Assembly: GCA_964016885.1 (NCBI GenBank)
Contig: OZ024746.1
Coordinates: 46,748,001 to 46,812,000 of the forward strand
Length of the DNA: 64,000 bases
Direction of reading: 5' to 3'
Origin: Eledone cirrhosa
Lineage: Eukaryota
Shown: piece by piece, positions 1 through 64,000 of the stretch
How the letters are laid out: every line of letters begins with the position of its first letter
Position numbering within the stretch: position 1 is the first letter of the stretch
Notes under the pieces: generated by a model
Databases searched by the model: none
Seen by the model: the letters and a program-made list of their open reading frames with translations, nothing else
What the model was told of the DNA's origin: nothing
Made by a program: the position numbers and the translations under genes

Positions 1-74
1 TGCTTTATATAAATTTATCTATGGATAGCCTTGAATACAATTACTCTAGGCAATAATAACTGAAATATTATTGT

Positions 75-323
75 ATGTCTAGAGCGGGTAGAATTCCCGA
101 GATCCATGGACGAGTTCTCTCTAGTGATCTCTGTCCCTCATTATGGCAGCCATGTCTTGCGTCTCCAAGAGACCAGTGTTGGGCAACAACATATGTTAAC
201 CTCCGTCTTACTCTTCCAGTGTGTCCATGCAGCGGCTCCCACGGGAGCACTGAGTGCAGTGTCAACTCTGGATGTCGGTGAGCATGTCCAGCTAATCTGT
301 CTCCTCTGTGCTACTCTCTTGAG
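75..323 (-). pseudogene. 3' fragment of an RTE-clade LINE ORF, frameshifted
   Basis: The minus strand reads RVAQRR/LAGHAHRHPELTLHSVLPWEPLHGHTGRVRRRLTYV, matching the RTE C-terminal pattern LAGH..R.....LLWEP.HG...GRP..TY. It is truncated at a (TA)n tract. Confidence 0.65.
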
Positions 324-364
<41 letters not shown>

Positions 365-365
<1 letters not shown>

Positions 366-556
366 CCGTATTTTGACTAAAGAAATTAAAGAAATTATTT
401 AGCCTGATAGTGGGGTTAAGAACCCTCGGAGAAATGGAAAAAGATGAGTATTGACGTACATGGGAGTCAATACTCATCTTTTTCCATTTCTCCGAGGGTT
501 CTTAACCCCACTATCAGACTAAATAATTTCTTTAATTTCTTTAGTCAAAATACGGC
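365..556. repeat. Fold-back inverted repeat with ~91-bp arms next to (TA)n
   Basis: gccgtattttgactaaag...gagtattgac (365-455) is the reverse complement of gtcaatactc...ctttagtcaaaatacggc (466-556), with 1 mismatch and a 10-nt spacer. Confidence 0.95.
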
Positions 557-610
557 GATAACTTACATTTCTAATAATTTCAAACCCACTCGCTGTTTCG
601 AAAATATTCT

Positions 611-669
<59 letters not shown>

Positions 670-673
<4 letters not shown>

Positions 674-927
674 ATACTTTGGGAGGGTCATGTTGCCAAT
701 AAGAAACACACGCACCAGTTGCTTTCACTTCAATTTATTATAATACATTTATAAATTTAGGAATTTATAAATTTCCGGTTGGTTGGTTGGTTGGTTCCAC
801 AACCAGATGGTTGTTTATATATTGTCAAAGTTCTTTCGTCACACACTCTGTGACCTCTTCAGTGACTGGGGATTCTTTTCTTTGTTTTTGTGCCTCTCCT
901 TTGTTCTGTCCTACGCCATCTTGTTTC

Positions 928-935
<8 letters not shown>
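670..935 (-). mobile_element. PLE 3'-end (pLTR) fragment, same family as 51830-52070
   Basis: Reverse-complement similarity to 51830-52070 and similarity to 33440-33540. Contains an HHR motif. Confidence 0.6.
824..866 (-). ncRNA. Minimal type I hammerhead ribozyme
   Basis: Minus strand: gtca-CTGAAGA-g-gtcaca-gagtg-tgac-GAAA-gaac-TT-tgac. Stem I is gtca/tgac and stem II is gtcac/gtgac. Confidence 0.75.
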
Positions 936-960
<25 letters not shown>

Positions 961-2125
961 GTATACATATATATAAATAGTGTAGCGCACAGATACGTGT
1001 GTGTGCGTGTGTGTATGAGAGCACGTGTGGCGTTTTAGATATACTGCGTCCATATATCTTTATCCTATCCTGTCACTATTTTCCCTCCATGTTCCATTCC
1101 TCTGCCATTTCCATTCTTTTTTAACATTTCATGACTACTATACAAAATCCTACAACCCTTATTCCACACATCCTCTCACATGTCAATATCTTCAACGTTG
1201 TCAATTAACTAGAATAGATGCATTCTTAAGCCTAAATGTTTCTGTCAATACGTCTGTTACTACTCCCCAAGTCAGAAATACGTTCTTACATGGGAACCAA
1301 AACATGAACATCTCTCGAAAACTTAAACCCAAGAAAAGAGAAAGATTAAAAAATTTAGTTGGAGTTTGGTGGAGGCAATTAAAATACGTTATTTTTTTAA
1401 ATTTCCTATTCTTCACTGATCAGGCAAACATGTTGAATACGACATTATCATAAGACTGATGGATGTGATTTGAAACAAATTTGATTCCTATGTCTAATAG
1501 AAGCTTAGAGTCTCATTCGTTGCTTCAATGGAAACATGATGTTTACCCGTTAGTTTATAATTAAGTCAACTTGAGAAAGTTACCCCAAATATATCAGTCC
1601 TGTAGTTTTATATCCCATTGGGCTTCTTCTAATCAAATAAAAGCTGTAATATTGTTTTAGGATGAGGATTTTCGAAACCCAAATGCAAAGATCTTTGTTG
1701 ATAATGATAGTAAAACTTTAAAGGTAGAAAACATGCACTAACTTCCATATATGCATGTGCACAGAGAACACGCACGAATATATTTACCGAAAAAAGATAA
1801 AAATTAAAAACACCTGCCACAAACATAAAATGAAAGTGTGATAAAAGGAAATGCCACAGGGAATATCATTTAAACGAACATTGCCGATTCGTACGGGGAA
1901 AAACGTTGCACCGAGTACTTCATATGTTTTCGTGAAAAGGTTAAAACTTTATGTGTATAAAGGCAAGTTCTTCTTTTGGGGATATGTATATATATATATA
2001 GCTTATATAGGTACATAGATAAATAGAAAAATGAAAGTTATATAACCAGATTTATAAAGCAAACACACATAAAACCACACACGCACACGCACATACACAC
2101 ACGCGCACACATACATACATATGTA

Positions 2126-2208
<83 letters not shown>

Positions 2209-2363
2209 CACAATTCATACAGTGAAGGTTTGTATAACACTCATTTCCAAATATAAAGCAGCAATATTTCACAATTCACGTATATTCTCTATTCCTATTC
2301 GCATCGAACGATGCAACGAGAGTGAGTGGAAGAGATGAGAAAAGGGGTGATCAAGATAATGGT

Positions 2364-2553
2364 TTCTGATTTAGGCATACATCCAACAATTTTCTGGGAG
2401 GGGAAAGTCAATTAAATCATTACTGGTACTTTATTTTATCGATTCTGTATGGATGAATGGCACAGCTAACCTCGGCAGCGTTTGAAAGGGACGCAACTCT
2501 ATGCCATAGATCATGTTGCCCCACGCTCTACCGACACTGCCAATCCACCACCC
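2364..2553 (-). mobile_element. tRNA-derived SINE, family A, degenerate
   Basis: Reverse-complement match to the family core gaggttaactttgcctttcatcc...gtcgataaaataaagtaccag and to the head ggtggattggcag. Confidence 0.7.
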
Positions 2554-2968
2554 TCAAAGTCATGTAGATAACGAAAGACTTTAAGCGGTAGAAAGGGTTA
2601 GATGCATAGAAAAAAGGAGGAGTGTCATGGTGATGTTTTTAAATTTTATCGTTCTTTCTTACGGAAGCCTTTTGGTTTTTAATAAAATCTACTGGTATAA
2701 CTAGAGTCTAGTGATCCCCTTTGGGATGTTTTTGGCACATAATTATTTTGATAATGCTTATTTATTTCTGAAAGTCTGTGGATGTTGTTTCCGTAAAGGT
2801 AAATTACGATTATGTTGAAAATTGTTTTTAAAAAAATATTTATTTTTGTTCAGAAGGAAAGAAACAAACTGTCTTTTAACTATTCAATAACTTGATCATG
2901 ACTATCATAAAATATATTTATAAGAACAATAATAAGTGCTACGGGTCACATTGCAGGATATCACCCGG

Positions 2969-3078
2969 AAATCCCGCCGAGGTTAACTTTGCCTTTCATC
3001 CTTACGGGGTCGATAAAATAAAGTACCAGTAATACACTGAGATATTTGCTGGCCTTGTGCCAAAAGTAGAAACAATTA
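2969..3078 (+). mobile_element. SINE family A, 3' part
   Basis: aaatcccgccgaggttaactttgcctttcatccttacggggtcgataaaataaagtaccag...gctggccttgtgccaaaagtagaaac, near-identical to 15957-16064 and 23471-23579. Confidence 0.85.
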
Positions 3079-3687
3079 TGTTGTTCTGGTAAAAAGGTTT
3101 TTTTTAAAGAAAAGAACTATCTTTGAATTAAATTTTTAATTCTATTTTCGTAATATAATCATAATCAACACCTTTTAAAACGTATTTTAGTGATAATTCA
3201 CACAAAATAAATTATCAAGAAAGTTATCAGGAAGCAGCTCGGTTGGTAATAAAGCACTGTTATATATATCGGGGAAATATTTGTATTGAGCTTCATCCTC
3301 GTAATGCTCTGACCGCTTTATATATTCGATAAAAGGCTTGAAGTATTATATGTGTTGCCAGTGAAAGGATGAATGGAAATTATTTTCGAATTTTTTTTCC
3401 GAACAAACAGAAATACCAAATTCTAAAACCTGGTTTGTAGTAAAATACCAAATAAAAGGTTTGCCGGTAATTTATGATATATGACTGTTGAAACCTTAAC
3501 TTACAAATGTCGGTGAATAAAGGGAATCCACATTAGATTCATACGTTTGATGCTACCGCTTTAACTACAACGATTTCCCGCTCCTATAGCGTCTTGTTTG
3601 TAAAGTGTAAGAAAGTGGCCCACTTGAAATTAAAAAAGGCATTACCTAACTATGTCTGGTTACAATTACTCATCATTCAATATATTG

Positions 3688-3894
3688 ATTTCTAATTTAA
3701 GCAGAAGATCAACAAATTTGGTGGGAGAACAAAGTTGATTTAACCAACCCCAGTGACACACTGATACTTTTTTTCGTCCCGGAAGTGTGAAAGGTAAAGT
3801 TCAGCAGGATTTGAACTCAGAATATATAGAAGCAGTATAAATAACATAATGACATTTAATCCGATCCTCTACCAATTCTGCCTATCCACCGCCC
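3688..3894 (-). mobile_element. SINE family A, degenerate
   Basis: Reverse B-box ggatttgaactcag, head ctgcctatccaccgcc and remnants of the core. Confidence 0.65.
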
Positions 3895-5110
3895 TCATCA
3901 TTCAATATGCTGAAATCTGTTCGTATTATAGCGAAAGCAAACTGAATATCAGGATCAGTTATATAAACTGCTTGTTGGAAAACATTGTGTGAACTTATAA
4001 TATATATTTAGTGAATTCAATTTTTGAATTTGCGTGGCGTATCTTTCATTTCAAAATTCATTCGTCCTCTTTAATGATCTAACAATCAGCATTTATGTGG
4101 ATTACACTGGATCCAAATTTGGAAGAATATTTCCGAGATGTGTATCAGCTCAAATAATTTCGCTCAGACAATAATGTCCCATTCAAAATAAATAGTACGC
4201 TCTCGTTGCAACAGTGTGAAGATATTAGAGCTATAGCAATGTATGAAAACATTACTATGAATATTGCATATTGTGAATACTGTATATTGTAAATATCATA
4301 TTTATATTTTAATATCGGTGCATGATTTTTGTGTGATTGCACGTAATTAATAATATTTAAGCTTGCAGTTATTTCTATATTGAGGTGGACCTCTAAGTTG
4401 ATTTAAACTTTTGTATATAGGATCATACGTGATAACAACAATATATGAATAAACTCTGTATGACACAAAATAAATGGAGATTACTTTCTTAGTATAAACG
4501 TTGACTGTTGAAACAATTATAGATTTATTGGAGCCTGCATATTTTTGCGAATGAACGTTTGCGCATAATGCATTCACATATAACGTGCTTCCCCAATATA
4601 AACAAGGCAGCGCGGTGGGACATCTTGTTTTATATATCTTATGCTTTTTTTTTTCCTTTGCAAACCATTGAATATCATATAGAGTTTTGTGAAACTAGTG
4701 TGGAATTTTGAGCAATTAAATAAATTAAATTTTTTTAAGCTCCAAATACCTTTCAATTAAAGAAAATATTTTATATATTTCTACGTGTGTGAAAAAAAGC
4801 GAATTTTCACACAGTGACACACACACATATATATATGTATGTGTGCATATGCATATATATTTATTTTATATTTATATATATGTATATATACACACACACA
4901 CACATATATATATATATATTAGTACCTAGTTGTCACTCGTTACATAATTTTATTCCCTGAACAGTGGCAAATGGTAAGAGATTATGTACAATAAGTTTAT
5001 GCAAAATTAATCTACAAAATAAATTTATTCAAATCTATGGATTTGATTTCGCTTCACTTGGTTCGTAGTATTTGCAAATAAACATTCATAAATAGTATTT
5101 GCAAATAAAC

Positions 5111-5186
<76 letters not shown>

Positions 5187-5274
5187 TTGTGTGTGTGTGT
5201 ATAAAAGTTGTTTTCTCAGTTTCTAAATGTTCTAAATGACTAGGATTCTAGTTACACGTTTTCGACATTCCTTA

Positions 5275-5321
5275 TGCTCCGATGATTCCAGAGTTCCCTC
5301 TGGAAGAAACAATTGTCAGCA
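5275..5321 (+). ncRNA. Minimal type I hammerhead ribozyme, U4C core
   Basis: tgct-CCGATGA-ttccagag-ttcc-ctctggaa-GAAAC-aatt-GTC-agca. Perfect 8-bp stem II, palindromic stem III ACAATTGT and a GUC site. Confidence 0.85.
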
Positions 5322-5389
5322 AATAAATGTTCTAAACTAAAATTTGATCGTTTTAACACTTTATATATATATATATATATATATGTGTG

Positions 5390-5479
<90 letters not shown>

Positions 5480-5529
5480 TGTGTGTATATATATATATAT
5501 ATGTGTGTGTATATATATATATATATGTG

Positions 5530-5636
<107 letters not shown>

Positions 5637-7129
5637 ATGTGTGTGTGTGTGTAAGTTGTTTTCTCAGTTTCTGTGTGTATACAAACACATATACATAGGG
5701 CGCTATATATATATATATATATATATATGAAAGTTGTTTTCTCTGTTTGTGTGTGTATACTTCATTGATTTGAAGAGGTCAGAGCCCTATTGTTTATTAT
5801 TATATTGAAATATTGTGTAAGGTTAACGTTATTCTGTCATGTGCTCTCAGTCATAAATTTTCTGTATCGCACAAATCGTAAGCGATTAACTTGCCTTTTA
5901 TTTTTTTATGTACTATAAAATAGAAAAGTTGAATCAATCAACTATGCTTTCTCATCGTTTGAAAACAGCTCTTTTGTATATGTGAAGTATCAATAGTCGA
6001 GGGAAATCATTCCATTTAATAATTTAATAGAAAATACCGATAATTTATCTGCTGCTGTGTTTAGAGGAATATATGTTTTGAATAAACACACCATAAACAA
6101 AAATCATCTGTTTTTTCCTCCAAAACATATTACCTTAGAAGTGGATTCAAATTGCAAGTTTTGATGACAAATTCATATCTTAAGAATTTCCCATATAAGG
6201 CCTAAGAAGCTACTCGATATAATCTCAGATAATGTCAATAGTCCATGGTAAAAAATATGCCTATTAAACTATAATTATAAAAATACAATATGGGCGATTG
6301 GTAGCAATTTCCATGCTTGAAGTCATGTCAATCTGCCCAGTTTATATCTTCTTATACGTTGAAATCGTCAAACTATAAATATTCTGTGAGAGAAAAATAT
6401 GTTTCCATGTCGAATTACGGATTGTCTTAATTTACTGTGATACTGATATATTCGTTTTAATTGAATTATAGTCATTTCTTTGCCTCTTTCGACAAAAATA
6501 TTTATTACTATTTCAGGAATGTTTGTTTGTTGGTTTCTTCAAAATACAACCGAATGTGACAAGGTTTTGCCAAACACAAAAAGTTTCTGGATACAGTTGG
6601 ATACTTAATATTACTCTCTCACACTAGCCTCTGAGCTCACAATGTGTACGTTTCTATGTAGTCGCTTGGTCCTCTAGAAATAGCAGCCAGATCTATCACT
6701 AATTACACTTTATTGTTTTAAAGTATGGTTAGCATATCAGATTATGTAGCTGTAGATAATCTTCGTCTAAAAATAAAGAGGGATGGTCACAGAAGTATTG
6801 TTCTCAGTAATAAATCTGCTTGATTAGGGCTATCCCGTCACTAACTAAATACAACAATAACTGTGTTCTGAGTTTGTTCTGTTCCTCCTCTCTTTACGTA
6901 AATCATCAAATAATTATTCAATCTCTAAATATTTACTCATTCTCTCTCTATATCTGAGCAATGAAACATATCTCTGTAATCCTTCTAAACGCTTTCTAAA
7001 AGCCAACGTTTTCGACGTTGTTGGTTATCTACGTATCGTCTTCATGTCGGTCATTTCATAAATGATGGATATCATGAATAAACAATCATTGAAATATGAA
7101 AGACAACTCAAAATTACGGATTATTAGGG

Positions 7130-7256
<127 letters not shown>

Positions 7257-8730
7257 TTGAAATAGGAAAATAGAAAATAGCAAAATAGCAAACCATAAAT
7301 ATAACATTATTTCTTTCTTTACTGCATTGATTCAAGCAATTGCAGGCCATAAATGTGGCTTTTAATTGCCAGAATACGATCAGTACATTGTAATGTAGAG
7401 GTGTCAACTGTCTAGATCAACGAAGAACAAAAATATTAATCCCAAATTAGGACGCCTAATATATCCGAGTTGATAATGAAATGGAAAACTTTCCTTGTAT
7501 TTATGGTTTATTGCTTAAACTCTAAACTAATAAGAAGTTGCTACAAAGTATGTAGAACAAAAATGAGACCCCTACTATATACGTAAATATTTTTATATTA
7601 TTCTATTTGTTTATTTAGGATTATAAATTATCAGCTTCTAAAAATAATGAGGAAGTTATCAACCACAGAATTAATTGCATTTGTATAGGCAGCTTTTTTT
7701 TCTAAAAAAGAAAACATGAAATAAAATAAACGTTTTAAAATCTAACCAAATACCAGTTAAAGTCAAAAGTAAGATATATAACACTTTCATTATCCCTGTA
7801 ATTATGCATGGATTAGATTGTCTCACGTAGACTGAAAAGCTACTTTAAAAATTGAAGTATTCCAAAACCATGTCATGAGATTTATTACTGGTAAACACAT
7901 AACTGTCAGAGTTAAAATATTACATCTATGAGAAAAGACAGATTTTTAGTAAAGTTAAATACAACTTTCTCAAATTCTTTGGCCACATCATACGCTCAAC
8001 CTGTAATATTTCTGTTCAAATAGTATGATATCTGAAAATAGAAACTGGGGACGTATCAGTAGTTAATGGAGGGACCATGGGCAAAAGCTAATGCATTGTC
8101 AACGAACAGGGATATATGAAGGAAATGTGTTCTTGTTTTTCCAAATTCTACCGCAAGTGAAAATAGTGATTTCTAAGAGATAGCATTCTATATCACAATT
8201 TGTGAACAATGATATCATTGATTACTGCTTCCCAAAGGTATAGTTGTTGATTCACTCTATTTTCGACAGTGAGAATCGGCAGTAGGTATAACTCGGCACA
8301 GAAACATATATCACAGGGCACTTCGTTTTAAAAGCATTGTTTTTCCGGATTTCCGGCTTTCTGGTTTTTCCGTTGATGTTCTTCACCGATATTGACACAA
8401 ACGTTATTACAATACACCCTACTGACATGATAACAGTAAGGCGTATTAGACGTTATATTTCTAAATATACAAAGAAAAGGATTATTGACCAATTTCACAC
8501 ATTTTAGTATCAAAGCTGAAACTCTTCTGATAACAGATCTGTTCAATCAGGGTTTACTCAGCGCTACACAACAACCTCTAGTGAGGCGTACTCAATCGCT
8601 TATAGTTAATTATAGTTAATTATCAGGGTGTTCCCCCAAAATATATAGACACTTCAACACCATTCTAATAAATATTCCCTGTACAGGTAATCAAAGTGTG
8701 TATACGTGTTTATAAATGCTTATATCTATA

Positions 8731-9147
8731 TCATCATCACCGTTTTACGTCCGTTCTTCCACGCTAGCATGGGTTAGACAGGTTGTCCTGTTGTGGGCAG
8801 TGTCCAGTCGGCTGACCATGCCTTGCTCATACAGGAACTGATTCTGGCTTGATTTCTACAGCTGGCTGCCCTTCCTAACACCAACCTCATTTACAGTGAG
8901 TGCTGGGTGCTTTTTCGTGGCGCCTACACGTCCACTTTACAGTGTGCGCTGGGTACTTTTTTTCCGTGGCACCTCCACGACCACCTTGCAGTGGGGGGGG
9001 GGCATATTGTCTATATGCTTCAGCTTGTACCCATGGGAGGTCGGGTACTCTGTATTACTGCGTGACGCCAGAGATCACGGTCGTGTGTCATCGTCTTTGA
9101 GAGGTGTAATTGGGTAAGGTCGGCTTTTATCACCTCATCCCAGGTCA
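8731..9147 (-). mobile_element. RTE-type LINE/SINE 3' tail remnant
   Basis: (CAT)n terminus followed by cgttttacgtccg...catgggttagacagg and tttctacagctggctgcccttcctaacaccaacc, a typical RTE-tail motif. Confidence 0.55.
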
Positions 9148-10255
9148 TCTATATATCTCTATATATAATCCTTATAGTTAATTATCAGTTAATTACAGCA
9201 ATGGCGGTAGTTTTACAACAAAATCAATGTCACCACATGCTGTTTAAGAGGATTTCGCTTCTGAGTATTAAGCCAAAGTTACTCACTGTATATAAATAAA
9301 ACTACATAGACATCTTCCTCTTATTGTTTCTTTCTCATTTGCTTCCCCATTTTCTGCACAAAACGAATAGTCGTCTTCACCAACATTGTCATCCTCATTA
9401 TCCTCGTCTTTATCATCGACATTTCCATCGTTGTCATGACAATCATCATCATCATTATCATCAATGATACTTATGACATTAACTGGATTAGGTGCGGCAC
9501 GTTGTATTTATTGATTACTTTCATGGCTATGAATATTTCAAGTAATGTAAACCAGCGAGTTGTATGTGTATATGTGCCTGTCTGCTTTATGCATGCATGT
9601 ACGTATGCATGTATGTATGTATGTAGTAAGTATGTGTGTGAGTGATATGAATAATGATAGGAAAAGTGGAAGTAATAGAGAGACGACATCATTGTATATG
9701 TAATGTAGCAAATTGTTATATTAACCCGTTGCCACATTAATACTACTTTGACCTATACACATCTAAGCTGGCTGAGTCAATTATTCTTTGACATGCTGAC
9801 TGAACAGTCAACAGTTCATCTACATTGACGTGTAGACAGCAAAAGCAGTTAGATCTTACATATCTAGTACTATCAACAATAACTAGGCAGTATGTAAAAT
9901 TATATTATACCACGATAACAAACGAAGCACTCTATCAATGATGATGACTGTCTCTTTTACATACAGAAACTCTATAGGGTTACTTGACCTGGACTAAACA
10001 CTACAGCTATCGCATGCTATCTAGTATGGCATCATATCATGTACCAGGATTTCGCTAATGGTTATAGGGCCAATGTAGTGTCAAACCAACAATTAGGACT
10101 GCCACTTATTTACAGATCCTAAAAGAGTGAACATTTAATCGAGCGCAGAGAGCTGGAAGAAATAATGCATACATGCATAAGTTCTTAACTCTTATTGATT
10201 GGTTGGGGCGTGTCTTGCCTATTCAGCAGAAATATGAATATAATCTGTTTCTTCC

Positions 10256-10325
<70 letters not shown>

Positions 10326-12029
10326 AAGAGGAAGTGTGAAAGAGATAGAGAGGACATATCGCACCGAGAATGGACTATTACGTAATTCATCAATCTCAAA
10401 AAGATGAAAGTCAAAGTTAACATTGGTGGGATTCGCACTCAAAGCACAATGAGTCTGAACGAATACTGAGAAACACTCTAACGTTTTAAAAACTGTGCCA
10501 AGTTGGGGCCATAAATGATATTACAAGACATTATATTCAAATCTTTAAAAGCCCTGCGAATCGGCCATCCTTGATCAGTTGTAAATAACAGCAAGAACTT
10601 TCGAAAATTGCACCATGCTTGCTTAAAAAAGAAATGACATGTCAATTGTAGACCAAGACACTACATCTCAGTTTGACCATTGCTAGAATGCACTTGATCC
10701 TATGATTGGTATTGAACAACAACAAGAAATCTTATAAGTCAACAAAACTGTATTAGCACAGGTACATGAACAGCTAGAAATAATAGCCAAATCTCCCTCA
10801 AATGTTCTAAATGATACACAAAATGACAAAACAGGCACTAAGGGAAGGCATTTTGTACTCTACACACACACACACACATATATGTATATATATATGCGTG
10901 TGTATTCATATATAAATATATATATATATGTGTGTATGTGTGTATGTATGTGTGTAACAGGTCACTCTTGGACGCTAGAGTTAATCTGGAACTCAGTATA
11001 ACTTGTTGCGTGATCGAGTCATAGGCAACTCCATCGGGAACCTCGCCAAACCTGCTTGGAGAGAAGGGTGAACTTTTGACACCTTAAAGGATGAAGGACA
11101 GGAGAACGCATGTGCTGCAAGGACTTTGTCCAAAGTTGTGTATAATTCCTTATACATACATATATGATGATGGCTACATCTCGATTTTGAGTAACGCCAT
11201 CGCTTGATACTTAAGCATGAGCATCATGGACATGGCTTTTTAGTCATACATACATACATACATACACACATACATATATTGTATGCATGCATATATGTAT
11301 GAATGCATATGTACATATGTAAGTATATATGTATGTACGTATGCATGCATGCTTATTTGTATGCATGCAATATAAATAATAAAAATGAAATAAATCTTTT
11401 GAAAATAGGGCTTTGTTGTAACGTTATTTAATAGATGTTGTTGAATGAACCAGTTAACAGAATAACAAAATCAGTTACATGAAAATGAAAATGTGGTGGG
11501 GAAAATACAAAACAACATAATGTATTTCGGGTATTGCTGACTATAATAATGACTAATAATTCAAGATAATTCAAATATTGACCCACCTATGTATGTGGAA
11601 GAGAAATGTTTTAATTTATGTCGGATCATATTTTGTGTATGTGTGTGCGCACCTGTATGTGTGTATTTTTGTGTGCACGCACTTTTGTATGTGTACTGGG
11701 TCAAATATTGTTTTCTCATTATACAATGAGATATGTGTGTAGATCGAATGTTGCCATATATGTCTTGCATAATATTTGATTTTAATATAAATTAGGATAG
11801 TGTAGTAGCAGTGGTTACAGAGACAAAATTAAATACAGTAGATCATTTAGTTTAACGTAATATCTGTTCTACTAACTCAACAAGCTAAATATTGATTTCT
11901 TTCATTGGGAAAATTCCAAAATTGAGTAGGTGAGGAGTATAGTATATTAATATATTATATCAATATAGTATATTCATATAGTATATTACAGGCATTATAT
12001 ATTACTGGTATATAGTTTACGTATATCAC

Positions 12030-12183
12030 GTGATGAATTGGCAGAGATATTAGTGTTGAATAGAATTCCCTGCAGTACGTGTTCGAATTGGCTGCGACGT
12101 ACCGAGCTCAAATCGCACTAATATCAACACAGCTTTTCGTTCTTCAGGGGTCGATAAACAAAATACCAGTCAAGTATACCAGT
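12030..12183 (+). mobile_element. SINE family A, degenerate
   Basis: Head gaattggcaga and core cttttcgttcttcaggggtcgataaacaaaataccagt. Confidence 0.6.
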
Positions 12184-13754
12184 AAATGCATATCCATGTC
12201 ACCAAGACCCTCTCTCTACCAGCCTTTATCTATGTTCCTATTTTTCTATCTAAATCACCTACGTCACGACATCAGCAGTGCCGTGTATAAGGATAAAATA
12301 CATATAATACACACACATCCCACACACAAATTTACTCATATATATGTATATGTGTGTATGTGTATGTGTATATGTTGATGAGTGTGTGTATGTTTGTATG
12401 TATGTGTATGGGGGTGTAGGGATGTGTATACATTTTCTTTCAAACGTTTTATATTGTCTGAAAAGCTAAACTACTCTTCCATATTTGAAGTTAAATCATT
12501 CCTTAGTTTAAAGTTTCGTCCACTAGAGGACTTTTAAATCAGGAAATATCACGTGTAAACAGATGTCGACATGCCACATCATAAACATCACTAATGCAGC
12601 AGAATAACGACACAGTAAAAATCCTCAAGTCACACAATTTATTCAAAATGATTTCCTTTTGTTTTATAAAAATACTTTCTTACATAAAAATGTTTCCATT
12701 TTCTTATATTCTATATAGGAATGTTTCCTATTATAACGGTTTATTTGAAAGAAAGTAAAATGGATGCTCACGGCTGGAATGCCTTCATGTCATTTTCTAT
12801 TAAAAATATTTTGTACATAAAAGTACATTCTTCTAGCTGTGTGTATACACGAATTTAGCATGTAGCAGCGTAAGGACAGAAATTAAATGCATTTCGTCAT
12901 TTCACTGTTCCCGTCATGTTTCCGTTACGTCTTTTCATTTTATTTTCAGAGTGTTAGTAAAATAGGACACGGCCGAAAGATATACATACAATTATCATTA
13001 TTTTAGGATTTTGTTATCACTATATTCACAGTATAGGTACAAGTTCTATAAATACTTAAAGTTTTTCATCGTTATTTATCAGAATTTATCCGAAGATCCC
13101 TTAAAGCAACCTAAAGCTAATCCCTTACTCTAACCCATTCTCATTGTCATCCTCTTACTAAATGACTCATTGTCTGTTTGCCAAGTGTGATAAATACCTC
13201 ACACTTCCATTCATTTTAAATTAACATCTATCGATCATTCACTTTCTATTTGTCGTCTGACAGCTTTATACTTTCACACCATCTCTTTAGAGTAGCAGTT
13301 AACAAAAAAAATTAGGTTTATTACTATATATGTGTGCCGAGTTAACGATGTTTAATTGAAGCTCAAGCTCTTTCAACCAACTATTAACAGAGGCAACATT
13401 CCCCCAAACTGCATTCATCGTACACTGGATAAAAAAAAGACGGGAAGGTTACAAATGGAATAACGTTGAAGCTAGGTCTGCTCGATCATAATCGATTTTC
13501 GCCTAAACAACATTAGCAACAATTAACATATTTATCAATGTATTCATTCATCATAATACTTCAGGTAGAAAAGAATAAAACAAAATATATAAGCCATATA
13601 TACAATGTAACAATAGGACCATGGTCTCTGGATCCGCTAGATTTGTGGGATTTCTTGTGAATCTAATCATATGAATATCGAAAAGAAGATCAGTGGATGA
13701 TAATGATATTTCAATGATGTTTGTAGAGAAGTATAGGTTTACAAATTACTGTGA

Positions 13755-13830
<76 letters not shown>

Positions 13831-14293
13831 TTTCTTTCTCCTCCCTTATCGTTTCAATTTGAATTGCCTCGGGAACCTAACCTTATTATGTAATAAGTTG
13901 TCTAGAGGACTTTGACATCTGAAACTACTTCGCATTTTCTTATTCTAAATATAGTCCGTCATTCCTATGTGGAAAAATTATGTTGAGTGCTTGAGTTAGT
14001 TTGCATCAATATTTAGCGTAAGGATTTAGCTCCTAAGTATGGAGCGCTTTATAGTGTAACCGATATATATGAAATATTATCGTGTATATATATATATATG
14101 TAGATAAATGTACCAAAATATACGGTAGTGTCCAATCCTTATGAAGAACTCAATGTAATCCAAATATCATGAAAAGAGAAGATGTATTCAAAAGTTTTTT
14201 CGATGAAAATCACAGGATAACAGAGTCAAAATAAATTAATAAAAACAATGAATAAAAACAAAGAAAGAGTTCCTTATATTAAAAAATTCATCA

Positions 14294-14417
14294 TTTTACG
14301 ATCGTTTCTAGGATATATATGTGTGTTGGTATGTATATCATATAGATCTATGTAAAAATGTTACAAACTATCAGAGGGAATATACATACCTACACATATA
14401 TATGCTGTCTTCAGAAA
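14294..14417 (-). ncRNA. Type I hammerhead ribozyme with ~100-nt stem II
   Basis: Minus strand: ttt-CTGAAGA-[atatatatgtgtaggtatgtatat...atatacataccaacacacatatatat]-GAAAC-gatc-GTA-aaa. Stem III is the palindrome ACGATCGT. Stem I is short. Confidence 0.7.
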
Positions 14418-14420
14418 AAG

Positions 14421-14608
14421 GTGACGTGGTTGCCTAAACACTGTACGGCGTAATTCGGGCTGTTTGTTTGTTTACAAACAAACCGAGCATTATAATAGAT
14501 GTTCGGTAAACCGATACGTTCATATATATATATGTGTGCATGTATGTATATATATACATACTACTGTACGTCTGTATACATGTATGTATGTACGTATACA
14601 TACATACA

Positions 14609-14610
<2 letters not shown>
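14421..14610 (+). mobile_element. Partial inverted copy of the 433-nt HHR unit at 36964-37493
   Basis: ggttgcctaaacactgtacggc...tttacaaacaaaccgag...ctactgtacgtctgtataca is the diverged reverse complement of 36970-37145. Confidence 0.8.
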
Positions 14611-14682
<72 letters not shown>

Positions 14683-14728
14683 CGTAAAATAAGAAAATTA
14701 TAGTAATTAACTTACTTACTTAAATTTT

Positions 14729-14810
14729 ACTCCAACTAATTGGTTTCTGAAAGGGGATATACATAGTCTTCAAATGGAGACCATGGAGAATCCTTTCTTC
14801 ATCAGTGAGT
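14729..14810 (-). ncRNA. Type I hammerhead ribozyme in the inverted arm
   Basis: Minus strand: actca-CTGATGA-a-gaaagg...cctttc-a-GAAAC-caatta-GTT-ggagt. Confidence 0.8.
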
Positions 14811-15317
14811 CATTCTCGGCTAAGATTCCTGGCAATACGCGGACACAGGGAACTTATACAAAAATAATTCAGTGGATGGAAAAAAGCAAGCGCGGACTCA
14901 CTGCCTTCCTGGTCAGTGGCAAATTCAAAAGAATCAATCACGTGACATCGAGGTTAATCAGTGATGTGTGGGGTGTTAAAAAGACAGTAGCCAAACTAAT
15001 ACTATACTTTGCTAGCGTAAGTATACATCTGTATAAATATGTTGGTAGATATACTAATTCTTTATAATTAACTCCAAATTATTTTGTTGAGCAATAATTT
15101 GCCTAAATTACTACTATGGTTCATAGTATTAGTTTGGCTACTGTCTTTTTAACACCCCACTCTTCACTGAATAACCTCGATGTCACGTGATTGATTCTTT
15201 TGAATTTGCCACTGACCAGGTAGGCAGTGAGTCCGCGCTTGCTTTTTTCCATCCACTGAATTATTTTTGTATAAGTTCCCTGTGTCCGCGTATTGCCAGG
15301 AGTCTTAGCTGAGAATG

Positions 15318-15399
15318 ACTCCCTGTTGAAGAAATGATTCTCCATGGTCCCCATTTGAAGACTATGTATATCCCCTTTCAGAAACTAATTAGTTGGAGT
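15318..15399 (+). ncRNA. Type I hammerhead ribozyme, second copy with A6U substitution
   Basis: actcc-CTGTTGA-agaaatg...cctttca-GAAAC-taatta-GTT-ggagt. Stem III is the palindrome AACTAATTAGTT. Confidence 0.7.
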
Positions 15400-15683
15400 G
15401 AAATTTAAGTAAGTTAATTACTATAATTTTCTTATTTTACGTGTTTTATATAATTGTTCTACATCTCTTTGTATTGAACCACAAAGTTGCTAAGACAAAA
15501 CCTATATCTTTGCAAGCGTAAGTATACATCTGTATAAATATGTTGGTAGATATACTAATTCTTTATATATATATATATATATATGTGTGTGTTTGTGTGA
15601 GATTGTCCTGCCGATATTTGTATCTTTCACTTAATGTATCCATGTATTTATTTTTTATTTTTTATTTTATCTTTATTTTTATC

Positions 15684-15766
<83 letters not shown>

Positions 15767-15773
15767 TGTGTGT

Positions 15774-15814
<41 letters not shown>

Positions 15815-15902
15815 TATACGATTTATATATAGATAGAGAGTCGATAGGAAAATAGATGCGTTGATAAAAAGACAATATTCTCCGCTGAGGATTATCTTCC
15901 AA

Positions 15903-16064
15903 ATCCGGACGCCATGCTTTCCAGCATAGTTACGTCCCTTTACGATCTGAGTTCAAATCCCGCCGAGGTTGACTTTGCCTTTCATCCTTACGGGGTCGAT
16001 AAAATAAAGTACCAGTAATGCACTGCATAATTGCTGGCCTTGTGCCTAAAGTAGAAACAATTAT
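15903..16064 (+). mobile_element. SINE family A
   Basis: B-box gagttcaaatccc followed by the core and tail. Confidence 0.85.
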
Positions 16065-16344
16065 TTCACTTACTCAAACACTAAACTACATTTATATATT
16101 ATATTCAATAGATTATACTTTGTAATATTTCCCAGTGATTCTGATACAAATATAATTATGTAGATCTTGGTCGCTTACACTGTTATGTGTAAGTCAACTG
16201 AAAATATATCAAAAGAAACAGCGAATTTTTAACCATGAATGTGTGTAGAATTCCTACTCTATGACATTATAGTTGTATGGTTATAGAAATAGCATATTAG
16301 TTAGCAATAAGCAATACTACATAAATATGCACACATATTCATGA

Positions 16345-16408
<64 letters not shown>

Positions 16409-16410
<2 letters not shown>

Positions 16411-16597
16411 CGAAGGAAATGTGGTAAGGAACCAGGTGTACCATAACGCACCAAAGTACTCAATACTTAGGGTAGTAGAGTGGTTAATAGGAACGAGTAG
16501 GGCCCCGACGGCTGAGCTCAAGCCGTTTCGACGGCTAATTCAGTCCAGAATTAGCCGTCGAAACGGCTTGAGCTCAGCCGTCGGGGTCCTACTCGTT

Positions 16598-16601
<4 letters not shown>
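16409..16601 (-). mobile_element. 5'-truncated copy of the 37631-38580 element with a fold-back through the HHR
   Basis: Same terminus aacgaaggaaatgtggtaaggaaccagg as 37631 and 42596. Inverted arms 16487-16541 / 16548-16602 contain GAAAC-ggc-ttgagctca-gcc-GTC-gggg. Confidence 0.85.
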
Positions 16602-16652
<51 letters not shown>

Positions 16653-16724
16653 TGAAATTTCCGTGAAGAGTGCTCTATGTAAGTACCAGAGCAAAATTTA
16701 ATGTATAAAAATCAATACAATATA

Positions 16725-16802
16725 ATTACCTCATTACTAGAGGTTTCCCGAATGGGGCGAATACGAAAGAAACGTCTTCATTCGTTCGTCAGACGAGGCA
16801 AT
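16725..16802 (-). ncRNA. Type I hammerhead ribozyme at the PLE 3' end
   Basis: Minus strand: attgcctcgt-CTGACGA-a-cgaatg...cattcg-g-GAAAC-ctcta-GTA-atgaggtaat. Stem I has 10 bp. Confidence 0.85.
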
Positions 16803-17994
16803 ATAAAACATGGGTAAATACTTGGAAAGTCTCATCAAGAAAAGCAAAAAAAAACAAAAAAAATATAGACAAATGAATTAGAATATGAAATATATAATAA
16901 TCTTTAAAGAAATATAGTTAGATGTGTGTGTATGTATGTATATACGCTCACAGATGTGCATATATGTGTATGCACATATGTATACGTATAGTGAAAAAGT
17001 GTGCGTAAATATATAATTTAGGGCAAATGTACCTGTGTGTTTGTAATCTACAGACAAAATAGATACATCATAAGAATATGAAGGCACGCGCATAAACACA
17101 CCTACACCCACGTACACTTATATGCAGAAGTAAAAGAGGTAAGGGAGTGTAATAATTAAAGGAAAGTATCAATCTCGATATATTTATAAAAATGGAACAA
17201 TAATTTAGAAAGAAAAAAATTAAAGAAAAGAAGACAAACAAGGTACATGCATACACACACGTATATCTCACAAAAGAAACGCAAAAATATACATGCCTAT
17301 ATACACACGCACACTTACACATCCATACGTTCGATACGTACACACACACACACACACACACACATACTTACACTCACGCATATTGACCTGTTTGCATGCA
17401 CACGCATAAAAATGAGGATCTAAAAAAAGGGGGAGAAGAAAAAAGAAACAAAACATAAAACCTAGATGTAAAAACACGGATATAAAGAGACATACACCTA
17501 TATATATATATATATATATACGCACGCGCGCGCACATACGTAGTCGCTCATGTACATATATAGAAAGTATACACACATTAAGGCGTTCAGCCACATAGAT
17601 ATAGGGTGTAAAAAACTTGTGGATAAGTAAGTACAAATATAAAATTATAAAATTGTAAGATTGGCTGCGCAAAAATAAAAAATAAAAATAAAAATAAAAA
17701 ATATCTGGAGGGGAAAACGCAAATGACTCGTTTAATCAGTTAGTGAAGGAAATAGGGAAGTAAAAAATGGAAAGTGAAGATATTAGGTAAGTGAATCGGG
17801 AAATAAGGGGGGGGGGGGTTATTGGTGGATGTGAAGTAAAAATTAAAAAAATATATAAAAATGAAAATAAAAATAAAAATAAAAATAAAAATAAAAATAA
17901 AAATAAAAATAAAAATAAAAATAAATGAAATTAATAATAAGGATAAAAATGAAAGTAAATCAGAAAGGGTAATTATAAAGAGAATAATAAGAGT

Positions 17995-18480
17995 TTATGG
18001 AGGATAAGTATCTGAAAGTGTGTTAAGTTTATATGAGCTGGAAAGCAGGTGTGATTTCATGTGTGGGCAACTGGTGAACATTTCCGTCTTTGTGTTCAGG
18101 CAGGTCTTTGGTGATTTAAGATTTTGCAATATCCAATATTTTTCATTTATGCAGAGCGTGCATTTTCTTGTTCCTCTTGCATATTCTTTAGATTGGTTCA
18201 AAATTGACCAATCCAATCTATATTGGATGCCTTGGTCTTTCAAATCCCAAATTCTGCTAGCCAGAGCTGTTGTAAATCTTTTTTCTGGATGTCGAAAGGA
18301 TGCGAGATGTGAGTAATAACGCGTTTTGAATTTGTCTTGCGTCATACCCACATACCGTTCACTGGTGGCTGGATGGTTGTTGCTGATGGTTGTCACTTTA
18401 GCCGCATATACAATGGCTTTGGTGTTGCATTTACCTTGTAATGGGCATTCACTTTTGATTCTACAGGAGCAAGTTTGATA
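17995..18480 (-). pseudogene. PLE GIY-YIG endonuclease coding region
   Basis: ORF 17995..18396 plus an upstream in-frame Cys-rich linker. Confidence 0.85.
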
Positions 18481-19058
18481 TTCTCTAGGTGATTTTTTGT
18501 TGATGATATAGGACTTAATAGGGGTATGGAAATGTTTATCTAGGAGCTCTAGGAATGTTTTGACTACATTAGTTTTAACTGCTAAAGAGTAGGGGGGTGT
18601 GAACCAGATTATTTTGCTTTTCCTGTTTTTATGTTTAATAGTGTTAGTATAATTGGGTATGTATTTAATCGGTTCGCTAAAACCGCTATTTTGGAGGGCT
18701 TTATTATAGTAGGGGGATGCCTTATTAAAAATAGCTTCTGAGGAAGAGAGGGTGGAGATCCTACGGCTAATATTAGGGATAAGGTTTTTAAAAACTATAG
18801 GAGGATGGCAAAGCCTTTATTTATATATTTTAAGTTTTCATTAGGTTTATGGTATGGTTTATAAGAAGCAGTAGGCAAATCTAGGTTTATATCTAGGAAA
18901 TCTACATTGGAAAGATTAGTGTCAATAGTAATTTTAAGATTAAAACTAGCGAAGGTTTTTATTAAGTCTTTCCTTAATCTATCTAAGTTATGGCCTATGG
19001 TGGTATGGGAAATTATTAGACCATCGTCGCGATAAAGCCCAAAAATATGGTTAGGAAA

Positions 19059-20139
<1,081 letters not shown>

Positions 20140-20140
20140 C

Positions 20141-20430
20141 CGATATTAAACAAATGGAAACTATATTTATAAAACCATATTTATTTCGTTATATATATTT
20201 CTGGGATATCATATTAAAATATGTTATGCCTTCCTCAGACAAAATACAATACATAAGCTGTTTTATAAATAATTAGTGACATACCTTTTAATAATGCAAC
20301 TTCCTTTTAAAAAGTTGATTTGGTATTTTGTCTGAGGAAGGCATAACATATTTTTAATATGATATCCCAGAAATATATATAACGAAATAAATATGGTTTT
20401 ATAAATATAGTTTCCATTTGTTTAATATCG
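20141..20430. repeat. Inverted repeat with ~107-bp arms, each carrying an HHR
   Basis: 20141-20247 is the reverse complement of 20323-20430. Confidence 0.9.
20324..20389 (+). ncRNA. Minimal type I hammerhead ribozyme; mirror copy at 20182-20246 on the minus strand
   Basis: tattttgt-CTGAGGA-agg...ccca-GAAA-tatata-TA-acgaaata. 8-bp stem I and palindromic stem III. Confidence 0.75.
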
Positions 20431-20520
20431 TAAACCTACTCCAGAAACTGTCGAGTGCTTTTATATCAGTTATAAAATATTTACTCGTTGTAACCCAACA
20501 ATCTTAAATAAAACTTTTGC

Positions 20521-20583
<63 letters not shown>

Positions 20584-20690
20584 TATATATATATAAATAT
20601 ATATATATAAATATATATATATAAATATATATAAATATATATATATAAATATATATAATATATATCAAATATATAAGAACCGTAGAGCAA

Positions 20691-20837
20691 ATATTTATTA
20701 AAATGACAGATTAAAGTTTAAGCAAAGAATCGCTGCTTTCACCCTTAACGGGATCTTCTGAAACTGAGTTTCAGAAGATCCCGTTAAGGGTGAAAGTAGC
20801 GATTCTTTGCTTAAACTTTAATCTGTCATTTTAATAA

Positions 20838-20841
<4 letters not shown>
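20691..20841. repeat. Near-perfect palindrome with ~74-bp arms next to (TA)n
   Basis: atatttattaaaatgacag...gatcttctgaaact / agtttcagaagatc...ctgtcattttaataaatat, 1 mismatch. Confidence 0.95.
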
Positions 20842-20871
<30 letters not shown>

Positions 20872-20913
20872 ATGTATGCGTACGCACGTATGATTGTATA
20901 AGTATATATAAAT

Positions 20914-21293
20914 GTATGAATCTTCGCTTATCCGGACGGTCAAAACCAAACAGTTAGAAAAAGATTCGGTTAAGTGAAATATCCGGATAAGTGAATTCTA
21001 AAATCACATTGTTACATAATGCTCGTGGTTTCTAATGTTTTGGCTTCTTTTAGTCAAAATAAAAGACAAATGCTAAGTAAAGAAAGTTTATTAGAATAAC
21101 AAAAGAACAGCTAGAATTTATAAGAAAATTAATTAAACAAACATAAGAATAACTAAAAACTTGGTAAAACTGAATTGAGTCAAACCATAAAAAGTTAGTA
21201 CTTTTTTTAAAATGAATAAATAGTAGTATAGAAATAGCCGTCCGGTAAATCGAATTTCAGAAAAGCGATATCCGGATAAGCGAAGATGCACTG
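20914..21293. mobile_element. Tc1/mariner (pogo/Tigger-like) MITE
   Basis: TIR tcttcgcttatccgga (20921-20936) / tccggataagcgaagatgcactg (21271-21293), with internal tccggataa sub-repeats. Confidence 0.65.
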
Positions 21294-22523
21294 TTTACAA
21301 TGTTCATCATTTTACGTTCTCTTAATATGTATGGTAACTATTTTATTGTGATATAGTTACAAACTTCTTTTGAATGTTTCACTCTTTTTTGCTAACTAAT
21401 ACCTATAAGGTCAATATTGTACATTCTTAAAGAACACTTTCACCGATTCGTTTGAATAATGGAATTATTTCTCAGAATAACTGCGAAACATTTGTAGATT
21501 TGTAGACTTTTTCGTTCATGTTATTACCTAGTAAGTTCGAGCGCACTAACAGTCGCTTTTGCCATGTAAACGATGCATGAGCATGTAGTAGAAGTTCTCG
21601 CGGCCAGTTGTCCATCAGAACTGGAACCTACCGACCTGGACTATAGTAATGATAATCGCTCAAACGGGTTAACCATCTTTCCGTTCGAGAGAGATAAATC
21701 CTAGACGCTACGTGTTGTGATTTGTTCTTCACCTTCAACTTATCGCTTCAGCCACAAACCTGCACGCAGGGTGTCAACTTTACATTTGTTCTTCGAGATA
21801 ATAAAATTCAAGTATATAAGTACAGTACGAAGATCAGTTTCTTTCTCTTTCTCACTTCATCCAATCTTTCTCTCTCTTCCTAACTTCACCTTCCCACCCA
21901 CCTCTCTCTGTCTATCTTTCTCTCTCTGGAAAGAAAGAATTGTTTGTGTTCATGATTGGAAAATGTGAGGCCTCACTAATCCGTCCAATTCGCACCGTAT
22001 AGCAGGACGGCATCCCGATGGATCCATCAGGAAGTCAGGGAACATGGATAGTAGATGAACGAATGGATGGATTGTACATGCTATCTAGTAACCATAACAA
22101 CGTGTCACCTCTGTCTTATTAAATTTTAGACGAACAATAGGAAAAAATATATACTTTACTCTATATGGCATTGTAATTTATCGAAATATTCTGTGATATT
22201 TCCTACGATGTAATTGCAGTCGCAACAACACCGATACGGATGTAGACCGTACAATATATTCTTCGCAGACATCTCTATTATATTATAACAGACTAGACGT
22301 TAACGTTATTATGTAGCACTCTTTGGTCAGCTTTAGACATATGTATGGTCCCGTAACACTTGATAGAGTGGTAGGGGTCCCGTATTGACATACGGCGTTT
22401 CTTGGGCATTTTACGCCTGGCAGAGCCCATCCTTCTGCACGCCTGAGTACAGTAGATTTCTTCGAGAGAAAGATAGAAAGTGAGAGAGAGGAAAATGGGA
22501 AATAGATGTAGAGATAGAATCTA

Positions 22524-22675
22524 CCCCAATACTAGACTGGTACTTTTTTATCGACCTCGAAAGGATGAAAAGCAAAGTTGACCTCGGCGGGATTTGAACT
22601 CAGAGAGCAGAGAGCCGGAACGAATAACATAAAACATTCTATCCAACGTTCTAACGACTCTGCCAATTCACCACC
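22524..22675 (-). mobile_element. SINE family A
   Basis: actggtactttttta tcgacctcgaaaggatgaaaagcaaagttgacctcggcgggatttgaactcag. Confidence 0.85.
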
Positions 22676-23391
22676 TTTTTAGACTAATAAAGTTACTTAA
22701 ATTCCAATGTGATAAACATTAACTTTGTACAAATCTTGCCTGTAGAGATGTGCATACATCACAATTCCTAGTCATGAATTATTTATCAGTGGTGACACAG
22801 CCGAAAAGAAATGTATAAATCTTCGGTCTTACATCATGTGTTATTAATATTAACTAACCACCACACATAATACCGAATATGTTATGTAATAGAAATCAAA
22901 TATTTCCAAAACTAATGCATCACTTTCTTAATACATAAACAAACATATTCATAATGTAACATATTACAGTGATATGCTATTAAGAAAATATTATTAAAAA
23001 GATATACGTCCTCTTTCGACGCGACAAAACACGCAAATATTAACTCACAGTTTATAGTTGCCATAGTGATAATTGCATTCTTATCAAACTTCTAGCTGAG
23101 TGTGTTCTAGCTTCGCTAAAATTAGTATCGTTGTTTACATTTTAACTACCAATCTCTCTTGAAGATTAAATGCATAAATATTTCAATGAAAGAATGTTTG
23201 AACGTAAGGACCAAAATCGGCTGTTGATTGACTATGCAATCTGTGAATTTTAATAATGTTGCCTATAATAATTTCCCACCTTCCCCATTTTTCATGTATA
23301 TCCTATTTTTTCATAGTGGATCTACTAAAGTCAACTATAATTATGTACCTGACATAAAATTCAAAATCTCTCACTATATTATATATTAAAA

Positions 23392-23579
23392 CGGTGGATT
23401 GGCAGTATCGGTAGAGGGTCGGACGCCATGCTTTGACGCATAGAGTTACGGCCCTTGCCATTCTGAGTTCAAATCCTGTCGAGGTTAACTTTGCCTTTCA
23501 TCCTTACGGGGTCGATAAAATAAAGTACCAGTAATGTACTGGTTAATTGCTGGCTTTGTGCCAAAAGTAGAAACAATTA
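23392..23579 (+). mobile_element. SINE family A, near full length: tRNA head plus a Meta/Sauria-like central core
   Basis: A-box-like ggtggattggcagtatcggtag, B-box gagttcaaatcc, then the core and tail. The superfamily assignment is from memory and needs a Dfam/SINEBase check. Confidence 0.85.
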
Positions 23580-23873
23580 TATATTAAAACGCTATTACTG
23601 AAACAATCCGGAGAGGGATTGCTGACTTTACCAGGCTGTATTTGCCCAAGATAAACAGTGTCCCCACGATACTGGATGTCAAGAGAAAATTGAAAATTAC
23701 TAAAACTACAAATAAAATGTACAAAATTTCTTCGGTGTTTCAGACAGCAAAACGTTAATCCAAAAAGACAGCTAACTCCCTTCATATCAGTTATTATATT
23801 CATGTTGCTAATGACTAAGGAACTTTAAATTGCTTGGACGCAGGTATAAAAATTTGAGAATTCGTGAAATTGT

Positions 23874-23930
<57 letters not shown>

Positions 23931-24020
23931 CATATAGAGTGTTATGTTTGGGCATGACCATGTTGCCGATATTGCCGATATTGCCAACGGGTATTTATAT
24001 TTTTCTTATACCTTACAGAA

Positions 24021-24100
24021 TCCCTCCGATGAGAACTGTTCTGTTAATGATGGTCATATCAATCTATTGAAACGGTCAGACTTGAAACTGCAGTCAGGGA
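24021..24100 (+). ncRNA. Type I hammerhead ribozyme, U4C core
   Basis: tccct-CCGATGA-g...tt-GAAAC-tgca-GTC-aggga. Stem III is the palindrome ACTGCAGT. Confidence 0.8.
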
Positions 24101-27100
24101 ATTTTAGTCAGGTTTCTTAATTTTAGGTTGCTTGACTGTGAATATGAGGGAAAGATGCTTGAGAAGTGTTCTTTTTAGTGTACTTTACTGGGATCTACCC
24201 TTACATGATTTTGTATAAGATGTTCGGAAAAAGAAGTTGCCTTCGGCTGTAGCATCTACGAGCATAAGCACATCATTCATTACATTAACTCTGTCTTCTC
24301 AGCGCTTTAAGATTCCAAAGGATTGGTTGCGTATACATTTTATATGTTTTTAATGATTTGGTTAGATTTAGACATAAAATTACTGATCAGTTCACTGTTA
24401 TTTTTTATACCTTCTTTCTTTCTTATCGTTATTAATATCACAGTGCTACAAAGTTAGTCTTTCTAATTACAAATACAATCTACTCAACGTGTAGCTACAC
24501 ACTTTCCCGTCACCCAAATTCACGTTTGGGTCAACACGAGACTATGATAAAGACACTTGTCCAAGGCGCTACACAATGTGATGAATCCGGAAGATCACGA
24601 ATGCAAAGTAAACGTCTAAGCCACTCAGCTATGTCAGCGTTCGTGGTTTCATTTGTAATGGTAGAACATTATCATTATAGTCAGTTGCAAGTAACGTTTT
24701 ATGAATATATACATATTCCTGTAAGCCAGGTCAACTGACATACGTAGAGAAAATTATCTTCCTCTTTCGAGACGCCTATACCTATAATCTCATTCTATCA
24801 GCCATTTAACCTATTTATAATAATACACATTTATACTATTATTTCTGGTATTAGCTGTTTTAACCCAATGAAATAAAGACAGTTTAATTGTTTCGCGGTA
24901 AGTGACGATAAAAATTTATTTTCAATATATCAAATGAATATATCCCTTGATGCTGAAAAAACAAAAGCCAAAAAAAAAAAATGATTTGTTAAATATCATT
25001 TACCCAGTATTTTCGAACCTGGATTCGCAACCTTTCGCATGGCGATCAATTTTAAACATCAAATGTCATAGGATTAGCGTTTCTTTTTCATCTTTTTTAA
25101 TGCAATATTCACAAACAGATGAGAGCAAAACACAAAAACCCTCTAAGTGTTATCTAAGTTAATAATTATGAGAAAAAATATTTGAAACCTGATCTAGGAT
25201 ATTCAGCTAGAAACATGCAGTAAATTATTAAAATGACAGTTTTATAACATCGGTTTTCACTTTAATAAGACAGATTTTATGAGATATAAACTATTGCATT
25301 TAAAGCTAATTTGAAATGAAAATTGTCATTTTCTGATACAAAAATACGTTATCACCATTATACAGTATACACCTGTTTACGGAATCATGAAAAACATTTA
25401 CCATCCTATTACAGCTTGAAAATAATTATGTGAGTAGAGAAAAAAGGCACAAGTGCTTGGATCCTCCTTTGCTTTTAAGGTGTGATTTGCGATAATTTAA
25501 TAGTTATTTCTAACAGGCACAAAGACTACGTAGATGCTGCTTCATTGAAACTAAGTTGTTGTTTAGACCCAGGTCAACCTTAATAGAGTTGAAGAAAGTT
25601 TAAATGCATTTCTGTCATAATCGTCTTATAATATATAGGATTACATTACGTTCTTCCATTTTTAAGACGTTAGGGTGTGATTTGATGGAAATCTATTGTT
25701 ATAAATATATTATAACGTCGATCAAACACGCAGGGACTCCCTCGTGTGGAGGGAAAAGTAAATAGCAATTATGAAATAGCTTAAAGGAGTGTTTATTTAC
25801 TTAGCAATGCGCACTAAATTATAAGAAACTACAAATATCGAGATAGATGCCATAATTCACGAATCTAAAGCTACAGAAAATATATCTTTCTTACTCTAAG
25901 GAATTTACACAATTATATATTTTCTTCAGTTTATATCACTATTATCTGTACCTGGAATTCCTGTATAGGGACAAATGATAATATTAATGAGTCGTAGGAA
26001 TCTGTTTGAAGTTTCCCTAAGAGACTGTACTACTTTCATTGTTCGAGAAAGAAACTTACGCCATGCACGATTTATCTTTCGGAAATCATTTAAATCATTT
26101 AAACTAAACACTAAATAGGTTACTTATAACTGCTACAAAATCTTCCCTAAGTCACACTCTAGCGTCTTATACAGGACAAGACATTGAATAATGCAGTACT
26201 AGATACATTGAAAATCAAACAAATTATGGTTGTAGTCGCAATACTTTTTATCATATGCCTACTCAGTCAGAGCTACGGTGGGACTAAATAACCAGAACGA
26301 AGTTTAAGCTACATGTTAAGGTCCAATCGAACAAAAGATGATCAAATGAGCTTTTTCAGCACGTCGCTATCCCCATCTTTTTCAGACATCTTGTATGTAG
26401 AACTGCTATACCAAATACCTCCTTCTTGTTATTACCAGGGTAAGATGTGATTTGGGAAAACTTTGATTGCAGTTCCTAACACAATAAATGACTGCGTATA
26501 GCCTCCATTGCGCATAAAATCTTAAGAATTTATATGAGTTTTGAACGGCAACCTATAGTTGTACATCTCCTTAATGCAACAAAATGAGAGTTCACTACAG
26601 CTTTCTCTCCCATTCTCTTTCACATATACTCCCCCCTCTCCCCCTCTCTCTCTCTCGCTTTATCAACCACAAGGAAAGTTGAATCCCCTCGAAAGTTATA
26701 TCCCTCTCGAGTGTCAAATAATGGCTGATGATGTATTGCAAACGAGGTAAAAGTGATGCAATGATATTCAACGTTTTAAAACATTGATGAATTGCTAAAA
26801 TAATAAAATACACCAGTGAAAAGGACATTGTATTGTATTACGCATGAGAATATTAATGTTCCACAATAAATTAAATGTTCCACACAGGAAGATATTAAAG
26901 GAACTTAAGCAATACATGTCAACTACGAGTAAAGAAAACTCCAAAAGAAAACTCTGAAGTGTTGTCCCCCAGAGAATATATAGAATGACTTTAACGTATA
27001 AAACATAGCTCTTCATATAATTTCAGAGAATATCGCGTAAACGAGAAACTATTCTTTAGAGGAAGCCAATGTCAACCAAAGATAGAAAATGATTTATCAC

Positions 27101-27411
27101 AAATTGTTGCGAATAATATTTTCGTTTAAGGCATTGTACATCTATTGTACAATGGATGGAATATACTTATAATCTTTAAAAGATGATAGGCAAAAGATAA
27201 GTTAGGTTTCTACTAAACAATAAATATTCCAAGTAGTTATTATTGATTTCTGGTGGAAAATGTATAGCGAAACCTTAAAAACATCTTGACCCCAGCGAAT
27301 ATTAAAAAGAAGCAACGAGACTATACAGACTAGCAAACATTCACGTAGGATGTATGACTGTAATTTACCACCAGCTTAATAATTCTACATATCACATTTA
27401 ATATTGACTTA

Positions 27412-27612
27412 TAATTTAGGCACAAGGCCAGCAAATTTGGGTAAAGGGCAACGTTGAGTAAACGAACCCTATTACTTGACTTGTACCTTTTGTCAATTCC
27501 AAAAGAATAAAACGCAAACCTGACCTTAGCGGGATTTGAACTCACAATGTAAAGAACCAAAACAAATACCGCAATGGTATTCTATCCGATACTCGGTGCT
27601 AATCCACCACCC
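27412..27612 (-). mobile_element. SINE family A, degenerate
   Basis: aggcacaaggccagcaaattt tail and gggatttgaactc B-box in reverse. Confidence 0.7.
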
Positions 27613-27962
27613 TGGTTTCTACGTTTGGCACAAGTCAGCAATTGGGGGCAAGGAAAAGTAGATTATATCCATCAAAGTTATTTACTAATACTTTATTGAT
27701 CCTACAAAAACAAAGGTAATCTAGGTTAGCCCTTGCCATGTGGTTGATAAAATAATATACAAGTAACACACAGGGGTCGATTTAATTGACTTTCTCCCCA
27801 CCACCCAAATTGTTGGCCTTGTAAAAAATCATTATTAGTTCTTTTTTGGTCAATAAAATAAAGCACCAGCAATTACTGGGGTCGATTTAATCGACTTTCC
27901 CCTGCCCTTCAAATTGCTGGATTTGTGCCTAAAGTAGAAACAGTTAATAGTTCTTATGTTAA

Positions 27963-28180
27963 TGGCGGATGATTGGCAGTATCGGTTGGGCGTCGGACAA
28001 AATGCTTTGCGACTTATAGTTATGACATTTTGTTCTGAGTTCGTATTCCCTCCGAGGTTATCTTTGCCTTTCATCCTTACGGGGACGATAAAATAAAGCA
28101 CCTGGAACGTAATGGGTTTCTTTAATTGACTCTTCCTTCCCCTCAAATAGCTAGCCTTGTGCCTCATGTAAAAATAGTTA
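27963..28180 (+). mobile_element. SINE family A within a cluster of partial copies (27720-28300)
   Basis: Head tggcggatgattggcagtatcgg, core tttgcctttcatccttacggggacgataaaataaagcacc and tail. Confidence 0.8.
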
Positions 28181-28394
28181 TTTGTTAATGTATTGTGGTG
28201 GTTGGTTAGCAGAACCGTTAAAAAATCTGACAAAGCGACATGAGACATTTCATTACGGCACGTCAAATTTTTATTTCAAATCGCACGTGGGTCCACATTG
28301 CAGCAACTAGAGAGTTTTAATTGAACCAAGTGTCTCAGTTGATACGACTTTACGATTGCGTGTGAGAGAGAGAGAAAGAGAGACAGAGAGAGAG

Positions 28395-28465
<71 letters not shown>

Positions 28466-29454
28466 ATAGGGTGATCATTCTTAGGAATTACGTATTTAAT
28501 TTTCATATTTTAATGAGGTCTTATATTATAATGGCTTGCACATTGCTTGTTCGAACTTTCAGGACTATTTATATATTATTTTAATCTTTCGGTAATATGC
28601 TTAACAGCAGTCTATTGAAAAGAAAGAAATATGTAAAATTTGATTTACCTGTCGACAATCATTGTTTCAGATCTACTAACATAATGATTCTTGTTTAAAT
28701 GACTACATTTATAAAACGATTCGCCCCCATATACTTTGCTTCACGTTATTATTTCGCAGAGAAACCTATTTGTATTTTTATGTACACACAAACCCTAAAA
28801 TTATACAGCTATACTTACATAGAAATATATACACAAACATACATAAGCATTCTATGTCGGTATATATATGCAATTCACATTTGTATATGTATGTGTTTGT
28901 ATACATTTTATATGCTTATAGACACACAGACATACACATATATATATATGTAGGTATACTAACACCCACACACACACACACACAGATGTATACTCACACA
29001 CGCATACATACACACACACATACACATGCACACACATACACACTCGCGCAAACGTACACATACATGCATATATATATATGTGTGTGTGTGTATATATATC
29101 TATATATGCGGCGTGTATATGTCTGTGAGTCACGTTAAACCTGATCTAAAATTTGGTCTGGTTGTTTCCTTACATTAATGGCCTGTAACGCATTGGTGTA
29201 ACCAAAATACATTGTGTAAATTAAGTCAAAAGATTCAAGTTCAATACGATGGCTCAAAACTGATGAAGACATTAATGCAATATTTGCGCTGGTCAATGAA
29301 TGATATCAATTGAAAGACAAGAGAAAAAAACCTATATAGTATAAAATGTTTTTAATCTTTAATGGCTGATTCCTTTTCGTTCAGCGAAAATATTTCTACT
29401 GTACATCGCTCTTGCTCTGATTGATCGACAAGATCCCAGACCTTATTCGCTTGC

Positions 29455-29650
29455 CAAGTGGCGTGGACCTCGTTAGGTCAAACCAAGGAAACAATCTTTC
29501 CATTACTGATACTATCTTCCGGTCGCGACTCCTGGCAGAAGGAGCAACGTGAAATAAAGTGTCTTGCTGAAGGACACAACGCATCACCCGGTACGAGAAT
29601 TGAACTCGCAACCTCTCGAATCCAACTGTCTAACCTCTAAACTACACGTC
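29455..29650 (-). mobile_element. tRNA-derived SINE, family B
   Basis: Minus strand: ggttgcgagttcaattc (B-box) followed by gttgtgtccttcagcaagacacttt. Confidence 0.7.
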
Positions 29651-48900: not shown

Positions 48901-49367
48901 AAAGGCTCTACAGACACGGGCGCCCGGGTAGGGACCCCGCCAAAAAGATCTGTCCCAGATGCGTGTGCGACGAGGAAACCGTTGCACACGCATTGGTACA
49001 CTGCTCGGGCGCAGCCGATCTGTGGGGCTATGTCGAAAAACTGCTGTCAAGGGTGGGACCGATCCGGTTGACCACCGAGTCTATTGTAATGATCAAGCCG
49101 CCTCCCCCCTTCAAAGATGAAGCAGAGGCGGTGTTTCTGTGCGTAATAGCCATGGCGAAAGAGGTTGTATGGTGGACGCGTCTGAAAGGACTGAGGTCAG
49201 GCACCTTTCTCTCTGGCCAACAACTGGTCCGTTTCTTCCGATATCATTTCGGAAGAAGGATCAGGATGGAGAGAGAGGTGCTGCACCCCAGCCGTTTCTA
49301 TGAAAGATGGGTGACAGTGGCGAGAATGGCCCGTGTGAATGGGCCTTCACTCTACATCAGACTATAG
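45930..49367 (+). CDS. ORF2: APE endonuclease, reverse transcriptase and C-terminal zinc finger (~1145 aa)
   Basis: LNARGL, ICEAR, VGDWN, YLDRFLV, SDHKLV; PGLDGLPYE, FRPITLLN, LDQSKAFDRVDH, RQGCPLS, YADDV; CPRC...ETVAHALVHC. The frame is uninterrupted. Confidence 0.96.
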   Translation: MAMLRVGCLNARGLGSTWKQAMLLNDLRSQRIDVMVICEARISNVRQLAPTFDDFEMHASLCQPGGGGGVVVLLQKHLGLATQMVHMDPEGRLVVLDLGSGKGGAFRLVAAYGPFGSMRPDFFHRLETFLGTSRSLLLVGDWNGILDARWDYVGACPDREGCNSLKGLIGRFDLADRYRLDFPTAPTWTWANRSGSSRSYLDRFLVRIKDKDFLSCPKMRMVGYSDHKLVTCMVNLDRTHRQGPGYWKLNLSLPASRAYRNRISTLVKERLTGAIVNSRWWVSLKREIRVVSIEFSKVLAADRNRKERELIDRVEEAIRSGDVARVLASRTALSQFFDAKHEGCVVRSKIRALGNEGTKAVSWARVTEANSGTKSTIRSLRDLDGRAILEPKQMCEAFQRHFARLFGRGGEPVGNVDFGPYLAGLPRHSDREAKSCEEPISAAEIEDVLSQCGKRKSPGLDGLPYELYLAMLDLFPDLLEAVYCNWQQNGRIPCTVTKGVVTLVRKDENKGDEISNFRPITLLNTELQILAKVLAKRLALVVGNLVGDAQTCAIPSRSIHDNLHLMRYIIERVGNEPGFGGALINLDQSKAFDRVDHGYLDAVLAAAGFGPVFRGWITAMHSSRICSRVKVNGYLSEPFKIARSIRQGCPLSSLLYVLTLEPLLRKLELLQGIPLEPGLRKAVSAYADDVTVMVSTASEIEAVGTLLEEYEKFTGAKLNRDKSIGLQLGTWRGRPMPSDGVVGRWTEGPVKLLGVWFGPDLQVEKNWAEVTNRVFALTQKWASCKLSLKGRAEVANTYIASVIYYRLTVVPCPRETLTKMERALFQFLWKRRAPMVRRSICCQHPSKRGLGMPWLMMRKHALRLRHLYVFLTGQPVWASFVRRTFPRLVSLTELQSWVKQRPRKLGAWHTECAQALTALWQADPVISGDSTATFYRGLVRSRCDDALGEALDMEEDELASLFGRTFSPGPMDNFQKSLAWQCYRGALPVRERLYRHGRPGRDPAKKICPRCVCDEETVAHALVHCSGAADLWGYVEKLLSRVGPIRLTTESIVMIKPPPPFKDEAEAVFLCVIAMAKEVVWWTRLKGLRSGTFLSGQQLVRFFRYHFGRRIRMEREVLHPSRFYERWVTVARMARVNGPSLYIRL

Positions 49368-49628
49368 GTGAGGAAGATGAAAGACCAAGGGAGCACCCCT
49401 TCTCTGTGCTCCCGAGGAGAAGGGTTGCACACTTTTTTCGGGGGTGTGTGCGACCCCCCAAGGCGCCTCCTCTCTATTGAGGATTTTGTTAAAAATTTTA
49501 TTTTTTGTGATATCTTATTTTATTTTTATATTTTGTTATTGCCTCCTCCTTATTGAGGACGCCTTTTTGTGTAAACTCCCCCCTTTGTACTTGTCCCACT
49601 TTTGATGCCCTAGTGGCAAATAAAAGAA

Positions 49629-49700
<72 letters not shown>

Positions 49701-51299
49701 CTAAATATATATATATATATAGATATATATATAAACATAATGTTTACTTCAACAAAAGATTTCAAACCTTTTCGAAATCAATTTTCAGGTGTCCTTATTC
49801 ATAGCTTGATATTCATATATCTAAGATAAGGTTCAAACCATTTTAAAATTAAGGATAGTAATCACCAAAAGGTGACTTGTAGGTTTGTAGATTTAATTCG
49901 TCAACCAGGTTTAGCACCACGTCCCCCATGAGCATTTTATCGGAGCCTACTTTGTTGCAAACATAGGAGCTCTATTTCAGGTCTTGGGATAATTTCATCC
50001 CTTCGCCCAACTATTATCAAAAAACCTCTAAAAGGTCATAGGTTTTGTCCTTCTTATTGCCACAAAGCGATTCAAAACTGCAAAAGACATCATTTCCTTG
50101 ATTTAGATATATAGATTCCTCGTTTGAAATCGATCTAGGAACTGCCAGGAATATAATCACCTGATGATGCTCTTCGATTAAAAAGATCGAAAAGTTTATA
50201 TGTCAATTTTGTAAATATACACTGTGTGTTAGGAAAATTATAGCCTACTTAACAACCACTAATCTCAGACTTGTAGATATTTAATATATAATTTATAGAC
50301 TTCACTTATGAATATGTATCTAAGGTTAGTATTTTATTAATTCATATGAATGTATAATTTAGGCTTATACAAGTAGGTGCCAAAACCTTCTTCACTTAAT
50401 CTGCTTTCTCAAACTGTTCAGCAACCATCTGTTTATATGAGTGAGTGATGAAACGTTAAACCGTGAGACTTTCACATCCTATATATATACAATACAACTT
50501 TCTCCGGCTTAGCCTGTTCCCCCCCTTTTGGAACTTTCCCCCGTTGATGGGCGTGAGCCCGAAATATTGGGATTAAATCTCCACTACGGTAACCCTTCTA
50601 CCTTTGTTTTGTTTTCATTTTCATTTTCACTTTCTCCTATTTCTCACTCACTTCTTACCTCGAGATTTCCCATCTGCATTGTTGTGGCTTTCTAAACTAC
50701 ATATTTTACACATTTCACAATGCTTCAAGCAAACTTTAACACCCTCATATATATATATATACATATATATATGTATATATGTATGTATGTGTGTGTGTGT
50801 GTATATATGTGTGTGTGTAAGTATGTGTGTGTGTGTGTGTGTGTTTAATCCTAATACATGTATATATTCGAAACAATCTGAAATTTTATTACTTTAATAT
50901 TGAATTAAAAACGTTATCCGAAAGTTTGAAACGCGTATCAGAAAATCGGATACCAATCAAAGAGGAAATGAATCGATCCCACCGTATTTCATATACGGTA
51001 CTTAACGTTTATAATAACATTGAATTAATTCTAGCCATGAGAGTATTATTTGGTAGGTGGAAATTGTGCAGACGCTCGTCGGAGGTAATTGTCAGTGATT
51101 CGTTAGAAACTATTCAGAAAATGTTTTCAGGATTATTTTTATAGGAATTAATATCCAAGGATATTGTTATATATGGGGATGGTTATTTTGCCAATTTGGC
51201 CAATAAAAGCAAATACTGATTCGCTTTCAATTCAGCATTATTATAATTAGTTATTGGTTATTATCGTTTCTTTTATCTTCTCTCGTATGTTCTACTGAT

Positions 51300-52090
51300 C
51301 AGAATTAACCCTCTGTGCTGATAGGAACTGTAGTGTGTAAAGTAAACCCACAGGTAAACTGCAAATATAGGAATGCAGTCTGTAAGATAAGATGTACAAA
51401 GTGACGATGCAGAACCCCGAGGGCGACATATATAGGGGAGATAACCCGTAGCATAGGAGAGGGAATAAAAGAATACTGGGGAGAGGTCAAGGGAGAGAAA
51501 GGATCGTCAGTGAAATACCAACATGATAAACTAGAACATGGGGACACTATAGCTAAATAAAGGTCTTATCCCACATAAAACCGTAGAAAATCTACACATA
51601 AACTCGTAGAAAAATTAGGGAGACCACTAATATAATAGAAAGTAGACCGAGCCTCAACATAAAACACACATGGAATAGTAACACCCACCTCACTAACTAA
51701 CGACTGAAGACAATAGAACATATGAGGGAAAGAATGACATAGATACAAACAGTGGTATATAGAAACCCACACGCACTTGCCAAACACATAGACACACATA
51801 CAAAGGCACAGACACAAACATACACACAGACAAGAAAATGTACCACAGAAAGACATGAGGAAGTAAACAGAATAAAGCCAGAAAGAAAATGAAATACAGA
51901 GAAGAACAACAAATAGTCATTGAGGAGGTCACAGAATGTATGACGAAAGAGCTTTGGCGAAATAACCAACAACTAATATTAATAAAGCTAAAGTGAATGT
52001 CAACAGTGCGTGTGTTTTATTGGTGACATTGTCAAAATGACTATCCCCAAATATAATAATATCTGTTTCAACACAACACACGATTCCCCA
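51300..52090 (+). mobile_element. Degenerate 3' fragment of a PLE family 2 relative: GIY-YIG and pLTR
   Basis: NPQVNCKYRNAVCKIRCTK*RCRTPRATYIGEITRSIGEGIKEYWGEVKG aligns with 34161-34349. An inverted copy of its tail lies at about 51150-51260. Confidence 0.8.
51916..51958 (+). ncRNA. Minimal hammerhead ribozyme, decayed (C3U), homologous to 824-866
   Basis: gtca-TTGAGGA-g-gtcaca-gaatg-tatgac-GAAA-gagc-TT-tggc. Confidence 0.65.
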
Positions 52091-52260
52091 TCAAAACAAA
52101 TACATAAGCACAATATTCAAATGAGCTTTTGATTCCAGAGTCGGGCCAGATCGATATAGATCGAACCTAGATCTGAGCAACCGATTGCGTCACAACTCAT
52201 AACGTAATAAGCCTAGCACTTCGTCTATTACTCAATAAACGTAATAAAGCGCTAGACTTG

Positions 52261-57981
<5,721 letters not shown>

Positions 57982-58165
57982 TCTGTGGCGGAACTCACTA
58001 GATGCTGGATATGTGCCAGAAAACCTTCTATCCCAGTCTGTTGTCCCAGTTTTCAAAAAGGGAAACAAATCCCTTGCCGTGAATTACCGTCCAATCTCAC
58101 TCACCTCTCATATCATTAAGGTATTTGAGCGAGTGGTGAGATCGCGAATGACCCACTTCCTTGAG
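57982..58165 (+). mobile_element. CR1-group RT fragment running into the assembly gap
   Basis: [52 protein letters not shown]. Confidence 0.85.
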
Positions 58166-58365
58166 NNNNNNNNNNNNNNNNNNNNNNNNNNNNNNNNNNN
58201 NNNNNNNNNNNNNNNNNNNNNNNNNNNNNNNNNNNNNNNNNNNNNNNNNNNNNNNNNNNNNNNNNNNNNNNNNNNNNNNNNNNNNNNNNNNNNNNNNNNN
58301 NNNNNNNNNNNNNNNNNNNNNNNNNNNNNNNNNNNNNNNNNNNNNNNNNNNNNNNNNNNNNNNNN
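58166..58365. other. Scaffold gap (200 N)
   Basis: Run of N. Contiguity across it is unverified. Confidence 1.
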
Positions 58366-58453
<88 letters not shown>

Positions 58454-58581
58454 CGCAAGGGCAAATTCATTGAGTGAGCTAGACGTTGGCCGGAGGACGT
58501 TTACTTAATAACACCGATCTTCGTTACCTTTATAATTATAATGTATGTATGTATGTATGTATGTATGTATGTATGTATATG

Positions 58582-58907
58582 TTCTTTTGCTTCAGTCATT
58601 AGACTGCGGCCGTGCTAGGACATGGCACGAAGTCAATGGTTTCCAAACCAATACTAATTTTTCAAGTCTGGTACTCCTTCTAACGGATCATTCTAAAAAA
58701 ATTAACACAGATTCAAACGTAAAAACAAACCTGACAGACACATATTCATACACACACGCACTCAAAGACACACACACACACACACAATATCTGCTTCTGC
58801 AGTTACTGACTACCAAGTTGGAATCATAAGGTGTTGGTCAACATGAGTAGAAGACTCTTGCTCAAGGTACCATAAAGTGAGACTGAACGCAAGACCACGT
58901 GGTTGCG
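58582..58907 (-). mobile_element. SINE family C with internal (CA)n; related fragments at 24500-24635 and 60455-60495
   Basis: ttcagtcattagactgcggccgtgctagg and tagaagactcttgctcaaggtacc...gactgaacgcaagaccacgtggttg, a reverse B-box-like head. Confidence 0.6.
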
Positions 58908-58941
58908 AAAAATCTCTGTCTACGACTATATCATAAACATA

Positions 58942-58976
<35 letters not shown>

Positions 58977-59040
58977 CCTCACCATCCTCTCAGGAATAAG
59001 TGGGCAAAATCCTTGGTGCAATACTTGCTAATATTATATA

Positions 59041-59696
59041 TATATTATAATAGAATATAAAAGAAACACGAACACAGATATATAGATATATGTGTTCAAA
59101 TCGCAAAGGACCAGATTCGCTAAGGTGAAAAGAATACTAACTATAGACAATTGGGTTCGCTTGTCTCAATTTAAGAAAAAATTAAGAAAATAAATACAAA
59201 CCGGAATTGTGGTAACTACCAATCACCCAGACAACTTGTTGTTGTTTCGCAAAGTTAATTGTGAATAGAAATACTAATCCAAGCTCATCAGTGGGTGATG
59301 AATTAGTTTCCTAGACACATCTATGTATGCTATATATAAAATATAAAACAGCGCACATGGCATCCTAGCGAGTCTCACAAACCCACACCACTAAAAATAG
59401 CAGCCAGGTTTACTTGACATTTGAAATAGCTCAACAAATTAACGGAGCCGAATATATTAAATGTATATATTGAGTTAGGAACTCAAAATAGTCTCTTACA
59501 ATAAAATAGCTCTAAGAAAGAGATATTTCTGAGCCGTATATTATAATAGAATATAAAAGAAAAACGAACACAGATATATAGATATATGTGTTCAAATCGT
59601 AAGGGACCAGATTCGCTAAGGTGAAAAGAATACTAACTATAGACAATTGGGTTCGCTTGTCTCAATTTAAGAAAAAATCAAGAAAATAAATACAAA
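59041..59696 (-). mobile_element. ORF-less 496-nt HHR unit with 160-nt terminal redundancy
   Basis: 59041-59200 recurs at 59537-59696 with about 4 substitutions. One HHR lies between the repeats. TA-flanked. Confidence 0.88.
59222..59299 (-). ncRNA. Canonical type I hammerhead ribozyme
   Basis: Minus strand: atcaccca-CTGATGA-gc...gc-GAAAC-aac-aacaa-gtt-GTC-tgggtgat. 8-bp stem I and 5-bp stem III. Confidence 0.9.
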
Positions 59697-61100
59697 TATA
59701 TATATATATATATATGTATATTTAATACATTAACAGAGAAAGCTTTAAGCAATACTCCGACCGGCTTCCGTCTCACTCAACAAACATTAGGATATACCTG
59801 AGTATAATCCAAATTATACTTTTGGGGTGCTAACTATACGTATTTTGCGGATAGCCAGTTGTATTATTTTATGAGACATAATTAAATACACAGGGTTAGG
59901 CGACGACGACGACCAAGAAGAAGAAGAAGAAGAAGAAGGAGGAGGAGAAGAAGAAGAAGAAGAATGATTATGAAGATGATTATGGTGATGATGAAGAACA
60001 AAGAGGAGGTAGTAAAAGAGGAGGAGGAGGAGCAAATATAAAGCAAGAAAAATTTAAGTCTCCACAAATAAAAGAGAAGGATGCTTTGCTATGTTTCTAC
60101 TGCCATTACATAGTACCCGGTTGGTTCTTTAGACGTGTGTAGATGTGTTTCTTTGCCTGTTTATAGTTGTACTTGTCTGTGTGAGTGAATACATGTGAGG
60201 TTTATCTGTACACATGTACAATCATGCACATGTGTGTGTGTCTCTTTGTGGTGCAAAGTTTGACAACGTTGACGTGTTAACATGCCTTTCAGCATGCATA
60301 TGTTCCTAACACATATGCAAATGTTAAGCACGTGCATATATATATATACACACAGCAACGCATACATATGAGCGTATACACAGATATTAATCAATCTACA
60401 TCCACACGCTCACATGTTAGTATGTTCAGTTGAGGAATTTAACCTTTATATTTTACTGGTTTCAGTAATTGGACTGGGCCCATGCTGGAACACCTCTTTT
60501 TGCTGGAGTCTTATACATATACTTTCTTTTAAGAGAAGTATGTGTGTGTGTGTGTGTGTGTGTTTATAAGCATGTGTGTATTAATATAGCAATGTTTGTC
60601 GGGTAGATGTGTGTATGTACGTAATACGTGTATATAACTATGTGTATTTGTGTGTGTGTGTTTGCGGGGAATGGCATTTGTACAAATTTATAGGTGTGTA
60701 TGTGTGTATGTACATATGTATGCTCATGAGTTGGTGATCACATGCGAGTCTGTAACTACAAATTGTAGTTTTTTGTGTAGCCACGAGTCAACCAGCAAAT
60801 CTAGGACGAGACCAACTGTATTTTGGGGGAATTTATGCAATAATTTATCTAATGTGCCCTTCCTTGTTAAAAAATAAGATTGGTCTGATTTGAGCAAGAT
60901 TTCAGTCAGAGTGAGCTATTACGTGGAGGCTACCTTACTGGCTTGTGTGTCAACAGGTTGTGTATGTCTGTATATATATGTGTTCGTGATGTGTGTGTGT
61001 GTGTGTGTGCGTGCGCGCGTCTGTGTGTGTGTGTGTGCCAATCGAGTAATTATAAATGATTGAACACCTTTCCAATCATTCCTACCTACACATAGTCACA

Positions 61101-61277
61101 CATGCATACACACATAATTATGCAGCAATACATACACCTTCACACATGTATACACACATAATTATGCAGCAATATATACACCTTCACACATGTATACACA
61201 TAATTATGCAGCAATATATACACCTTCACACATGTATACACACATAATTATGCAGCAATCGACACACCTTCACACAT
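61101..61277 (+). repeat. Minisatellite, four copies of a ~44-bp unit
   Basis: Unit catgtatacacacataattatgcagcaatatatacaccttcaca. Confidence 0.9.
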
Positions 61278-61358
61278 TTCCAGACACGGACATTAACCCT
61301 GACTTTCGTACATATCACCCCAGACGAACTTTCTTTACGCTCTCCTTCTCTTTCTATC

Positions 61359-61399
<41 letters not shown>

Positions 61400-61604
61400 C
61401 ACACACACAACAATTTAGATCGTGTACTCTATGACTTTCTCTTTCACGAGAATTGTTTTTTCTCTCACACTCCAGTAGGTTTTAACACTTCTTTCACACG
61501 TTCAAATTTCTTCTCATTTCAATCACGTTTACAACAATTCCCACATTTGTTTTAATTAACTTTTAGACACACACGCACACACACTGACACACACACACAC
61601 ACAC

Positions 61605-61661
<57 letters not shown>

Positions 61662-62272
61662 TAACATGTGGAGAAGGAACACACGAGTGGAAATATATAT
61701 ATATATATGTAAATAGGGAGAAAAAACGATTATTAGGAAGAAAAAAATTTTTTTTTTCCTTTATATTTTTCTCTTTTTTCTGGGTTAGAAAATGTTTAAC
61801 TATGTGTGTAGTGTTATGGTATTTGTTAATTTATTTATTAATTAACAATAGCATTTATTTATTTAATAATTATCAATTGATATATATATATACATATCTC
61901 TATATAAAATGTTGTATATACTCTACTAATGTATTGAGTATCATACTTAGTGTGGTTATCGCCGTTTGAAGCCGGGACTCACACATATGAATATATATAT
62001 AGAGATTTTCTTTTCAAATATATATATATAGAGAGAGAGATTTTTTTTTTTTTTCTTTGATAATGTTGGAATCCCAAATACAGAAAATAAAGATATCAAC
62101 AGTCGATCGCTATAAATAATGGCTCAGAAAATCGGGTCAAGTTCAGCTAGAGACGGACAAACGTGGCAAGTAGCCGCTACGGAGAATCGAACTCAAATAT
62201 CGTACGAGTGTAAGAGATATAAAGAGTACCATACTCCGTAGTAACTGCCGACACTCTTTTCTGTCTCTCAGG

Positions 62273-62407
62273 ATATTTCAACCAATTTTCTAAGCTATTA
62301 TTTATAGTGATATCCTGCGTTTGGGATTCTCACATTTTCAAATTTTACATTCACCCAGCGCTACAATAATTTATTATATATATATATGCGTGTGTGTGTA
62401 TGTGTAT

Positions 62408-62443
<36 letters not shown>

Positions 62444-62570
62444 ATACACATACACACACGCATATATATATATAATAAGTTATTGTAGCGCTGGGTGAAT
62501 GTAAAATTTGAAAATGTGAGAATCCCAAACGCAGGATATCACTATAAATAATAGCTTAGAAAATTGGTTG

Positions 62571-62576
<6 letters not shown>
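62273..62576. repeat. Palindrome with ~140-bp arms centred on (TA)n
   Basis: atatttcaaccaattttctaag...tgtgtattatgt / acataatacaca...cttagaaaattggttgaaatat. Confidence 0.95.
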
Positions 62577-62613
<37 letters not shown>

Positions 62614-62929
62614 TATATAAAAATATAAACTCCATTCCAGTTTGACGGCTGATGGGCGAAGATATGTTAATATGTGTTAATACCCTGTCGTATTTGTCCG
62701 CGTCACCGCTTTTGTGCCGATATTTAGGCAACGTTCAATATTTGAAAGCACGTGTGAATAAGAGTACAGTGACGATTGAAAGTTTTGAAAATAGAATTAG
62801 AAGCTTTCACCAAAGACATAACAGCGAAGTTGTTTTCTCCCATGGGTAGGACAATTAATATCCTTCAAAATAACAATAAAATATCAAGAGGAAGCAAAAG
62901 AATACTATAACCACACACAGTTTAGCAAA

Positions 62930-63290
62930 TGGGTCAGTTATGGAGATGGGTCCCATTGAAGTATTGGAGAGGTGTGGGGAACTAGTTCGTCTTTTCAAAA
63001 TAACAATAGAAACATTAGTTCCGGATTACAATTTTTTTTTTTATATTTGATACTCAGCTAATGAAATGCTATTCGAAGAAGGCTTTCTATTTACTGAGCG
63101 TTTGTCGCCCCTAGAATTGTTTCAATCAAGAAAAACGGGTTGGGTTAGAAATATTGAGAGTGTTCTGCTAAAAATAGATATTTATTTACCAGAAAATAAA
63201 CAAGTTACATTGATTTGGTTTTGTTTACCAGACTAAACAGATATTAGGGGAAACAGGAAAGCAGATGACTTAGTAAAAGAAGGAGCACAC
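62930..63290 (+). pseudogene. Decayed RNase H domain, probably from an I-group LINE
   Basis: SYGDGS (cf. YTDGS), FLFTERLSPLE (cf. IFTDSLSAL) and LIWFCLPD*TDIRGNRKADDLVKEGA (cf. WIPGH.GI.GNE.AD.LAKEGA), in the expected order. Confidence 0.6.
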
Positions 63291-63651
63291 AATGAAATAA
63301 TAGATACATTCCTAATTTATAAAAATCAATTCATGCATCAAAAACATAATTTGTCAAGGTACTACTATGTGTTCAGTTGCAGAAGCTCTCTGTCTGAGAA
63401 AGAGAACATTTTATATGTTTTTTGGGGTTTTTTTAACAAAACATGCTCAGATAGGAAGTGCAAAATATTGTCAAGGTCTCCCATTCATTACCTGGTGACT
63501 ACGAAAAGCTTCAACAATAGAAACATTTAGTTGCTTTATAGCTGGCCATATTTTCAGTTTTCATATTTTTGTCTTTTTTGTCTTTTTCGCCTTTTGTTTT
63601 CTCCCTGTCCATCTCTTGTTTTTGTTTCCCATTTATATGGGGCTTTAAACA

Positions 63652-63692
<41 letters not shown>

Positions 63693-64000
63693 TAAAGTTA
63701 GTCCTTCATCAGTGATCTTCCAACCATCATTGGTATTTCATCGCTTTAAAGACCATATACCTCCGGTTGGTGCGAGAAACGGCTAAAAAAAGTCGTTGAG
63801 ACACGTAAATAAAGGGGACACAAGAGTGTAAACAAACAAAGATGGTGAAGCAACGAAAAGTGAGGAAGAAGTAGTCAAGTCCCAAATTTCCATGAATATA
63901 AGTTCGGTGAAATCGTGAACGAGAGAGAATAAAGACCATCAAACCTGGTTGGAATGTGAGCAAGGAAGGAATTCCGTACAGGTCTAACGGGAGGAAGAAG

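Follow-up and report, generated by a model that had tools for sequence, protein, structure and literature searches.

Animal retrozymes have been proposed to be non-autonomous derivatives of Penelope-like elements (PLEs) that arise from PLE pLTRs and measure 51-972 bp (Li, Clavereau, Pollet 2026, bioRxiv 10.64898/2026.07.22.740005), and copying of RNA circles over more than one unit had been proposed earlier (PMC4209133; Discussion of PMC7229834). So far, the link between PLEs and retrozymes has been argued from their co-occurrence and from pLTR similarity. Among PLEs, the Hydra and Naiad elements target (TA)n (PMC8557442), and the head-to-head arrangement, set against tail-to-tail, is described as the most frequent inverted form (Arkhipova et al. 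2013, PMC3846280). The full mechanism of tandem and inverted PLE structures is named as an open question in PMC8557442. In vitro, the PAc Poseidon element uses two fixed internal initiation sites that are non-homologous to the cut DNA (Frangieh et al. 2024, PMC11167929).

Here we describe a locus in a 64,000-nt stretch of Eledone cirrhosa DNA (contig OZ024746.1; the window, hereafter), which is AT-rich and full of (TA)n and retroelement debris. The locus consists of a 501-nt unit, its terminal redundancy, a head-to-head arm, (TA)n flanks and a hammerhead of the dimer type; it has diverged relatives in public sequencing runs, with a head-to-tail joint in two of them. We consider it fairly probable that this is a single, somewhat decayed insertion of a non-autonomous PLE of the non-LTR retrozyme type, whose protein-free unit of ~500-520 nt a PLE protein copied out of a multimeric or circular RNA, starting at an internal site. 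Each of these features has already been published singly; the contribution of the locus is the combination of a self-closing, retrozyme-like unit with a PLE insertion signature. The features of the insertion are as follows, with coordinates given in the window.

14612..14677, no strand: (TA)33 microsatellite, the left target flank
14672..15005, minus strand: inverted 5'-truncated arm, the reverse complement of 15123-15452
14729..14810, minus strand: type I hammerhead with an intact CUGAUGA core
15002..15006, no strand: head-to-head (5'-5') junction with a 1-nt gap
15007..15507, plus strand: one 501-nt unit, 34% GC
15105..15135, plus strand: hairpin (-7.6 kcal/mol); the inverted arm begins at 15123, the start of the hairpin's 3' side
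15318..15399, plus strand: type I minimal-type hammerhead, with predicted cleavage after 15394
15383..15394, plus strand: helix III, a 12-nt perfect palindrome, AACUAAUUAGUU
15447..15452, plus strand: internal TA run at which the inverted arm ends (end E1, 58 nt past the predicted cleavage site)
15508..15567, plus strand: start of a second round (terminal redundancy), 60 nt, ending on TATA at 15564-15567 (end E2)
15564..15584, no strand: (TA)n right target flank, a 21-nt TA run

The direct repeat pairs 15007-15066 with 15508-15567 at a spacing of 501 nt (59/60 identical, 98%), and ~1.12 units are present at the locus. A preliminary description of this DNA had the period right and the repeat 2 nt too short. 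It had also reported an inverted copy with a second hammerhead at 14677-15005 (330 nt); the copy is real, but it extends over 14672-15005. The inverted arm measures 334 nt against 330 nt in the unit, from which it differs by 13 substitutions and one 4-nt indel, and the outer 6 nt of its 3' end overlap the (TA)33 run at 14612-14677. At the junction, a 4-nt overlap, CTAT, is common to the inverted arm and to the sequence preceding the second round (15502-15505). The two outer ends fall at different internal TA spots, as had been noted, namely the runs at 15447-15452 and 15564-15567; they lie 115 nt apart, E2 being 173 nt past the predicted cleavage site. The 5' start of the long arm (15503-15507 / 15002-15006) is also at an internal TA run, placing three of the four breakpoints of the insertion on TA runs. 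No target-site duplication is discernible at the (TA)n flanks.

The same description took the arrangement to be tail-to-tail, and this must be reversed. If the ribozyme strand is taken as the RNA strand, the 5' ends meet at 15005/15006 and the 3' ends face outward toward (TA)n, which is the head-to-head form. The attribution to a Penelope-type insertion into (TA)n is supported by the (TA)n on both sides and by the head-to-head arm. The hairpin at 15105-15135, beside the start of the inverted arm, echoes the palindromes described at inverted junctions in PMC3846280. More broadly, the anatomy agrees with that published for insertions of EN+ PLEs (Hydra, Neptune and Naiad; PMC3846280, PMC8557442): a partial tandem, an adjacent head-to-head and 5'-truncated inverted copy, an extra tail at one end, two different 3' ends, a (TA)n target without a clear target-site duplication, a hairpin at the inversion point and a palindromic, dimer-type hammerhead. 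It departs from these insertions in lacking an RT/EN ORF, in having a unit that closes on itself, and in extending 115 nt past the short arm where theirs extend 30-40 nt.

No RT or GIY-YIG ORF is present within the 501-nt unit, which is in this sense non-autonomous; read circularly, its longest stop-free stretches are 45 codons (ribozyme strand) and 87 codons (opposite strand). Folded as a circle, the unit reaches -105.4 kcal/mol (z -3.4), and none of 40 shuffles was equally low. A pattern scan turned up no Pol III A box and one B-box-like match, on the minus strand. The unit resembles the metazoan non-LTR retrozymes (Cervera and de la Pena 2020, PMC7229834; preprint 10.64898/2026.07.22.740005) in being protein-free with one type I hammerhead and a GC content below 45%, in its apparent head-to-tail continuity and dispersed monomer-type copies, and in having a PLE as the proposed mobiliser. 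At 501 nt, it lies inside the preprint's 51-972 bp range and above the typical 150-450 bp. The ribozyme here is of the minimal PLE kind, whereas theirs is canonical with loop-loop contacts; the locus also holds 1.12 units with no array seen, and carries a PLE-style inverted arm. By definition, a retrozyme is a non-coding unit of a few hundred nucleotides with a GC content below 50%, as is this one at 501 nt and 34%. Judged from its sequence, membership among the retrozymes is likely.

Hammerheads were called with a custom type I descriptor, and the ribozyme assignment rests on this descriptor together with the family data given below. Across the whole window, the descriptor found 13 positions with at most one core mismatch, three of them with a perfect core, the inverted copy included. 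When the inverted arm was shuffled 2000 times with dinucleotides preserved, no match as good arose, and 1000 shuffles of the unit gave 2. The two ribozymes proposed earlier are confirmed; the forward one lies at 15318-15399, and the inverted one is placed here at 14729-14810 on the minus strand. Rfam gave no match in the window at the gathering cutoff, and at E <= 10 none of its 38 matches in 14500-15800 was a hammerhead, these being microsatellite-driven miRNA and other weak matches. Free folding of the ribozyme regions alone was no better than that of shuffles (z -0.33 and -1.28).

The forward hammerhead has stem I ACUCC/GGAGU, the core CUGUUGA (A6 changed to U), GAAAC and a GUU cleavage triplet ending at 15394, with one mismatch in stem II and an extra base on either side of that stem. 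In the inverted copy, the core is accompanied by a 6-bp stem II and an A2.1-G1.1 mismatch at the first stem I pair, and the helix III palindrome is broken (self-duplex -2.6 kcal/mol). The intact palindrome of the forward copy, with loop III (UAAUUA, not UAUAUA) inside it, is predicted to form no monomer hairpin (0.0 kcal/mol) and a self-duplex of -10.8 kcal/mol, which suggests a dimer-type ribozyme; dimer-type PLE hammerheads have been described with such a palindromic helix III (PMC4209133). Further likenesses to the PLE hammerheads of that report are the long helix II, the 5-bp helix I and the base between positions 9 and 10.1. The G10.1-C11.1 pair is present as well, and a further A precedes G12, whereas in the published minimal PLE hammerhead consensus G12 follows directly. 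The two hammerheads are encoded on opposite strands and so cannot pair with each other within a single transcript. Each copy also carries damaging changes, and to judge from these the locus is probably catalytically dead.

A search of public sequencing runs listed nine runs, six of them containing the element, across three studies, and none matched half of the words. No RNA run was among the listed runs containing the element, and the search has no bearing on expression. Relatives were aligned to the unit from four of the nine listed runs (X1, X7, X5 and X6), yielding 1740 contigs from X1, 4481 reads from X7, 46 from X5 and 8 from X6, most of them less than 95% alike; their summed read depth does not equal copy number. 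These relatives cover 30 of 30 bins of the unit in X1, X7 and X5, and 21 of 30 in X6. Uniqueness of the sequence, which had been put forward as evidence that would count against the element, is contradicted by these data: the 1740 X1 contigs and 4481 X7 reads represent a multicopy family with many variants. Exact-pattern scans of metagenome contigs, viral contigs and prokaryote genomes returned no matches.

The family majority restores parts of the ribozyme. At 15326, an A that completes CUGAUGA is read in 52/55 and 35/40 X7 reads, in keeping with the intact consensus core proposed in the preliminary description, and the majority base at 15335 restores stem II (35/50 and 28/33). The CUGANGA/GAAA/NUH core is intact in the inverted arm, and the forward copy deviates from it by A6U. 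Among the 40 family variant sites listed, out of 202 rows, there are six at which the inverted arm agrees with the majority and the forward arm departs from it. Both arms share minority variants, for example at 15129, 15219, 15288, 15298 and 15303, and both are without an insert of ~22 nt at 15230 that many relatives carry. The shared minority variants, taken with the private changes of each arm, fit a single template followed by independent decay. For the 4-nt indel between the arms, the longer form is present in 11 X1 contigs. With so many relatives carrying the ~22-nt insert, the family seems to have two size classes; a pair differing by a 20-nt indel is reported for coral retrozymes (PMC7229834).

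A joint leading back from 15517 to 15051 is present in one record each of X5 and X6, two of the four runs aligned, and this suggests that relatives run head-to-tail; both are low-coverage runs, the intervening letters are identical, and only ~11-17 nt are unique to the upstream side. No such joint was listed for X1, the best-matching run. Active retrozymes are recognised by at least two hammerhead units in a row, to be set beside the 1.12 units here and the go-back joint in two of four runs. Neither the locus nor the run data showed a two-hammerhead dimer or longer array on one strand. Four opposite-strand joints at other positions in the run data indicate that the inner breakpoints, that is, the inversion points, vary. 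One X1 contig (record 4) appears from its sequence to be a second head-to-head copy, with an arm from 15400 reaching 15446, next to E1. At 15452, T is the family base in 890 of 912 cases, and in the family majority the TA match at E1 would be 4-5 nt. We considered X7 read pile-ups at 15206, 15259, 15262, 15425, 15452 and 15560 as possible element ends and rejected them, since all six, of 11, that were listed coincide with AATT sites and, in a RAD-seq library, look like restriction cuts.

The preliminary description held that the ends are set by microhomology with the (TA)n target. The redundancy of the unit reveals what the template carries past each end, so that an assembly of this animal would permit a clean test of target microhomology in PLE priming. 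The TA overlaps at the outer ends are 6 nt (E1) and 4 nt (E2), with a joint P of ~0.002-0.003; the unit contains 10 TA runs, and a random unit/(TA)n junction shows at least 4 nt of apparent overlap in 5.5% of cases. As a comparison set, a self-BLAST of the window supplied one redundant unit and six further inverted pairs that adjoin (TA)n, all with a known template past the end; PLE origin is not proven for any of the six pairs, and a 69% pair (62106-62311) was excluded. The overlaps at these ends are 0, 3, 0, 4, 7, 4 and 5 nt. A TA match of at least 4 nt is hence found at six of nine informative ends in the window (element nulls 0-15% each), and two of the nine have none. The P value for six of nine is 1e-7 with element-specific nulls, and 8e-5 or 6e-4 if no null is allowed below 0.10 or 0.15, respectively; when the element's own two ends are set aside, four of seven reach 4 nt (P 4e-5, or 0.003 and 0.012 with the same two floors). 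TA matches are thus enriched and not required. A further family in the window (family C) has the same outer base against (TA)n in all three copies (16410, 37632 and 42596). The microhomology proposal is in part supported, with the two ends without a match and the fixed end of family C weighing against it.

These data bear directly on an alternative for which we judge the chances to be just short of even, namely that initiation takes place at sites fixed within each family (here E1 and E2, the published "tail"). The TA matches would then have evolved at those sites, or would have arisen later through deletion or slippage that brought an internal TA run against the flank. Outer ends that differ from each other have been published as the "tail" pattern (PMC8557442), two initiation sites non-homologous to the target were found for Poseidon in vitro (PMC11167929), and both family C and the two unmatched ends are as fixed sites would have it. 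The distance of 115 nt between E1 and E2 is harder to accommodate, the published tail being 30-40 nt (PMC8557442), as are the six of nine ends with at least 4 nt of TA match, even with nulls floored at 0.10. The X1 contig with its arm from 15400 to 15446 fits fixed sites and TA-guided ends alike. Our locus would share with PAc Poseidon (PMC11167929) internal initiation on RNA, AT-rich targets and two 3' ends; the PAc sites are non-homologous to the cut DNA, whereas both ends here have a 4-6 nt TA match. Between fixed sites and a TA-guided choice among preferred sites, we regard the balance as about even. Other alternatives concern the identity of the unit itself. It could be a remnant of an autonomous Penelope-like element, namely its 3' repeat (pLTR plus tail), surviving as a short partial tandem that is truncated at the 5' side and has an inverted arm; the 501-nt period would then be an accident of truncation. 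Truncation at the 5' end affects most PLE copies, hammerheads commonly occur solo (PMC4209133), several palindromic stumps lie between (TA)n in the window, and a hammerhead at 16792 (minus strand), downstream of a Hydra-like EN ORF, has the identical layout, with an extra base on either side of stem II. We nevertheless think this origin unlikely. Diverged contigs bridge 15066/15067, where a private truncation would fall (X1 record 1, 15051-15162; X5 record 9, 15008-15084; X6 record 17, 15014-15162), and the head-to-tail joint occurs in two runs (X5 and X6). Moreover, most of the high-agreement loose ends, among 24 listed, resemble, by eye, diverged neighbouring unit sequence; with 247 more unlisted, other copies may still be linked to an ORF. 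It is very improbable that the locus was created by faulty assembly, or that unique DNA was duplicated locally and resembles a ribozyme by chance, even though palindromes beside microsatellites are prone to assembly error and Rfam is silent. The arms differ at 13 sites and by an indel whose longer form recurs in X1 contigs, the motif beats shuffles, and the thousands of related records in the run data refute this reading in the main.

On the reading that we prefer, a retrozyme-type, non-autonomous PLE, tandem copies would be transcribed, and paired hammerheads would then process the transcripts to RNA that is unit-length or circular. Acting in trans, a Penelope-type RT/GIY-YIG protein would nick (TA)n and prime reverse transcription inside this RNA at E2, and copying of 561 nt, just over one round, would account for the 60-nt redundancy. 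The same event may also have produced the inverted arm: the cDNA could have folded back at the CTAT overlap next to the hairpin, or a second cDNA could have been primed at E1. This arm would join the target's other end at a TA run. Priming or joining at preferred sites is probably aided by short TA matches, which are not obligatory. Both ribozyme copies were probably inactivated afterwards, by mutations in each arm.

A more general proposal, which we offer tentatively and consider somewhat unlikely, is that several families of ~500-nt hammerhead RNA circles exist in this genome and are reverse-transcribed by a Penelope-type enzyme that targets (TA)n and starts at variable internal TA runs, which pair with the nicked microsatellite. 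If so, the insertions would be circularly permuted and redundant at their termini, with head-to-head arms built anew each time, and they would be direct structural evidence for animal retrozymes using PLE machinery on a circular or multimeric template, by a homology-primed route unlike the non-homologous initiation of Poseidon. If the ends prove fixed, the locus represents one more non-autonomous PLE family. Other such elements are MRC1 and the non-autonomous Chlamys elements of Chlamydomonas (PMC8557442), which are alike in being non-coding, head-to-tail, pLTR-forming, microsatellite-targeting and moved in trans. Most Chlamys elements are described as being without canonical hammerheads, and they target (C)n or (CA)n; the Chlamydomonas elements resemble the 3' end of their partner, a similarity not found here within the window. 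In the window, the unit has no similarity to the flanks of PLE-like ORFs and no matching autonomous partner, its other matches being only weak, AT-rich ones (E >= 0.09).

We found no published account of retrozyme-like units with inverted arms or target microhomology; this search was incomplete, and supplements, subscription papers and Repbase/Dfam, which were outside its scope, may already list the family. The literature search found nothing on cephalopod retrozymes, and the main text of an Octopus vulgaris repeat paper contains neither "ribozyme" nor "hammerhead" (PMC13282606). The word "inverted" is absent from the main text of the 2020 retrozyme paper (PMC7229834) and occurs in the preprint (10.64898/2026.07.22.740005) only within a reference title.

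The window holds a second non-coding hammerhead unit, at 58977-59697 (minus strand) between (TA)n runs, with a period of 496 nt. Its redundancy is 159 nt (59041-59199 against 59537-59695, 97%), and it has a 5-nt TA overlap at its 3' end. The hammerhead, at 59291, has an intact core, and its 5-bp helix III and 7-bp helix I suggest that it may be active as a monomer. The sole similarity between the 501-nt and 496-nt units is a weak match of 47 nt (E 0.057), so the design recurs in an apparently unrelated family. The six further inverted pairs beside (TA)n lie at 365-613, 16410-16599, 20141-20523, 20676-20837, 40249-41130 and 62277-62572; in each, one arm has a tail of ~20-90 nt or more, and several are near-perfect hairpins with little or no spacer.

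A probable 5'-truncated PLE of the Hydra clade occupies 16649-19057 (minus strand), assuming that its parts form one element. It includes a GIY-YIG-like ORF (17995-18816, minus strand) with a CxCX5C linker, as described for Hydra PLEs, which insert into (TA)n (PMC8557442). Pfam gave no family for this EN-like ORF, and in the Atlas GIY-YIG appeared only in lower-ranked clusters (28-35% of members). Downstream of the ORF is a long, microsatellite-rich region, and the hammerhead at 16792, whose core is intact, lies between the ORF and the (TA)n at 16600-16648. An RT ORF at 34392-35975 matches RVT_1 of Pfam below cutoff, and together the two ORFs are candidates for the mobilising machinery. Related PLE-like pieces are found at 669-930, 33387-35975 and 50845-52259, with hammerhead-like motifs at 862 (minus strand) and 51920 (plus strand). 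A repeat at 15952-16064 gives the window the look of octopus DNA. The window also contains a LINE ORF at 45906-49367 (plus strand) with endonuclease, RT and zf-RVT domains (1153 codons from stop to stop), preceded by a 437-codon ORF at 44592-45905. Finally, the repeat at 14427-14611, to the left of (TA)33, has an inverted relative near 37058-37144 (region 37058-37520) with similar TA-rich flanks.

Follow-up and report, generated by a model that had tools for sequence, protein, structure and literature searches.

The window analyzed here is a stretch of 64,000 nucleotides from Eledone cirrhosa (GenBank assembly GCA_964016885.1, contig OZ024746.1, positions 46,748,001 to 46,812,000 of the forward strand). 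On its minus strand, between positions 59041 and 59696, lies an insertion of a short noncoding monomer. Positions within this unit, denoted q, are numbered along the minus strand from q1 at 59696. The features of the locus are as follows.

59041..59696, minus strand: single-armed insertion comprising 1.32 units of the 496-nt noncoding monomer, 5'-truncated at 59696 and with its 3' end at start site 1.
59537..59696, minus strand: 5' turn of the terminal redundancy, q1-160, with 4 differences from the 3' turn.
59041..59200, minus strand: 3' turn of the terminal redundancy, terminating in ...ATAATATA at site 1.
59452..59536, minus strand: 85-nt "tail" from site 1 (after 59537) to site 2 (after 59452), which occurs at one end of twin insertions.
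59508..59535, minus strand: predicted GGCUC...GAGCU stem immediately 3' of site 1, with a putative role in recognition by the reverse transcriptase (RT).
59428..59449, minus strand: predicted GGCUC...GAGCU stem immediately 3' of site 2; it has GGCTCC and GTTGAGC in common with the stem at site 2 of a Hydra-clade Penelope-like element (PLE).
59222..59299, minus strand: type I hammerhead motif with a long and weak stem II, a predicted cut between 59230 and 59229, and no Rfam match.
59697..59715, no strand: (TA)n next to the 5' truncation, the probable target.
59035..59040, no strand: short TA run at the 3' end, probable target and priming microhomology.

The two turns form a 160-nt direct repeat (59041-59200 and 59537-59696) with a spacing of 496 nt and 98% identity (4 differences), as the initial annotation had reported along with the TA sequences at both ends, now located at 59697-59715 and 59035-59040. 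Also in agreement with that annotation, the window's ORF list held no frame of at least 80 aa overlapping the unit, and the longest ATG ORF around the circularized monomer was 29 aa. The GC content over 58001-60000 was 32%. Since the window copy consists of only one arm and terminates at site 1, we regard the 160-nt repeat as an overshoot past one unit and not as an LTR. The copy is an aged insertion with one hammerhead and not a source of circles; with a single hammerhead it cannot itself release the hammerhead-to-hammerhead 496-nt monomer that had been proposed for it.

Other repeats are found in the same window. A non-LTR retrotransposon at 44592-49367 (plus strand), with close copies at loci L125 and L136, has a first frame of 437 codons and an open frame of 1,153 codons (endonuclease, RT, zf-RVT). 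Beyond a 5.7-kb (TA)n-type array (52264-57982) come a short RT-like fragment (about 57984-58166) and a gap in the assembly, and a near-perfect 150-nt fold-back with a TA core lies at 62350-62499.

The hammerhead motif occupies q398-475 (minus strand, 59299-59222). It has an 8-bp stem I, the core sequences CUGAUGA and GAAA, and a GUC at q465-467, with the cut predicted after 59230. Stem III comprises 5 bp and a nonpalindromic AACAA loop, as originally described. The base of stem II is made of a G-C and a C-G pair; in the subfamily of the window copy, these two standard pairs are followed by two U.U appositions, and approximately 32 nt are enclosed. No Rfam hammerhead match was obtained on the window, nor at E<=1 on a 751-base stretch; both searches returned only AT-repeat miRNA noise. 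The motif had been called intact and canonical, a description that holds for the type I core and the GUC but not for the weak stem II or the Rfam search.

In 25 aligned copies, the core and stems I and III were conserved, the two stems being paired in 99% and 98% of cells, respectively. Stem III showed one compensated pair across subfamilies, in which the core letters were conserved as well. Stem II had 2 firm pairs, or 4 in an older GCAA/UUGC subfamily, for which a circle of about 510 nt would be expected. The predicted minimum-energy fold pairs the CUGAU core away and lies 4.3 kcal/mol below the hammerhead fold, both locally and in the circle. At 59292-59274 (minus strand), ACUGAU could form pairs within stem II with AUUAGU, which reads AUUGGU elsewhere in the family; this predicted fold would occlude the hammerhead core and might leave a circle uncut. 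The circularized monomer as a whole is predicted to adopt a stable self-paired fold (z of -4.2 relative to 60 shuffles). A different family contributes further hammerhead-like cores to the window, at 862 (minus), 33700 (minus), and 51920 (plus); their stem II is short, and the same motif recurs in loci L100, L133, and L134.

We evaluated the distribution of the unit in the host genome (3.0 Gb) with five unit-derived queries. First-look candidates numbered between 1,134 and 3,280 per query, figures that should not be read as copy numbers, and the best 40 were scored each time. For one of the queries, all 40 scored matches, the window copy aside, spanned most of the unit at 89 to 96% identity. 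The unit is thus multicopy and retrozyme-like, as had been suggested, and a local duplication was ruled out by these 40 matches. Loci of the family differ from each other by approximately 7.5 to 7.6%.

A pool of 112 loci, after removal of duplicates, matches below 83% identity, and two arms cut by a locus edge, yielded 71 insertions with 119 arms. Forty-nine arms ended at site 1 (q144-162), 53 at site 2 (q238-247), and 17 elsewhere, so that two fixed 3' end sites 85 nt apart account for 102 of the 119 arms. A query with the unique middle of the unit gave 3' ends at q157-161 in 14 and at q245 in 12 of 30 loci, three of these 30 being duplicates of one insertion. A (TA)3 sequence was found within 6 nt beyond the end in 81 of the 102 site-ending arms. 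The 5' ends were scattered over 105 distinct positions. The insertions consisted of 43 inverted twins, 25 single arms, and 3 others; in 32 twins each of the two ends fell at one of the sites, and 29 of these twins combined site 1 with site 2 (binomial p of 1.3e-6). The length of the terminal repeat varied among copies from none to more than a full unit, and by this measure there are no true LTRs. The flanks consist of (TA)n, in which a target-site duplication, longer than 4 bp in animal non-LTR retrozymes that have one, would be indistinguishable.

The ends, for which the initial annotation had proposed a test of circular permutation, are therefore fixed on the 3' side. Fixed ends do not refute a circular template, since reverse transcription by PLEs begins at set positions inside the RNA (PMC11167929). 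The truncation, the inverted arm, and the tail at one end only ("one-sided tail") are the insertion pattern of PLEs. For endonuclease-bearing (EN+) PLEs, Craig et al. 2021 (PMC8557442) describe copies that are cut short at the 5' end, with one arm inverted and a tail on one side. Frangieh et al. 2024 (PMC11167929) likewise report that, in vitro, an anole PLE uses two internal start sites with a tail between them, extends both target strands, and takes uncut RNA as its main substrate. The unit resembles this element, Poseidon of Anolis carolinensis, in its 5' truncation, inverted 5' arm, and AT-rich target (PMC11167929 and PMC8557442) and in having a tail on one side only, bounded by two internal start sites that lie downstream of the hammerhead (PMC11167929). 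It differs from the same published account in the length of its tail (85 nt compared with 30 to 40 in Poseidon) and in that its ends coincide with TA-like target-pairing tracts, whereas the anole element starts at a nonhomologous site. Unlike EN+ PLEs, the unit contains no ORF for an RT or a GIY-YIG endonuclease, or indeed any ORF. The element behaves as a nonautonomous PLE.

Since truncation and inversion look identical in PLE stubs, the copies could be read as stubs, each made of the pLTR and tail of some autonomous PLE, with the 496-nt period being an internal pLTR tandem; rare full-length copies could also be missed when the best 40 candidates are scored. We consider this very improbable. 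Arms of up to 1,084 nt, the longest observed, go around the same 496-nt unit and contain no ORF, and PLE coding sequence adjoins just 2 insertions in 144 family loci, at different unit positions and from different clades. One is L030 (about 1270-1390), where the arm is joined directly to the end of a Neptune-like ORF. In L206 (about 1795-1850), the arm is joined to the coding sequence of a second Hydra family, the ends of which lack the stem described below. Both junctions may represent a template switch or a later rearrangement; they indicate two different clades and were not counted as support. Consistent with the initial annotation's reading of the unit as something other than the pLTR of a longer coding element, no coding element with the unit as its pLTR was seen among the best matches in the 144 family loci or in 102 PLE-bearing loci. 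Nor did the unit show pLTR homology with any PLE (Neptune-like, Hydra, or one further family) in those 102 loci.

We then considered which RNA had served as the template. The predicted cut site was crossed by 81 of the 119 arms, twice in 13 of them, and only 3 of the 119 5' ends fell at q460-472, matching a uniform spread. A cut linear monomer was ruled out as the template by the arms spanning the cut site and by the lack of clustering of 5' ends there. Repeated priming at either site on new RNA was disfavored, with both start sites passed internally unbroken 41 times in the 119 arms and no tail-skipping junctions; repeated priming at site 2 alone may remain. Of the two origins offered for the 1.3-unit structure, copying of more than a unit from a continuous template is supported, and tandem priming at either site is disfavored.

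The two turns of one arm differed by 5.1%, compared with 7.6% between loci. Subfamily alleles were common to both turns in 132 of 164 cases, with 27 expected, and private alleles in 21 of 240, with approximately 3 expected; the latter occurred in 11 insertions. Because the turns share both subfamily and private alleles, each insertion copied one sequence more than once around. The polarity of the differences was not recurrent (69 same and 74 reversed pairs of 946), and no difference between turns was fixed. A heterogeneous linear dimer was rejected as the source by this lack of a polarity signal between the 5' and 3' turns. A continuous template is indicated. The likeness of the turns could come from a circle, but equally from a tandem transcript of homogeneous units or from gene conversion after insertion.

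Between a circle and an uncut tandem transcript, we lean slightly toward the circle. In the linear alternative, a homogeneous tandem locus yields an uncut transcript that a PLE copies and inserts; the hammerhead is a passenger or protein-dependent, and no circle takes part. This alternative would fit the loci of 2.2 units, the greatest arm length observed (L187/L193), and the 4-mers of a sister family, the absence of a 5' end excess at the cut site, the weak stem II with its predicted competing fold, and the preference of the anole PLE for uncut RNA in vitro (PMC11167929). It is harder to reconcile with the sequence conservation, since the core letters are kept across subfamilies and stem III has its compensated pair, or with the private alleles present in both turns of 11 insertions and the absence of fixed differences between turns. 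Moreover, a query containing two hammerheads brought up no array longer than 2.2 units among the best 40 of its 3,280 candidates, and linear sources would shorten with each round. Overall, we consider the linear alternative unlikely, if well short of negligible. Two whole hammerheads were present in 6 of the 119 arms, and these six, judged by sequence, could free the monomer that the window copy cannot.

At each start site, GGCUC...GAGCU begins no more than a few bases after an AUAUA-like tract, and the monomer contains only two GCTC sequences, one at each site. The GCUC...GAGC stem was predicted in a joint fold; a double change was found in 1 of 10 pairs among 8 sequences, a thin covariation. 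PLEs are abundant in this genome, with 10,595 first-look GIY-YIG candidates, two of which were confirmed to have both RT and GIY-YIG domains. An abundant Hydra-type family, with 83,612 first-look candidates, has open frames of up to approximately 713 codons, with natural open frames at L252 and L269. It is represented here by loci L248-L277, and its clade was assigned by motifs rather than by a tree. The Hydra clade is defined in section 11 of PMC8557442 by RWK, DKT, CxCX5C, CxxC, and CxH motifs and a (TA)n target. The L248-L277 translation contains RWR (a variant of RWK), DKT, CNCRNRVDC (the CxCX5C linker), CDLC (CxxC), and CKH (CxH).

The ends of this family lay at two sites 89 nt apart in (TA)n (13 and 12 of 30 loci), and all six scorable twins combined site 1 with site 2. 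GCUC...GAGC follows both ends, and the site-2 stem has the GGCTCC and GTTGAGC of site 2 in the unit. The unit and this family are therefore alike in their (TA)n target, in ends 85 to 89 nt apart that occur as 1+2 pairs, and in the stem after each end. They differ in that the unit encodes nothing, and the sampled Hydra PLE and the unit have no alignable pLTR or hammerhead sequence in common. With a pairwise identity of 98.4%, a value biased toward best matches, the Hydra copies sampled are younger than the unit family (approximately 7.5% apart), so that the mobilization would have to be credited to an older relative. In the window, short Hydra-clade PLE ends were observed at 20563-20857, as an inverted twin, and at 44016-44101.

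These likenesses suggest that the mobilizing partner was probably of the Hydra clade. A Neptune-like or other non-Hydra PLE, with the common stem being due to chance or a relic, appears improbable. Neptune-like families too have two TA-like ends in (TA)n, the L030 arm is joined to a Neptune-like ORF end, and only about nine PLE families were sampled from the 10,595 and 83,612 first-look candidates. However, GCUC...GAGC was missing from all four other PLE tails checked (three Neptune-like and one other), and Neptune-like tails, where seen, measured approximately 40 to 45 nt or less, compared with 85 nt for the unit and 89 nt for the Hydra family. Separately, the window contains a diverged inverted pair of ends (40169-41004) related to the Neptune-like family of L121. 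The pLTR of that family (about 6400-6450) carries, by eye, a hammerhead-like motif with U and A in place of the C3-G8 pair.

Two younger sister noncoding families, seen at L169/L195 and L230, have units of 549 nt (up to 4 in tandem) and approximately 530 nt; they retain the site-1 stem and end at matching sites. They occur in tandem arrays of 3 to 4 units and carry a different hammerhead, with a very long stem II and a CUGAGGA core. These younger families are better material for a test of circles than the 496-nt family.

The class to which the element belongs, the animal non-LTR retrozymes, is already known (Cervera and de la Pena 2020, PMC7229834; Li, Clavereau and Pollet 2026, 10.64898/2026.07.22.740005). 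As described in the main points of these papers, the resemblance lies in a short, noncoding, AT-rich unit with one type I hammerhead, in head-to-tail copies of more than a unit, in occurring alongside PLEs, and in a predicted self-paired circle. By sequence, the unit would be placed in this class on the published definitions just outlined, save for the second hammerhead at the window locus. Two consecutive units with complete hammerheads, which Li et al. 2026 take to mark an "active" element, were absent from that locus and present in the 6 of 119 arms noted above. Copies mostly shorter than 2 units, with so few arms carrying two whole hammerheads, set the family apart from the animal retrozymes in those accounts, as does the lack of a pLTR homologue in the 102 PLE-bearing loci. 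Fixed ends and inverted arms are features of the unit that are absent from the structural descriptions of retrozymes in PMC7229834 and 10.64898/2026.07.22.740005. The long and weak stem II and 5-bp stem III also depart from the usual 4-bp helix II and 1- to 2-bp helix III outlined in PMC4209133. In vitro, eight of nine Xenopus retrozyme dimers did not cleave, according to the cleavage results given in 10.64898/2026.07.22.740005. Our literature search, which left out supplements such as the Hydra hammerhead file of PMC8557442 that may bear on the matter, found no account of this family or of a hairpin common to retrozymes and Hydra PLEs.

We conclude with high confidence that the element is a PLE-mobilized non-LTR retrozyme. 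The fuller reading that we favor, with moderate confidence, is of a noncoding hammerhead repeat that a PLE RT-endonuclease, with the Hydra clade as its likeliest source, pasted into (TA)n from a continuous and probably circular RNA template. A two-hammerhead locus would be transcribed, cut twice, and ligated into a 496-nt circle. The PLE protein would bind both stems and nick both strands of a (TA)n target, and each 3'-OH would then anneal to the AUAUA tract that adjoins a stem on its 5' side, with site 1 serving one strand and site 2 the other. The RT would extend for a variable distance, often more than one turn, leaving a terminal repeat, and the two cDNAs would be joined into an inverted twin, or a single arm would result as in the window copy. 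These steps are inferred, with transcription, cleavage, and circles being predictions. The short GCUC...GAGC match, the weak stem II, and the more stable inactive fold that is predicted count against this reading.

Mobilization of animal retrozymes by PLEs via circular RNA is treated as a proposal, as yet unshown, where PMC7229834 and 10.64898/2026.07.22.740005 discuss it. A more specific and tentative idea, which we think rather doubtful, is that the retrozyme circle hijacks the Hydra-clade enzyme by mimicking the two GCUC/GAGC stems of its tail, so that a dimer primes on both strands and copies around the circle. If true, an animal retrozyme would for the first time have its enzyme and its cis-signal named, an RT related to telomerase would be copying a circular RNA into the genome, and any RNA circle would become a substrate through a tag of two hairpins. 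The family supplies the parts for a direct test, namely two exact start sites and natural two-hammerhead copies, together with a candidate short signal common to the unit and to one particular PLE clade, which is present in this genome with open reading frames.
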